Of a stretch of 64,000 nucleotides of DNA, positions 1 through 64,000 are shown piece by piece. The stretch spans positions 704,001 to 768,000 of the forward strand of contig OZ240248.1 of NCBI GenBank assembly GCA_965198235.1. The letters run 5' to 3'. Positions within the stretch are counted from its first letter, which is position 1. Every line of letters starts with the position of its first letter. Both the position numbers and the translations under genes were made by a program. Under the pieces are notes generated by a model. It was not told the DNA's origin, did no database searches, and saw only the letters and a program-made list of their open reading frames with translations. Source of the DNA: Candidatus Poribacteria bacterium (GTDB lineage Bacteria > Poribacteria > WGA-4E > WGA-3G).

Positions 1-254
1 CAACCCTCAGCCTTTGTGATAAAATTCAATTCATCTTTTTTAACTATTAAGTTTCTGCTCTACTTTCCACTTCGTTTCAAGCAGGTTTTTGGTGTGGTGG
101 AGAGACTCTTAAGAATCGTGCAGATCCTTATGCGTGTCGGAATTAACCGGAACCCATCGCGAAACACAGTGGAGCGATTTAACCATCAACTCGCCTCCGC
201 TTGCATAATGTTAAGGCACGAGTTGATGGTTAACAGGAGGCCATGGTTAGAAAA

Positions 255-1643
255 ATGGCTACGTATGATCTCGGAATAATAGGCGGAGGACCAGGGGGTT
301 ACGTCGCAGCTATTAAAGCGGCGCAACTTGGCGGCACAGTCTGCCTGATAGAAAAGGGAGAGTGGGGTGGCACCTGTCTGAATCGCGGGTGTATTCCAAC
401 GAAAACCCTTTTTGCAGTTGCCAACTTGGCGACACAGGTTCAAGAAGCATCCGCTTTCGGTGTGAATATCAATGGCGACGCAGTAATTGACTACCCTCAG
501 GTATTGACTCATAAGACTTCAGTCATCCAGCAACTAACAGGAGGCATTGCGCAACTGCTGAAAGCAAACGGAGTTGATACCTTCAATGGAATAGCGACAC
601 TTACTGATAGAAATACCATTGCCGTCAGCAAATCTGATGGTACAACCGAACAATTACACGCAAAAAATATTATCATTGCTACAGGTTCCGAACCTGCGGA
701 ACCGCCTATTTTTGAAATAGACGAGAGCCAAGTCTTGACGACAACTGGTATCCTCAATCTCACAGAACTCCCTGAAAGCCTACTAATCGTTGGCGGTGGA
801 GTTTCAGGATGTGAGTTTGCTTCCATCTTTAATGCTCTCGGTTGCCGTGTGACTGTGTTGGAACTCCTCCCTACAATTTTGGCGACTGAAGATATTCAGG
901 TTATCCGACATATCCAACTTTTCATGAAACGGAAAGGGATCACGATCCACACTGGTGCGAAGCTTACCCATGTCAAAAAATCGGATGCAGGGGTCACTAC
1001 AGTGCTTGAATCCGGCGAAGAATTGACTGCCCAAAAGATGCTCGTCTCGATTGGAAGACGTTACAACACAGACGGGATAGGTTTAGAAAAGGTTGGCGTT
1101 CGCACAGAAGGCGGGAAAATCGTCGTGGATGCCAGAATGCAAACGAACGTTGCCGGTATCTATGCCGTTGGGGATGTCGCCAGCCGGTATCTGTTGGCAC
1201 ATGTGGCATCGACAGAGGGAAAGATTGCAGCAGAAAACTGTCTCAGGGACAGCGTCGAGATGGACTATCAGGTTATTCCGTGGTGTGTTTTCACCTTACC
1301 TGAAATTGGGCACGTCGGCATGACAGAAAAAGAGGCAACGGATGAGGGTTACGAAGTGAAGATAGGGCGATTTCCGTACGCCGCGAACGGGAAGGCATTG
1401 GGGCTACGCGAGACGGACGGGTTTGTTAAGACTGTTTCTGATGCCGATAGCGGGGATATCCTTGGTGTCCATATTGTTGGTGCCCATGCTTCAACCCTTA
1501 TTCATGAAGCCGCTGTCGCGATTCGTACGGGCGCGACTGCAATGGACATAGCAGGTACCGTGCACGCACATCCAACTCTCGCAGAAATGGTGATGGAATC
1601 CGCTGAAGCAGCGTACGATAGAGCAATCCACAGCCTACATTAA
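255..1643 (+). CDS. lpdA: Dihydrolipoyl dehydrogenase (E3)
   Basis: GGGPGG FAD-binding motif, GGTCLNRGCIP redox disulfide, C-terminal HAHPTLAE; ATG 255 preferred over 243. Confidence 0.95.
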   Translation: MATYDLGIIGGGPGGYVAAIKAAQLGGTVCLIEKGEWGGTCLNRGCIPTKTLFAVANLATQVQEASAFGVNINGDAVIDYPQVLTHKTSVIQQLTGGIAQLLKANGVDTFNGIATLTDRNTIAVSKSDGTTEQLHAKNIIIATGSEPAEPPIFEIDESQVLTTTGILNLTELPESLLIVGGGVSGCEFASIFNALGCRVTVLELLPTILATEDIQVIRHIQLFMKRKGITIHTGAKLTHVKKSDAGVTTVLESGEELTAQKMLVSIGRRYNTDGIGLEKVGVRTEGGKIVVDARMQTNVAGIYAVGDVASRYLLAHVASTEGKIAAENCLRDSVEMDYQVIPWCVFTLPEIGHVGMTEKEATDEGYEVKIGRFPYAANGKALGLRETDGFVKTVSDADSGDILGVHIVGAHASTLIHEAAVAIRTGATAMDIAGTVHAHPTLAEMVMESAEAAYDRAIHSLH

Positions 1644-2545
1644 AAACGGACGGCTTCTTGAAGCTCACAATATCGCGATGAGATCTCTGAAAACTGTACA
1701 TCCTTTTGTCGGCTGATGCTGAAATCTTCAATATTAAAAGAAGCGATAACTGTTCCATACACCATTGCGCTGCGTATTGCTTTTTCGGACGTGTCTTCAA
1801 TAGATGCGAGGTAACCCATCATACCACCAGCGAAACTATCGCCAGCACCTGTTGGATCCACTACTTGCGTCAGCGGATATGCCGGGGCACTAAAGAAAGA
1901 TGATTCCGTTACGCTGATTGCCCCGTGCTCCCCCTTCTTAATTATAACTCGCTTTGGACCATAGCGTAAAATTGTCTGTGCCGCCCGCATCAAATTGGAA
2001 TCACCCGTGAACAATAACGCCTCACTATCGTTCAAGATGAGAATATCCACGCGTGCTAAGAGCACCTCTAACGCCTCTCGCTCCTCGTTAATCCAAAAGT
2101 CCATCGTATCACAGACAATCAGTTTCGGGTGTGTTGCCTGCTCAATAATGCTCAATTGTAAACTTGGCGAGTTATTCGCCAAAAAGAGGTAGGGGGTTTC
2201 TTTGTAAGTTTCAGGTAAAATGGGATGAAAGTCACTAACAACATTCAATTCCGTAAAAAGTGTATCGCGCACGTTAAAATCTTCGGTATAACGACCACCC
2301 CAACGGAACGACTTGCCGTTGCACTCTCGTTTTAACCCTTGAAGGTCGATTCCTCGGGTGTGGAGGAAATCTGTGTAAGTGTGTGGAAAATCAGTACCAA
2401 CGACTCCAATAAGTTGAATAGGGTTTCCAAAAAAACTCGCGGCGACAGCAGCGTAGACACCAGAACCACCCAAGACATCCTCCACCCGTTTATTCGGTGT
2501 TTCTACCGTATCTAAGGTAACCGTGCCAACGACTAAGACTCCCAT
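1640..2545 (-). CDS. PfkB-family sugar/nucleoside kinase
   Basis: GGSG N-terminal motif and DPTGAGDSFAGG PfkB signature. Confidence 0.85.
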   Translation of the reverse strand: MGVLVVGTVTLDTVETPNKRVEDVLGGSGVYAAVAASFFGNPIQLIGVVGTDFPHTYTDFLHTRGIDLQGLKRECNGKSFRWGGRYTEDFNVRDTLFTELNVVSDFHPILPETYKETPYLFLANNSPSLQLSIIEQATHPKLIVCDTMDFWINEEREALEVLLARVDILILNDSEALLFTGDSNLMRAAQTILRYGPKRVIIKKGEHGAISVTESSFFSAPAYPLTQVVDPTGAGDSFAGGMMGYLASIEDTSEKAIRSAMVYGTVIASFNIEDFSISRQKDVQFSEISSRYCELQEAVRF

Positions 2546-2633
2546 TCTAAACTCTCATTTCCTTCTACGTAGAGGCGCGTTTTATAGGTACGCCAGCCTC
2601 GAAACCGCGTCTATCGTAGTACGTCCGTTTTCC

Positions 2634-2864
2634 TTAGAAAGGCCCAGGTCTATTCTTGTTTTCCCGTAGCGAGCGGATAACCCGTCGCAGTCGGCGAACG
2701 AAAATAACACTCAGCACAATGATGACTGGATACTGCAAGAAACTCAACACTTTTAGCAATGTCGGTGGAAGTTGTATCTGTTGAGAAGATGCCATCCAGA
2801 TCGGTAATAACAGCACCGCCGACAGGAGTAATATCACTCCCTCCAAAATCTCTGATTTTTTCAT
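2634..2864 (-). CDS. Small two-TM membrane protein (76 aa)
   Basis: GAGAGG RBS before ATG 2864; two hydrophobic stretches and a basic C-terminus; lies in the metK-ahcY run. Confidence 0.65.
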   Translation of the reverse strand: MKKSEILEGVILLLSAVLLLPIWMASSQQIQLPPTLLKVLSFLQYPVIIVLSVIFVRRLRRVIRSLRENKNRPGPF

Positions 2865-2938
2865 AGGTGCCTCTCTCTCATAAAAGGGTGGTATCGAAAC
2901 TCGGAACAGTATATGAAGCAACTCTGGAAAAAACGATG

Positions 2939-4201
2939 TTAAGTTCCCATTTCCCACGAGTTGAGGTATTTTTCCTGTTCTGCCGTGAGTGTATCAATTT
3001 CAATACCGAATGCTTCCAGCTTGAGCTGTGCCACGGTGTCATCTATAAATTCCGGTACATCATATACACGATTCTCAAGATTATCCTGATTTTGGGCGAT
3101 GTACTCAAGACACAACGCTTGATTCGCGAAGCTCATGTCCATAACACTCGCCGGATGCCCTTCAGCAGCAGCCAAGTTTACCAATCTGCCTTCACCCACA
3201 AGATAGAGTTTCCTGCCATCTCCGAGGGTGTATACATCTACATAGGGACGCGCATTTCCTTTATCGACACTCAATTCTTCAAGTGCTGGAATGTCGATTT
3301 CAACGTTGAAGTGACCGGAGTTCGCTATAATTGCTCCGTCCTTCATCGCTCTGAAATGTTCTTGACGTAAGACGTGAATATCCCCCGTGAGCGTTACAAC
3401 CAAATCTGCTTCCTGAACGGCTTTCTGCATCGGCATCACTCGAAATCCGTCCATTACCGCTTCTAATGCTTTTAAAGGGGTGACCTCCGTCACAATGACG
3501 TTCGCGCCTAAGCCGCGTGCCCGGTTAGCAACTCCTCTGCCACACCAACCATAGCCTGCGATAACGACTGTCGCTCCGGCAATGAGTAGATTCGTCGCTC
3601 TGATAATACCGTCCAATGTGCTTTGTCCAGTGCCATATCGGTTATCAAAAAAATGCTTCGTCCGTGCGTCGTTCACAGCGATAATCGGATATTTCAACAC
3701 ACCTTCGGTTGCCATACTCTTGAGTCGGATAACCCCGGTTGTTGTTTCTTCTGTTCCTGCAACGACTTGCTCCACTAAAGCTGGATTTGTTTCTTCAGAA
3801 TGAAGTCTTGAAACGAGATCCGCCCCATCGTCCATGGTGATCGCTGGTCGTGTCTCAAGAGCGGCATCAATGTGTTTGTAAAAGGTTTCTATATCCTCTC
3901 CGTCAATAGCAAAAACACCTATCTCTTCGTCAACAACGAGAGATGCGGCAACATCGTCCTGTGTACTGAGTGGATTTGATGCACAGACAACCGCCTCCGC
4001 CCCACCTGCCTTCAGCGTTTTCATCAAGTTGGCTGTTTCAGTTGTGACATGTAGGCACGCTGCTACTCTCAATCCCTCCAATGGGCGTTCATTTTGAAAC
4101 CGCTCGCGGATGGAATCCAAAACGGGCATGAACCGGTTTGCCCAGTCGATTCGTTGTCGACCAGTTGATGCAAGTTCCGTTGTTTTTATATCGTAGTTCA
4201 T
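2939..4201 (-). CDS. ahcY: Adenosylhomocysteinase
   Basis: [49 protein letters not shown] motifs. Confidence 0.97.
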
Positions 4202-4241
4202 TATTATCCTTTTGTTTATTGGTATTCTCAATTTTTCCAAT

Positions 4242-5366
4242 CTACCGGAGCTTTTCGACGTAGTCGGTTTCTTCCCAAGTGAAACCGGGTTCTTCACGTC
4301 CGAAATGTCCATATGCGGCAGTATTTTGATAAATAGGCTGGCGTAATTTCAACCGTTCTATGATGCCCGCCGGTGTTAAATCGAAGTGCGCGTTGACAAG
4401 TTTAATGAGAGCCTCCGCATCGCCAGTACCAAACGTATCCACCATGACAGAGATGGGTTCTTTTCTACCGATTGCGTAGGAAATTTGAATTTCACACCGT
4501 TCTGCGAGGCCAGCAGCAACGAGGTTTTTAGCGACGTGTCGTGCTGCGTAAGTCGCACTCCGATCAACTTTAGTTGGATCTTTCCCAGAAAGTGCGCCTC
4601 CACCATGCCGTCCCATCCCCCCATATGTATCAACAATAATTTTTCGTCCGGTTAATCCGGCATCACCTTGGGGACCACCGGTCACAAAACGTCCGGTTGG
4701 ATTGATATGATATTTAATATCTGGGCTTTGGAGATTTTCAGGGATAATTTCTTTGATAACCTCTTCAATAATTGCTTCACGTAGTTCGCTATCCGTAACG
4801 TCAGGATCGTGTTGTGCAGAAATGACAACTGTAGTGACAGCCTTAGGTTTACTGTCGATATATTCCACTGTTACCTGAGATTTTCCATCGGGACGGATAA
4901 AGGGAAGGGTGCGATCTTTGCGAACTTTAGCCAAACGCTGGGTTAATTGATGGGCGAAGGTAATCGGTAGTGGCATCAATTCTGGCGTTTCGGTACATGC
5001 GTATCCAAACATTAATCCTTGATCGCCTGCACCACCAGGGTTTACGCCCATTGCAATATCAGGGGATTGCTTATCAATAATACTCAACACAGCACTTCGT
5101 TCAGCATCAAAGCCATATTCAATATCGGTGTAACCGATATCAGCTATTACTTTTCGTGCGATTTGTTGGGCATCGTAGTTTGCTGTAGTCGTGATTTCAC
5201 CAGTAATGACTGCGAGTCCTGTTGTGACCAAGGTTTCACAAGCGACTCTGGCCATCGGATCGGTTGTGAATATTGTATCAAGTACCGCGTCAGAAATCTG
5301 GTCTGCCATCTTGTCCGGGTGTCCTTCAGTGACGGATTCGGACGTAAACAGAAAATTTTTGCTCAA
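4242..5366 (-). CDS. metK: S-adenosylmethionine synthetase
   Basis: [28 protein letters not shown]; TTG start at 5366, 7 nt after AGGAGA. Confidence 0.97.
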
Positions 5367-5458
5367 TTCCACGTCTCCTAAGTCTACGTGTCTATTCTCG
5401 CTCTGTCTTGTGGAGCAAGGGTTTTGTGCCTCGTCAAGTCTTTCGTGCAAGAGAGGAC

Positions 5459-5480
5459 GGGTGGGCACATGTGCCCACCC
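5459..5480. repeat. Perfect 22-bp palindrome GGGTGGGCACATGTGCCCACCC
   Basis: Seen directly in the rpsA-metK intergenic region; REP-like or terminator-like. Confidence 0.6.
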
Positions 5481-5623
5481 ATGCAGGTGAAACAACGAAA
5501 ACGCGCGCGAAAACTCGTCCCTACGTTTCAAACGTAGACACACTCTGTAACGAGAGATATCGCTTTGTATTTTCGCCTCTGCCCGAAAGTTTGGACGTAA
5601 TCTCGGGCAAAGATACGAAAAAA

Positions 5624-8014
5624 TTAATTTTCAGAATTCTCGGCGTTTTCAGGGTTTTCTACATTCGCGATGTCTTCGGAGTCCTCTGCACTTGCGACTT
5701 CCTCAGAACTCTCTGCGCTCACAATGTCTTCGGAGTTCTCCACACTTGCGACTTCTTCAGAACTTTCTGCGTTTGACTTACCCATCTCCTCCTTGAGCAA
5801 TGCCCCCAACGTAGTGACAGTTTCTCCGTGTGCTGGCATTTGCCGCCGCGGTTCCCGTTCTCGCCGTGATCGAGGCGGTCGCTCGGGTCGCGTTCTCGCC
5901 GGCTGTTCCTCTTCAGTTGCCACAGCGCGCTCTTGCTCGGCAAGGAGTGCTTTCAAACTCAGCCCGATCCGTCGGTCCTTTGGAGACAGATTAATCACTT
6001 TCAAATCTAACTCGTCGCCTACGGAAACCACTTCTTCTGGTTTTTCAATCCGCCGGTCTGCGAGTTCAGAAATGTGAATTAAGCCTTCAATGCCTTCCTC
6101 AAGTTTGGTGAATGCTCCAAAACTCGTGAGATTGACAACTTTGCCTCGGACAACGGAACCGACCTTGTACTTCTCGGGTACCTCTGCCCATGGATCAGGC
6201 TGTGTCTGCTTGAGTCCCAATGAAACTCTACGTTCAGCCGCGTCAATCTGCAACACGACTACTTCAATCTCACTGCCTTCTTTAAGTTCTTCATTGGCTG
6301 CAGCACCACGTTTAGTCCATGAGAGATCTGAGGTATGGATTAAACCGTCAATTCCGGGTTCAATTTCAACAAACGCCCCAAAACTCGTCAAGTTTCGGAT
6401 ACGTCCAATGATCTTGCTGCCAACAGGGGACCTCTCTTCCAAAAGTTCCCAAGGGTTTTGTTGCAGCTGCTTGAGCCCAAGTGAAATACGTTTGTCCTCT
6501 CTTGAGATTTCAAGCACAACGGCTTCAATTTCATCACCCTTATTGACAATTCTCGATGGAGCAACGTTACGGCGGGTCCATGCCATCTCAGAGACATGAA
6601 TTAAGCCTTCAACGCCCTCTTCGAGCTGTAGAAATGCACCATAATTGACAATATTAACAACAACACCGCGAACCGTAGAGCCAACCGGATATTTTTCCTC
6701 AATGTCTGTCCATGGATCGGGAGTTTTCTGTTTCAAGCCCAAAGAAATTTTCTCATTTGCTTGGTTGATACCAATGACTTGGACTTCGATTTCTTCTCCA
6801 ACAGAGACAACATCAGACGGATGATGTATCCGTTTCCATGCCATATCTGTCTTGTGAAGTAACCCATCAACGCCACCCAGATCAACGAAAGCACCAAAAG
6901 CAGTGATGTTTTTCACCACTCCTGCCACGTGTTGACCAACTTTAAGTGTGTTGAGCACTTCCGAGCGTTTTTGGACAAGTTCGGCTTCTAACCAAGCACG
7001 CCGCGACAGAACAATGTTATGCCGCCGCTTACTCAGGCTGATAACCTTCATTTCAAGCGTTTGTCCTACATATTGTTCAAGGTTCTGGATAGGGCGCAAC
7101 TCAACTTGCGATGCCGGTAGAAAACCTCGGAGGGACCCAACGCTGGCTCGTAGTCCACCCTTAATCCGTTCGGTGATACGACCCATGACGGGTGTACCCG
7201 TTTCGTACGCGGTCGCAATTTCATCCCAAATGAGCGTTTGGTCGGCGATCTTTTTCGAAAGGACTATCTGCCCTTCCGAGTCTTCACGCCGCACAATATA
7301 AACATCGATCTCATCGCCCACCTGAACAGTAGGCAAATCGTCTTGTCCAGTATCGAATTCAGATGCTGGGATATAACCTTCCGACTTAAAGCCGATGTCA
7401 ATCATTACTTCATCGCGGCTGACATCTACGACGATACCTTTAACAATTTCGCCATCTGTAAACGCCTTGATCGAATTATCATACGCTTCTTCAAGAGATT
7501 CCGGACTCATGGGTTCCGCTGGTTCTTCCGGTGCTGCCGCTACCGCTATCTCTTCAGAGGTGGTCTCATCAGTGGACGTTACTGTTTCTTCAGTATCAGC
7601 ATCCGCAACGACTACTTCTATTACCTCTTCAGGTGCATTTTCGTCGACGAATGTTATTACTTCTTCAGCATCGCTATCAGCTATGTCTACCGACTCTTCG
7701 GGGACGGTTTCGTCAGTTTGTTCGGAATCAGCGTTACTATCAGCCACTTCTACCGCCTCTTCGGGGGCACCTTCATCAGTAAGCGTTGTCGCTTCTTCAA
7801 CATCGGTGTCGCCAGCAGTCGCTTCCACTTCACTGTTTGTGGCTTCCTCATGCTCCTCAGTGTCTGCGTTGGTTGCAGAAGCAGCTTCTGCAACTTCTGA
7901 AGCCTCTGTCTCGCTTGCTACTTCCTGATTCACTTCAACTGAACCCTCAGTTGAATGTTTTTCTTCTTCCACATCAACAGTGGAAGCATTTGTATTTGTC
8001 TGTTCGTTGTTCAT
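5624..8014 (-). CDS. rpsA: 30S ribosomal protein S1 with long acidic N- and C-terminal extensions
   Basis: Six S1 repeats (FGAFV.. DGLIH..) preceded by about 170 aa of E/D/A/T-rich sequence. Confidence 0.95.
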
Positions 8015-8113
8015 TAAGATACCTGGTCCATTTAAAAACGCGCAACCGCGTTAATCCGCCAGTTCCTCCTTATATTCAAAGTGCTTTTGGCACTTTCAAA
8101 TCGGTTGCATAAT

Positions 8114-8143
8114 AGTATATCATAAATGCATAAAGAAAATCAA
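8114..8143 (-). promoter_or_regulatory. Putative sigma70 promoter for rpsA
   Basis: TTGATT-N18-TATACT with TGn extension on the minus strand. Confidence 0.45.
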
Positions 8144-8318
8144 CAATAATTTTTTTATTGATACGATTTAATTTTCAGAAAGACCCGCGATTGGAAAGCA
8201 CTTCTTTGATTTACGGTTCAAACACAGAATTTTGCTTGATTTTTTTATCGATTTAAGATAGAATTTAAGAATGGTTCCTTGAGTTAGGACTGGCTTTAAT
8301 TTATGAGAGGTGATTTCT

Positions 8319-8663
8319 ATGGATTCGACAAAATTAATGAAACTCCGGGAGGAATCCGGTATCAAAATAATTGAAATAACAACAGACTTGAGCAGTTACG
8401 CAGCATCTGATTTACGGAAGATGCTTGAAGGACTTTTAGCGGAGAAAGTTGAGAAGGTTGTTGTCAATCTTAGTCAAGTGAGTCATATAAATAGCACGGC
8501 TGTGGGTGCCTTGGTAGGTGTTGCAAAACGGCTTCGCCAGAGTGGTGGCGACCTTAAAATTTGCGCGCTTGCAGACAACTTAACACGGACCTTTAATCTC
8601 ATCGGTGCATCCAGTGTCGTCGAAATCTACGAATCAGAAAACAGTGCCCTTGCAGCGTTTTAA
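8319..8663 (+). CDS. STAS-domain anti-sigma factor antagonist (RsbV/SpoIIAA-like)
   Basis: VVVNLSQVSHINSTAVGAL motif with the phosphorylatable Ser. Confidence 0.85.
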   Translation: MDSTKLMKLREESGIKIIEITTDLSSYAASDLRKMLEGLLAEKVEKVVVNLSQVSHINSTAVGALVGVAKRLRQSGGDLKICALADNLTRTFNLIGASSVVEIYESENSALAAF

Positions 8664-8681
8664 TCAAAGCAAATTTAGTAC

Positions 8682-9137
8682 ATGGCGCAAGCAGATATTC
8701 AACTTCAAATTCCGAGTGCTCCCTTTTATATAGAACCTGTTCGGGCATTTGTTGGGAACCTCGCACAAAGCCTCGGATTCTCCAGAAAACGTGTAGCAGA
8801 CATTCAACTCGTGCTTGACGAAATCTGTAGCAATGCAGTACATCATGGTTCGGCTAATGCTACAGTTGGCGTTAAATTGTGTATCAGTATTGATACACAT
8901 GCCCTTGAAATTTTAGTAAAGGATACCGGTGCACGGCATGCGGGAGAAAAGAATTGGCTAACACATGAAAGACTCTCGGAGATTGAGATGAACCGTTCTC
9001 CAAGCAGTGAGAGCGGACATGGGGTTTTCATCGCTAAATCTCTCGCGGATATGCACGAAATGCAACCGAACGAGGCAGGCGGAACCGATGTCCGAGTCGT
9101 TTTTCGTTTTCCAAAACCAAGAAATATCGAAATTTAA
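8682..9137 (+). CDS. Anti-sigma factor Ser kinase (RsbW/SpoIIAB-like)
   Basis: EICSNAVHHG N-box, VKDTG, SESGHGVFI G-boxes. Confidence 0.85.
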   Translation: MAQADIQLQIPSAPFYIEPVRAFVGNLAQSLGFSRKRVADIQLVLDEICSNAVHHGSANATVGVKLCISIDTHALEILVKDTGARHAGEKNWLTHERLSEIEMNRSPSSESGHGVFIAKSLADMHEMQPNEAGGTDVRVVFRFPKPRNIEI

Positions 9138-10324
9138 CCTTCCCCTGAAACTTCAATAGCGATAAGTGTTAGATCGTCGTCCTTTGGGCAGTTATTGGTG
9201 AAGGTATCAACAGCCTCCGAGACGCTGGTGATGAGTCCTGCTGCAGATTTTTTTCCGTATGTACATACTAATTCTTGGAGGCGATCTACCGTAAATTCCT
9301 CACCTTGTGGGTTTTTGGCTTCGTAAACACCATCGGTATAAAGGAATATTCTGCTTGACTGATCGAATGGATAACGTATCGTTTCATAAACCGAATCTCG
9401 CCAAATGCCTAACCCATTTCCTGTGTGTTGATCGCCAATGGCTTGGTATGTCTGTTGATGCGTATTGTACAAAAGTGGGAATGAATGTCCGGCGTTTGCA
9501 CAGATAAGTTCGCCTTTATCAAGGTCAATGATACCGCAAAAGGCTGTTGCAAACATGAACAGTCGTGAACTAATCAAATCATTAAAACGGGTGTTTAGTA
9601 TTTCAAGCAGATACCCTGGATTATCTTCAACTTGTTGCTGGAATTCCGCCAAAATTGTTTTAATGAAGACTGTTACGAAAGCTGCTGAAACGCCATGTCC
9701 CATAACATCAGAAATAAAAACACCGAGTCGATTCGGTGCAATTTCCCAGACATCAAAAAAATCCCCACCGACCACCATTTCAGGACGACAGTGTGAAGCA
9801 ATTCGAAATCCCGATAATTCCTGCACACCATCCTGAGGAATCAGAATTTCCTGAATGCTTCGTGCCATTTGGAGTTCTTCTTGCAAGCGGGTGTTATATT
9901 CTGCGAGTGTATCTTGATAGCGTTTGATTCGCAAAAGTGAACGAACCCGGGCGAGTACCTCTAAACTATCGAAAGGCTTCTCAATAAAATCATCGGCACC
10001 TGCTTCAATGGACTTAATTCGATTTTCGCGGGTGTCCCGTAGAGCGGTTATCATCACAATTGGAATGAATTCGGTAACCTCGTTCGATCGGATTCGTTTG
10101 ACAACTTCAAACCCATCCATTCTCGGCATGTTGATGTCCAACAAGATGAGATCTGGCATTTCTTTTTCGACGGTATCAAGTGCCTCAAGTCCATCTGCGG
10201 CTGTGTAGACTGTATATCCTCGTGCGTTGAGTTGAATTTGGAGAATTCTGACATTTTTGGGTTCATCATCAACAACAAGGATTTTTGCACCTTCCTGCTG
10301 TTCGGAAATCACTTCCTCGTTCAT
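9134..10324 (-). CDS. Response regulator receiver fused to SpoIIE/PP2C phosphatase (RsbU/RsbY-like)
   Basis: VVDDE..LLDINMP receiver; GGDFFD, DVMGHG, YTDG, DDLT phosphatase motifs. Confidence 0.92.
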   Translation of the reverse strand: MNEEVISEQQEGAKILVVDDEPKNVRILQIQLNARGYTVYTAADGLEALDTVEKEMPDLILLDINMPRMDGFEVVKRIRSNEVTEFIPIVMITALRDTRENRIKSIEAGADDFIEKPFDSLEVLARVRSLLRIKRYQDTLAEYNTRLQEELQMARSIQEILIPQDGVQELSGFRIASHCRPEMVVGGDFFDVWEIAPNRLGVFISDVMGHGVSAAFVTVFIKTILAEFQQQVEDNPGYLLEILNTRFNDLISSRLFMFATAFCGIIDLDKGELICANAGHSFPLLYNTHQQTYQAIGDQHTGNGLGIWRDSVYETIRYPFDQSSRIFLYTDGVYEAKNPQGEEFTVDRLQELVCTYGKKSAAGLITSVSEAVDTFTNNCPKDDDLTLIAIEVSGEG

Positions 10325-10758
10325 GTTTCTGTCCTCTTGATGTGAGTCTCTACACGTTCTACCAAAACCTTGATGTCGATAGGCTTACTGAGATAATCAT
10401 CGCATCCAGCTTTGAGGATGCGTTCCCTGTCCCCAGACATCGCTGCGGCTGTCAGGGCAATAATAGGTATATCTACCCACGCAAGATTCGCTTTAATCCG
10501 TCTTGTTAAATCCTCGCCGCTTTGCCCCGGTAAGGCAATATCCATGAGAATGAGTTGTGGTATTGCGTCTTCCAAGCTTGCGAGTGCTTCCGTAGCATCA
10601 GTCGCTTCCATGACCGTATACCCCTTTGATTGCAGGACAATTCGCACAACTTTGCGGTTCAACTCTTGGTCTTCAATCACCAAGATCCGCTTTTGCGTTT
10701 CTGTTTGTTTTTCGGCTGGGGGTGGGTTTTCAGTTTTCACAGGTTGCCTTCTATTCAA
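10321..10758 (-). CDS. Single-domain response regulator (DivK/CheY-like)
   Basis: VIED, LMDIALP, ALTA, YLSKP. Confidence 0.9.
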   Translation of the reverse strand: MNRRQPVKTENPPPAEKQTETQKRILVIEDQELNRKVVRIVLQSKGYTVMEATDATEALASLEDAIPQLILMDIALPGQSGEDLTRRIKANLAWVDIPIIALTAAAMSGDRERILKAGCDDYLSKPIDIKVLVERVETHIKRTET

Positions 10759-10820
10759 GCCAGTAGTTATGAAATGAACCGAAGTTGTGGAGCCAAATCT
10801 CCTGCCTCGTTTGTCCTATG

Positions 10821-12377
10821 TCACTTTACCAGACCTATGTTGGATTCACGCTTTAATTGGTGAAGGGGGATTCTCAGAGCGAAACTACTCCCTTCTCCTT
10901 CTTGGCTTGTCACGCTAATCTCGCCACCGTGCAACATGATAAGCCTGTGTGTTAAGGCTAAACCGAGACCTGTTCCACCGTACCGCCGAGATTTTGACGT
11001 ATCGATCTGTGTAAACGGGGCGAAGAGTTTCGCCTGATCTGTTTCGGCAATACCTATACCTGTATCACTAACTTCGGCCCGCAGTTCTGTCGTTCCAACT
11101 TCCAGTTGTGTTGCTACTTTACCGCCTTCTGGGGTGAATTTCACTGCATTGGAGAGTAGGTTATAGAAAATCTGCTTGAATTTAACTCGGTCAGCTTCAA
11201 TCATACCATTCTGGTTGTAGTTCAAGGTAAGGTCCAGATCTTTCTTTACAGCGAGTGCGGTGATAATAGCGTTGACTTCCTCGACTGCTTCAACAATAGA
11301 GAACATCTCTAATTGTAGTGCCATTTTTCCGGCTTCGATTTTTGAAAGGTCAAGGATGTCATTGATCATTTCGAGCAGATGTTCGCCGCTAATGTGAATA
11401 TCATTGATGCATTCCTTTTGCTCGGCGTTAATGCTTCCGACGAGTTCATCCCGCAGGATTTCGGCGAATCCGATAATCGCATTCAAAGGTGTGCGCAGTT
11501 CGTGACTCATGTTTGCGAGGAAATCGCTTTTTGCACGGCTCGCGTACTCAACCGCTTGTTGGACGCGATAGTATTCAGTTATGTCTCGTGAAATACCACA
11601 TGTTCCTACTATGCGTCCTTCTCTATCTCGAATTGGGACTTTTGTCGTTGATACCCATGTATCCTGTTCATTGGGCCAGGTCTCTCTTTCCTGTTTCCCC
11701 TCAATAGGTTTCCCAGATTCAATGACATCTTGCTCGTCCTGATATGCCTGTTGCGCATGTTCACGGGTAAAGAAGTCAAAGTCGGTTTTATGGACCGCCT
11801 CTACGGGATTTTTTAAACCGAACCGATCCGCTAAAGAGCGATTGATTCGTATAAATCTACTCTCTGTATCTTTGAAATAGATATGGTCAGGGGTATTTTC
11901 CATCAGAGTATGCAACAGATCTGCTTCTCGAACATGCTTTGCCGCCAATTGCTGGAATCGAGTTTCACTCTCTTTCAACCTCGCTTCTAACTGCTTTTGC
12001 GCCGTTATATCTGTTGCGACGACGTAACAGAGTTGTTTTTCATCACCTTTTGTTGCGCGCCATCTTAGCCACCTGTAAGACGCGTCTTTGCACCGAAATC
12101 GGTTTTCAAAGGGTCTTTCGCGTTTTCCTGTTTTCACCTTTTCGATCTCGGTAAGCATTTCCTCCCGATCCTCTGGATGTATGAACGCGGACCATTCGGA
12201 GTTTTGAAGCTCCAATTGTGTGAATCCGAGCATTTCTTCCCATACCGAGTTGAGAGCGACGAAGCTGCCGTCACAACGGATATACCCGAACATATCCGTG
12301 GAAATCTCTAAGAAGCAGTTTGGTTCAATGATTTCATCCATTAATATGTGCTTGAAAGTTGCGTCTTTAAGCTTCAT
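10821..12377 (-). CDS. PAS-PAS sensor histidine kinase (cytoplasmic)
   Basis: Two PAS/PAC domains, MSHELRTPL H-box, NLLSNAVKF, GTGLGL; GGAGG RBS before ATG 12377. Confidence 0.92.
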   Translation of the reverse strand: MKLKDATFKHILMDEIIEPNCFLEISTDMFGYIRCDGSFVALNSVWEEMLGFTQLELQNSEWSAFIHPEDREEMLTEIEKVKTGKRERPFENRFRCKDASYRWLRWRATKGDEKQLCYVVATDITAQKQLEARLKESETRFQQLAAKHVREADLLHTLMENTPDHIYFKDTESRFIRINRSLADRFGLKNPVEAVHKTDFDFFTREHAQQAYQDEQDVIESGKPIEGKQERETWPNEQDTWVSTTKVPIRDREGRIVGTCGISRDITEYYRVQQAVEYASRAKSDFLANMSHELRTPLNAIIGFAEILRDELVGSINAEQKECINDIHISGEHLLEMINDILDLSKIEAGKMALQLEMFSIVEAVEEVNAIITALAVKKDLDLTLNYNQNGMIEADRVKFKQIFYNLLSNAVKFTPEGGKVATQLEVGTTELRAEVSDTGIGIAETDQAKLFAPFTQIDTSKSRRYGGTGLGLALTHRLIMLHGGEISVTSQEGEGSSFALRIPLHQLKRESNIGLVK

Positions 12378-12427
12378 GTTTACCTCCACAAAATGCGAGG
12401 TAATAGCACCTCGTGAGTCACGTGAAT

Positions 12428-13189
12428 CTATGTTGTGACGAGGACTGCGCGGTTTGCCAGTTTCACAACAGTTTGCGTAGTGCTTTGGAAAACAAGCTCG
12501 TACAATCTCCCATGATGACTCGCGCTCAGTGCAATGAGGTCGCAATCATTTTCCTCTGCGTTTTCCAGGATGTTTGTTACCGTAAAGCCACGAGCAGTCA
12601 GGAAGTCAGTTTGAACGTCATAATATTTCAAATACGCTTCCATCTGCTGCTTGATCTGGGCTGCCTCCGGTTGCGTGCTTGAAAGAGCAAGCCCTAAAAT
12701 TCCAGCTTTTGTTAACTCCCCGATTTCGGCGACGAGCCCTAAGGCATGATCAGAATAGCCATCCCCATGATGTACAGCGAGAATTTTCCGCAACAGTGTG
12801 CATTGTTCGTGCACCACAATAATAGGTCTCGTGATATGGAGCAGCACATCGTCGATTTGGCTTTGGATAAGTTTTAGACGACGCTTTCTTATATCTTCAG
12901 GAAGCCCAACAACAACGAGGTCAGCGGAATGGGCTTTTTCGCAGATCATCTGTCTCGGATTGCCAGCGACAGCCTCAACGTGGTAATCCAAGAAATCGTA
13001 GAGCGAGCACTCCGCCTCCGTTCGACGTATGACGGTCGCTGCGACATCAGCGTTTCCACCGTGCTGGCTGTCTTGAAAGAAAACACATGATAAGTGTGTT
13101 CCCAGAAGCACTGCCAGTTGTCCAGCGTACTCAAAGGCATTTTTCTCGTAATCCGTATCGCCGATGGCAACGAGGATATTTTTTATCAT
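12428..13189 (-). CDS. Universal stress protein (tandem USP domains)
   Basis: MIKNILVAI N-terminus, ADLVVVG, RPIIVV, C-terminal ST..VV..A.RAVLV. Confidence 0.8.
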   Translation of the reverse strand: MIKNILVAIGDTDYEKNAFEYAGQLAVLLGTHLSCVFFQDSQHGGNADVAATVIRRTEAECSLYDFLDYHVEAVAGNPRQMICEKAHSADLVVVGLPEDIRKRRLKLIQSQIDDVLLHITRPIIVVHEQCTLLRKILAVHHGDGYSDHALGLVAEIGELTKAGILGLALSSTQPEAAQIKQQMEAYLKYYDVQTDFLTARGFTVTNILENAEENDCDLIALSASHHGRLYELVFQSTTQTVVKLANRAVLVTT

Positions 13190-13291
13190 GAGACATCCCC
13201 TTATAGATGCGAGGCAGTAGGGCTTTACTCACAAGTTTCCGACGTTAGCAAGGCACCTCTCGCTACAATAAAACTAAGATTAGCCTGAATC

Positions 13292-13645
13292 TCACTCGGG
13301 GTGCTGCAGCAAGGCAGCAACGGCATCATCTTCGCTTTCAAAGTTTTTAAAGACGGTGATTAACCGCGCCATGACAATGAGGTTCTTGACATGTTTGTTC
13401 ACATTAATCACTGCTATTTTCCCCCCGCGTGGGTAAATCTTAGTATAGATTTTCATAAGCATGCCAAGCCCAGAACTATCCATTCCAGTTACTTCTTTGA
13501 AGTCAAACACCAGTCTCGGGGGTGAGGAGTGCACTGCAAGTGCCTCCTCTACGGTTTCCGAAACCTCTTTGATCCCCGGGGTGATAATTCTGCCGCTCAG
13601 TCTGAAAATAACGACCCCTTCTTTCTCAGACACGGTGATTGCCAT
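13292..13645 (-). CDS. STAS-domain anti-sigma antagonist
   Basis: DFKEVTGMDSSGLGML. Confidence 0.85.
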   Translation of the reverse strand: MAITVSEKEGVVIFRLSGRIITPGIKEVSETVEEALAVHSSPPRLVFDFKEVTGMDSSGLGMLMKIYTKIYPRGGKIAVINVNKHVKNLIVMARLITVFKNFESEDDAVAALLQHPE

Positions 13646-13715
13646 AGTGTACGTACTCCTAATGCTACTGCGCGTTTAGGTTATGGGTGGACTTTCCCAA
13701 TCACGGCACTTAACT

Positions 13716-14057
13716 TTAACTTGACAGTGCCGAAACTGCAGCATCCTCGGTCTCGAAATGTTCAAAGATACTGACGAGCCGACTGCGGACAATCAGATTT
13801 TTGATATTTCTTCCGACGTTGATGACACCGATACGCCCCTTCTTTCGCGTTGCGGCGACATGTGCCCCCATCAGCGTGCCGAGACCTGAACTATCCATCA
13901 TGTTGACCCGATCGAAATTAATGAGAATACGTGGCTCATCGGAGGCATCAATCTGTGAAGTGATTGCCTCTCGTAATTCCGATACTGAGGCACCCATTAT
14001 TTTTCCACTCGGTTCTAAGATTGCAACACCATCTTTCTGGCGAATCGTGGTTGCCAT
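13716..14057 (-). CDS. STAS-domain anti-sigma antagonist (paralog of 13292-13645)
   Basis: NFDRVNMMDSSGLGTL; AAGGAG RBS before ATG 14057. Confidence 0.88.
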   Translation of the reverse strand: MATTIRQKDGVAILEPSGKIMGASVSELREAITSQIDASDEPRILINFDRVNMMDSSGLGTLMGAHVAATRKKGRIGVINVGRNIKNLIVRSRLVSIFEHFETEDAAVSALSS

Positions 14058-14109
14058 GATTGTCTCCTTTTTTATTTCATGGAAAACTGAATTTCGATTC
14101 ATACCTCTA

Positions 14110-14138
14110 ATTCTACACTATTTGAAAATATTTGTCAA
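14110..14138 (-). promoter_or_regulatory. Putative sigma70 promoter for the STAS-USP-HK run
   Basis: TTGACA-N17-TAGAAT. Confidence 0.55.
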
Positions 14139-14392
14139 CCCGCAATTTGGGTATCTCTTTGATTTTGTCAAATCTTGCCAAAAAGGGTTTGCTCTTTTCA
14201 ATTTTACAACCTTTTTAAAGTAAGGATAGCCGTTCAACTGTGCAGAAAACTACTCACTACCGGTCTATGTTCTTTTATTTTTATGGCAGAAAATTCGGAC
14301 TCAATAATCCTGAAATCAATCGGATTTTGTTTGTTTTTAACACTGAAATAGGGTATAATGTTGACGGATTTCTATTAGGAGAAAGGAAAGCA

Positions 14393-15142
14393 ATGTACGA
14401 ACCGAACCGTATACGAATTAAGGATCTCCCCGAGGATGAACGTCCCCGTGAAAGACTCCGAAAACATGGACCGGAGAGCCTGAGGGATTCTGACCTCTTG
14501 GCTATCATTCTCAAAAGTGGTACCAAAGGGACAACCGCTGTCCAACTTGGTGAACAGATCCTTATGGCTTTTGACGGTGATTTGAAACGGATGGCTGACA
14601 ACAAGTCCAAGCAATTTGAGAAGATTAGAGGAATTGGTGAGGCAAAAGCAGCGCAGATCGTTGCGGCGTTTGAACTCGGAAAACGATTAGCACGTTTCCA
14701 CGCCGATCGCGATAAAATTACATCTCCGGCTGATGTCGCAGATCTGATGATGTCTAAAATGCGGTACCTACAGAAGGAAATCGTTTGTGTCTTGTGCCTT
14801 GATACCAAAGGTGGTGTGACAACTAAAGGTATCGCTGGTAACCTCAGCGACGATTTAACTTGGGGCAAAAAATTATTGTCAGAAGGTACAGTCTTTGAAG
14901 GCACTCTAAACGCCAGTGTTTTTCACCCACGCGAAATTTTCCGATTCGCCATTGAGGAGTCAGCGAATTCAATTATCCTTGTTCACAATCATCCATCGGG
15001 AGATCCTCAGCCGAGCCAAGAGGACATTCGGGCAACAAAACAGCTGATTGAGGCTGGAAATCAAGTTGGGATAAAAGTGTTGGATCACATCATCATCGGC
15101 GATGGGATTTTTGTTAGCCTGAAGGAAGAAAACTTCATTTGA
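14393..15142 (+). CDS. radC: RadC/JAB-domain protein
   Basis: ERPRERL, GIGEAKA HhH, HPREIF, HNHPSGD, LDHIII. Confidence 0.92.
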   Translation: MYEPNRIRIKDLPEDERPRERLRKHGPESLRDSDLLAIILKSGTKGTTAVQLGEQILMAFDGDLKRMADNKSKQFEKIRGIGEAKAAQIVAAFELGKRLARFHADRDKITSPADVADLMMSKMRYLQKEIVCVLCLDTKGGVTTKGIAGNLSDDLTWGKKLLSEGTVFEGTLNASVFHPREIFRFAIEESANSIILVHNHPSGDPQPSQEDIRATKQLIEAGNQVGIKVLDHIIIGDGIFVSLKEENFI

Positions 15143-15153
15143 AGTATGCCGAT

Positions 15154-15894
15154 TCATTTCACATCGCGTTGTCGAATTACCTCGTAGAACAGAACACCCG
15201 CGGCAACTGAAACGTTAAGGGAGTCAATTTTGCCTAACATCGGCAGGTGAACAAGATAATCACATTTCTGTTTGACGAGTCGTCGGAGGCCTTTACCTTC
15301 ACTTCCCAAGGCGAGACACAATGGCACACTAAAGTCAGCATCTGTGTACAGACAAGATGCATTCTCAGCGGCACCGGCAACCCAGATTCCTCTGTTTTTA
15401 AGCGTGTCTATGGTATGTGCAATGTTTGTCACTTTGACGATGGGCACATATGTGGAAGCACCAGCTGATGCTTTGTGGACAGCCGCTGTGATGCCGACAG
15501 CACGATTTTTTGGAATGATAACAGCATCGGCATTCACAGCCTCAGCAGTACGGAGAATCGCCCCAAGGTTTCTTGGGTCTTGAATGTTATCTAATATAAT
15601 TAACAGCGCGTTGTGCTCGCTGCGTTCTATTTTCGCGAGTATTGATGACAGATCGTTGTAACGCGCTGGACTGACAAGGGCGATAACACCTTGGTGTGGT
15701 ACAGATGGCTCAAGCCTATCCAGTTCGCGTCGTGTACAGTGTTTTATAGGGACACCCGCCTTTTCTGCCATTGTGACGATATGTTGGATGCGCGAGTGGG
15801 TATTCCCCTCGGCAATCCAGATTTTTTTTATGGCTTGAGTCCCGCGCTGTAGATGCTCTATAACTGGATTTCTACCAACAATGTATTCGGACAT
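15154..15894 (-). CDS. rlmB: 23S rRNA (Gm2251) 2'-O-methyltransferase
   Basis: HQGV, QDPRNLGAILR, GSEGKG, SLNVSVA SPOUT motifs. Confidence 0.9.
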   Translation of the reverse strand: MSEYIVGRNPVIEHLQRGTQAIKKIWIAEGNTHSRIQHIVTMAEKAGVPIKHCTRRELDRLEPSVPHQGVIALVSPARYNDLSSILAKIERSEHNALLIILDNIQDPRNLGAILRTAEAVNADAVIIPKNRAVGITAAVHKASAGASTYVPIVKVTNIAHTIDTLKNRGIWVAGAAENASCLYTDADFSVPLCLALGSEGKGLRRLVKQKCDYLVHLPMLGKIDSLNVSVAAGVLFYEVIRQRDVK

Positions 15895-15933
15895 ATCAAA
15901 GTGTAGGCGAATACGGGTATCAGCCCTCACAGA

Positions 15934-16173
15934 TTAGTCACCACGAGCGAATTTAACATCTGGTCCGCGCGGTTCAATATTAATATCTGGATCTGCAGTT
16001 TGGCATTTAACGCAGGTAATATCACCGACGTTTGCGTTTTCCATGCGCGGAGCAAGTGTTCCCAGCTTAAACACAAACCCTAAAACGTCATTCGCTGGGA
16101 TTTGCTCATCACATGAATCGCAAGGAATCGCCTCTCCTGATTTGGCTTTTGCTAAAAGTTCTGATGCTTTCAT
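15934..16173 (-). CDS. Small CxxC...CxxC putative Zn-binding protein
   Basis: CDSC and CVKC pairs; RBS GAAGGA before ATG 16173. Confidence 0.6.
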   Translation of the reverse strand: MKASELLAKAKSGEAIPCDSCDEQIPANDVLGFVFKLGTLAPRMENANVGDITCVKCQTADPDINIEPRGPDVKFARGD

Positions 16174-16204
16174 GGTCTTTCCTTCGTTCACATCCATTAA
16201 ATTG

Positions 16205-18070
16205 CTACAGGAAGTATCGCTCCTTTTGCTTATCCGATTCGTACGCTTCGTACGCCTTTTGCGCCGTGTCTACTTCGGAGACTTGCGCGATAGGAACATC
16301 CCACCACGATTCGTAGCGCGGAACCTGTTGGTCGTAGTCTACATCAATCTTCACGACGGTTGTGTGCGCTGCTTCGCGTGCCTCATGCAGGGCGGCTTTT
16401 AGGCTTTGCAAGGTTGTCGCTTCAATTACCTTGGCACCAAGACTGGCGGCATTCGCGGCGAGATCCACTGGTAAAAAGTCGCCTTCAAGTTCACCAGTTT
16501 CTTCGTCGCGGTAGCGGAAGCGGGTAGCGAAGCCTTGCGCGCCGGTTGCCCGAGACAATCCACCGATGCTACTATGTCCCTCATTATTCACAAGCACGAT
16601 AATAAGTTTAAAACCTTCCTGAATTGATGTGATGATTTCCTGTGCCAGCATTAAGTACGAACCATCACCTACCATGACGTAGACATCGCGGTTCGGATCC
16701 GCCATTTTTATGCCTAATCCACCAGCGATTTCGTAGCCCATACACGAGTATCCATACTCTAAGTGGTACTGTTTTGGGTTGCGGGTACGCCATAACTTGT
16801 GCAAGTCCCCAGGAAGGCTCCCTGCGGCGGAAATCATGACATCCTCAGGACGCGAGAATTCGTTAACCACACCAATGACCTCACTTTGGCTCGGTATAGG
16901 ACCGTGCCCAAGGTGGTAAAGCCGATCCACTTCTTCCTCCCATTCGTCGCGATAGTTCTTGATTTGTGTGGCATAGGCGGTGTCAACGTGATAGTTCCCC
17001 ACAGCAGTAGCGAGTTCTTCAAGTGTGACGCGCGCATCCGCGACAAGCGGTAAGGCGGCATGTTTAAAGGCATCGAATTCAGCAACATTAATGTTGATGA
17101 AACGGACGTTGGGGTTTTGGAAAGCAGTCTTGGAAGCAGTCGTGAAATCGCTCAAGCGCGTGCCGATGGCAATCACCAAATCTGCCTCCCGGGCAGTGAT
17201 ATTTGCCCCTGGTGTTCCAGTCGCGCCTATTGCTCCAAGATTCTGCGGATGGTTGTAGGGCAGTGAACCTTTTCCGGCGAAAGTTTCACCGACAGGAATA
17301 CCGGTTTGCTTTGCAAATTGAGCGAGTTGCGCCGTGGCTTCGCTGTAGATAACACCACCACCGGCGATAATTAAAGGAGATTTACTCTCGCGAATCCATG
17401 ACGTTGCGCGATTAAGAAGGCTTACATCAGCACGGGGTCGAGATATGGTATAAACACGTTTCTCAAACAGTTGTGAAGGATAATCATACGCCTCAGCTTG
17501 AACGTCTTGTGGAAGTGCTAAGGTTACTGTCCCCGTATCAGCCTGCGATGTCAGCACCCGCATTGCCTCTGGTAAGGCAGTAATTATCTGTTCTGGACGA
17601 TTAATCCGATCCCAATAACGTGAAATCGGTTTGAAACAATCGTTCACTGAATAATCTTGTGAACTGGAGGACTCCAGCTGTTGTAAAACTGGGGCGACTA
17701 AGCGTGTGGAGAAAATGTCTCCCGGTAGTAAGAGTACCGGCAGTCGGTTAATCGTTGCTCCCGCAGCACCTGTAACCATGTTTGTTGCCCCCGGTCCAAT
17801 GGATGTCGTGCAAGCAAAGGTTCGTAGGCGATTGTTCATTTTGGTAAATGCAGCGGCGGTGTGCACCATCGATTGTTCGTTCCGAGTCTGGTAGAAACGG
17901 AAGGAATCGGAGTACTGATGCAACGCTTGCCCGATACCAGCAACGTTTCCGTGACCGAAGATTCCGAACATACCGGCAAAAAATTGGGTTTCGTTCCCAT
18001 CTCGTTCAACATATTGTTGTCGAAGAAATTGAACGATGGCTTGTCCCATCGTGAGTGTTTGTGTTTTCAT
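16205..18070 (-). CDS. iolD: 3D-(3,5/4)-trihydroxycyclohexane-1,2-dione acylhydrolase
   Basis: IFGHGNVAG, RNEQSMVH, EYGYSCMGYE, GDGSYLM ThDP motif, WWDV C-terminus. Confidence 0.95.
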   Translation of the reverse strand: MKTQTLTMGQAIVQFLRQQYVERDGNETQFFAGMFGIFGHGNVAGIGQALHQYSDSFRFYQTRNEQSMVHTAAAFTKMNNRLRTFACTTSIGPGATNMVTGAAGATINRLPVLLLPGDIFSTRLVAPVLQQLESSSSQDYSVNDCFKPISRYWDRINRPEQIITALPEAMRVLTSQADTGTVTLALPQDVQAEAYDYPSQLFEKRVYTISRPRADVSLLNRATSWIRESKSPLIIAGGGVIYSEATAQLAQFAKQTGIPVGETFAGKGSLPYNHPQNLGAIGATGTPGANITAREADLVIAIGTRLSDFTTASKTAFQNPNVRFININVAEFDAFKHAALPLVADARVTLEELATAVGNYHVDTAYATQIKNYRDEWEEEVDRLYHLGHGPIPSQSEVIGVVNEFSRPEDVMISAAGSLPGDLHKLWRTRNPKQYHLEYGYSCMGYEIAGGLGIKMADPNRDVYVMVGDGSYLMLAQEIITSIQEGFKLIIVLVNNEGHSSIGGLSRATGAQGFATRFRYRDEETGELEGDFLPVDLAANAASLGAKVIEATTLQSLKAALHEAREAAHTTVVKIDVDYDQQVPRYESWWDVPIAQVSEVDTAQKAYEAYESDKQKERYFL

Positions 18071-18160
18071 GAAGATTATTGCGCATTTTCCGAGAGGAAA
18101 CTGCTGCTCCTTAAATAAAGTGATGTATGGCTGCGGTATGGAACCTAAGCCAAAGTGTGT

Positions 18161-19168
18161 TTACCATCCGCCGCGTTCGGCGACAAATTCATCAACTTCC
18201 GGCATTGTCGGCATAAAGTTAGCACAACCATGCCGTGTTACGACAATTGCACCCGTGGCGTTGCCGAGACGAGCAGATTTTTCCCAACCCCAACCACTGA
18301 GATGACCGTAAATAAAACCGCTCGCGAAAGCATCCCCAGCACCGAGCGTATTGTAAACTTCGACAGGAAACGGCTCCGCGTGAATGATTTCTCCGTTCGT
18401 TAAATGAACATCCGCACCCTCAATCCCACGTTTTACTATCAGCGCATCTGGACCGGCATTTAAAAGCGTCTCAATGGCAAATGCCATATCCCCTTCAATC
18501 GTAGGATTTGAGATTTGAGAGTGTTCAATTGTGAGTTGTGAAAGATTCGTAAGCGTTGCAGCTTTGATTTCTTCCTCTGTCCCGATGGCGATATCAATAT
18601 AACATAAAGCTGACCGCATGACAACACCGAATGCTCTTGGATCATGCCACTGATCTGCCCGGAAATCAAGATCCAAAAAGACGTGTTTGCCGAGGGCTTG
18701 TGCCTGTTCCGCAGCATAGAGTGTTGCGCTGCGACTCGGTTCTTTACTCAAGCCAGTGCCAGATATCAGCACTGCTCGACTTTCAACGATCGGCGCGGCG
18801 AGAACATCGTCAATAGTGAGTTCAATATCCGCACAGTTATCGCGGTAATAGATTAGCGGGAACCGATCTGGCGGCTCAATACCGAGGACGACAGCACTTG
18901 TTCGGTACCCCGGTTTGTGTGGAATAAACTGGATTTCAACGCCTTCATTTTTCAAAAACTTGAGTAAGAACTCTCCAACCGGATCCTCACCGACGGCGGT
19001 GAGGAGTGCAGCTTGAAGCCCAAGCCGCTGGATACCAACGCTGATATTAGTAGGACATCCGCCAACAAAGGCACCAAAACTTTTAATATCTGGAAATGCA
19101 GCACCGATGTCGTTCGCGTAGAGGTCTAAAGAACTCCGTCCGATTGAGAGAATATCGTAAGTTTTCAT
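18161..19168 (-). CDS. iolC: 5-dehydro-2-deoxygluconokinase
   Basis: GRSSLDLY, GGCPTN, YYRDNCAD, LGAGDAFASG; adjacent to iolD. Confidence 0.9.
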   Translation of the reverse strand: MKTYDILSIGRSSLDLYANDIGAAFPDIKSFGAFVGGCPTNISVGIQRLGLQAALLTAVGEDPVGEFLLKFLKNEGVEIQFIPHKPGYRTSAVVLGIEPPDRFPLIYYRDNCADIELTIDDVLAAPIVESRAVLISGTGLSKEPSRSATLYAAEQAQALGKHVFLDLDFRADQWHDPRAFGVVMRSALCYIDIAIGTEEEIKAATLTNLSQLTIEHSQISNPTIEGDMAFAIETLLNAGPDALIVKRGIEGADVHLTNGEIIHAEPFPVEVYNTLGAGDAFASGFIYGHLSGWGWEKSARLGNATGAIVVTRHGCANFMPTMPEVDEFVAERGGW

Positions 19169-19221
19169 TTTCTTTTCGCAGTGCGTGTACTATTTAAAAA
19201 AATTAAAAATCGGTAAAACCG

Positions 19222-20010
19222 TCATTTATGAGTGTTTGAAGCCTCTACTGCATTTTTGAATTTTTGATGTTCCTCAGCAAATTTACGGGTTAAGAGAAAA
19301 GCATCATTTCCACAGGCAATCAGTTGAACGCCAAGATTTAACCACTGTTCACCGCTCTCAAAGTCGTTGACATAACAGCCTAAAGGGATATTATATGTCT
19401 GTGTGAGGTTAATAATACTTTTTATGGCTTCTAAAAGTAGTGGGTGGCTGAGTTCACCAGAGATACCCATAGAGGTGGATAGGTCATAGGGACCAATAAA
19501 TACAACATCTAACTCGCCGGTGTCGAGAATTTCATTTAGGTTTTCAACGGCTTGAATGGTTTCAATTTGCCCGATGGTGAGGATTTCCTGATTTGCCCTG
19601 TGGACATATTCTCTGGTATTGAGTCTTGTGAAGTCACCATAATCGGTATGTCCAATGCCGAAAGCAACTCCTCGGTCGCCTTCGGGGGCATATTTTGTCC
19701 ATTTTTTAATTTTTTCAATGTCTTCACAGGACTCGACCCGAGGAATCATGACACCGGTCGCACCAGCGTCAAGTACCCGAGAGACAAAATGGCGTTCAAG
19801 TGTGGGGACACGGACAATACAAGAAAGATTCGAACCACGTGCGTTCCGAATTGTCCGCCCAATAGTTTCTATGGAGAAGGAGCTGTGCTCCAAGTCTGCG
19901 ATAATAAAGTCTGCCCCGGCACTTGCGAGAAGTGTCGCAATCGCGGAGCCAGCGAATTCAAGTACAAATGTTCCGACAAGCACTTCTCCGCGCTTCAAAG
20001 CTGCTTTCAC
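19222..20010 (-). CDS. HpcH/HpaI-family class II pyruvate aldolase
   Basis: DLEHS, LDAGA.G.M.P, KYAPEGDRG, QIET, FIGPYDL. Confidence 0.88.
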   Translation of the reverse strand: MKAALKRGEVLVGTFVLEFAGSAIATLLASAGADFIIADLEHSSFSIETIGRTIRNARGSNLSCIVRVPTLERHFVSRVLDAGATGVMIPRVESCEDIEKIKKWTKYAPEGDRGVAFGIGHTDYGDFTRLNTREYVHRANQEILTIGQIETIQAVENLNEILDTGELDVVFIGPYDLSTSMGISGELSHPLLLEAIKSIINLTQTYNIPLGCYVNDFESGEQWLNLGVQLIACGNDAFLLTRKFAEEHQKFKNAVEASNTHK

Positions 20011-20022
20011 TATGTAGTTCCT

Positions 20023-21957
20023 TTAACTTTCGACTGGGATCTCCGACATTAATTTTTGTGCTTCGCTTACCATTTTTGTTGGTGTAGACATTTTTTCACC
20101 GACTGCTAAGATTAACGTGTAAAAGTCATAAGCGGTTTGTAATTCATCATTGAGATGAGCACTTTCAGCAGCGTTAAAATAACAGACGGTTGCCATCCGA
20201 TGGCATTCTTCGACGAGCGATGGCAAGTTCGCGTAGCCGTGGTTGTAAGCGGCGAGGATATAAGATTTTCCTGCTTCTTCCCATGAACGCTGTAGTTCGA
20301 ATTGACGTGCCAAGCGCGTGTAATAAATCCCACCTTTTTTGGCGGTTTTCTTGGCGAGACGCTGCTTCTCTGCGACTGTGTAAGCGAAGCGAGCGCGCGT
20401 ATAACAGTTGGCGACGAGTTCTAAATCGTCTTTCTTGACAAAGTTGTTAGCCTGTTTTTGATAGAATCTACCGAGCCTTCTATAAAGTACGTGGCACTGC
20501 CGGGTCCGCCCCTGTTGTTCATAGATTTGAATTTGCCGGAAGATACGAAATGCTTCTACTTCATGTGGATATTGGATGTCGCTGTGAACCTGATCGAGTA
20601 GGAATTCCGGGGATGCCTCCTCAATTACGAGTCGATAACTGCCGGTTGCCCTAACGCGAGGTCGTATGGGTGTTATATCTGTTGTTTCTTCTGGTACTGG
20701 TATTTGATGCTCAAGCCATGTACGAAGGACAATGCTTTCATTCTCCGGTAATTTCTGAATGAGTGTAACAATTTCCTCAACTGTCGGGTTTGCTGGAAAG
20801 ACCATGTTCGCGGCACTGAGATCTTCAAAGAGATTATCTACAGTTTTGGTTAAACCCTGATCGTCGATATAGAGACAACTTGCTTTGTGGAGTTCTAATA
20901 GTACGCTTCGAAAGTCTTGGTTTTCGATGTAACGTGCGGCGAGTGTATAGTGTCTTTGAACTTGGGTTGCCAACTTCTCGCGTTTACTATTTTCCTCTTT
21001 CTGCCGTCGTTGAAAAAAGAGGTTTTGATTCATCCGTTCCGCGTCTGCAAGCGAGAGGCGAAACGTTTTACGGTATCGTTCAAGTGCTTCTGCTAATCTT
21101 GGATTGTTGGAATTAACGCTCGCGTCAATAAGTTGGGAAGCTTGTTTAACATACTCATCTTGGCGAATCCGATCCAGTTCTTCGTACATCTCATCCGCAC
21201 TCTGATGGCGTTCTGAGAGTTGTCGGTGAAGTGCTTTTTGTAGGAAATTGCGGAGTACTTCGGGACATCTATGGATTTCTTCTATTTCTCCGGCTGCTTT
21301 CTTTTTATCCATTTCCTTGTTTTTACCTGAAAATGGGAATCGCCCGGTTACAGCTTGATACAAGATGAGTGCTGTCGAATAGAGATCTGCACGATAGTCA
21401 TAAGCTCCGTAGTGTTGTTCGGGTGCCATGTAACGTCGGGTGCCAGCCATGGTTTCAGCGAATTCAGTGGTTTCGCCAAATATACGAGCGATGCTAAAGT
21501 CAGCGACTTTTGCTTCTTTTTCGGTTGTGAGTAAGATATTTTGCGGTTTGATATCGCGATGCATAATCTTGTGAGCATGCGCAGTTTTTAGCCCACGACA
21601 AATGTCTAAGCCGATATTGAGCGTATCTGTTAGACTGAGTGCGCCCTCCTGCATTAGATCGTGAAGACTCTTGCCCTCAACATATTCCATCACTATCCAC
21701 GCGACATAGTCATTTTCGCCGGGTTCAACGGTATGAATGGAGACGATATTTGGTTCTCCCCAAATCTTCGACATTGCTTGAAATTCGGTCAGCAAAAACT
21801 TCATTCTACTGGCAGGATAGGCGGTTTTTGCTAAGGCTTTAATAGCAACAATTCGATTCGTCATCTCTTCGCGGGCGCGAAAAACCGAGGAGAATCCCCC
21901 TGAATTGAGAAACTCAAGCAATCTATATTTACCTAAGATTAGTTGGTCAATCTGCAT
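20023..21957 (-). CDS. Hanks-type Ser/Thr protein kinase with helical-repeat C-terminus
   Basis: SGGFSSV, VAIK, HRDIKPQN, DFS, GTRRYMAPEQ; no TM segment seen. Confidence 0.9.
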   Translation of the reverse strand: MQIDQLILGKYRLLEFLNSGGFSSVFRAREEMTNRIVAIKALAKTAYPASRMKFLLTEFQAMSKIWGEPNIVSIHTVEPGENDYVAWIVMEYVEGKSLHDLMQEGALSLTDTLNIGLDICRGLKTAHAHKIMHRDIKPQNILLTTEKEAKVADFSIARIFGETTEFAETMAGTRRYMAPEQHYGAYDYRADLYSTALILYQAVTGRFPFSGKNKEMDKKKAAGEIEEIHRCPEVLRNFLQKALHRQLSERHQSADEMYEELDRIRQDEYVKQASQLIDASVNSNNPRLAEALERYRKTFRLSLADAERMNQNLFFQRRQKEENSKREKLATQVQRHYTLAARYIENQDFRSVLLELHKASCLYIDDQGLTKTVDNLFEDLSAANMVFPANPTVEEIVTLIQKLPENESIVLRTWLEHQIPVPEETTDITPIRPRVRATGSYRLVIEEASPEFLLDQVHSDIQYPHEVEAFRIFRQIQIYEQQGRTRQCHVLYRRLGRFYQKQANNFVKKDDLELVANCYTRARFAYTVAEKQRLAKKTAKKGGIYYTRLARQFELQRSWEEAGKSYILAAYNHGYANLPSLVEECHRMATVCYFNAAESAHLNDELQTAYDFYTLILAVGEKMSTPTKMVSEAQKLMSEIPVES

Positions 21958-22051
21958 AATGGACGCTCAAAGGGGACAGAGTATACGTCTTAGTAATAAA
22001 ATTAACAGAATTAAGATTAATTGTCAACATAAAAATACATTTTTAACAAAT

Positions 22052-22711
22052 CTAAACTGAATTAGAGCCTGAACGGGCGCGTTGTACCTCCTTGACCAGT
22101 TCCTCAGCTCTCTCCGTGAGGATTGCGAATTCACCAGCTGCAATGAGTTGATTGTTAACAAGAGCACTTCCGACCCCCAAAGCGGTTGCACCGGCTGTGA
22201 TAAAATCAGCCGCGTTTTCCGCATTGATGCCACCTGTTGGAACCAGCGGGATCTGTGGCAGCGGAGCTTTCACATCTTTTATATAGTCGGCACCGACACC
22301 GCTTGATGGGAACACCTTCACATAGTCTGCTCCAGTCTCCCATGCCATCAAGATTTCCGTTGGCGTAAATGCACCGGGGATAACAACTTTACCGTAGCGG
22401 TTACAAATCTCGATTACATCCGGCTTTGTAACCGGACTGACGACAAAATCAGCACCTGATAACATCACAGCACGTGCTGTTTCTGCGTCTAATACCGATC
22501 CAGCACCTACAAGAACCGTATCTCCATACGTCGACGAAACGTCGTTAATCACTTGTAACGCGTTCGGCGTTGTCATCGTCACTTCAATTACGTTAACACC
22601 ACCCGCATGGATTGCCGCCGCTGCTTCAATCAATTCATTTGCACTATTGGCACGAATGATAGCAACAATACCACATGCTTCAATCTGTTGCATCTGTTCT
22701 AATTTTGTCAT
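22052..22711 (-). CDS. eda: KDPG/KHG aldolase
   Basis: IEVTMTTP, GAGSV, F.VSP, TPTEI, KVFP, PTGG. Confidence 0.9.
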   Translation of the reverse strand: MTKLEQMQQIEACGIVAIIRANSANELIEAAAAIHAGGVNVIEVTMTTPNALQVINDVSSTYGDTVLVGAGSVLDAETARAVMLSGADFVVSPVTKPDVIEICNRYGKVVIPGAFTPTEILMAWETGADYVKVFPSSGVGADYIKDVKAPLPQIPLVPTGGINAENAADFITAGATALGVGSALVNNQLIAAGEFAILTERAEELVKEVQRARSGSNSV

Positions 22712-22929
22712 AGACACTCTCAAAATTAACACTATTTGTTTGGGGTTAAAGGTATTTCTTAATGTTGGCTTACAAACGACATCTACAAAAGGTAATATTT
22801 TTGTTGCGATTTTTTTGTCAATATGTTATCATTAAATAAATGCCCAGATTACAAATTACCGCTGATTCAGTGCACTTAATAGCAATTTTCGGCATGCGGT
22901 TCCGCCGAAAAATTGTTTTCTAAAAAAGA

Positions 22930-24273
22930 ATGGAAGTTGTTCCACTACTCCCCTATCTGATCGGTTTAACAGGGTTACTCGTCCTCTCGGGCTTCTTCTC
23001 CGGCTCCGAGACGGCTTTATGCGCACTTACCCGCGTCCAAATTGAAAAGCTCCGTCTTGAAAAGGGCAACGCGTCTGCAATAGTCAGTTTTGTTGACAAC
23101 CCACGCAGACTGTTTATCACCGTTCTACTCGGTAATAATCTTGTCAATGTCGCTTTCGCGATCCTCATGCTATGGCTTGTTAAACGAGTGCTCCCGCAAT
23201 ATACAGAAGTGCCCCAGTTCGCTGCAGCCACAGCCCTTAGTGTCATCCTTATGCTTATTTTCGGTGAAATGACTCCGAAAACTTACGCGATTAAGCATGC
23301 GGAATTTTTTTCAAAAATCGCCGCGCCACCGCTATGGATATTTTCCATTATCATTTCACCCTTACGTGGCTTGCTACGCAGAATCATTGACTTCCTTGTT
23401 CCAGTATTTGGCGGACACCCGGCACCTACGGAACACCTCACGGCGACAGATTTTAGAGACATTGTCGATACCTACCACGAAGAAGCACTGCCCCCCGATG
23501 AACGGGAAATTGTGAGCAATATCCTCCAATTGCGTGACATCGAAGCAAAAGAGATTATGGTGCCGCGGACCGAAGTCGTTGCAGTCCCGACCTCAAACAC
23601 TATTCAAGAAACATTAAAGCAAGCAAAGGAATATGGGTTTTCACGCATTCCGGTCTATCAAGAGCAAATTGATAATATCTGTGGCATCTTCTATGTCAAA
23701 GATTTAGCACGCTGGGGACACGCCGCTGTGAATTCGCTTACAATTGATGCTTTCCTCGAAAAACGGGATCAGATTTCTGAAGCCCCGTCTAATGCCTCCC
23801 TCATTCGCGAACCCATCTTCGTCCTTGAGACCCGTAAGATCGGGATATTGCTACTACAACTCACACGCGAAAAAACCAAAATGGCGATTCTCCGAGATGA
23901 GTATGGAGGTGTTTCAGGAATTGTCACGACCGAAGACATTATTGAACAGGTCGTTGGAGATATCGTCGATGAACACGATAAAGATGATTCTCCACCTGAC
24001 CTTGTCAAACATTCTGAAGCACCGTTGTTACTTGAAACTTCTGGACGTATGAGCATCCGCGAACTCAATCAGCAATTTGAACTAAAACTCAGCGAAGATG
24101 ACGTAGACACTATCGGTGGCTATGTCCTCGGACTCTTTGGTCGCATTCCCTCCGTTGGCGAATCCTACATTGACGAGAACGGTATCGAATTTGAAATTAC
24201 CGCTACAGAAGGCAATGCTATTACAGGTTTATTCATCAAAATGCCGGTTACTGACGGCAAAACTGAAGTGTAA
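22930..24273 (+). CDS. CNNM (DUF21)-CBS-CorC transporter, TlyC/CorB family
   Basis: FFSGSETA, GEMTPK, MVPR, FSRIPVY, DEYGG, EDIIE. Confidence 0.9.
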   Translation: MEVVPLLPYLIGLTGLLVLSGFFSGSETALCALTRVQIEKLRLEKGNASAIVSFVDNPRRLFITVLLGNNLVNVAFAILMLWLVKRVLPQYTEVPQFAAATALSVILMLIFGEMTPKTYAIKHAEFFSKIAAPPLWIFSIIISPLRGLLRRIIDFLVPVFGGHPAPTEHLTATDFRDIVDTYHEEALPPDEREIVSNILQLRDIEAKEIMVPRTEVVAVPTSNTIQETLKQAKEYGFSRIPVYQEQIDNICGIFYVKDLARWGHAAVNSLTIDAFLEKRDQISEAPSNASLIREPIFVLETRKIGILLLQLTREKTKMAILRDEYGGVSGIVTTEDIIEQVVGDIVDEHDKDDSPPDLVKHSEAPLLLETSGRMSIRELNQQFELKLSEDDVDTIGGYVLGLFGRIPSVGESYIDENGIEFEITATEGNAITGLFIKMPVTDGKTEV

Positions 24274-24300
24274 CAACAACGGATACCGGATACGAAGCAA

Positions 24301-25662
24301 TTGAAAATTCTTCTATTATCGATCTTTTTAATCGGTGCGAGTAGCACAGAACAGATAGCTGTGTTAAGTTCACTTGTGATGGCAGTTCTTGTCTGCCTCG
24401 TCCTATCAGCTTTTTACTCTGGTTCGGAAACAGCACTTGTCTCCGTGAACAAACTCCGAATTAATCAACTCGTTGAATCCGAGAATGCCAGAGCGAGCAT
24501 CGTTTATCGTTTAGTAGAATCGCCCCAGAGAATGCTCGCACTTACACTGGTCGGGACGAATCTTGCAAATGTGCTTATTGCACAACTCGGTGAAGGGCTT
24601 GTTGCCCGAGGACTCCCGAACCTTGCAGTAAGTCTACAGGGACTCATTGCAACGGTTGGTATAACCACTCTACTCCTTATCTTTGGAGAAATTTTACCGA
24701 AAACTATCTTTCGTGTCAAGGCAGATACCTTGGCACTCCGCTACGCCTATCTCTTACGCCTTTCTGAAGTGGTTTTAGCTCCTCTTATTTACCTTGTGCA
24801 AACTTTGACACAGTTTATCATCAAACTCATAGATAGAGGGGCAAGCACACCGAGTCCTGATGCGCAGCGTGAAGAGTTACGACTTCTCGCAACAATGGGG
24901 GAACGTTCCGGCAACCTGCACACCGACCAGCGGCGTATGATTCATAGTCTGCTCAATCTACAAAACCGGACGGTTGCACAGGTCATGGTGCCGCTTGTCG
25001 ACATCGTTGCGATTGAGAAAAATACAAAATGCGAAGATTTTTTGCAAATCGCTGCTGACTCTGGCTTTTCAAGGATTCCGGTCTACGAAGAACAAATCTA
25101 TAATATCGTTGGGATTGTTAACCTCCTGGATGTTATTTATAATGACGTTGAATCAGAGGCGAATTCAAATCCTCGCGAAAAATCAGATACCCTGCCTAAC
25201 ACGATTGAACCTTTCATCCGAACAGCGTTGCACGTACCTGAATCTAAAAACATTAATGCTCTTCTCAAAGAGATCCAGCATACCCGGCATACAATGGTAT
25301 TTGCCGTTGATGAATATGGCGGCACCGTTGGTCTTGTCACGATCGAAGACCTTGTCGAAGAAATCGTCGGCGAATTTGCCGATGAACGCGATGCCCCCGA
25401 ATTTATCCGTTTGATTACGCCTCAGATCCTTGAATGTGATGCAAGAACTGAAGTAGATTTGCTTGAAGAACACTATGGACTCGCAATCCCCGAAGGTGAT
25501 TATGAGACGGTTGCTGGCTATATTCTGGATCGGACCGGCACTATTCCAGAAATTGGCACCGAACTCGACTTGGGTGATTCTATCATCACAGTTATAGATG
25601 CTGACGCACGTGCTATCCGCAAGATTCGCATTCGGCGACGACTCGGACGTTTTACCGCTTAG
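24301..25662 (+). CDS. Second CNNM-CBS-CorC transporter
   Basis: SGSETA, GEILPK, FSRIPVY, DEYGG, EDLVEEIVGE; TTG start uncertain. Confidence 0.88.
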   Translation: MKILLLSIFLIGASSTEQIAVLSSLVMAVLVCLVLSAFYSGSETALVSVNKLRINQLVESENARASIVYRLVESPQRMLALTLVGTNLANVLIAQLGEGLVARGLPNLAVSLQGLIATVGITTLLLIFGEILPKTIFRVKADTLALRYAYLLRLSEVVLAPLIYLVQTLTQFIIKLIDRGASTPSPDAQREELRLLATMGERSGNLHTDQRRMIHSLLNLQNRTVAQVMVPLVDIVAIEKNTKCEDFLQIAADSGFSRIPVYEEQIYNIVGIVNLLDVIYNDVESEANSNPREKSDTLPNTIEPFIRTALHVPESKNINALLKEIQHTRHTMVFAVDEYGGTVGLVTIEDLVEEIVGEFADERDAPEFIRLITPQILECDARTEVDLLEEHYGLAIPEGDYETVAGYILDRTGTIPEIGTELDLGDSIITVIDADARAIRKIRIRRRLGRFTA

Positions 25663-26423
25663 AGAATTCCGAGCGGCGGCATTACAACAATTTCTTCAGT
25701 CACCATACCGGGCGGTTGCTGACAAACGGAGACAACCGTACCAGCAACATGTTCTGGTGTTAACATCTGTTCAAAGTCCGGGTGTTCCGGCACATCGTCC
25801 CAAAATGGGGTGTGCACCGACCCAGGTAACACAGCGGTAACTCGAATATTCTGTTGTCGGACTTCACTGGCTAAAACCTTTGTCAGTGCTAACGCACCTG
25901 CTTTCGCTGCACAATACGCGCTTGAAGCTTCAAATGCGACTTTCGCGGCGATTGAAAGTACATTAATAATCTGTCCACTGCCCCGTTCCAACATGGACGG
26001 AAGCACATACTTTGCGCAGAGATAAACAGCCTTTAAATTGGAATTGAGTACCGCATCCCAATCGTCAGGATCGAAATCAACGACTGGTCCGAAATAACCG
26101 ATTCCTGCATTGTTGATTAGAATATCCACATGTTGGTAAACATCTAATGTACGCTGGATGAGTTGTTTCACAGCATCGGCGTTGGTAACGTCTGTTGGAA
26201 CAACGAGTATGGAATCGGGGTTAGAAACCCCTCCTACTTTAAGCTCCACTGCGACCTGTTCAAGTGTCTCACGTGTTCGCGCAGCGAGCACCACTTTCGC
26301 GCCCGCTGTGGCAAAAGCGAAAGCGATTGCTTTACCAATCCCTTTTGATGCTCCAGTAATTACCGTGACTTTTCCGTCAAGTCTTCCTATTTCTGACACA
26401 TTGGGATGGTCGGGAGAAACCAT
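25659..26423 (-). CDS. SDR oxidoreductase, probable Chlorobium-type sepiapterin reductase
   Basis: TGASKGIG, NNAGIGYFG, YCAAK, PGSVHTPFW; GGAGGTG RBS before ATG 26423; downstream of folE and PTPS. SDR call firm, substrate inferred. Confidence 0.75.
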   Translation of the reverse strand: MVSPDHPNVSEIGRLDGKVTVITGASKGIGKAIAFAFATAGAKVVLAARTRETLEQVAVELKVGGVSNPDSILVVPTDVTNADAVKQLIQRTLDVYQHVDILINNAGIGYFGPVVDFDPDDWDAVLNSNLKAVYLCAKYVLPSMLERGSGQIINVLSIAAKVAFEASSAYCAAKAGALALTKVLASEVRQQNIRVTAVLPGSVHTPFWDDVPEHPDFEQMLTPEHVAGTVVSVCQQPPGMVTEEIVVMPPLGIL

Positions 26424-26700
26424 ATCCACCTCCGCATTTTTTAAACTATGAGTCCCTGGGCATCGCTCCAAATGTAAAGCAAAGACAAATTATGCCATTT
26501 AAGGCATAATTTCGTTCCACGATGGTATCTGGTGGTTTTCAACGCGACTGAGGATCTGTACGATTCTTAACCCACACGCCCCGATTTTAGGTGTGGTTGC
26601 GAAGACCACCGTTTGTAAAAGGCAGTACTTTAAAGACACATTGTCAAAGGTGTTAGCGATCCACCAGTAGGAGAAGGATGCGTAAGCCCTGAGAAATATA

Positions 26701-27279
26701 TTAGGATATTTGAATGCACCTCAAAAACTCAGCGCGCGTTGAACTATCCTCACGGAATGTCCCCCGCATGACATTCGTTGTCATTTTCGGTGCTTGCTTT
26801 TCGACACCGCGTGCCATCATACACAAGTGTTGCCCCTCCATTACTACCGCGACACCTCGCGGGTCGAGTGCGGTTTCGAGTGATTCGGCAATCTCACGCG
26901 TGAGACGTTCCTGAACTTGCAACCGACGGGAAAACATATCCACGATCCGTGGGATTTTACTCAAGCCAATAATTCGGTTCCGTGGGAGATACCCAACGTG
27001 ACATTTGCCCCAAAAGGGGAGAATATGGTGTTCACAGAGACTGTAAAATTCAATTTCTTTCACAATCACCATTTCGTCATAATCTTCGTCAAAGATGGCT
27101 CCATTCAGAATTTCATCAACGCTTTGATGGTAGCCCTTTGTCAAAAATTCCATTGCTTTCGCGGCACGATATGGTGTTTTCACTAAGCCCTGACGACTCG
27201 GATCCTCGCCCAAACTTTCAAGAATTTTGGTAAAGAGTCCTTCTAACTCTGGGGTAACATTAGCCTGATTAAACTCCAT
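26701..27279 (-). CDS. folE: GTP cyclohydrolase I
   Basis: GLVKTPYR, SLCEHHILPF, GLSK, RLQVQERL, HLCMMARG. Confidence 0.96.
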   Translation of the reverse strand: MEFNQANVTPELEGLFTKILESLGEDPSRQGLVKTPYRAAKAMEFLTKGYHQSVDEILNGAIFDEDYDEMVIVKEIEFYSLCEHHILPFWGKCHVGYLPRNRIIGLSKIPRIVDMFSRRLQVQERLTREIAESLETALDPRGVAVVMEGQHLCMMARGVEKQAPKMTTNVMRGTFREDSSTRAEFLRCIQIS

Positions 27280-27341
27280 TATGTTAAAATGTGTCTCCAA
27301 TGGGCTGTATTTTCAATGTGCTTACTGGGTAGAAAGATGGA

Positions 27342-28169
27342 TTACTCCCCGTAATAGTCGAAATGGTTTTTGGGTGTCTCTCGCAAGCGGAGGCGATGTA
27401 AAACCACTGGGCACAGATTCGGTTCTAATACGTTCCAAAGCACTTTGACAAAGTTCTCCGAGGTTGGATTGAGGATATCAAACTCGGGCGTGTCGAGATT
27501 CAAATGTTTGTAATCAAAACGCGCATAGACCTGTTTTTGAATAACTTCGTCAAGGTGACTCAGCCCCGCAACCAACCCTGTTCTTGCATCTACGTCGCCC
27601 TTTACAGTAACTTCGAGAACATAGTTATGCCCATGCCCAGCTGGATTATTGCACTTTCCGAATATCTCTCGGTTTTCTTCGTCACTGAGCGCGTGGCTGT
27701 GTAAGCGGTGGGCTGCGCTAAACTCGTAGACTTTAGTAAGATAAACCATCGGTCCTTCCCCATAATAGTCTGCAAAATTTGTTCCACTTTCGTAGAGTCG
27801 CACCCTGTGCAACATCCCTCCTGGCAGAGAAGGCACAAGCCGTTGCCAAATCTCCATAGTAATGTTTTCGCACGTCGGTTGTAGGTGCGGGTTCTTTGCG
27901 AAAATGGGGTGTTGACGGTTTAGATGTTTGTGATCGTAATTGGCGAGTACTTCCCTCTTCAACAATGCGTCCAAGGTCACCAAATTGATTACCATACCGT
28001 CATCCACATCCACACTCCCTTTCACCATTACTTCAAGCACGTAGTTATGCCCGTGGCTATTTGGATTCGCGGCGGCACCGAACAACTCAAAGTTCTCTGC
28101 ATCGCTCAATTCAGGGATACGATTGTAATGTGATGCTTCAAACGCCGTCTGCCGGGTTAAGTAGTACAT
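27342..28169 (-). CDS. Tandem-domain 6-pyruvoyl-tetrahydropterin synthase (PTPS-II type)
   Basis: Two T-fold repeats: FEASH..AANPNSHGHNY..PTCEN and FSAAH..KCNNPAGHGHNY..PTSEN (Cx5HGH in domain 2). Confidence 0.88.
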   Translation of the reverse strand: MYYLTRQTAFEASHYNRIPELSDAENFELFGAAANPNSHGHNYVLEVMVKGSVDVDDGMVINLVTLDALLKREVLANYDHKHLNRQHPIFAKNPHLQPTCENITMEIWQRLVPSLPGGMLHRVRLYESGTNFADYYGEGPMVYLTKVYEFSAAHRLHSHALSDEENREIFGKCNNPAGHGHNYVLEVTVKGDVDARTGLVAGLSHLDEVIQKQVYARFDYKHLNLDTPEFDILNPTSENFVKVLWNVLEPNLCPVVLHRLRLRETPKNHFDYYGE

Positions 28170-28203
28170 CGGTTTCGTGCTGTTACGTTGTGTGCCTAAG
28201 GAT

Positions 28204-28497
28204 CTAAGCAGTGTGCCGCGGAGGTACTACGAGTTCGTTGTCGATTGACTCATATTGAACCGCCATAAGCCATTCGCCTGTCCCGCGTATCTGGACGTTG
28301 CACTTTTTCAACCACTCGATTAAGGTGACACGATTACGTGCTTCCCATTCGCAAACCATTCGTCCTGACAGCGTATCGCACAAGACTCGGATGCTGCTCA
28401 CATCGGCGTTTTCTGCTTCTTTGAAACGCTTCAGTAATCGCGTAACGTCTTGGCGTGTCATGCAGGCAATAGCATGGGTGGAAACAAATTTTGGCAT
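28204..28497 (-). CDS. Small protein resembling the DUF4242/SCO4226 metal-binding family
   Basis: MPKF...H N-terminus and GRMVCEWEA pattern; family call from recall. Confidence 0.5.
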   Translation of the reverse strand: MPKFVSTHAIACMTRQDVTRLLKRFKEAENADVSSIRVLCDTLSGRMVCEWEARNRVTLIEWLKKCNVQIRGTGEWLMAVQYESIDNELVVPPRHTA

Positions 28498-28507
28498 ATT
28501 TTTTAAT

Positions 28508-28614
28508 AGCCATCAGCCGTCGGCTTTCAGCCATTAGAGGGTGAGGTTACAAACCTCGCGAGCGGCGGTTACTGATAGTTCTCACTGCGAAGCAAGCCGA
28601 AGGCTGACAGCCAT
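28508..28614. repeat. Heptamer-flanked REP-like element
   Basis: AGCCATC/AGCCGTC/GGCTTTC arm, central GAGGTTACAAACCTC hairpin, complementary GCCGAAG/GCTGACA arm. Confidence 0.6.
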
Positions 28615-28618
28615 TCCT

Positions 28619-29467
28619 CTAGTCGCGGGCAATGGGTGCTCCGACGAGATTACCCCATTCCGTCCAACTGCCATCATAGTTGCGGACCTTTTCATATCCG
28701 AGCAGATACTTCAACACAAACCATGTGTGCGATGAACGTTCACCAATACGGCAATAAGCAATTGTTTCCTTATTCTCATCAACGCCTTCACCGCCGTAGA
28801 TGGCTTGCAGCTCGTCGTGAGACTTAAAGGTACCGTCTTCAGCCACAGCTGTCGCCCAGGGGATGTTCGCTGCGCCGGGGATATGTCCACCGCGTTGCGC
28901 GGTTTCGTTCATGCCGGGCGGTGCGATAATTTCGCCGGAGAATTCGGCAGGCGAACGGACATCTACAAGGTTAATAACGCCTTGTTCAAGCGTGGGTCGG
29001 ATATTATCCTGTGTGGCGCGAACGTTGTCATCAGGGAATTTCGCCTGATATCCTGTGCTCGAATGATCTGGAACGTCAGTGACAAGTTCTCTACCTTCAT
29101 CGAGCCATTTTTGACGACCCCCGTTCATCACCTTCAACAGACTTTCATCGTGTCCGTAATAGCGGAATTGCCACAAAGCATACGTTGCGAACCAGTTATT
29201 GTTATCTCCATAAAAAATAACAGTGGTATCGGTGGCGATACCGCTGTCATTGCAGAGCACCTCGAACTGTTCTTTCGTGAGGATATCGCGTCGAACCTGA
29301 TCGCACAATTGTGTCTGCCAATTGAGTCCCACTGCACCAGCGATATGTCCTTCAGCATATGCTGAAGTATCAACATCAACCTCAAGCAGTCGGATGCCAG
29401 CATCACCACCATGCTCAGCGACCCATTCCGTACTTACCAAAACATCAGAATTTGCGTAATCAGCCAT
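28619..29467 (-). CDS. Tandem-rhodanese sulfurtransferase (SseA/CysA-like)
   Basis: VSTEWV, GHIAGA, VDVRS, GHIPGA, YCRIGERS, YDGSWTEW. Confidence 0.93.
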   Translation of the reverse strand: MADYANSDVLVSTEWVAEHGGDAGIRLLEVDVDTSAYAEGHIAGAVGLNWQTQLCDQVRRDILTKEQFEVLCNDSGIATDTTVIFYGDNNNWFATYALWQFRYYGHDESLLKVMNGGRQKWLDEGRELVTDVPDHSSTGYQAKFPDDNVRATQDNIRPTLEQGVINLVDVRSPAEFSGEIIAPPGMNETAQRGGHIPGAANIPWATAVAEDGTFKSHDELQAIYGGEGVDENKETIAYCRIGERSSHTWFVLKYLLGYEKVRNYDGSWTEWGNLVGAPIARD

Positions 29468-29574
29468 CAAAATCTTCAGGCTAGGGACTCCATGCTTTAG
29501 CATGGAGAGAAAAGCCTGTCTCCTAAAAGTTGAAAGTTAGTTAATTGTAAAGCTATATCCTCTTGTTGTATCTT

Positions 29575-30594
29575 TTAAGATATAGCGATAGGTTTATATC
29601 TAAAATTAAGTCTTCGTAATATCTTACAATCCTTAACTTTAGCATTTCGTGTCAAGCGTTTACCACCTTCTATAGGTTGTAAACACAAATAAGTGTTCAT
29701 ATACCCGCATACAACTGCTAAACCATGTTTGACATGTTTCACCAGTGTACCTTTGCTAAGTCCAAGACACTTCGTGCCGCCATATCTCGGTCTTTTACCA
29801 CCTTTCTGTGGTAGTTGCTTATGTAGACCCCGTCTTTCTATAGGTATAGGCAATATACAAAATACGCTGATGTTGTCTACTATTGCATTGCCGCCGACCA
29901 TATGATACGCTAAGCACCAACTGTCCACACAATGCACATCAAAAGACTCCGCAGTCTTGTTAGAATTCTTTTTTAGTCCGAGTTCATCACGAATCTCTTT
30001 AGTCTCGTGGCCTCTTCGTGTGGAGAGTTGCCATCTTTTTCGGACATTTTTGTAGAACCACTCTTTGCCCACTTCAAGCGGACTGAACGACTGATTTCAT
30101 TTCCGCTGACACTGCTTCGTACGTGCCTTAATATCTTCTACACATACGTATGTGACCGGAAACATCTTACCAAGCCAGTCAAGAATGCGTAGTTTCCAGT
30201 CCCACCTTGCACGTGTACCAGCGGGTAGCCTCTGTTTATTCACAAGTTTGTTCATGCGATTTTTGCGATTAGGACACTTTCTGGAACGCCTCCCTCTACG
30301 CAACTCTCGCCTCTTTGCAACCTTCTTACCAACTTTGTTATGTGCATCAGCCTGCACATTCAAGTATGTATGTGCTTCGGACTTCACCGTAAAGCCTTCC
30401 TTCTTACTACCAGGATCTACACCTACTGCTATTTCCTGGTCACAGCGTTTTGAAGGTTCTACGTTCAGCCTCACACAGAATACCCCATTCTTCCAAAAGG
30501 GGGTTGCCTTCCCTGATTTAATCCACTTCGCTGCCCTGGAAGGCCGGGTTGGCATCAATGGATTTTGATTCTTATCAACAACTGGGACAAACAT
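29575..30594 (-). pseudogene. isrB: IsrB RNA-guided nickase (PLMP + RuvC, no HNH) with one in-frame TGA at 30097-30099
   Basis: PLMP, RuvC-I VGVDPG, Arg-rich bridge RRELRRGRR, RuvC-II VEDI, FSPLEVGK, RuvC-III HCVDS; 339 codons; ORFs 30097-30639 and 29575-30072 share one frame. Confidence 0.88.
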
Positions 30595-30599
30595 CGTTT

Positions 30600-30801
30600 G
30601 TAACTTCCTTGCGGATATATACTTCCCCATCGAGATCACGAAATCAGAGAGGAATTAGACTTGGGGAGCATCCAAAACATCTGACTGCGTGCCACCACAA
30701 GACTTCGCGATATTTTACTCTATTCAGCATCTTACGTTGCAGGGTCCCGACTTGGCTGTCGATATTCTACAATCTCCACGCTTTAGCGTGGAGTTACTGA
30801 A
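30600..30801 (-). ncRNA. omegaRNA scaffold
   Basis: About 200 nt between the element 5' end and isrB; 5' TTCAGTA pairs with TGCTGAA (30729-30723) around the end hairpin; GGATGCTCCCCAAGTCT...CTCT...GATGGGGAA segment resembles omegaRNA 3' parts. Confidence 0.75.
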
Positions 30802-30871
30802 ATTGTATCCCTGTTAAGACCTATTCCTATAGGCATACAAAGTGTGCCCTAAAAGGACGATTCTTATTTAT

Positions 30872-30900
30872 ATTATACATATCTAACCCCGATTTGTCAA
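30872..30900 (-). promoter_or_regulatory. Consensus sigma70 promoter reading into the IsrB element and sulfurtransferase-pterin genes
   Basis: TTGACA-N17-TATAAT exact. Confidence 0.75.
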
Positions 30901-31039
30901 ATAGAAATGCGATTTTGCCACCATTTCGTCTATTTTTGCGGAATTTACCAAGTATTCCCGACAAAAATGGTTTATAGTAAAATCCAAAAATATCTCTCAC
31001 TGCAAGGCAACTTTACGAAACAACATCCCCTCCCATCGC

Positions 31040-31145
31040 TGGCGAGGTTTCCTGCAGAAATCCGCAGAAATACCCAAGTAATACGCAGAAACACCCTATC
31101 AAAAACCCCTATCAAAAACACCCCTATCAAAAACCCCTCGCCACC
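31040..31145. repeat. REP-like hairpin with internal CCCTATCAAAAA(CA) tandem units
   Basis: GGCGAGG...CCTCGCC arms; interior matches the reverse complement of 59380-59440. Confidence 0.6.
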
Positions 31146-31285
31146 TATAGTGTATAGGTAATTGCGGGCTTTACTATAAGTCAGGGATACACCCAGTTAC
31201 TGGATCGAGAATCTTCCAACAAAACTCAAGATTGATAAGGTAAAATTAGAAGGCAAAAGAGGAGGATAGAAGCAATGGTTTCAGG

Positions 31286-31320
31286 AAAAAACAAGCCACG
31301 CCAAAAGATTGACGCGGCTT
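31286..31320 (-). terminator. Intrinsic terminator after the DUF4159-like gene
   Basis: AAGCCGCGTCAA/TTGGCGTGGCTT stem followed by GTTTTTT. Confidence 0.65.
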
Positions 31321-31361
31321 ATTGTTTATAGGTAGTTATGTTCTGTTCTTAATTAGAATTC

Positions 31362-32936
31362 TTACAGCCGACTGGCAGCACTCGGTGCCTTTTTCGGGGC
31401 ACTATCTATCTCTCCATCGGCGAGGGCACTTGCAGGAATATAGTTGCTGTAATCCGAGATATTTCCGTGTGTCACCGCGTAGACGACGATGTTAACGAGT
31501 TGTCGTGCAGCAGCTGGAGCGAATTCATCTAAAATTCTATTCCGATCCTGATAGTGACCGAAGAAAGGTTTCTGAACGGCACCATCCATCACATGTATCA
31601 TTGCTTCTGTATCAACAAGAACAGCCAACCGATCATCAATAAAAACGCCTTGCAACTGACGATAGGGACCGTGATGGAGAATGGTAGACCCAATTTTCCG
31701 GACGGGGAAACGGAGGGGTCCGTTCAGCTCATAGAAAGCGTTGTAAATCTCATGATCTTGAGGGATAGTCGTGAGATGATATTCAGGAAGAATTTGCCGC
31801 AAGACGCGCAGCGCAGGCTGCATTGCCGCTTCCGTGTTTCCGTGTGTCGGCATATAGATAAACCCGCCGCGGTTGATGATATATTCGCGGATTCGCTGCG
31901 CCTCCCGGTCGGTATAACCGAAGGAAGGGCGATCCCCGCTTACATTCCAGATATTGCCACCTAACAGTCCGTTCTGGAGTTGCACTGAGGATTTGGGAAC
32001 CGGCTCCATAAAGATAATCGGTGACTCAAAAAACGCTGCATCCGTAATGTGGACTGCGTCAACCATTTGGGTTTCGACACCCGTTTCTGCATTCAGCGAC
32101 TTAACTAAATAGGGCAGACCTGCCCCGAATCGGAGATGTCCGATGCCGCTGCCTCATATATCGAGGTTCGGATGCAATGGGTCGTCGAGACGGACGAGGT
32201 TGAGTCTCCCAATAATCTCTGTAGCCCGACCTTGAATGATGGCACCTGGGCTTCCCTTCGGAAGTTGTGGGACACCATTACCGAGAACCATGTTCTCTGT
32301 TACGTCCGACAACGAGGCATTGATATTTGCAGCACCTGCTCCCTCTACGAGCGAGTTCAGCCTGCCACGGCTTTGTGTCCGCCCTTGTCCAAGACCGGAT
32401 CCAGAACCGAAAGCCCCGCGCCCGGTACCGCTACCTAAACCGTCACCGATACCTGTACCTATGCCATCCGTAATTGCTCCGCCACTGGGCAAGCCTGCGG
32501 TGGGTAATCCATCTGAGGCTGTCGGTAGTTTTGCAGCCGTTGACAGCGGTTGCGCAGTATGCTGGATCACGGGAGACGCACTCGGAACTTTGATTTGCTG
32601 TCCTCTTGGGGCAGCTGATGCACTCGCCATTAGTGACACCGCAGGTGCTGCAGTTGAGGACGATCTCAATGCGCGTGCGACTGTTGTCCGACGCTGCGTC
32701 GTCTCAGTTTGCGGAACGACTCTCAAATCTGGAACAGGGGTTGTTACAACGGCTGGTTTCTGAATAACATCCCTTTTTGCTGCTTGGGGTGATGTGACAA
32801 TGAAGAAACTCAAATCAATGGTATCTTGTGCCTTCTGTGGTTGAGATGAGATCGCGATGTACCCTACAACGACTGCGAGGCAGACGTGTATGACGAGCGA
32901 TACCATCCATACGAGAGGTATTCGGCGCGATTTCAT
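31362..32936 (-). CDS. Membrane-anchored DUF4159-like protein, one frame with an internal TGA (32154-32156): candidate selenoprotein or pseudogene
   Basis: N-terminal TM (SLVIHVCL), P/A/G-rich linker, then RLNLVRL..DI*GSG..GLPYLVKSLNAETG..FFESPIIFM..YIINRGGF..HEIYNAFY..NIVVYAVT; the two ORFs are in frame; AGGAGG RBS. Confidence 0.75.
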
Positions 32937-33741
32937 GGGACGCACCTCCTATGTGTTTAAGAGTTAGGGGACTAACATCTGTTACATCTGATTTTTCTGC
33001 CATTTATATTCACTACATTAACGTGGATTCAGCATAAAAGAGGTCAGGAAGAGAACCCTTCTGATTATTAAAGACACAATTTCAGGGTGAAAAAGGTGCA
33101 TAATTCAAAAAAAAATAAAAAACCTAAATTTTAATCCAAAAACCGGTGTCTTAGTTGCGCATATTTATAACGGAAAGAAACTTTTTCTGAAGATAAGTCA
33201 ATCTGATAAAACCAACAATTTACCCGAGAGTATTCTCCAAATGCTTATGTCAAACTCACATTATGCTAACAATTTCTGCATTATTTGTCAAGGGAAAATT
33301 ATCTTCTCCTTTACTTTCCGTAAACACAGTCTGTTATGGAAAAGCCGTTGCATTGTTCTGTATCTCTCCAAGGGAAAGACTCCTCCGCGTTTACAAGGCT
33401 TATGGATATTGGAGCAATTTTCATGCCAAAATCAATTCAAACGCCAAATCACCGTAAAAGAAGATTTTTCGTTAATTCTGCCTGATAAATTAGTTTTTTG
33501 CAGTCCAATTTCTGGACAGTGCTGTTCAAAAACCAAATCTCAAATGATGCCAGAATAGTTATCAGTATTCAGTTAGAGGAATTTATGGGTAATCCCAGTT
33601 TTCCGTAGGCACGGTAGGTACGGTTTCCTAACCGCACCGAGCATCGCTAAGATATTACCTAATTATTTTTTTAATCTCCATTAAATCCTACCAGCCAAGG
33701 AAGACATGTGAGAAACCACTGCCACAGATATGTGAGAAGGA

Positions 33742-36198
33742 TTATATGCCAAACCAATATCGGCATTTAATCAAGAAAATATTCTTTCCAGGATCCGTAA
33801 AACTGCTTCGTAGGCGATGCACGGGTCGAAACTCAAGGTCTTCTGCCCCAACCTCTCCTAATTCAAGTGCACGCGATTGGGACCAAACCAAAAACAGCGT
33901 ACTTCCCGGACGGAATTCCCAGCGAAAGACGGTGTTGCCTCTCAGCGAACGCATGTGGAAATCGGGATTCCTCTTCAACGGATACGGTTTAAACCGATAC
34001 GACTTCGGTTCAATCAACTCCTTGAAATTAGAATAGTCGCCGATGGTAATGAAGGGTTGCACGTAAAATTGAAGGCTCAGCGTCGGTGTGAAACTGATGT
34101 TCGCGCGTGTGGTGAAGTCGAGTGTTTGGCTCGTTAGTTCTCCATAGACGTAGTGTCTGCTGACTTGTCCATTGATGTTTTCTTCAATTAACTCAACCCA
34201 CTGTGCATCGTAAATTCGGTAGCGATACATCGGTCCAATACTTAACTCAATGTTCGACACCGGACGAATGTTCAGACGGAGACTTACCTCTTTTTCAGAA
34301 TTTTTGTTATCATCGTCCCATGCGAAGATTGGATTCAGTTCGAGCTGAACCATTTTACGACTATCGGTAGAAAGTCGGCTAAAAATCCACCAACCCGCAG
34401 GATTTTTAATCAGTGTCCCACCGCGTCGGACATCCTCGTCCCTAAACGACTCCAAATTCCGTCCAACCCACAGGTCATATTCCCAGTAGTTTTTCAGTTT
34501 GCCATCCGTCCATATCTCGGAGTAGCGACCAATGCTAACACCATCATAATTCCACTCTCGCCAACCGAAGAGCCCAAAAGTAACCTCTCGGAAAATACTA
34601 AACGGCTGCTCCTTTTTGAGGATAAAGTCATAGAACCATCTCATCATATCGCCGCGCTGCGTATACCCTATGTCATTTATGTCTAAGTCTGGGGAGCGAA
34701 CATTAAAATCAGTATAAAGCCGCCACCATCCACCCTGTTTGTGAAATACAATATGTGCAAGGTAACCCGATTTACGTGCCTCAAGTTCTCCGGCTTGGCT
34801 TGCCGCTACCATTCCGCTTATCTTGTACCGCTCCTTCGCAAATCTCAAGTCCCAGTCAAGCCCACCTACATACGCAGCGTTGGAAGCCTGCCGATTTACC
34901 GCTGTTGTTATCAGTCCGACGCGAGAATTCCCTTCCAAGATATCTTGTGTCACTCGACCGACAAAGTAGTTTGTCAGCGGTTCAAGCAAATAATCGCGGC
35001 TTTTGCCTTGTTCCTTAACCTGTGCATACTCCCGTGCCGTGACAGCCTCCATGATACCGAAGGAGGTATTACTGTTGGTTCTTCCAACGATTTTGGCGGC
35101 ACCGAGAATCGTTGTGGCTTCCGGACGACTCAGTTCGGTAGCACCCTCTGGAATCTTAAAACGCCGCGGTTGCCGTCCGATTCGCCGTGAGTAAAAGAAT
35201 TGATTTTCCCCCTCTCCGAAGTTAAAAATGGATGACCCTTTGACAAAAAAGGGTCTCCGCTCCTCAAAAAACTCTTCATAGGCAGAGAGATTCAAGGTAG
35301 CAGGGTCTGCCTCCACCTGTCCAAAGTCGGGGTTGATTGTGGCGTTGAGGGTTGTCCCGGTGGTAATTCCATATTGGACATCGCCGCCAACATTCCCCCA
35401 CAAATCAGCCTTGCTGTTCAGAGTTGTCCTGCCCATCGCATAGGGTATCAATTCCAAATGACGAGAAGGTTTGATATTCTCAATACCCGTCAGGTCACCG
35501 AAATGCGATATCCAGCCCGGTTCACTCTTCTTAATCAAACGCCAGTGGGAACGCTCTTTTCTACGACTAATCTCGCGCTCTACCTGTAATCCCCACGTGT
35601 ATTTATCTTTTGGAGAGAAGCGGAACATGTAAAACGGGATTTTACATTCCACCGCCCACCCATTTTCGTGAATCCGAGTTTTCGCGTCCCAGACTCCATC
35701 CCACGCGTTGTTCCAGCCATTCCACCCGCCGCCTCCAGTAATGCCGTCTATCACAGAACCAGAAGGATAGACAGTAAATGAGAAACCGCGCTGCCGATTG
35801 TAGTGCGGGTCAAGGATAATCTGGATTTTGTCGGATTCAGTGTAATCGTCACGCCTGACGAGACGCGAAACAATCTTGTCGGGTTCACTGTCATAGCACA
35901 TAACAGCGAAATAGACCGCCTCATCGTCGTAGGCGACTTGGAATGTAGTGCGTTCAGATACGGGTTCGCCTTCATCGGGGTCGCGTTGACGGAAGCCTTC
36001 GTGGAGGGGTGCAATCTTCCAAATTTCGTCGTCCAAAACGCCGTCCAATTGCGGTGGCGCGCCTTTAATTCGGACAGCCGTCGCAACTCTGTGAGCGGAC
36101 TCTGTTTCTGTCTCGGCCTTTATTACGTTTGGGAGTTGTAAAGCAAAAAACGCCATCAACAACGCCAAAACGCGCCAAAACTCTGATTCAGTTTTCAA
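33742..36198 (-). CDS. CBM9-like + DUF5916 exported/outer-membrane protein
   Basis: Signal peptide, LDGVLDD..W, NPDFGQVEAD, EERRPFF, FYSRRIG, RWEFRPGS..LVW, C-terminal YWF. Confidence 0.85.
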   Translation of the reverse strand: MKTESEFWRVLALLMAFFALQLPNVIKAETETESAHRVATAVRIKGAPPQLDGVLDDEIWKIAPLHEGFRQRDPDEGEPVSERTTFQVAYDDEAVYFAVMCYDSEPDKIVSRLVRRDDYTESDKIQIILDPHYNRQRGFSFTVYPSGSVIDGITGGGGWNGWNNAWDGVWDAKTRIHENGWAVECKIPFYMFRFSPKDKYTWGLQVEREISRRKERSHWRLIKKSEPGWISHFGDLTGIENIKPSRHLELIPYAMGRTTLNSKADLWGNVGGDVQYGITTGTTLNATINPDFGQVEADPATLNLSAYEEFFEERRPFFVKGSSIFNFGEGENQFFYSRRIGRQPRRFKIPEGATELSRPEATTILGAAKIVGRTNSNTSFGIMEAVTAREYAQVKEQGKSRDYLLEPLTNYFVGRVTQDILEGNSRVGLITTAVNRQASNAAYVGGLDWDLRFAKERYKISGMVAASQAGELEARKSGYLAHIVFHKQGGWWRLYTDFNVRSPDLDINDIGYTQRGDMMRWFYDFILKKEQPFSIFREVTFGLFGWREWNYDGVSIGRYSEIWTDGKLKNYWEYDLWVGRNLESFRDEDVRRGGTLIKNPAGWWIFSRLSTDSRKMVQLELNPIFAWDDDNKNSEKEVSLRLNIRPVSNIELSIGPMYRYRIYDAQWVELIEENINGQVSRHYVYGELTSQTLDFTTRANISFTPTLSLQFYVQPFITIGDYSNFKELIEPKSYRFKPYPLKRNPDFHMRSLRGNTVFRWEFRPGSTLFLVWSQSRALELGEVGAEDLEFRPVHRLRSSFTDPGKNIFLIKCRYWFGI

Positions 36199-36281
36199 TT
36201 GCTTTTCCTTGGATCTTTGTCGGGCTGCTTATTTACATATTGAAACCTGATTCGGACAAAAAACTTCAGAATTCTTGAGGA

Positions 36282-36749
36282 TTAGTCGGAAATATCTCCG
36301 CCGCATTGTGGACAGGTATCCCCCCATGTTGAGCGTTTGCCTTCACCACAAACACCGCAGACACCGAGTGGGTATTCATCCGGTTTCGCGCGGCTTCCAC
36401 CCTTCTTGTAGGTGATGATGCGCCACACTGTTTCGCCATCTTCTTCGTAACAGAGCCAGACCCCTTCTTTTCTGCCATCAGCGGAGCTGCCATCATGCTT
36501 CCGGTAAGGACCACCCCATTTGCGGTTTCCGTTTTCATAATAGCACATATACTCGCCTTCGTTTTTGCCATCGCGGAAGGTGGCTTCACTCGCCTTGTTG
36601 CCGTTCTTGTGGTATTGAATCCAAAGTCCCTCTTTTTTGCCAGCAATATAGCGACCCTCGCTCCGCTTAAATCCGTTCGCGTAATAGGTGACCCAATAGC
36701 CGTGCTTCTTGCCATCGACCATCTCACCATCTGTAAGTGATTTTGCCAT
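36282..36749 (-). CDS. MORN2-repeat (YwqK-like) protein with C-terminal Zn ribbon
   Basis: Four GKxxGxWxxYxxNG repeats; CGVC...CPQC. Confidence 0.8.
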   Translation of the reverse strand: MAKSLTDGEMVDGKKHGYWVTYYANGFKRSEGRYIAGKKEGLWIQYHKNGNKASEATFRDGKNEGEYMCYYENGNRKWGGPYRKHDGSSADGRKEGVWLCYEEDGETVWRIITYKKGGSRAKPDEYPLGVCGVCGEGKRSTWGDTCPQCGGDISD

Positions 36750-36856
36750 AATTGAATTCGCGGGACGCGGACATCGGACATGGACTTACAAGCAATCGCC
36801 TGATGACGCGTCCCTATTTCCTCCTATTGGCTTTAAGGTCAGTCGTGATTCAGAAA

Positions 36857-37633
36857 TCACTTTTGCCACTTGATGTTTCCCCAGGTCGTTGTCAATCTAT
36901 CAATTGGGGAAACGGACAACGCTTTCTCAAGTCCTTTTTCCATAATGGCATTGAGATCGTCTTCACCAAGAGCAGTATTGAAGATAGCGACTTCGTCAAG
37001 GACCCCCGTAAAGTCCCATCCCGCTCCACCTTTCCAGCGGGTTAACCAGATTGAGCCACCATCGTGCTGCTGACTGAAATCCGGTTTTCCCACGTCTAAA
37101 TCCGCGACGACTTCGCCATCGACATAGAGGACAAGCGTCTTACCGTCGTGTGTTAAGGCGACGAAACTCCACTCATCCATCTCCCAAGTGCCACCCCGGA
37201 CTTGACTATTATCTATTCCGCCTTTGAGGAAACTGCCATAAAAGTCGGTTGGACCGATAAGAATGTTTGGATTGTGCCAATCCCTTTCTATGAGTCGAAC
37301 GTGCGGACCGGAAGGATTACGAAGTGGTTTTGCCCAGAGCAGATACGTAAATCCATCGAGGAAGTCGTCAGTGGTTTTGCTTGCCGGAATGACCACATGA
37401 TTGCTCCCATCAAATTCGATTCCCATGCCTTCCTTCCCGTCGACCCGTTCGGCATCAACAATTTCTCCATCGTTTCCGTTCGCCGAGGAGTCTTTAACCA
37501 CATTACCTTTTCCCTGATCAAAGAGCCACATTCCCATAAGGGTTTCTGGGTCAATTTCCGACCTGCTTTCCTGAACCCATATCCCTGCAATAAAGAGAAC
37601 CGTCACTGCGATCAAAGCACTTATAACTCTCAT
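36857..37633 (-). CDS. Secreted LamG-like jellyroll protein
   Basis: Signal peptide, WLFDQGKG..DSS.NG, W.FVALT, LYVDG, F.G.LDEVAIF; C-terminal VSPIDRLTTTWGNIK. Confidence 0.85.
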   Translation of the reverse strand: MRVISALIAVTVLFIAGIWVQESRSEIDPETLMGMWLFDQGKGNVVKDSSANGNDGEIVDAERVDGKEGMGIEFDGSNHVVIPASKTTDDFLDGFTYLLWAKPLRNPSGPHVRLIERDWHNPNILIGPTDFYGSFLKGGIDNSQVRGGTWEMDEWSFVALTHDGKTLVLYVDGEVVADLDVGKPDFSQQHDGGSIWLTRWKGGAGWDFTGVLDEVAIFNTALGEDDLNAIMEKGLEKALSVSPIDRLTTTWGNIKWQK

Positions 37634-37812
37634 CGTTTTTAGCCTCCTGTTCAAACTATGCATTCAGTTCCGGAAAATATTTACACAAAGATAGATATAG
37701 CAAATAGCAATCCGTGTCGTGCAGAAACATCTTCCAAGAGATGTTAACCCGCATAACAACTGGATCAGATTTGCTGCCTTTTTCTGTTGTCGAGATTATA
37801 CCGCAAATCTAT

Positions 37813-38289
37813 CTATAAGGCAATACTCTCCAATTCAGCACCACACTTCGGACAAGTATTGCCCCACGCCAAACGTCTGCCCTCACCGCAAACATCACAG
37901 ACGCCGATCGGATATTCATCCGGTTTCGCACGGCTGCCGCCTTTTTTGTAAGTTATAATTAGCCACACCGTTTCGCCATCCTCTTCGTAATTGTAAAAGG
38001 GCCCCTCCTTTCTGCCATCGTAGGATTTACCGACATGTTTAGGAAAGGCACCGCTGGATCTAAGGTTTCCATTTTCATAGTAGGTGAAACAAGGACCCTC
38101 GTATTTTCCATCGCGGAAGAAGGATTCACCTGCTTTGTTCCCATTTTTGTGATAATTGATCCAAGGTCCTTCTTTTTTACCATGAATGTAGCCACCTTCG
38201 CTCCGTTTGAACCCATTCGCGTAATAGGTAACCCAATACCCATGCTTCTTGCCATCAACCATTTCACCCGTTGTTAATGAATTCGCCAT
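37813..38289 (-). CDS. MORN2-repeat protein with Zn ribbon (paralog of 36282-36749)
   Basis: Near-identical N-terminus MA.SLT.GEMVDGKKHGYWVTYYANGFKRSEG; CDVC...CPKC. Confidence 0.8.
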   Translation of the reverse strand: MANSLTTGEMVDGKKHGYWVTYYANGFKRSEGGYIHGKKEGPWINYHKNGNKAGESFFRDGKYEGPCFTYYENGNLRSSGAFPKHVGKSYDGRKEGPFYNYEEDGETVWLIITYKKGGSRAKPDEYPIGVCDVCGEGRRLAWGNTCPKCGAELESIAL

Positions 38290-38340
38290 AATTTCACCTA
38301 TAGAGGCAGGCTTCAGGACCCACCAGTTTTGAGAATAAGC

Positions 38341-38859
38341 CTATAATACTTCATTAAGATATGCCTCTATTTTCTCCAACGTCTTTTTGCCGATGCCACG
38401 GAAACCTTTGAGTTTCCGTTCATCAATCGCTGTTCGGAGCGAAACGAGGCTATCTACACCAACCTCTTCATAAAGTCGCTTAATCGTTTTAGCACCCAGC
38501 CCAGGGATAGGCACGAGTTCCACAACGGTTCGTGGTGTATCACCTGCGAACTCCTCCAACTTCATGCTCGTACCAGTATCCACGAATTCCTCAATGATTT
38601 TCGCCATTACTTCGCCAGCCCCCGGAATCTCCTCTATCAATCGACCTTGGGCGATGAGGTCCGACATCGGTTCCGGAAACCGAGAGATATAATTCGCCAA
38701 CCATGGATATCGCGACGCGTGGTCTTCTGGATAGTCGGCGATGATTAGAAAAGTGTGGAGTTCCAAGAATCTCAATGCGATCTCATCGTTCTGATGCCAG
38801 CGTGTGCGCCCTTTTCCATCAATATAAGATCCCTCTTCTAAATTTTTATCATCGTTCAC
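38341..38859 (-). CDS. Stand-alone helix-hairpin-helix protein resembling the PolX N-terminal region
   Basis: IPGAGEVMAKII.E..DTG, IPGLGAKTIKRLY...G, GIGKKT; no polymerase palm. Confidence 0.75.
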   Translation of the reverse strand: MNDDKNLEEGSYIDGKGRTRWHQNDEIALRFLELHTFLIIADYPEDHASRYPWLANYISRFPEPMSDLIAQGRLIEEIPGAGEVMAKIIEEFVDTGTSMKLEEFAGDTPRTVVELVPIPGLGAKTIKRLYEEVGVDSLVSLRTAIDERKLKGFRGIGKKTLEKIEAYLNEVL

Positions 38860-39890
38860 TATTCATTCCTCCAGTGTAGAATTTGGATTGTGGCATCCCA
38901 AAGTGCAACTGCTAAATAGTCCCCGTTAGGTGAAAAGGCTAACGCTTGGATGCCGGTCGGATGGGTTTCCCAAATCACTGATTCGCCTTCGGAAATATCC
39001 CACACCCGAAGATCACCTGCTTCACCCCCTGAAGCGAGATAATCTGAAGTTGGCGAGAAGGCAAGTGCACGGGTCCAATACGCTTCAAACTCGGACTTCA
39101 TAAGGAGTTGCCTGCCAGTTTTTACTTCCCAAACCCGGATTCCGGATTGAGCGTTCTTTTGTGTGTCAACGGCTAACAGCGTCGCATCTGGCGAAAACAG
39201 TACATTCCAGACCCCTAAAATCTCGCCCGTGTTGAAAACTTTCATCGGGTGTTCATCGGTTGTGTTCCAAATCTCAATGACCGTCCGATGTCCTTCTCCA
39301 TCTCGGTAGGTTCCTTCCGCGGCAGCGATAAACTGACCGTCATCAGAAAGCGTGAGACCGTTCCTGACAGGAAAACTTGTTTGAAGCACTTTCAACTTAT
39401 GAGCAGATCCCTCACTTTTCACAGTCTTTGGACGCTGCTTTGCGAGTTGCCAAACTTCAACTTCGTTATCACCTCTTGACAGCACTGCAAGCGCGCCCTT
39501 CCCAGACAGACTACCGCTCTCATACTGTCCATTCGTCAATAGTGTTTCATCGCCGCTTCTTAACGAGAGGATTGTGATATTATCATTTGCTTCTCGGACT
39601 AACAGTTGATTCGCTCCAATGGAATAAGCGAACCATCGTTTCGCGTGGATGTGGCTTATCTCTCGTTTTCGCCGACTTTGGATATCCCATTCTACCACCG
39701 TGCCGCCCATCCCTTTCGCTATCAACTTCATGCTATCATTATTGAAAGCGATTTGTCGCGCGACATCGGGGAGCAGTTTGTCGAGTCGGGGTTGCTGCTT
39801 TTCACCAAGCTGAAAAGCAAATTCCAACGTTGCACCTTGAAGTGACGCGCATAACAAGTTAAACAGGAGAGCGACAAGCAAATTTCTCAT
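38859..39890 (-). CDS. Secreted WD40-repeat protein
   Basis: Signal peptide; repeated AFSP..LAS..D..RVWD units. Confidence 0.8.
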   Translation of the reverse strand: MRNLLVALLFNLLCASLQGATLEFAFQLGEKQQPRLDKLLPDVARQIAFNNDSMKLIAKGMGGTVVEWDIQSRRKREISHIHAKRWFAYSIGANQLLVREANDNITILSLRSGDETLLTNGQYESGSLSGKGALAVLSRGDNEVEVWQLAKQRPKTVKSEGSAHKLKVLQTSFPVRNGLTLSDDGQFIAAAEGTYRDGEGHRTVIEIWNTTDEHPMKVFNTGEILGVWNVLFSPDATLLAVDTQKNAQSGIRVWEVKTGRQLLMKSEFEAYWTRALAFSPTSDYLASGGEAGDLRVWDISEGESVIWETHPTGIQALAFSPNGDYLAVALWDATIQILHWRNE

Positions 39891-39903
39891 GAGCTAAAAA
39901 CAA

Positions 39904-39933
39904 GTAGGGTGAGGCACAGAGACCTCACCCTAT
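39904..39933. terminator. Hairpin (terminator or GTAG-type REP) after the Rieske pair
   Basis: TAGGGTGAGG/CCTCACCCTA 10-bp stem. Confidence 0.5.
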
Positions 39934-39951
39934 CATACCAATAAATTGGTA

Positions 39952-41700
39952 CTATTCATAGAGTTCCGTCGCGGTTTCACCCCGCGCGAAACGGTGGGCA
40001 GTTTGCACGGCGGAATCGTTTCCTGCATTTCTACGAATATCCGTTGACCATCGTGCCAATCCAACTATCAATTGATTTCTGGCTGGATGCGTTTCACATG
40101 TTTTCCATTCCTCGGACACTATGTGAATTGAACTGAGGAGATCATCGCCGTTATCGTCCTTGAGGATACATAACCCTATTTCAGACATCAACCGCTCCGC
40201 GGAACATCCGGCATTGAGATACTCGCGGGTACGTCGCCCAATTTCTTGGATGCGGACAGATTCAATCCCATCTAAAATTTCGGAGAGCACCGTGTCTTCA
40301 TCAAGAACTGCAGGCGTTGTAGGTGTTCTTGACTCCGTAATCGGTTGGTGGCGAATGTTAAGCCATCGGTTGTTGAAAAATCGCCACGCGGCATGGTAGA
40401 GTGCTTTGGCAGCAACCTTGGTTCCACCGTGCCGAAGCACCTTTCTTACCGTTGATGCGATTTCCATCTCGTCTTGCAGATCCCACCAACCGGGACTCAT
40501 ACTCACGGGTGTGCGCGCCATCCTATCCCCTGCCGTCATGACCATAGTCGTAGCCAGCGTGTTAATGGGAACACCCGCGGTGAGCATTTCCGTCACAGCA
40601 TCAAAAACTTCGTCGAGATCTCCACTTACCAAAGCCGCTGAAAATTTATCCTCGTCGTAGTCAACGGAACTCTCGGTTGATGCCTCCTGTGGAAGCTTAT
40701 CAAAGATCGGATTGATTTCCTCCAGTTTTTGGATGGCTTCACGGTGAAGTTCGCCGGGTCTACCGCGTCCTTGCCCAAGAATCTTCGCGCCAAGGTTGCA
40801 GACTAACTCCCCAGTTAACTCCCAACCAAATTGTTCTAATAATTCAGCCAAGTGTGCGAGATCAATAAGATTTCTGTAATGGTTGAGGAAGAAGGGTTCA
40901 ACGGCGGATTCAAAGAAAAGCGGAATGATTTTTTCATCGTGTCCACCCAATTGTCTTGCGGTAATGAGGCATTTTTCGATGCCTTCCCACTCTTTATCGG
41001 TGGAGAACACTCGAATCCAGTCTTCCAATTTCTGCCAGTCAACGGGAGGTGGGAGCGGTCGACGATCAGGTCGATCACCGAGTCTGCCCGATGCCCCATC
41101 CGCAGCCATCATAAACGGGATGAGTCGATCTTCGGGTTGGTACATACGTGCGACCTTTACCCCGTTCATCATCATTGCCAATTTTCTGCCACCCTCGAAA
41201 GCGTTCCTATCTGTAGAAATATGTCGTCCCATGTGCTTCACCATCAGTTCCAACGTCTCTTCCTCGGAAACGCCCTTGGCTAACATAATGGCAATAGCTT
41301 TAGAAAGCGTCCAGTTGTCGGTGGAGAGCAAGCCTTCTTTCAATAGGAGAAAATGGGCATCGTCGCGTTTTTTACCACCGCTGGCAACATCTATATAGAC
41401 ATCGCCGTTCCGAACTTCGACGGGGAACGTGGCGAGGTCGTCACAACCACCTGTGAAGCATCCGCCGCCTTCCATGTCGTAACTCCAACCGTGCCAATCG
41501 CAGGATAAAACACCCTTTCTGACGCGTCCCCTGACGAGTGGATAGCCCATGTGTGGACATTGGTTATCCGTCGCGTAGACAGCACCTTCATGCTGAAAGA
41601 GGGCAATGCTATGTCCTTCAACTCTAACTGCCCTCGGTTTTCCGTCTGATACATCACTAAGGGCAGCAACTTTGACGAAATTGGCATTCTTTTTTAACAT
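39952..41700 (-). CDS. Rieske [2Fe-2S] domain fused to a large helical domain
   Basis: CPHMGYPL-x-CDWH; about 470 aa predicted helical C-terminal part. Confidence 0.85.
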   Translation of the reverse strand: MLKKNANFVKVAALSDVSDGKPRAVRVEGHSIALFQHEGAVYATDNQCPHMGYPLVRGRVRKGVLSCDWHGWSYDMEGGGCFTGGCDDLATFPVEVRNGDVYIDVASGGKKRDDAHFLLLKEGLLSTDNWTLSKAIAIMLAKGVSEEETLELMVKHMGRHISTDRNAFEGGRKLAMMMNGVKVARMYQPEDRLIPFMMAADGASGRLGDRPDRRPLPPPVDWQKLEDWIRVFSTDKEWEGIEKCLITARQLGGHDEKIIPLFFESAVEPFFLNHYRNLIDLAHLAELLEQFGWELTGELVCNLGAKILGQGRGRPGELHREAIQKLEEINPIFDKLPQEASTESSVDYDEDKFSAALVSGDLDEVFDAVTEMLTAGVPINTLATTMVMTAGDRMARTPVSMSPGWWDLQDEMEIASTVRKVLRHGGTKVAAKALYHAAWRFFNNRWLNIRHQPITESRTPTTPAVLDEDTVLSEILDGIESVRIQEIGRRTREYLNAGCSAERLMSEIGLCILKDDNGDDLLSSIHIVSEEWKTCETHPARNQLIVGLARWSTDIRRNAGNDSAVQTAHRFARGETATELYE

Positions 41701-41901
41701 TATACACTTCTCCTATAGGGCGCGACTCTGCGATCGCGCCCACGGTTATATTTCGTAGCAAGCAATTTATAGAACGGTGAATTGTCATCATATTGCATGC
41801 TCAAATCCCTTTAACACTTGGTTAGCAAAAAAGCGAGTAATGAAAACCCATTGAATGCCGTTTTTCCTTAATCCACGACACTTCCTTGAGTTTATAAAAG
41901 A

Positions 41902-43638
41902 TTACTCTTCAAAGACCTCAATTGTCGTTCTACCTTCTGCAAACCGCATTGCGGTGGTAGCTGCAGATTTGTTATCCGTGTTCGAACGGATATCTGTGAC
42001 GTAGCGAGCCAATCCGACCAAGAGTTGGGACTGTGCAGGATGCCCTTCTGCGCGCTTCCATTCTTCAAACACGGCGCGTAGTGTCGGAAGCACTTGACTT
42101 CCTGTATCGTCCCAGAGTGCTGTATGTCCGATCTCTTCAATCAATCGTTCACCACAATAGCCAGTATTTAGATAGCCAAGTACTTGTGTTCCTACCTCTT
42201 GGACATTGAGCGTCTCAATCGTATCAATAATGTGTTTGATACCCTCGGCTTGATTCGCAACATCCAGTTTTTCTTGGCTCAGCGGTTGGCTGAGGGGGCG
42301 TGACGGGATATTAATCCAACGATTCGCGAAGATTAACCACGCAACGTGGAAAAGACCTTTCGCAGCGACCCTGTTGCCACCAATCTGTTGGGCACTCCGC
42401 AAAGATGCTGCAACGTTGAGTTCCATTGTTAAATTTCCCCAACCGGCATCCACGTTTACGGGTGTGTGTGCCATCCTATCCGCGGCGAGGAGAACAATCG
42501 TTGTTATGAGTTTATCTAACTTAACCCCGTCAGTCAAGACCGCTTGCACTGCCTCAAACGATCGCTGGAGGTTGACACTTGTGAGTGCCTCGACAAAAGC
42601 ATCTTCGTCAAATTCAACGGTTTGCTCTAAGGCAGCATTTTCAACAGTAGGAAGCATCTGACGCATGAGTTGAATTGCGTCTCTGCGGTAGCGTTCTGGC
42701 TCTTCTGGACGATGTCCAATGAGTTGTGCACCGAGATAGAATACGAGTTCCGAAGCACGTCCCCACCCGAATTCATCGATTACTTCCGAGAGATAACTGA
42801 CATAGAGCGGTATATGAGACAGATCGATGAAATGGGGTTCAACTGCACATTCAAACAGGAGTGGACTCAACTTTTCTGCGTCACCCTTATGATATGCTGT
42901 AAATAAACATCGCTCAATCCGTCCGGATTGCCCTTCATAAGAGAAGTTGCGGACCCACCGACTTATCTTCTCCCACGTGACAGGCTCTGGCAACGGCACA
43001 ACTTCAAGCCGTTCCGATGCGGGGCCTGCGGCGGAGCAAGCTGAAGTCGTAACGGCGATAAGTCTATCGGCACCCGTATATCTACGTCCAACTCTGAGTC
43101 CGTTGATGAGTCGAGAGACATCACCTCCACCTTCTGCGCCGTGGGAACTGGCGATGTGGCGACTGACGTGTTCCAGAACTGTCCCCATTACCTCTTCCTC
43201 TGGTACACCGCCTTTTAGCAGCAGTGAAATCGCCTTGGACATCGTCCATCGGTCTTCGCTTAAAAGTCCTTCTCGGAGCAATTGTTTATGTTCCTCCGCG
43301 CGCCGGTACGTCATATCTCCCGGCTCTATCCAAATCTCGTTCCCGCGGATGTCAACCGGAAAAGTGCGCAAGTCATCGCATTCAACATGGAAACAACCAC
43401 CGCCTTCCAAATCGAAACTGCGACGGTGCCAATCACATGTTAGAATGCCATTGCGAACCGTTCCTCGTGTTAGCGGATAACCCATATGTGGACACTGGTT
43501 ATCCGTCGCGTAAATCCTTCCGTCAACGTTGAAGAGGGCAATACTACGCCCTTCTCCCATCTGAATCGCTTTCGGTTGTCCTTCAGAAACCTCGCTCAAC
43601 TCGGCGACTTTCACCCAGTTTTGTGTTTGATGCCCCAT
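41902..43638 (-). CDS. Rieske [2Fe-2S] + helical domain, paralog of 39952-41700
   Basis: CPHMGYPL-x-CDWH; shared WT.SKAI, FE.AVEP.F, DRMA.TPV, NRW.NI, VGLAR motifs. Confidence 0.85.
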   Translation of the reverse strand: MGHQTQNWVKVAELSEVSEGQPKAIQMGEGRSIALFNVDGRIYATDNQCPHMGYPLTRGTVRNGILTCDWHRRSFDLEGGGCFHVECDDLRTFPVDIRGNEIWIEPGDMTYRRAEEHKQLLREGLLSEDRWTMSKAISLLLKGGVPEEEVMGTVLEHVSRHIASSHGAEGGGDVSRLINGLRVGRRYTGADRLIAVTTSACSAAGPASERLEVVPLPEPVTWEKISRWVRNFSYEGQSGRIERCLFTAYHKGDAEKLSPLLFECAVEPHFIDLSHIPLYVSYLSEVIDEFGWGRASELVFYLGAQLIGHRPEEPERYRRDAIQLMRQMLPTVENAALEQTVEFDEDAFVEALTSVNLQRSFEAVQAVLTDGVKLDKLITTIVLLAADRMAHTPVNVDAGWGNLTMELNVAASLRSAQQIGGNRVAAKGLFHVAWLIFANRWINIPSRPLSQPLSQEKLDVANQAEGIKHIIDTIETLNVQEVGTQVLGYLNTGYCGERLIEEIGHTALWDDTGSQVLPTLRAVFEEWKRAEGHPAQSQLLVGLARYVTDIRSNTDNKSAATTAMRFAEGRTTIEVFEE

Positions 43639-43720
43639 GACTTTACGTTCCTCCTAATTGGGTTTCGCTTGCCATAGCCTTAATAAAACGATGTTTGGCT
43701 TTACTTAATTAATATAAATT

Positions 43721-43750
43721 ATTATATCATAACTATATTAAAGATGTCAA
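43721..43750 (-). promoter_or_regulatory. Putative sigma70 promoter for the Rieske pair
   Basis: TTGACA-N18-TATAAT with TGn. Confidence 0.6.
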
Positions 43751-43849
43751 TAGGAAATCAGAAACAAGTAGAATAACCCAAGTTGCCACGTTAAAAATTG
43801 TAGGCATTCAAGCACCATTTTGCCTCGAAACGTCCCAGATGTTCTCAGT

Positions 43850-43930
43850 TCTATACATGTCGCCCCGCTGGGGCTTTGTTCTGGGGAGGCTCGCACGTTC
43901 TACACACATTTCGCCCCGCTGGGGCTTTCA
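43850..43930. repeat. Direct repeat of TCGCCCCGCTGGGGCTTT (REP-like hairpin)
   Basis: Two copies about 52 bp apart. Confidence 0.6.
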
Positions 43931-44296
43931 GGCACGCCACTCCCTGAGTTGCTATGCACGCGAGGAACCTCACAAACGCAAGGTTCGATCTAAAACAATT
44001 CAACACACAGAAAATAAACAGTCATCTGTGAAGGTCTATGAGTGCATTAGTGTTATTGATCGTGGAGTGTTGTCCCTTCTACATCTCTGTGGATGCTGCG
44101 TGCGTTGCTTCAAATTCTTGGAATTAACTGTGTACATACCGATCATGCTAAACGCTGTTGTTACGCTACATCACAGGCAATTTATTGAACTTTGACCCCT
44201 AATTTTCACCCTCTTAAAAAGCGTACTTTTGGGAGGCACTTTTCATTGATATACACGCTAAAAAATGGACAAGTGTTACAAAATATTCTGACGAAA

Positions 44297-45574
44297 TTAA
44301 ATATTTTTCTGTGCCTGATTTGCATATTCCGTGAGGAAATTTTTAACAGATTTTTTCTTCGCTTTTTGCGCGTAGTCGAGTGGCGTTTTGCCGTCCGCAT
44401 CGCGAATGTTAATGTCGCCGCCGTGTTCTATGAGCAACTGCATTTGGTTTTTTCCGACCCCTTTTTGCGCGATGATATGCATCGGGGTACCTCCCTTGTC
44501 ATCTTTTACATTAGGGTCAGCACCGTTTGCCAATAAACAGGCGATGCCCTCCGTTAAACCGCGTTGTGCAAGCCAATGTAGAGGTGTCCACATACCATGT
44601 CTATGTTTCTGAAGCGTGTTGATATCCCAACCTTTGGCAAGAAACCCTTTCACCAATGTATCAAACCGCTTCGGTCCCTGCCCAACAAGCACATACCAAT
44701 CTCGAAAGTTGATTTCATACCCTGCGTCAATCAGAAGATCCACTATTGCGCCCTGCTTGTAATTAAGAGCCATCTCAAGCAGAGGGATGGTAGGGCCGAC
44801 CTGATAGGCATAGACATGTCCACCGGGGACTTCATCCGTTTGTTTGCCGTCAAGATCCGGCGATTTCAACGTCGGTATAACGTAGCCTTTAGGGGATTTC
44901 ATATTAATCCGGAGATTGAGGAGTTCTGGATTTTTTCGGAATTCTGCCTTTGCCCGTTCAACATCGCCTATCGCACAATAGAGGACGATATCCGCTTCGG
45001 CACCTTGTTCAAGGAGATAGCGACACACCTCAGGCCGTCTTCTCATCGTCCATTGTGCTGGAGTTCCGTAATGGTCGCGATCGCGTAGATTTATGTTTGC
45101 ACCGTGTGCAAGCAGTAGTTCAGCAATTCGAGGGGTCGCAGCAAAGTGGAGAGGGGACATGCCATCGGTAGCCGGTGCGTTGACGACCTCAGGGTTTTCG
45201 CGGATCAGCTCGGCGAGCGTCTCGTCCATATCCAAGCCTGCGGCGGCGTGCGCATCAACGGTCGCGCCTTGTTCAATCAGATATTCGGCGAGTTCTCTAT
45301 TGTAGTTCAGCATGGAACCGGCAGCGTGCTGTAACGCCGAAGTACCGCCTGCCCACCAACTGCTCTTGACATCGATGTTCGCTCCAGCATCAAGCAGCAC
45401 TTTGATGAGTTCGCGATTGCCCGAGGCGGCGGCAAATACGATTGCGGGGGCATCGAAACTAAACCACGGCGCGTCAATTTGTGAAGCGAGTGTCTTATTA
45501 GTTGCCAATAGATTTTTGACTGTTTCTATGTCGCCATCCTGTACGGCTATGATAAATGGTTGTTTATTTTTCAT
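44297..45574 (-). CDS. Ankyrin-repeat protein
   Basis: Multiple (T/S)PLH.A...LL.GA..N..D units. Confidence 0.92.
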   Translation of the reverse strand: MKNKQPFIIAVQDGDIETVKNLLATNKTLASQIDAPWFSFDAPAIVFAAASGNRELIKVLLDAGANIDVKSSWWAGGTSALQHAAGSMLNYNRELAEYLIEQGATVDAHAAAGLDMDETLAELIRENPEVVNAPATDGMSPLHFAATPRIAELLLAHGANINLRDRDHYGTPAQWTMRRRPEVCRYLLEQGAEADIVLYCAIGDVERAKAEFRKNPELLNLRINMKSPKGYVIPTLKSPDLDGKQTDEVPGGHVYAYQVGPTIPLLEMALNYKQGAIVDLLIDAGYEINFRDWYVLVGQGPKRFDTLVKGFLAKGWDINTLQKHRHGMWTPLHWLAQRGLTEGIACLLANGADPNVKDDKGGTPMHIIAQKGVGKNQMQLLIEHGGDINIRDADGKTPLDYAQKAKKKSVKNFLTEYANQAQKNI

Positions 45575-45620
45575 GCGTATTTCCCTTTTCTATACGTGTT
45601 TTGCTTAATATGATTTAACT

Positions 45621-45650
45621 ATCATATCATATCAAGTTATTAAGTGTCAA
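45621..45650 (-). promoter_or_regulatory. Putative sigma70 promoter for the ankyrin gene
   Basis: TTGACA-N18-TATGAT with TGn. Confidence 0.5.
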
Positions 45651-45781
45651 GTAAAAAATTAAAACCTTTATGGCAAAGGACGCAATTGTCGGTACTAATG
45701 TTACTGGCGAGGTTAGGAAACCTCGCCAGTGGTGAAGTGGGGTCAAGTCCTACTTCGTTTATATGCTCTTTAGGTTTTACT

Positions 45782-47020
45782 TCAATCCACGGTGAACTGG
45801 ATTGTGTCAAAACGGCGCGCTACTTCCGCGACTTTCGGTTTGAGTTCTTCAGGACTACCACCAGTAAGTGCTGAGACAATACATTCGGCGATGTCTGGCG
45901 CATCCGTTGGGGTCATCCCCCACCGAGTGACCTCTTGAACGCCCATACGCAATCCAGATGTGCCGACTTCCGGCGACAATCCCGCCGCGCCTGCAATAAT
46001 ATGGCACGCTTCCAGATGCGTCGCGAGTGCCCCACCTTCCCCGTACTTATCTACAATCAGTATCAAGGTATGCGACTCCGTGAAGTCGAGTTCGACACCG
46101 AGCATCGGAACACCGCGTTCGGCTAATGCTTGTCCGAGTGCCTTCGCATTCGTAACAATCGCATCTGCTTGCGCCGCACCGCATTCCATCCACTCTATAA
46201 ATGTCCCTGCCAACGCCGGGAGTCGATTCAGGTGGTGATTGCTCATCAGCAAGGGATAGACTCCCCTTGCAACCCGTTCAGCAATGGATTCATCGTTCGT
46301 TAATACCATTCCTCCCTGCGGTCCCGCGAGTGTTTTATGCGTGCTGGAAATGATGACATCCGCGCCTTCATCGAACGGCGATTGAAATCGTCCACCCGCG
46401 ATGAGCCCAATGACGTGTGAGGCATCGTAGATGAGGTAGGAATCTGGATTCGCTTGGCGCATCGCATTTTTCAACTCCCGTACAGGTTGAGGGAAGAGAA
46501 ACACACCGGAGCCGATGTTGACGATTTCCGGTTTGTGTTCCGCAATCAGCGCGAGGGTTGCATTGAGATCAATGTTTGAACGCCGTCCGTCCCACGGAAT
46601 CGGAATTGATTGTAGTTCTATTTTGAGCGGTGAGGAGAATAGTTTTTGGGCATAGTGGTGTCCGTTATGAACCTCTAATGCCGTATCGCCTGGCTCTGCT
46701 AACGCGAACGTCGTCGCAATCCCTGCGATGTTCCCTGATAATGGTCGGAAATCGACATGCGCGGCACCGAATAACTCCTTTGCTAACGCCTGCGTGTACC
46801 CCTCTATTTCGGCGATGTAGCGGTTGCCTTTGTAATTCCGTTGGTAAATGTCAATGCCAGAATAATTCCCATACCGCCGCGCCAACCGTTCGTCGAAAAG
46901 TTCTTCTACTAATGGCGAAGGTGTGTTCTCCGAAGCGATCAAATTGAGACAGGTATCCCGATATGTGTCATGTTTATCAAGAAGTGAAGTGAGTTTTTGG
47001 ACTTTTGCGTTATGTGTCAT
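45782..47020 (-). CDS. SHMT-fold PLP enzyme (divergent serine hydroxymethyltransferase / threonine (trans)aldolase-like)
   Basis: LNLIASEN, RPLSG, YDASHVIGLIAG, STHKTLAGPQGG, SGLRMG; lacks YAEG, GGHL and NKN motifs. Confidence 0.85.
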   Translation of the reverse strand: MTHNAKVQKLTSLLDKHDTYRDTCLNLIASENTPSPLVEELFDERLARRYGNYSGIDIYQRNYKGNRYIAEIEGYTQALAKELFGAAHVDFRPLSGNIAGIATTFALAEPGDTALEVHNGHHYAQKLFSSPLKIELQSIPIPWDGRRSNIDLNATLALIAEHKPEIVNIGSGVFLFPQPVRELKNAMRQANPDSYLIYDASHVIGLIAGGRFQSPFDEGADVIISSTHKTLAGPQGGMVLTNDESIAERVARGVYPLLMSNHHLNRLPALAGTFIEWMECGAAQADAIVTNAKALGQALAERGVPMLGVELDFTESHTLILIVDKYGEGGALATHLEACHIIAGAAGLSPEVGTSGLRMGVQEVTRWGMTPTDAPDIAECIVSALTGGSPEELKPKVAEVARRFDTIQFTVD

Positions 47021-47342
47021 TGAAAGAACCTCCATTTGGTTGCAGTGCAAGGGACAGAGAAATTGCTTGACGTGCCGTAAGAAATCGGTTACTATGATTT
47101 TTTAACTTTACCTTGCGGAGTGGTCAGTCGGACTTCAAGATTGACGCGCCTTTCCGTTGATCCACCTGCGCCGTTGTTGCAGGCTCCCGTCTTGGTGATA
47201 GAATCAAAGATAATACAAAACCCGTAGCCCGTAATGGAATGGAGGGGTTTTTGCTTGGGTGTTTCTTCAGATTTAAGGAATGCACGTCCACGATTCAAAT
47301 TCACGTCGTTTCTCCGCAAGGAATAATTAAAAAGAGGAAATT

Positions 47343-48734
47343 ATGCCAAAACCGACAGATATCCGCATCCTTGACGTTCATTACGATTTTGAAGAACACC
47401 AATACCGCACTCCGCTCAAGTTCGGTGGCGTACCGACGGATCACTGCGTTCTCTTTAACGTCCGGGTGCAGGTCCAGACGCGCGATGGCAAAGAGGCAGA
47501 AGGAAAAGGCTCCATGCCGCTCGGTAACGTCTGGGCGTTTCCGCCGCGTTACGCGCCTCTTGACCAGAGTCTCGCCGCGATGAAAAAACTCGCCGAATTG
47601 GCGGTAGCGGCAACACGGGATTGTACACTCTGTGCGCACCCGCTTGAACTTTCTGAAGTGCTTGAGCCAGAATTTTTAAAAATCGCCGATGATTTGTCCC
47701 ATAATATGCAACTCGCGTCGCCGATGCCGAAACTCTGCACCGTCGTTACAACAAGTCCGATTGATGGGGCAATCCACGACGCGTTCGGCAAAGCGAACGG
47801 GATCAATAGTTACGACGGATTGAGCGAAGACTTCATTGAGGCAGATCTGTCGCACTTTTTGGTGCCGCTTGCAAACCAAAACTTGCTTGACAAAAGCTTG
47901 AATGAACGGTTTACCGGAAAATACCTTGATCAATATACCGCGCGCCAACCAAAGCCTAATATGCCGCTCTATCATCTCGTCGGCGCACTGGATCCACTCA
48001 CCGACGCGGATATCGCAGAACGCCTCAATGACAGTCTCCCGGAAACGCTCCCCGAATGGATTGTTGCCGATGGGCTGACGCATCTGAAAATTAAACTGAA
48101 CGGCGACGACTTGGCGTGGGATGTCGCGCGCGTCATCGCAATTGACAAAATCACCGCCGAAACACAAGCGAAACGCGGTATTGACACGTGGCACTACTCG
48201 GCTGATTTCAATGAAACCTGTCAAGACGTAGAATACCTGTTAGCGTTTCTCAGCCAGATTCAAGAGGCGGAGAGTAATGCCTTCCAACGCCTTGCCTACA
48301 TTGAACAACCGACGGATCGGGATCTGAAATCGCATCCGGAAAATAAGATGCACAAAGCCGCCGAGATAAAACCCGTGGTAATCGACGAATCGCTAACCGA
48401 TTTTGAGACCTTTTTGTTGGCACGCGAGCAAGGGTATTCCGGTGTTGCACTCAAGGCGTGTAAAGGACAGTCTCAGGCGTTGCTGATGGGTGCCGCCGCC
48501 GCAGGATACGGTATGTTCCTCGCTGTGCAAGATCTGACGTGTCCGGGTGCATCGTTTTTGCACTCCGCCGGACTTGCCGCACGAATTCCCGGTGTAACGG
48601 CTATTGAAGGCAACGCCCGCCAATTTTGCCCGAGTGCCAATGACGGTTGGCGGGACGCATTCCCCTCAATTTTCAACATCACCGATGGTACTGTCGGAAC
48701 GCAAGTCCTTACTGCACTCGGGCTTGGACATTAG
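47343..48734 (+). CDS. Mandelate racemase / enolase-superfamily enzyme
   Basis: HLKIKL, ADFNE, YIEQP, IDES, ALKACKG. Confidence 0.8.
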   Translation: MPKPTDIRILDVHYDFEEHQYRTPLKFGGVPTDHCVLFNVRVQVQTRDGKEAEGKGSMPLGNVWAFPPRYAPLDQSLAAMKKLAELAVAATRDCTLCAHPLELSEVLEPEFLKIADDLSHNMQLASPMPKLCTVVTTSPIDGAIHDAFGKANGINSYDGLSEDFIEADLSHFLVPLANQNLLDKSLNERFTGKYLDQYTARQPKPNMPLYHLVGALDPLTDADIAERLNDSLPETLPEWIVADGLTHLKIKLNGDDLAWDVARVIAIDKITAETQAKRGIDTWHYSADFNETCQDVEYLLAFLSQIQEAESNAFQRLAYIEQPTDRDLKSHPENKMHKAAEIKPVVIDESLTDFETFLLAREQGYSGVALKACKGQSQALLMGAAAAGYGMFLAVQDLTCPGASFLHSAGLAARIPGVTAIEGNARQFCPSANDGWRDAFPSIFNITDGTVGTQVLTALGLGH

Positions 48735-49065
48735 CATCCGTTGTTTCCGTTTCCTGATCCGCAACAGTAATGTTGGTAACAACATTCCGTTGCTCAGGGA
48801 GTCGGACAGGAAAATCTTCAATTACGTCGTTAATCAGTTTTTTAACCATTGCTTTGACTGGGTCAAAGGGTATGCATTCAAGAATGATAATGGCGCGATG
48901 TTTTGAAGGCGCGATGTCATACGTCAGACCATACTGGAGTCCGAGATGCATCAGTTCCGGCTCAACGCTGATAGAGATCTGTCGGCGTTCCTGCTCGGTG
49001 GCGAAGAAACTATCAAGGATGAAGTGCGTGTGAATCCACGCTTCTCTTTCTTCAACGATTTTCAT
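48709..49065 (-). CDS. Hypothetical protein (118 aa)
   Basis: Plausible globular ORF starting MKIVEERE; upstream extension unlikely. Confidence 0.55.
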   Translation of the reverse strand: MKIVEEREAWIHTHFILDSFFATEQERRQISISVEPELMHLGLQYGLTYDIAPSKHRAIIILECIPFDPVKAMVKKLINDVIEDFPVRLPEQRNVVTNITVADQETETTDANVQARVQ

Positions 49066-49295
49066 ATTTTTAATTTTACCCTGCGGTTCGGTCAGGTGGG
49101 TTAGGAGTTTCACGTTCCTTTCCGTATATCTGAAGAAACACCGGATTTGGTCTGGGAATAGACCAAATCCATTCCTTGTATTACATTGCAAAAACCCCTC
49201 CACTACGTTACGGGCTACGCACCTTGGATCTTGAGAAAAATAGCCATCTCTTAATTCTACCTTATCGTCCATTGTAGTATTAACGGCGAAAAGTG

Positions 49296-50969
49296 TCAAT
49301 CCTGCGAAAATGTGACAGTTTGACGGATTGGCACTTGACTTAATTGCTGAACGTTCCCGTTGTGCCAACGAATCTGTAGGCTATCTATACGTGAGGCATC
49401 GCCTAACCCAAAGGAGAGACGAAGATCATTGCCCGACAAGTAGCTTGCACCGCAGATAACTTCTCGTAAGAGTGTCATTCCGTTCGCTTTCAGTTGAACT
49501 TGTGCCCCGATTGCATCCGTATTGCCGTTTGTACCTACCAATTTCACCGTTAGCCACACGTTTGCCCTGCCGACTTCATTGCTAAGAATGACCGCTGGAC
49601 GGTTCGATTGACAAAGCACGACATCCACATCGCCATCGGTATCTATATCCCCAAAGAGCATCCCGCGGACGACGTAAGGCGTTTTATCCAGCCCTGATTC
49701 AACGGTAATTTCGGTGAAGCCAGTGTGGTTTTGTTGGGTGCCGCCTTGATTGCGAAACAGTTGCACGGGCTGCGCGTAACTCTGTTTCGCGTCAATCTGT
49801 TTCACATTGTCCCAAATGTGTCCATTCCCAACGAGCACATCTAACCAACCGTCGTTATCAAAGTCGATGAAACGGGTGCCGAAACCGAGCGCGTAGAAAG
49901 AAGGATCGGCGAGGTTTGTGTCAAACGTCATATCTTCAAAGTAGCCGTCGCCATCGTTCTGCATGAGGCAGTTCGCCTCCAATGCAAAATTGGATACCCA
50001 GAGATCGATATCACCGTCGTTGTCATAGTCGCCAGCATCTATGCCCATTGAACCGTTCGCTATGCCATCGCCGTTATAGGCAACGCCGCGAAGCACGCCC
50101 TCCTCTCGAAAACTCCCATCACCCTGATTAATGAAAAGTGTATTCGGAGTCATATCGTTCGCGACGTAGATGTCCACCCAACTGTCGTTGTTTACGTCCG
50201 TGAAGACGACACCGAGACCACGCGTGGTCGGTTCGTAGACACCCGCGGCTTTCGTTATGTCTGTGAACGTGCCGTCTCCGTTGTTTTGGTAAAGCACATC
50301 GGCGATGCCGTGATATTCGTTCGGACCGCAGTAGATGCGCAGGGCGTTTTTGTAATAGCACGGAATATCGGTCTCTAAGGCATATTCGACGTAGTTGCAC
50401 ACGTAGAGATCCAAGTCGCCGTCCCGGTCAATATCAGCGAATGCGGCACTCGTGCTCAACAGGGGACAGTCTACCTGCGCGTGTTCGGTTACATCGGTAA
50501 ACGTGCCGTTACCGTTGTTTCGGTAGAGGACATTTCTTCCCAAGTTTGTCACGTACAGGTCGCGATACCCGTCAGAATCATAATCCGCGGCAATAGCACC
50601 GAGGCCATAGCCGGTATCACCGACGTTTGCGGATGCTGTGATGTCAACGAAAACACCAGCATCGTTTCGATAGAGGCGGTTCGTGGGGACTGATTCTGTT
50701 GATGACGAGAGCGAATTGCCTTGAACGAGATAGAGATCCAAGTCCCCGTCGTTGTCGAAATCAAAGAGCGCGCCGCCGCTACCCATGGTTTCAACGAGCC
50801 GGCGTTCCGCAGAAAATCCGTTGAGGTGCCGAAAGTCGAGTTTCATCGCATCGGTCACATCCCGAAAATAGGGGGCGGCACTTCCGAGTGGTGGATGCAT
50901 GAGAAGAAAGACCTGCAGTATGAGGGACAGAAAACGAGACTGGTAGTGTTTCCGTTGGAACATAGTCAT
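49296..50969 (-). CDS. CRTAC1-like FG-GAP/VCBS-repeat protein with ASPIC/UnbV C-terminus
   Basis: Repeated D.DNDGD.D motifs, LY.N.G.G.F.D.T, AIGA.V, L.FGLG. Confidence 0.9.
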   Translation of the reverse strand: MTMFQRKHYQSRFLSLILQVFLLMHPPLGSAAPYFRDVTDAMKLDFRHLNGFSAERRLVETMGSGGALFDFDNDGDLDLYLVQGNSLSSSTESVPTNRLYRNDAGVFVDITASANVGDTGYGLGAIAADYDSDGYRDLYVTNLGRNVLYRNNGNGTFTDVTEHAQVDCPLLSTSAAFADIDRDGDLDLYVCNYVEYALETDIPCYYKNALRIYCGPNEYHGIADVLYQNNGDGTFTDITKAAGVYEPTTRGLGVVFTDVNNDSWVDIYVANDMTPNTLFINQGDGSFREEGVLRGVAYNGDGIANGSMGIDAGDYDNDGDIDLWVSNFALEANCLMQNDGDGYFEDMTFDTNLADPSFYALGFGTRFIDFDNDGWLDVLVGNGHIWDNVKQIDAKQSYAQPVQLFRNQGGTQQNHTGFTEITVESGLDKTPYVVRGMLFGDIDTDGDVDVVLCQSNRPAVILSNEVGRANVWLTVKLVGTNGNTDAIGAQVQLKANGMTLLREVICGASYLSGNDLRLSFGLGDASRIDSLQIRWHNGNVQQLSQVPIRQTVTFSQD

Positions 50970-50976
50970 AGGAAGG

Positions 50977-51858
50977 CTATTCTTTTATTTTTGGGCGCGG
51001 ACGGACGACCCGAAATCCGATCGTATGTGTTGAATCCAATGGATAAAATTTGAACCGTAGACTTGAACGGAGGAACGCTCTCCCCACGTCCCACGCGCCG
51101 CCTCGGATAACCCTTGCCCGCAGGACATCTCGGAATCGGAGATTGAGCGGATTTTGGGAAACTCCACCGTTGTGTTGTTGATAAAAAGTTGGACTGTATT
51201 CATCAAGGCACCATTCCCACACATTTCCGGCAAGGTCTGCGATACCATTCGGAGATTCACCTTTCGGGAAGTGACCCACGGGCATCGGACGATTATAGCG
51301 GCGTGCGAAGTTGGCATGTTGACGCGCTTTTGGTGGTGTGTTTCCCCACGGATACGTTCGTCCCTCTGCCCCACGCGCCGCCCGTTCCCATTGTGCTTCG
51401 GTCGGTAGGCTTCCGCCGATCCATTCTGCAAACGCTTGCGCATCAAACCATGTCACACCGACAACGGGTTGCGTGTCGCCGTCGAGCACTTCATCTGCCC
51501 ACGTCTCCTCGCCGTTGTGTCCGCGCGGTGTGGGACGGTTCGTCGCTTCAATGAAGGTACGGTATTGGGCATTGGTGATTTCATACCGCGATATTTCGTA
51601 AGTGCTTAGGTAGACTTGGTGTTGTGGTAGTTCAGCATCGAAGGTGTGCTGCTCCAGCATGGAACTCCGCAATTTCGCGTCCTCGTAGGCGGCTTTTGTC
51701 TCTTGGGGGATTGAGCCCATCAGAAAGGTGCCTTCGGGAATCGAAACCCATTCTATAGTGGCAAGGACCCGCTGGACGGCACTGCTAACTTCGGAAACAG
51801 CGAAATTGTTGCGGAGAATAAGGATGAGTACGACAATTATAAAACAGGAGCGTTTCAT
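50977..51858 (-). CDS. Formylglycine-generating-enzyme (SUMF1) domain protein
   Basis: IPEGTFLMG, PVVGVTWFDA, LPTEAQWE.AARG, GNVWEW, RGGAW, GFR; no catalytic Cys pair. Confidence 0.9.
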   Translation of the reverse strand: MKRSCFIIVVLILILRNNFAVSEVSSAVQRVLATIEWVSIPEGTFLMGSIPQETKAAYEDAKLRSSMLEQHTFDAELPQHQVYLSTYEISRYEITNAQYRTFIEATNRPTPRGHNGEETWADEVLDGDTQPVVGVTWFDAQAFAEWIGGSLPTEAQWERAARGAEGRTYPWGNTPPKARQHANFARRYNRPMPVGHFPKGESPNGIADLAGNVWEWCLDEYSPTFYQQHNGGVSQNPLNLRFRDVLRARVIRGGAWDVGRAFLRSSLRFKFYPLDSTHTIGFRVVRPRPKIKE

Positions 51859-51887
51859 CAAAATCCTCGGCGTGGAAACCTTTTATT

Positions 51888-52020
51888 ACCAGTTGTTATC
51901 AGCTGTCGGCTTTCTGAAAGAGAATCTTTTTCCTGACCGCTGACAACCGAAAGTGAGCGTAGCGAACGCCCTGACAGCCATAAAGGCACATGAAGAGTCG
52001 GGGTTACAAACTCCTCCCAC
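51888..52020. repeat. Heptamer-flanked element plus REP GTCGGGGTTACAAACTCCTCCCAC
   Basis: GTTATCAGCTGTCGGCTTTC arm with CTGACCG/CTGACAA/CTGACAG arm; REP at 51997-52020. Confidence 0.6.
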
Positions 52021-52037
52021 AAGCGTGCCTACTACTT

Positions 52038-53054
52038 TTAGAATTGGCGTAGGAACCGGAGATCGTTCTCGTAGAGGGTGCGGATGTCCGGGATGCGGAA
52101 CTGGAGATTCGCGAGCCTTTCCACCCCCATACCGAAGGCGAATCCGGTAACTTGATCCGGATCGTAGTTCACGGCTTCAAATACTGCTGGGTCAACAGCA
52201 CCAGCCCCCAAGATTTCAAGCCATCCCGTGCCACCACAACTTCGACATCCTTTTCCTTGACAGACAGCACAGGAAATATCCATTTCTGCACTCGGCTCCG
52301 TAAAAGGAAAGAAATGAGGGCGGAAGCGCATTTGCGTCTGGTCCCCGAACATCTGTCGAGCGAAGGAGGTCAAAATCCCCTTGAGTTCGCTAAAAGTGGC
52401 GTGCGTATCAACAAGTAAACCTTCCACCTGATGGAACATCGGCGTGTGTGAGACATCGTAGTCTACCCGATAGCATTTCCCCGGCACGATAATCCTGACA
52501 GGCGGTTTCTGGTTCTCCATCGTGCGGATCTGCACTGGCGACGTATGGGTGCGTAAAAGATGTCCATCCGTTAGATAAAAAGTATCGTGTAAGTCGCGCG
52601 CGGGGTGATCGGCGGGTGTGTTTAGTGCATCGAAGTTGTAATACTCAGTCTCAATATCCGGTCCAGTCACCACTTCAAACCCCATTTGGCCGAAAATCGC
52701 CTCAATTCGCTCCAAAGTTTGCATCACGGGATGCGCTTTCCCGTAGGTAGGCTTCCGTCCGGGAAGTGTGATGTCAACGGCTTCTGCTTCAAGCTGCTGT
52801 TCCTGTTGCCGGCGATGTAGTGCCTGCGTTGCCGCTTCAAACGCCTTCGTGAGCGTGGCACGCACTTCATTTGCGAGTTTGCCGATTATCGGACGCTCCT
52901 CTTTGGAAAGTTTACTCATACCTTTCATAACATCGGTTAGTTTTCCTCTGCGTCCAAAATATGTGATTCGGAGCGACTCAAGCGCGTCTGGCGTTTTTAC
53001 CGCTTTTAAAGCCTCAAGTGCCTCCGTTTGAATCGCCTGTAATTCTGCTTTCAT
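52038..53054 (-). CDS. pheS: Phenylalanine--tRNA ligase alpha subunit
   Basis: HPAR..DTFY, LRTHTSPVQ, FHQVEG, FFPFTEPS, GFAFGMG.ER. Confidence 0.97.
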   Translation of the reverse strand: MKAELQAIQTEALEALKAVKTPDALESLRITYFGRRGKLTDVMKGMSKLSKEERPIIGKLANEVRATLTKAFEAATQALHRRQQEQQLEAEAVDITLPGRKPTYGKAHPVMQTLERIEAIFGQMGFEVVTGPDIETEYYNFDALNTPADHPARDLHDTFYLTDGHLLRTHTSPVQIRTMENQKPPVRIIVPGKCYRVDYDVSHTPMFHQVEGLLVDTHATFSELKGILTSFARQMFGDQTQMRFRPHFFPFTEPSAEMDISCAVCQGKGCRSCGGTGWLEILGAGAVDPAVFEAVNYDPDQVTGFAFGMGVERLANLQFRIPDIRTLYENDLRFLRQF

Positions 53055-53069
53055 AATTCCTCTGCTTTT

Positions 53070-53188
53070 GGTTATCGGCTTTATAGTTATTAGTTATCAG
53101 TTAAGAGATGTGTGGCACGGAAGCGTTCGGGGTTAGAAACCCCTCCCACACCGCCTACTAACAACTGATAACCGACAACTAACAACCA
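53070..53188. repeat. Heptamer-flanked REP element
   Basis: (A/G)GTTATC-type arms, inverted AACTGAT/AACCGAC arms, central TTCGGGGTTAGAAACCCCTCCCAC (53126-53149). Confidence 0.65.
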
Positions 53189-53432
53189 TTAAAAAATGCC
53201 TGTCACTTTGTCCCATAAAGGTTAATTTCCTTCTGGGGACGAAAGCGATAGGCATCTACTTCCGCGGTACCACCCCGCTTGACAGATTCGTGAAATCTGT
53301 CCACTTCATTATTTCTTTCTCAACGGCTCCAGGATGAAATTCGGCAGTTGCTCTCAAAACCGCGCTTCCAACTGATGACGCGGTCTCTCTGGTTGAGAGG
53401 TCTCAACTGCTTACTGTGTCCCTTCATAGCTT
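53189..53432 (-). promoter_or_regulatory. Phe-specific T-box riboswitch with terminator
   Basis: GCTATGAAGG..CCTGGAGC stem I base, AGTA and AGAGA motifs, specifier GAA-T-TTC (53336-53338), T-box GGGTGGTACCGCG (53263-53275), long hairpin + T run. Confidence 0.9.
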
Positions 53433-53433
53433 T

Positions 53434-53685
53434 TTAATTATTAGCGTTCTGATTTAATTGACCCCACGATACCACAAGGTTGTCCCTCGGACTGACGGAC
53501 AACCCCTGTTCTGAGTGCTTGCCTATATTATGAAATAGATAGAGGACAGAACGCATGTAGGCAGGGGAATGCCGTCCAACGCGCTGCTTCAAGTTTTGTG
53601 CAGTCGTTTCCGCCACATCCAACACCAGCAGGACGAAAAACAGAAACATCGGAAGTGTGAAAGTCCGAAAACTGCGCAGTCTCAT
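53434..53685 (-). CDS. Small signal-peptide protein with C-terminal VSP..L...WG motif
   Basis: Basic-hydrophobic N-terminus; ends LSVSPRDNLVVSWGQLN. Confidence 0.55.
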   Translation of the reverse strand: MRLRSFRTFTLPMFLFFVLLVLDVAETTAQNLKQRVGRHSPAYMRSVLYLFHNIGKHSEQGLSVSPRDNLVVSWGQLNQNANN

Positions 53686-53801
53686 GGTAAAACCCTAAGA
53701 AAGTCACAAAGCAGAAAGGTCGCTCCTACAGCAGGGAAAGCGACCTAAACCTATCACGATCGGGAGATCGCGCCTATAAGAAGAGGGAGACGAGCCTAAA
53801 C

Positions 53802-54149
53802 CTAACCTTTTGCGAGGGTGACGAGCTGCCCAAAACCGGCTTCGTCCTTCACGGCGATGTCGGCGAGGACTTTCCGATCAAGTTCAATACCAGCGGCTTT
53901 GAGCCCATGTATGAATCGACTATAGGTGAGTCCGTGCAATCTGGCGGCGGCGTTAATTCTTGCGATCCACAGTCGTCGAAAATCGCGTTTTCGTGCGCGC
54001 CGGTGTGCGTAGGCGTGGTTCCATCCCTTCTCTACCGCTTCTGTAGCAGTGCGTTTGAGATTATTCCGACCACCGCGGTAACCTTTAGAATGCTTAAGCA
54101 TCCGACTACGGCGTTTACGTCGCACACTCCCTGTTTTTACTCGTGCCAT
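53802..54149 (-). CDS. rplT: 50S ribosomal protein L20
   Basis: [32 protein letters not shown]. Confidence 0.97.
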
Positions 54150-54245
54150 TTAAGAAAAACTCCTATTACGATCATTGGTATTACCGATGACCGCGTCCAC
54201 TATTTCGCCCGGGTGTGTATATCGCAGGTGTCCGGGCATTCAATT

Positions 54246-54440
54246 CTATCGATGAATAAGGCGTTTCAAGCGTTTCTCATTGCTCGGATCGACAAGGGTT
54301 GACTGTCGTAATCTCCGTTTTTGTTTTGCTGACTTCGAAATGAACAAGTGTCCTGCGTACGCGCGATTGCGACGGATTTTGCCTTTCGATGTGAACTTGA
54401 AACGTTTTGCCGCACCTTTATGTGTTTTAATTTTCGGCAT
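54246..54440 (-). CDS. rpmI: 50S ribosomal protein L35
   Basis: MPKIKTHKGAAKRFK. Confidence 0.97.
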   Translation of the reverse strand: MPKIKTHKGAAKRFKFTSKGKIRRNRAYAGHLFISKSAKQKRRLRQSTLVDPSNEKRLKRLIHR

Positions 54441-54594
54441 TAGAATATCCTTGAAAAGTATCGCGACCCGACGAATGCCACACGCGCGATCGGCGTTGAC
54501 TTGAGGTCGCGCCTACAAAAAGAGAAAATATTGTGATCGGGAGACCGCTCCACAAAAAATTACAAGCGGAAACACGCGTGCGACGACAAAAACA

Positions 54595-55140
54595 TCACAC
54601 AGATTTTGGTGAGAGGATCATTGACATGATGCGGGTTTCCATCCGTGGTGGTTGTTCCACATCGGCAAGCTCTTCCAAATCATCTTTGAGTCGTGAAAGT
54701 AAACTTCTACCAAGTTCGGTATGAAGCATTTCGCGTCCTCGGAACCGTACGGTTGCGCGGACCTTCCACCCATTTTTCAGGAAGTCCTCAACATGTCGTT
54801 TCTTGAACTGGTAGTCGTGTTCCGCGGTATCTGGACGGAACTGCATCCCTTTTAGAACAACTTTCGACTGCTTTTTCCGAGCCTCGCGTGCGCGTTTGTT
54901 TTTCTCATACTGATACTTCCCGTAGTCCATGATTTTACAAACGGGAGGAGAGGCATTCGGTGAAACCTCCACCAAATCCAATCCAACTTCTTCAGCAAGT
55001 TTCATTGCATCGCGGGGCGTCATGACTCCCATCTGCTTGTTCTCTTGATCTATCAGAAAGATCTCTTTGGCTCGAATCTGATAATTGGAACGACTTTGTC
55101 TTTCCTTCGTCCTCTGAGTACGTCTGCCTTTGTAGTGTAT
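54595..55140 (-). CDS. infC: Translation initiation factor IF-3, predicted ATA start
   Basis: LDLVEVSP..PPVCKIMDYGK, FRGRE; frame open upstream through NYQIRAKEI to ATA 55140, 6 nt after GGGGGTG. Confidence 0.93.
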   Translation of the reverse strand: MHYKGRRTQRTKERQSRSNYQIRAKEIFLIDQENKQMGVMTPRDAMKLAEEVGLDLVEVSPNASPPVCKIMDYGKYQYEKNKRAREARKKQSKVVLKGMQFRPDTAEHDYQFKKRHVEDFLKNGWKVRATVRFRGREMLHTELGRSLLSRLKDDLEELADVEQPPRMETRIMSMILSPKSV

Positions 55141-55458
55141 TTTTCACACCCCCAAGTCAAGGCGCTGCAGTGCGCCGCTTGTAAGCCGGTATAAACTCAC
55201 GATAGGCACCGCTTACAAGCTTATATGAAAACGAAAGCGAACAACTGATTCGTTGTGCTCCGGTATACAAGATAACTCTTTCTACAAAACGTTCTGTATC
55301 CATTTGTAGGTACACTTAGTTTTGATTTTCTGTCGATTCCGTAGGATAGGTCAGGATTTGGAGATCCCTCCTACAGGAGAACTAAATACCCTACCGACTC
55401 GGACTTGCAAAGCACGCCACATGCATGATTAACAATGTTTGTCCGAATGACTTAACTA

Positions 55459-55487
55459 ATTATACCATATCGGCAACAAAAATGCAA
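55459..55487 (-). promoter_or_regulatory. Putative sigma70 promoter for the infC operon
   Basis: TTGCAT-N17-TATAAT with TGn. Confidence 0.55.
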
Positions 55488-55488
55488 G

Positions 55489-55845
55489 TTAAAAAAAGCC
55501 GATTGTCCATAAAGTCCGCAAAACAATCAACCCGCCTGCCAACCCCCCGAAAACGACGATAAAACTGATGCTGATTGCGAGGGCGAGACGGATGATCCGT
55601 TCACCAAGTTCTGGTTGTTCGCTTATCCATGCCCGCGCTAACCAGAAGGTTAAGACAACACTGACCAAACTCAGGATGCACGCGCCTAAAACCGATACCA
55701 ATATCCCGGAGAAGTCTACTATCTGCATCGTTTCTGGAATCGATCCGTATCGGGAGAAGTGTTGGATGACACCGATCAAAACGCCTCCCAAAACGACAAT
55801 AAATCCAATGAAAACGATGAAGACTTTTTTAAAGGCAGTTCCCAT
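55489..55845 (-). CDS. Three-TM hypothetical membrane protein
   Basis: Three hydrophobic segments. Confidence 0.65.
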   Translation of the reverse strand: MGTAFKKVFIVFIGFIVVLGGVLIGVIQHFSRYGSIPETMQIVDFSGILVSVLGACILSLVSVVLTFWLARAWISEQPELGERIIRLALAISISFIVVFGGLAGGLIVLRTLWTIGFF

Positions 55846-56095
55846 GTTCAGTCCAATCTATGCCGCACATCCTTGACGAGGGTCTTTAATTATATCATAT
55901 TTCAGATTAAATAGCAACCGCCTCGTAGAGGTAGCCAGAGCCATTCAGTTTTCCATTTTGTAGCACAAACTTTATGAAGTTTCAATAAATACTTCGGTAA
56001 TTCTATGAAGACAGTTTTCAGTCGATGTTCACGCTGCCATCCTGATTGACATCCCAAGCTGGCGACTGCGGCATGATAGTGATACAATCTGTGGA

Positions 56096-56308
56096 CTACG
56101 GTTTGAGCGTTTCTTTGACATCGTTATCCAATTCCTCTACCCAGCGCATAATCGTTTCACGGCTGTCGCTATCGTTTCGCTGGCGAAACTGGTTGGCGAG
56201 TTGCGTGCCCGTGTCAATCAGAAGGGTTTGCAATTCTGGCGTGTAGGGTTTCGCTTGCAACGCCTGTCGGTATTTTTCCATTGCATTTTTGGGCTGTTTG
56301 CGATTCAT
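56096..56308 (-). CDS. Small helical (TPR-like) ORF, possibly a gene fragment
   Basis: TAATG overlap with the peptidase; AMEKYRQALQAKP resembles a TPR helix. Confidence 0.4.
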   Translation of the reverse strand: MNRKQPKNAMEKYRQALQAKPYTPELQTLLIDTGTQLANQFRQRNDSDSRETIMRWVEELDNDVKETLKP

Positions 56309-57042
56309 TAGACAGCGCGGATATTAGGGCTATGTCCCCACAGCCCGATGGCATGTCCAAATTCATGTAGGCACACCGTCCGCATCTCTTCCTGTGAGAG
56401 TTCGCCGATGGTGTCATCACTTTCTAACACGAGAATAACCTCTACTGCGAATTGGCTATCGGCATATTGGTTATCGGTTGTCGGTTGTCGGTTTTCAGAA
56501 GAATGGTTGTCGGCTATCGGAAACCGTTGGAAACCTTCAGAAAAGAGATTCTCTTCCTGACCGTTGACTGATGGAGCCGAGGTAGTCTCGCCTCTACGGC
56601 TTCTTTTCTGATCGCTGACGGAAACCGATGGCTGATGGCTAATATACTGACGGCTATCATTAAGCCGCGTTAATTCGGCACTGCCGAGTTGCGTGTCTAA
56701 AAGTGTCAGGCGACCACTGGAGGTTGACGTGACACGGATGTCTGTCTCCTCCAGCATTTCGGTTTCTTCAAAACGGATTTCCCCGCCGGATACAGTCTCC
56801 CAACTACGCATGGCGTAGCGGATCTCGGCGAGATAGGGCAGTGCTTTGAGAGTAGGCGAGATGTGGACCCGAATTGGCATCTGCGTAAAGCGTGTGACCC
56901 TACCATCGGAAAATAGCGTGACCTGGTCGAAATAATCGTCTGATGCGGCTGTCGTCGTTTCAGTATCGGCAGGGCTTTGTGCTATGAAACCAATCGCTAT
57001 GCACGTAACGATGAAAAAGGTATAGAGTGTCCTCATTTGCAT
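56308..57042 (-). CDS. Secreted matrixin-like zinc metallopeptidase, C-terminally short, with an in-frame repeat insertion
   Basis: Signal peptide, RF..MPIRV, A...W, DI.V, HEFGHAIGLWGHS. Confidence 0.7.
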   Translation of the reverse strand: MQMRTLYTFFIVTCIAIGFIAQSPADTETTTAASDDYFDQVTLFSDGRVTRFTQMPIRVHISPTLKALPYLAEIRYAMRSWETVSGGEIRFEETEMLEETDIRVTSTSSGRLTLLDTQLGSAELTRLNDSRQYISHQPSVSVSDQKRSRRGETTSAPSVNGQEENLFSEGFQRFPIADNHSSENRQPTTDNQYADSQFAVEVILVLESDDTIGELSQEEMRTVCLHEFGHAIGLWGHSPNIRAV

Positions 57043-57657
57043 AACACAGCATCCTCGTCTGGGTGCGACTGAAAAATGTCGCTATCCGAAACCTTACAGG
57101 AAGAAGCACGCTTAAATCGTTAATGATAATAGCATACTTGAAAGAAATGGTCAAACATATTGCGCAAGATGTCGCGGCACCTTTACGAAAAATTCAGAGG
57201 CATTCCGTTTACAGCAATCAGCGGTCAGCAATTAGCAATCGGTTTCCCTCAAAGGGCGAGGTTGGGAAACCTCGCTAGCGGGGTAAAGCGATTTGGCAGG
57301 GTCCGGTGCGGTTTCATGAAGTTTCACTAAATATTTCGGTAATGCTATAATGGGAGTTTCAGTCAACAAGGATACACAATCCTGCAAAGATCGAAGAAGC
57401 CTGTAAATCCTGCTTCTGACAGGGGTCCCCATAGCGAAAAGCGTATGGGGCAGACATCACACATTACCGATTTAAATTCTGAATCTTCATCAAACCGCAC
57501 CTACCGAGAATGGTCGCTGGAATCGCTATAGTCAAATATTGATTCGACAGGAGAACTGAATGCTTCTGGCGAAAAATCTGAAAACGCTTGATTTATTTGA
57601 CAAAAGATGGTAAATTACTTTCACATTAGACTAATTTGGACGCTAAGGAGTTTTCTT

Positions 57658-58248
57658 ATGGACGTAACATACACATCAGCAATTTCCGAAGTTATCGGAA
57701 AGTTAGAAGCAGGTAACCCACTCCCGATACTCGTACCACAGAAAGCGTGGAGCAGTGAACTGACGGATACTTTGGAAGCGGCATCCCTCGATGAACTCTT
57801 TGACGGAGCATCGCTGAAAAATACGACGTTTGCTGAAGCCATCAAAAGCGGTTTACTTCTGTGGAACGACGCGCTGGATGAATCGCATACGATCTCGCAG
57901 GGGTTGGCAGATCAGACGGGGAGCTACTGGCACGGCATCATGCATCGCCGTGAACCGGATTATCCCAACTCCAAGTATTGGTTCGGTAGAGTCGGGACAC
58001 ACCCGATTTTCCCAGCACTGCGTGAACACGCACTCCAACTTTTCAAAGAAACAGCGAACCCATCGGACACGTTCACGGAAATTGGAGAGGCTATTGCGGC
58101 ACAAGAAAATTGGGATTCTTACCAATTTGTTGATTGGTGCCAAACTGCTGAAGGCGACTCCGACTCGGATGTAACCCGTTTCTTGCAACAGGTGCAGGCG
58201 GAAGAGATCAAACTGCTACTGGCGTACTCCTACCGTAACGCCGTTTAG
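57658..58248 (+). CDS. Conserved hypothetical protein
   Basis: AAGGAG RBS; LWND.LD.SH.ISQ..YWHGIMHRREPD..N.KYWF motif. Confidence 0.75.
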   Translation: MDVTYTSAISEVIGKLEAGNPLPILVPQKAWSSELTDTLEAASLDELFDGASLKNTTFAEAIKSGLLLWNDALDESHTISQGLADQTGSYWHGIMHRREPDYPNSKYWFGRVGTHPIFPALREHALQLFKETANPSDTFTEIGEAIAAQENWDSYQFVDWCQTAEGDSDSDVTRFLQQVQAEEIKLLLAYSYRNAV

Positions 58249-58279
58249 CAGATGTCAATTTATCTGAAGGAGACGAGCG

Positions 58280-59290
58280 ATGTTTCCGCAGAGCGAGCGT
58301 ATCAAAATAAATGGAGACCGGCATCACCTTATCATCGTGCTGACCGGATTGCTATTGATGGCTTCCTGTGTGAATTCGACGCTTATCACAACAGTTTCGG
58401 ATTCGGTTTCAGCCAACCACGCGTATAGCGAAATTAAAACCGCTCTCGATGAACTTTCAAACGGTGGTGAACCGGCTGATTATGATGCGCTGATTGTGAA
58501 ATTAAGGGCTTTCATCAAGACCTACCCAAAATACAGACAGGTAGATGAAGCCTACTATTTTCTCGGTACCATCTTAATTGAACTACAGCGCACTGAAGAG
58601 GGTATTGAGGTACTTGAAGAACTCATTAGGGACTATCCTTTTGCTACATACGTCGAACCGAGTCTACTAACATTAGGATTAGCCTACGACAAAATCAGTG
58701 AGCATAGCAAAGCGGATGCCCTCTACGAAAAACTGGCGAATCATCCAAAGTACCGTAACGGCAGATACGCCGTAACCGCGCGGCAACTTCTTGAACAGGA
58801 TAAAACGCAGCGAAAAGGCGAAATATCAAGTTCGCTTGGAATGAGTCCAAGAGCGAGGCGGAACCAATTTGTAAATAAACCCGCGCCAGATTTCCGGGTG
58901 ATGGATATAAGAGGTGAGGAGCTGACACTGGAACAGTATCGCGGGCAGGTTGTGCTCCTCGATTTCTGGGCAACGTGGTGTGGTCCCTGTATCGCCGAGA
59001 TGCCGAACGTTAAGCTGGCTTATGCGAAACACAGAGATCGAAAGTTCCAAATCATCGGTATTAGCTTAGATAGATCCATGGCACCGCTTGACGCATACAT
59101 TCACGGGGAAGGAATCGAGTGGCGGCAGTATTTGGACAGCACCGGTCAGATTAGTAGTTTGTACGGTGTGCGTGCAATCCCGTCCACGTTCTTGATTGAC
59201 GGCGCGGGTATTGTCCGCAGAGTAAATCTCCGTGGTCTCGCGCTTGAGACCGCAGTTGCGGAACTCGTGCGGGAGAATTTAGCGAATTAA
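58280..59290 (+). CDS. TPR + TlpA/redoxin lipoprotein
   Basis: Lipobox-like LMASC, TPR helices, LLDFWATWCGPC, IPSTFLID. Confidence 0.88.
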   Translation: MFPQSERIKINGDRHHLIIVLTGLLLMASCVNSTLITTVSDSVSANHAYSEIKTALDELSNGGEPADYDALIVKLRAFIKTYPKYRQVDEAYYFLGTILIELQRTEEGIEVLEELIRDYPFATYVEPSLLTLGLAYDKISEHSKADALYEKLANHPKYRNGRYAVTARQLLEQDKTQRKGEISSSLGMSPRARRNQFVNKPAPDFRVMDIRGEELTLEQYRGQVVLLDFWATWCGPCIAEMPNVKLAYAKHRDRKFQIIGISLDRSMAPLDAYIHGEGIEWRQYLDSTGQISSLYGVRAIPSTFLIDGAGIVRRVNLRGLALETAVAELVRENLAN

Positions 59291-59379
59291 GCACCTTAAC
59301 TTCGTTAAGTGAGGTGTTTTTGTTGGGTGTCTCCTGCAGGTTGAGCAATAAATGCCCCATAGGTGTCAATTGAGCCCGT

Positions 59380-59440
59380 AGGTGTTTTTGCTTGGGGTGT
59401 TTTTGCTTGGGGTTTTTGATAGGGTGTTTCCCTGCGTATT
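59380..59440. repeat. GGTGTTTTTGCTTGG tandem unit repeat
   Basis: 2-3 tandem copies; related to 31040-31145 and 47241-47268. Confidence 0.6.
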
Positions 59441-59544
59441 GATAGGGCGTTTCTTTTTCCCCCAGGTTGAGCGGAACCGAGAAAGGCGATGCCGACAGCC
59501 CAAACACATTCAACACCCTATACAATCATATAAATCAGGGATAT

Positions 59545-59700
59545 AGCGAAACCCAACGTCATACCGCCACGTTTGCGAGCACCTCACAGGAAGAGCGTTG
59601 GGTTTCACTGGGTCTTTGGATGTATATCCCGGTATACTGCATTTTAGGAGTGTTTGGGGTGCCAACAAGGTCTTTCTCAACACCGTTCAACCTCGACAAA
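59545..59700. repeat. REPIN/MITE-like element with GAAACCCAAC / GTTGGGTTTC arms
   Basis: Similar in reverse orientation to 63760-63985. Confidence 0.6.
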
Positions 59701-59838
59701 TGCCACACGCGCATTTGGCTTGATTCGCTACGCCCCTAAATTGACGCTTATGTGGTGCGGTTACAAACCACATCCACCGAGGAAATGTGTAAGTCCTTAT
59801 AAAATGTTGCACACAGATTCAAACAGAGGAGGTCAACG

Positions 59839-61029
59839 ATGTTCTCCCGAAACGACATAACTCCACAACAAAGCAGAAATAGAACCCCCTGTGCTTATGT
59901 CATGTGCGTGCTCACCAGCCTCGTGCTCATAGGCTTTTGCGCTAATCTCGTCAGTGCCGCCCCGCTGAAAGCGGTTTACAAATATCAGGAAATCAAAGCA
60001 ATTTCTAAAAGTCTCAAAAAGCAGAAGAAACAGGAAGATTTAGAGAAATTAGTTGAGAAATCCGAGGAATTCGTTGAAGCACATCCAGAATACAAACGGG
60101 TGGATGAGGTTTATCATCTTCTCGGCAGTGCTTTGGTTCAATTAGAGCGCATTGAAGAAGGCATTATGGCTTTTGAGGAAGTCATCAAGGAATATCCAGA
60201 GGCTCGCTACGTTGAACGTTGTCTGTTAGGCTTGGGATTGGCGTACGATAAACTCGGCAACCACGACGCAGCAGACAGTGCTTACCAAAAATTGATAGAC
60301 CATCCGAAATACGGTTCGCGATCGCAGGCAAAACTTGCGAAGAAGATTCTTGAACAGGACAGAGCTGAACGGAAGGGTGAATTACCGAGACCTCCTGGGG
60401 CGAGTTCCGGAATGAACCCTCGCGAGTGGATCGGTAAGCCAGCACTCGATTTTCAGGTGACGGATTTGAAGGGTGAAGAACTCTCGTTGAAGCAGTACCG
60501 CGGACAGGTCGTGCTCCTCGATTTCTGGGCAACATGGTGTCCTCCCTGCATCGCAGAGATACCGAACGTTAAGAAGACTTACGAAAAGTATAAAGATCAG
60601 AAGTTTCAGATTATCGGTATCAGTCTGGACAGGTCAGAAAAACCTCTTGAGGCTTATATTGAAAAAGAGCAACTGGAATGGCTCCATTATTGGGACAAAA
60701 GCCGCAAGGTTAGCACTATGTATAAGGTGCAGGGGATTCCGTCGACCTTCCTAATTGACGGTGAAGGGGTTATCCGCAAAACGAACCTCGGCGGTTTTGA
60801 TGTTGAAGCTGCCGTCGCTGAATTGGTGTCGGAAAATCTTGCGAAACCCGTTAATCCCGCTACACCTGTAGAAACACCTCCCGATTCTGCAAGGGATGAT
60901 CAAAGTACAAACCTCAAGGTCAAAGAGATCATTGAGGCGGCTGTCGCGGCGCACGGTGGACTTGAGAAACTTGAAACCGTGAAAAGCGTTGGGACTGTTC
61001 CGTCCAGGAGAATAAAACGAGGGGCATAA
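59839..61029 (+). CDS. TPR + TlpA/redoxin protein, paralog of 58280-59290; C-terminal domain appears truncated
   Basis: LLDFWATWCPPC; Pro linker, then IIEAAVAAHGGLEKL..VK and an abrupt end. Confidence 0.85.
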   Translation: MFSRNDITPQQSRNRTPCAYVMCVLTSLVLIGFCANLVSAAPLKAVYKYQEIKAISKSLKKQKKQEDLEKLVEKSEEFVEAHPEYKRVDEVYHLLGSALVQLERIEEGIMAFEEVIKEYPEARYVERCLLGLGLAYDKLGNHDAADSAYQKLIDHPKYGSRSQAKLAKKILEQDRAERKGELPRPPGASSGMNPREWIGKPALDFQVTDLKGEELSLKQYRGQVVLLDFWATWCPPCIAEIPNVKKTYEKYKDQKFQIIGISLDRSEKPLEAYIEKEQLEWLHYWDKSRKVSTMYKVQGIPSTFLIDGEGVIRKTNLGGFDVEAAVAELVSENLAKPVNPATPVETPPDSARDDQSTNLKVKEIIEAAVAAHGGLEKLETVKSVGTVPSRRIKRGA

Positions 61030-61099
61030 TGCTCCCTTCATACTTTGCTGGCGGGGTCTGAACTCCGCCTATTTGCAGTGTCTCGTTAACACAAAAATT

Positions 61100-62194
61100 A
61101 TGGCACACCTTACCTTGAAAGATGTCACCAAAATTTATGACGGTGACGTTCTCGCAGTTGAACAGGCAGATTTTCAGATTCCCGATGAGTCGTTTACCGT
61201 GCTCGTCGGTCCATCGGGATGTGGTAAATCAACACTATTACGGATGATTGCCGGGTTGGAAGAGATAACGGAAGGCGATATCTATATTGACGATGAACGG
61301 ATTAATGACATCCCGCCTAAAGACAGGGATATCGCCATGGTCTTCCAAAACTACGCCCTCTATCCACACATGACGGTGTATAAGAACATGGCGTTTGGAT
61401 TGAAACTTCGGAAATATCCGAAAGCGGAGATTGACGAGCGGGTCAAAGAGGCGGCGGAGATTCTGAGCATCTCACACCTCTTGAACCGAAAACCCAAGCA
61501 TCTCTCCGGTGGGGAACGCCAGCGTGTCGCCGTCGGTAGAGCGATCGTCCGACACCCTAAAGTCTTCCTGTTCGATGAACCGTTGAGCAACCTCGATGCG
61601 AAGCTACGCGTGCAAATGCGGATGGAAATCAGTCGTCTACACGACCGACTCAACGCTACCATCGTCTACGTTACGCACGACCAAGTCGAAGCAATGACGA
61701 TGGGGGACCAGATCGTGGTGATCAATGAGGGGAAAGTCCAGCAGATCGCTGATCCCGGAACGCTCTATCATAAACCGGCAAACCAATTCGTCGGCGGATT
61801 CATCGGTACGCCGCCGATGAACTTTATAGAGACGGACATCGTGAATAATGGCGGTGATCCAACCCTTAGATTTGAAAGCTTCAAAGTGGAACTGAATGCC
61901 CACCTCCAGTCGGCACTGAATAAACTTTCAGGGGATTCAGTGACGCTCGGTATCCGCCCGGAGGATATTCACGTTGGTGAAAACGGGAAAAACAGTGTGG
62001 GTACACAGGTGGAACTGGTTGAGCCGCTCGGAAATCACGCGCTTTTGTATCTACGGACGGAGAAGAACAGTTTCGTTGCACAATCCGATCTCATCAATAT
62101 ACCGCAACACAACGCGCAGGTGACAGTTCGTTTTGATATGGAGAAAGCGCACCTATTTCACCCAGAGACAGGCGAATCTTTAACAGCAGCATAG
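61100..62194 (+). CDS. Carbohydrate ABC transporter ATP-binding protein (MalK/UgpC/MsmX-like)
   Basis: GPSGCGKS, VFQNYALYPH, LSGGERQR, DEPLSNLD, TOBE tail. Confidence 0.93.
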   Translation: MAHLTLKDVTKIYDGDVLAVEQADFQIPDESFTVLVGPSGCGKSTLLRMIAGLEEITEGDIYIDDERINDIPPKDRDIAMVFQNYALYPHMTVYKNMAFGLKLRKYPKAEIDERVKEAAEILSISHLLNRKPKHLSGGERQRVAVGRAIVRHPKVFLFDEPLSNLDAKLRVQMRMEISRLHDRLNATIVYVTHDQVEAMTMGDQIVVINEGKVQQIADPGTLYHKPANQFVGGFIGTPPMNFIETDIVNNGGDPTLRFESFKVELNAHLQSALNKLSGDSVTLGIRPEDIHVGENGKNSVGTQVELVEPLGNHALLYLRTEKNSFVAQSDLINIPQHNAQVTVRFDMEKAHLFHPETGESLTAA

Positions 62195-62242
62195 CGTCTT
62201 TTGTAGGAACTATCTTGTTTCCATAGGAAGTTTAATAAAATA

Positions 62243-62395
62243 ACCTAAGTTGCCACCTTTGTAGCATAATCTTTTAGATTGTGCCAGTCGTCGTAGCATA
62301 GACTGTTAGTCTGTGCTTGCGCGTCCGCAAACTAACAGTTTACGATACAAAAACGCTGATTGCATACCTAAAATCTTGTCCGTAGCAACTTGGGT
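62243..62395. mobile_element. 153-bp MITE with 14-bp TIRs and a 7-bp target duplication
   Basis: ACCTAAGTTGCCAC...GTAGCAACTTGGGT flanked by TAAAATA at 62236-62242 and 62396-62402. Confidence 0.75.
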
Positions 62396-62576
62396 TAAAA
62401 TATTTGGGTAATTCTATAAAGGACAGTTTTTACTCAAGAAGGTTCTCTAATCCTGGAAATCCCTTAATCCTGTGAATCCTGATTCAGACAAAAAAGGTAA
62501 TTTGTTTCGTCAGAAAATATCGCGACCGGGAGGTCGCTTCTACAGCAAGAATTCAAACCCTAAAAATCTGTGAAAT

Positions 62577-63602
62577 TTACAATAAAGCCTGAATTTGTGC
62601 CCATGTCTCGGCATCTATTGGAATGCCTTCCCGTTCCCGTTTACGTTGTGTTTCCCAACCGCGTTCACCCGGCACCCGAATTGCGTCAACGCCAGCGGCG
62701 CGCTTCGCCGATTTGAGATACCGAATAAATCGTTCTATCTCCGCGCTGAACCCCGGAAATCCTCTAAAACTCGCAACGTTAATCACCAGCACAAACAACC
62801 CGTTGCCGACACGAGCATCCTCACTCTGGCTACATCCTGCCCCTGTGAGCGCGCCCGATAGGATGTCGACGATGACGCTCAGCCCAAATCCTTTGTGTGC
62901 AGAAACCGTTCCACCAAACGGCAATAAGGCGGCGGGCGGCACGTCATAGAAATCGTCCGCATCCGTCGTTGGATCGCCCTCCGCGTCAATGAGCCATCCG
63001 TGCGGAAGTGCTTCGTCCCGATGCTGTTTGACCCGGATCTTCCCCGATGCGACAACACTTGTAGACATATCCAATACGATCGGATCTTGGCCTTCAATCG
63101 GCACCGCACACGCGATCGGGTTGGTTGAGAGTCGTCCTTCAACGCCGCCGTGCGGTGCGACACACGTGCCACCCCCATGGTCGTTCGTCATGAGCAATGC
63201 GATCATCTCAGCATCTGTGGCGAGACACGCGTATCCGCCTAATCTACCGACCTCATTGCACCGCGAAACAGCAACCGAGCTTATATCTGTCTGACTTGCT
63301 TTCTGGATTGCTAATTCGACGGCACGCGTAGCAATGACGGGACCGAAGCCCCAGTTTCCATCTAAAACCGCGATTGAAGCGGATTCATGTAGGACTTCTG
63401 TGGGTGAATCGGGCTGGATTAATCCCTCTTCCAATTCACGCACATATTTCGGGAGGTGGATAACGCCATGTGAATCGTGTCCGACGCGATTGGCATCCAC
63501 CATAGACCGGGTTACCACTTCCGCTTCGGCTGTTGGGATCTTTAATTTCTGAAAGACGTTTAAGCAAATTTCGGTGAGTTCTTCCGCTGTAAAGTTCGGC
63601 AT
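62577..63602 (-). CDS. Ldh_2-family oxidoreductase (malate/L-lactate/ureidoglycolate dehydrogenase-like)
   Basis: GHDSHG, DG..GFG, STNPI, LDMSTS, HKGFGL, PGE. Confidence 0.9.
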   Translation of the reverse strand: MPNFTAEELTEICLNVFQKLKIPTAEAEVVTRSMVDANRVGHDSHGVIHLPKYVRELEEGLIQPDSPTEVLHESASIAVLDGNWGFGPVIATRAVELAIQKASQTDISSVAVSRCNEVGRLGGYACLATDAEMIALLMTNDHGGGTCVAPHGGVEGRLSTNPIACAVPIEGQDPIVLDMSTSVVASGKIRVKQHRDEALPHGWLIDAEGDPTTDADDFYDVPPAALLPFGGTVSAHKGFGLSVIVDILSGALTGAGCSQSEDARVGNGLFVLVINVASFRGFPGFSAEIERFIRYLKSAKRAAGVDAIRVPGERGWETQRKREREGIPIDAETWAQIQALL

Positions 63603-63759
63603 CGTAGGCTCCTTCCACGAGATACCGCTATTTTATAGGGGTCTGTTGGGGTTGTCAAGTGCGAATTTTCTCAACAAAGGGAATCGTGACCAGAGGCCGA
63701 ACCCACGGAATAACTATCAGTTATCAGTACGGGTTGCTACGCAACCCTTTCAGCAATCA

Positions 63760-63985
63760 GTTGTTGGGTTTCGCTTGGTTCTACCCATAGCCGTCAATTT
63801 AGCGTTTTCGTAGGTTGGGTTGAACGAAACTGCAAAGGCCACTGCCGACACTCCAAATACACTTCAAACACAAGATCTGTTGTATGCCACCAAGGACGTA
63901 GTGAAACCCAACTTTAGCCCCTACATTTCAAGAAAACCCACAGGAAAAGCGTTGGGTTTCGCTTGGTTCCACCTAACTACAAATG
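63760..63985. repeat. GTAG-type REP/REPIN cluster
   Basis: GTAGGTTGGGTTGAACG...GTGAAACCCAAC and two GTTGGGTTTCGCTTGGTTC copies. Confidence 0.65.
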
Positions 63986-64000
63986 TCGTCTGAATCAGGA

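Follow-up and report, generated by a model that had tools for sequence, protein, structure and literature searches.

ISC1 elements are non-autonomous transposons that carry a single gene for IsrB, the protein also named IscB1 (Kapitonov, Makarova and Koonin 2016, PMC4810608). As described there for ISC1-1_MA and related elements, they have subterminal hairpins and a GTCA/TTCA-like 5' end, and they lack inverted repeats and target duplications. They insert immediately 5' of a 4-nt target, which empty sites place at N|ATGA, and are moved by a Y1 TnpA supplied in trans. Protein-less miniatures of IS200/IS605 elements (PATEs and MITEs) are named in the same paper. In its available text the term 'start codon' never occurs, and neither a start-codon bias nor the AGGAG-hairpin module discussed below is described.

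The nuclease and its RNA are known from the IsrB-omegaRNA complex of Desulfovirgula thermocuniculi (DtIsrB, PDB 8DMB) and five other IsrBs (Hirano et al. 2022, PMC9581776). These proteins have PLMP, split RuvC and TAM-interacting (TI) domains, with the guide lying 5' of the omegaRNA scaffold and the TAM 3' of the target. Published IsrB TAMs are NTG, NTGA/TTGA and NTGG. Residue Q326 of DtIsrB reads the fourth TAM base, and the engineered variant Q326R accepts G. In a study of HNH-bearing IscB (10.1101/2023.03.14.532601), the guide is encoded outside the transposon end and consequently needs host transcription, the elements tend to lie in the same direction as the upstream gene, and TnpA and the nuclease read the same motif. 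As far as its available text goes, neither start codons nor the translation of the downstream gene are addressed in that study.

The locus described here lies in a stretch of 64,000 nucleotides from a Candidatus Poribacteria bacterium (the window), and all of its features are on the minus strand. They are best explained jointly, with a probability of about 0.8, by a non-autonomous ISC1/IsrB element that is moved by TnpA, sets its own target, sits on the ATGG of a rhodanese gene, homes, and supplies the ribosome-binding site of that gene from its own end.

An ISC1/IsrB element abutting a rhodanese gene

The element occupies 29468..30801 (1,334 bp), running from TTCAG at 30801 to ...GAAGATTTTG at 29468, with boundaries given by paralogous copies and by the empty sites of relatives. 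It is an ordinary member of the ISC1/IsrB family, part of the IS200/IS605 superfamily, with imperfect subterminal hairpins at both ends and without terminal inverted repeats or target-site duplication. Directly 3' of its end, at 29467, begins ATGGCTGAT of a rhodanese/sulfurtransferase gene (28619..29467; 282 aa; PF00581, E 3.1e-30), the N-terminus of which is conserved in relatives. This gene is the first of a cluster, and is followed by an unassigned ORF of 97 aa and by the genes for PTPS and GTP cyclohydrolase I. Contigs from public sequencing runs cross both element junctions. Among 64 other species of the genus, 63 have rhodanese homology that begins exactly at the A of ATG, and none of these 63 carries the element at this locus. 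The right junction is therefore N|ATGG, and only this one of 65 genomes has the insertion. The sequence-only reading had placed the guide-distal end of an element against the start codon, and the empty sites confirm this.

The element belongs to a repeat family. BLAST finds it at 18 places in the same genome, which is above chance, and a model of its end is matched more than 1,000 times across the genus, in 60 of 61 genomes. Among the best ends, ATG follows directly 3' in 27 of 30. Both miniature copies tested were clean insertions between an SD-spacer and ATG, at N|ATGR and with no target duplication. Like the PATEs and MITEs of PMC4810608, the family includes protein-less miniatures with both ends (for example C1:4757286-4757722 and C1:4077018-4077201). 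It departs from what that paper describes in that many miniatures keep the whole omegaRNA, and in the presence of solo guide-distal ends on start codons. The genome holds six intact PF01797 ORFs for Y1 (HUH) TnpA, none of them inside the element.

The isrB gene (29575..30594, 340 codons) encodes a protein with the RRXRR domain (PF14239, E 3.7e-32) that aligns to DtIsrB over query residues 4-338 (E 2.6e-33). The N-terminal PLMP/RRXRR segment, the split RuvC (D/E/H..D) with its catalytic residues intact and the C-terminal TI domain are all present, while the HNH segment is absent by comparison with the genome's IscB. The assembly has an in-frame TGA at 30097..30099, where five of five intact paralogs align Trp. 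All four public runs, at full depth, have C on the plus strand at position 30097, giving TGG. The TGA is thus an assembly error or a rare variant and isrB is probably intact, so the repaired IsrB proposed earlier for in vitro work is probably unneeded. A selenocysteine reading of this codon was rejected on account of the paralogous Trp and the TGG of the runs.

The omegaRNA scaffold region (30595..30801) covers about 207 nt before the ORF, against the 284 nt used for DtIsrB (PMC9581776). RNAalifold on ten aligned copies from the same genome predicts 44 pairs, 28 of them with compensatory change, and the region is retained in protein-less miniatures. Together with the RRXRR domain and the 8DMB match, this structured region upstream of the gene bears out the earlier identification of an IsrB-omegaRNA element. 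A search of Rfam over 28500-32000 with E up to 1 gave no family match, so the RNA cannot be assigned to HEARO or another model. Eight nucleotides inside the omegaRNA-proximal end is a subterminal hairpin, CTCCACGC-TAAA-GCGTGGAG (30774..30793), with compensatory changes among the ten copies.

The TAM-proximal end carries a two-tier hairpin (29477..29518), supported by RNA folding and covariation. Within its outer stem, CAGGCT/AGCCTG, lies an inner TnpA-type hairpin, CTCCATGC-TAAA-GCATGGAG (29507-29488), followed by the pentamer TCCCT (29487-29483). Across 82 distinct sequences, 91.8% of cells are paired and nine of ten pairs have changed on both sides, a level of pairing reached by none of 500 shuffles. 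In the outer stem, 98.5% of cells are paired and four of four pairs covary. These pairing counts are favoured by the way the alignment was made, since it was fitted to the model.

Target, presumed guide and altered host leader

The ATGG at 29464..29467, made up of the rhodanese start codon and the first base of codon 2, very probably serves TnpA as its target and IsrB as its TAM. It differs from the published ISC1 target, ATGA, which most relatives of this element have. Among the copies read, the pentamers TCCCC, TCCCT and TCCTC occur with an ATGG flank, TTTCC and TCTCC with ATGA (with one ATAA exception), and TTTTG with ATAA. The IsrB residue equivalent to Q326 follows the same base. It is Arg in all three ATGG-flanked copies (that of the window, L070 and L081), whereas all 35 parsable copies flanked by ATGA or GTGR have Gln or Thr there and none has Arg. 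By sequence comparison, the window's IsrB naturally has the Arg of the engineered DtIsrB Q326R. The proposal that ATGG is the TAM thus gains support from the empty sites, from the covariation of flank, pentamer and TI residue, and from the published N|ATGA targets and NTG/NTGG TAMs. The TAM of GstIscB, TTCAT, which is ATGAA on the iscB strand (10.1101/2023.03.14.532601), is similar to the ATGR found here. A simple base-pairing rule between pentamer and target was also considered, parallel or antiparallel; no register could be settled, and covariation alone remains.

Upstream of the element is a sigma-70-type promoter (30872..30900) that matches the consensus at 12 of 12 positions, with TTGACA at 30900-30895, a spacer of 17 nt and TATAAT at 30877-30872. 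The sequence-only reading was exact on this point. The promoter is the host's own, as the empty loci of relatives keep the -35 box in 19 of 19 cases and the -10 box in 18 of 19. It is followed by a host leader of about 64 nt (30802..30865), which ends in ...AACAGGGATACAAT at 30802, and it is the only evident source of a transcript that would bear the guide. The last 16-20 nt of this leader (about 30821-30802, ...TCTTAACAGGGATACAAT) are presumed, by analogy with characterised homologs, to be that guide.

In the favoured reading, the element would have moved as single-stranded DNA through the action of a Y1 TnpA encoded at another place in the genome, and would have inserted immediately 5' of the ATGG start codon. 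The target would be specified by the element itself, since the pentamer beside the end hairpin tracks it, which fits DNA pairing that guides TnpA cleavage; the TAM-reading residue of IsrB tracks the same base. As the element is co-oriented with the gene, a single transcript from the host promoter, which lies 64 nt upstream, should cover leader, omegaRNA, isrB and rhodanese operon, with the end of the leader serving as guide. Guide plus ATGG is the joint left by precise excision, so that IsrB-omegaRNA, if it nicks as its homologs do, would nick the emptied site and provoke re-copying of the element. Homing of this kind is already known for the IS200/IS605 superfamily (10.1101/2023.03.14.532601).

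Public RNA libraries give a weak hint of a transcription start near the promoter and of read-through into the gene. Their depth is near zero upstream of about 30864, where DNA runs continue, and contigs from two studies cross the junction between element end and gene (X4, 29418-30789; X18, 29200-30118). These are contigs in which RNA 5' ends and strand are not visible, and DNA may contaminate RNA libraries. There are no terminator-like sites on the minus strand within the element.

The sequence-only reading had further suggested that insertion and precise excision might toggle translation of the rhodanese-pterin cluster, in the manner of phase variation. Excision of IS200/IS605 elements is indeed precise in the published accounts (PMC4810608; 10.1101/2023.03.14.532601), TnpA genes are present in the genome, and AGGGA would remain 6 nt from ATG once the element had left. 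Nevertheless, the absence of the insertion from all 63 matched relatives gives no sign of recurrent gain and loss at the site, the homing logic of the family (10.1101/2023.03.14.532601) opposes stable empty alleles, and transcription appears to run into the gene with the element in place. The excised state would also not be the ancestral one, for reasons given below. Such a switch is therefore highly improbable, and with an insertion private among the 64 relatives searched the suggestion is unsupported. The joint of 29467 to 30802 expected of an excised allele is absent from the contigs of four runs, although contigs lose rare variants and this is uninformative either way.

It is more improbable still that IsrB-omegaRNA has been domesticated to bind or nick the leader of the operon as a regulator. 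The presumed guide is the operon's own leader, and exapted TnpB regulators exist in the literature. Against this stand the intact catalytic RuvC residues, the restriction of the insertion to one species and the membership of this copy, with its ends intact, in a large, mobile, multi-copy family. Moreover, what follows the guide match in the occupied locus is scaffold DNA and not a TAM. The loss of catalytic residues and of mobility that would mark an exapted regulator is not seen in this copy, and its position is not conserved across the 65 genomes.

The host leader itself is altered at the left junction. Compared with relatives, 19 nt of native leader containing AGGAG are missing at 30802|30801; they are kept in eight of nine relatives checked, where AGGGA lies 19 nt farther from ATG. 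To judge from these alignments, the native ribosome-binding site is the AGGAG in the lost 19 nt and not AGGGA. Removal of the element does leave AGGGA-6 nt-ATG, as the sequence-only reading stated, but AGGGA is not the native SD. Its description of an insertion between the host RBS and the start codon is consequently wrong as meant, the native AGGAG being absent here. The alignment of empty sites that it had proposed agrees at the right junction (N|ATGG) and disagrees at the left, where the 19 nt are missing.

The order of events can be read in another way: the 19 nt may have been deleted first, AGGGA becoming a working SD, before a clean insertion between that SD and ATG. Other copies do lie 5-7 nt after an SD-like word, a distance that the 6 nt here fits, and the leader is indel-prone across species, that of one relative (G014) being without another part. 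However, the 19 nt are retained by all eight close relatives in which the leader can be aligned, and deletion of the operon's only good SD would be less likely to persist before the element had brought a substitute. An empty-site contig of run X1 also has the native AGGAGG, though this contig probably derives from a co-occurring relative. On balance a deletion that preceded the insertion is unlikely, though well short of implausible.

Two further observations concern this junction. The loss of 19 nt of host leader is unexplained by the transposition mechanism, and two other copies show no such loss. The end of the X1 contig (the reverse complement of AGGAGGCTTAACATAAAA before ATGG) was rejected as a polymorphism within the strain, since variant letters at depth 49-64 over 29232-29296 point to a co-occurring relative as its source.

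Start codons behind element ends across the family

Across the family, element ends lie on start codons more often than chance allows. In the same genome, 22 ends have ATG at the junction, and in 13 of them this ATG opens an ORF of at least 150 aa. Among the best loci, taken one per genome, the figure is 15 of 30; 40 of 82 distinct ATGR-type ends have a long ORF at the junction ATG, essential genes among them; and 32 of 70 parsed full-length copies occupy a start-codon position. By chance, 12-18% of ATGR sites would open such an ORF (binomial P 2e-5 to 2e-10). The survey of copies abutting ATG starts that had been suggested thus returns 46-59% of ends or copies. N-terminal Pfam domains of the downstream genes are matched from profile positions 1-5 and begin within the first 5-69 residues. 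These genes include those for S18, PheT and UppS, and solo guide-distal ends persist directly on start codons.

A similar arrangement is found beyond genome contigs. Relatives of this IsrB at 41-56% identity occur on viral contigs of IMG/VR, where 25 of 27 adjacent long ORFs begin with ATGR. Phage genomes are gene-dense, and so only an architecture test with an internal control was used for this set: 10 of 27 pass a strict requirement for an SD plus a hairpin, compared with 3 of 232 control ORF starts. In a cross-phylum scan of genome contigs, all 80 of the 80 loci listed were from Poribacteria.

The copy at rpsR was dropped as a clean example. It is irregular and 5'-truncated, and the AATTGAT (7 nt) before its ATGG is shared with the empty site of five relatives. 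The idea that the rpsR leader of these relatives (AAAGGAACAG...AATTGAT) is a hairpin-less relic of an element is unsupported, as AAAGGAACAG occurs 26 times in the genome.

Part of the bias is expected from selection alone, as insertions within genes are lost and copies must be transcribed. This could be all there is to it: an ordinary copy of ISC1, with ATG in its 4-nt target by coincidence, the pile-up on start codons being left by purging and by loss of guide transcription elsewhere. The publication of the N|ATGA target draws, in its available text, no connection to start codons (PMC4810608), and retention in transcribed sites of the same orientation has been proposed for IscB (10.1101/2023.03.14.532601). 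A rough estimate, arrived at by inference, is that about one-fifth of non-disruptive ATGR sites would be start codons; the observed 46-59% exceeds this as well as the chance level. Such a passive origin would also require that AGGAG and the outer stem serve isrB coding and TnpA, the host gene being translated by other means. It is a serious possibility but clearly short of an even chance, and much depends on the end of the element itself.

The AGGAG-hairpin module

Directly 5' of the two-tier hairpin is an SD-like AGGAG (29520..29524), which is non-coding in the window's copy. The foot of the hairpin lies 9 nt before ATG; in the host organism the anti-SD is canonical and SD spacing has its mode at 5-8 nt. 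Now that the native SD is lost, this AGGAG-hairpin module most likely supplies the ribosome-binding site of the rhodanese gene, a role suggested by its sequence and position. Such a function would account for the presence of related elements on the start codons of essential genes.

The distribution of the SD-like word bears on this from both sides. Of the ATGR-type ends, 79 of 82 have it at the AGGAG position, against 8 of 21 others. The 13 of 21 non-ATGR ends that are without it include every end with the TTTTG pentamer (GATAA-type flanks); these sister-family ends have the hairpin without the SD-like word, which speaks against a passive origin. So does the window's own subfamily, in which AGGAG is non-coding yet kept, and so do S18, PheT and UppS, which lie directly behind an end with no other SD within 5-12 nt. 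In favour of a passive origin, the word is as frequent on start codons (39 of 40) as off them (30 of 31). In most ATGA subfamilies, moreover, AGGAGG falls within the isrB reading frame and encodes an Arg-rich tail, so that it could be conserved there for reasons other than an SD role. TnpA acting on DNA, rather than any function in RNA, may be the reason why the hairpin is kept, and perhaps the outer stem too.

The favoured reading of the rhodanese locus can be extended to the family, more tentatively and at a little under even odds. The parking of IsrB/ISC1 elements on start codons may be a specialisation, paid for with a built-in translation-initiation module and leaving relics that persist at essential genes. 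The NTG-type target and TAM (ATGA, ATGG, GTGA) would then be the start codon itself, and the guide would fall under a host promoter. Translation could be provided either by a hairpin that brings AGGAG to ATG or by an isrB stop set against the host ATG. The host gene would come to depend on the element end, and end relics would last as 5'UTR modules. In the literature searched, no paper was found that describes a start-codon strategy of IsrB/ISC1 elements.

The element itself is of a known family, and the start-codon strategy is the interesting part. The locus offers a textbook-clean natural example of IsrB logic, with a presumed guide in the host leader and a probable TAM equal to the transposase target, and the natural Arg/Gln switch at the TAM-reading residue matches the engineered mutant. 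The AGGAG-hairpin module is a compact, testable and portable candidate translation element. If start codons are systematically occupied by elements that bring their own ribosome-binding module, this would explain the NTG-like TAMs of IsrB, and would show how a host can survive a transposon lodged in the few most sensitive bases of its essential genes. It would also mean that hundreds of 5'UTRs in one bacterial genus are derived from transposons.

The element at the rhodanese locus

On the minus strand, the locus consists of a promoter (TTGACA-17 nt-TATAAT, 30900-30872, a 12/12 match and the only one of such quality within 29300-31100), a leader whose 3' end, ...AACAGGGATACAAT, falls at 30802, and the element block, which runs from TTCAGTAACTCCACGCTAAAGCGTGGAG to ...CTCCATGCTAAAGCATGGAGTCCCTAGCCTGAAGATTTTG (30801-29468). 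Directly after the element comes ATGGCTGAT, starting at 29467, which opens the rhodanese open reading frame (28619-29467, PF00581). It is followed by a 97-amino-acid open reading frame to which Pfam assigns nothing, a double PTPS gene and then GTP cyclohydrolase I. The sequence at these coordinates agrees with the sequence-only reading of promoter, leader, element, junctions and downstream gene, and its core interpretation, an IsrB insertion set against a host start codon, was right. From TTCAG or GTCAG through ...GAAGAWTTTN, paralogous copies are alike in sequence; their left flanks are unrelated. Within the end hairpin, at 29503 (minus strand), lies a further ATG that shares the reading frame of the rhodanese ATG; a start there would lengthen the gene by 12 codons (MLKHGVPSLKIL). 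The longer frame appears in the ORF listing, and the feature is not kept in other subfamilies. Upstream of the promoter, at about 31036-31150 (minus strand), the sequence holds short repeats, both tandem and dispersed, of the GGGGTTTTTGATAGG type; 39-nt pieces of this region occur on several unrelated contigs of public sequencing runs.

The block at 30801-29468 is an IsrB element. Its open reading frame (30594-29575, minus strand) matches Pfam RRXRR (E 3.7e-32) and, over residues 4-338, the solved Desulfovirgula thermocuniculi protein DtIsrB (8DMB; E 2.6e-33). The PLMP motif and RuvC residues (GVDPGSK, VCVEDIK, HCVDSW) are present. By alignment, the HNH segment is absent here and present in the single IscB of the same genome (G000:C1:1473377-1474294), which has an open frame of 652 amino acids. 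This genome also carries six intact Y1 TnpA genes and seven RRXRR loci. Ten own-genome copies, three of them without the frame, conserve the 207 nt between the element end and the open reading frame; across these 10 copies, RNAalifold predicts 44 pairs, 28 with compensatory changes. No Rfam family matches this omegaRNA region.

In the assembly, isrB carries an in-frame TGA (30099-30097, minus strand) where five of five intact paralogs have an aligned Trp. Four public runs were checked: two of DNA, one of which is probably the source DNA, and two RNA libraries from two studies. All four have C at 30097 (plus strand) at full depth, giving TGG, and in a 1,262-nt contig from one of them (X1) this base is the sole difference from the assembly. 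The gene is therefore probably intact in nature.

The upstream promoter had been assigned to the host. In the relatives' empty loci, TTGACA is found in 19 of 19 and TATAAT in 18 of 19, and this conservation indicates that the promoter is indeed the host's own. No terminator-like site was found on the minus strand within the element. In the two RNA libraries, contigs that cover part of the gene continue into the element (X4, 29418-30789; X18, 29200-30118). Upstream of about 30864, RNA depth drops from 118 to 4, 2 and 0 in X18 and from 1.5 to 0 in X4, while both DNA runs carry on; this is a weak hint of transcription starting at the predicted promoter and reading through into the gene. Since Meers et al. 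(10.1101/2023.03.14.532601) argue that IscB guides need outside transcription, and report an orientation bias, drive from a host promoter is expected for this class rather than new.

Target motif and empty sites

ATGG is very probably both target and TAM of the element itself, as three features that vary together show. Flanks differ by subfamily (ATGG, ATGA, ATAA or GTGA), as do the five bases after the end hairpin: TCCCC, TCCCT and TCCTC accompany ATGG; TTTCC and TCTCC accompany ATGA, with one ATAA exception; TTTTG accompanies ATAA; and CTTCC accompanies GTGA. At the position corresponding to DtIsrB Q326, the window copy has Arg, as do L070 and L081, the two other ATGG-flanked copies whose C-terminus is readable; all 35 parsed ATGA/GTGR copies have Gln or Thr there. 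Hirano et al. (PMC9581776), who also published the IsrB TAMs NTG, NTGA and NTGG, report that Q326 recognises the fourth base of the TAM; the wild-type protein cleaves TTGA and ATGA and leaves TTGG and ATGG uncut, and Q326R cleaves all four. Kapitonov et al. (PMC4810608) demonstrated ISC1 insertion at N|ATGA by empty sites, and Meers et al. showed TnpA and nuclease to recognise the same motif. The window copy fits these pictures, except that G replaces A in the motif.

A sister subfamily (L131, L136, L130, L132, L153, L164, L165) has the GTGA flank and CTTCC. In two of these seven copies GTG opens a long open reading frame (550 and 368 amino acids), one with a signal-peptide-like start, which suggests that GTG start codons are occupied too. 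A passage of a September 2026 review (PMC13565253), taken with the IsrB NTG TAMs, hints at a preference of OMEGA elements for motifs that belong to translation-initiation regions.

Alignment of empty sites upheld the assumed right junction but not the left. Of the 64 other genomes of the genus, 63 align with the rhodanese locus from exactly the A of ATG onward, so that the right junction is N|ATGG; none of these 63 has the element there, and the 64th, 86% complete, has no match to the locus. On the left, in eight of nine relatives checked, the leader aligns to ...ACAAT and continues for 19 nt, including AGGAG(G/A), before ATG. The ninth, L087, did not match the anchor pattern, and its leader still shows AAGGAGG before ATG. 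These 19 nt are absent from the window, and the loss is not an assembly artefact, since a contig from an independent run (X7, 30767-30878) spans the left junction. Two miniature copies, compared with relatives, are clean insertions with nothing lost (gaggtgaaacaaca|ATG and gggaggtaaaa|ATG). The rhodanese leader of L022, in a relative's genome, lacks a different part of about 35 nt, and the leader is thus indel-prone among species.

AGGGA had been taken for the native ribosome-binding site. It also occurs in the relatives, 19 nt farther from ATG than in the window, and is therefore not the native Shine-Dalgarno (SD) sequence; that role falls to the AGGAG(G/A) within the missing 19 nt. The suggestion that insertion or excision toggles translation found no support.

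Start codons across the family

A search of the genus with a covariance model built on the 67-nt guide-distal end gave more than 1,000 matches in 60 of 61 genomes. When the best locus per genome is taken, ATG follows in 27 of 30, and in 15 of these 30 it opens an open reading frame of at least 150 amino acids. The survey of copies abutting ATG that the sequence-only reading proposed shows a clear excess. The own genome has 46 end-like matches, 22 with a junction ATG; 13 of the 22 open such a frame, and one more opens S18. The same holds for 40 of 82 distinct ends with an ATGA or ATGG (ATGR) flank, and for 32 of the 70 full-length copies that could be parsed among 80 from named Poribacteria records. 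Random ATGR sites open such a frame in 12-18% of cases, internal Met codons included, and binomial P values against 0.18 range from 2e-5 to 2e-10 for the start-codon counts. Given an estimated 4,500 or so genes and 80,903 ATGR sites in the own genome, true starts make up no more than about 6% of such sites.

Judged by their sequences, the junction ATGs are real starts. In junction frames, matches to Pfam N-terminal domains (adh_short, Epimerase, Ldh_2, Lar_N, DUF3417, DHDPS, MatE, S18 and others) begin at positions 1-5 of the profile and within the first 5-69 residues of the protein, and other frames open with signal peptides. Junction genes include S18, the PheRS beta chain and undecaprenyl-diphosphate synthase. 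Copies on start codons have left flanks that close with an SD-like word and 5-7 nt more; two other copies, not on start codons, lie in 5'UTRs, immediately before the next gene's SD. Before the S18 gene (rpsR, G000:C1:4527855), a 5'-truncated copy has an irregular junction: the 7 nt that precede ATGG, AATTGAT, also stand in the empty site of five relatives (L183-L187), so this copy did not arise by plain N|ATGG insertion.

A candidate ribosome-binding module

The organism's anti-SD is canonical, and about half of crude gene starts have an SD-like word, at a modal spacing of 5-8 nt. After insertion, the 12 nt before the rhodanese ATG (CTGAAGATTTTG) contain no such word. An AGGAG lies 52 nt upstream of ATG (55 nt from its A to ATG), and is immediately followed by a two-tier hairpin with its 3' foot 9 nt short of ATG; this end is the only ribosome-binding candidate left for the rhodanese gene. 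Among the 82 distinct sequences, in an alignment fitted to the model, 98.5% of outer-stem cells are paired, each of the stem's four pairs changes on both sides, and the end structure as a whole scores above all 500 shuffles and every slid control. Of the 82 ATGR ends, 79 have an SD-like word where AGGAG stands; 13 of 21 other ends lack one, among them every TTTTG end (GATAA-type flanks).

The hairpin would bring AGGAG within working distance of ATG, and the guide-distal end could then act as a portable ribosome-binding site. Part of this pattern may instead reflect coding constraint or stop-start coupling, because in most ATGA subfamilies AGGAGG lies within the isrB frame and the hairpin-loop TAA is the isrB stop (for example, own genome C1:1584115, 4647858 and 4954359, and relatives), and in viral relatives the isrB stop is 0-41 nt from the host ATG. 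In viral loci L210, L216 and L234 the stop stands directly against it (TAG|ATG), a layout suited to translational coupling. We put the probability that the guide-distal end serves as ribosome-binding site for the downstream gene at roughly 45%.

On IMG/VR viral contigs, the same layout is seen around IsrB relatives of 41-56% identity. A same-strand frame of at least 120 amino acids (at least 60 if running off the locus end), starting no more than 75 nt from the isrB stop, is found in 27 of 41 usable loci, and 25 of the 27 begin with ATGR. As phage genomes are gene-dense, only one comparison carries weight here: a strict automated test for SD and hairpin 15-30 nt before ATG is passed by 10 of the 27 and by three of 232 other frame starts in the same loci.

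Earlier work had established the class of element, its N|ATGA target and the use of empty sites (Kapitonov 2016, PMC4810608), the NTG, NTGA and NTGG TAMs and the Q326 role (Hirano et al., PMC9581776), and the outside-transcribed guide, orientation bias and shared TnpA/nuclease motif (Meers 2023, 10.1101/2023.03.14.532601). A literature search of main texts found no report of a start-codon bias of IsrB elements or of a guide-distal end that carries a translation module; the words 'start codon' occur nowhere in Kapitonov 2016 or the September 2026 review, and once, in another sense, in Meers 2023. The part worth following is the family-wide parking of these elements on start codons, with a candidate ribosome-binding module built in.
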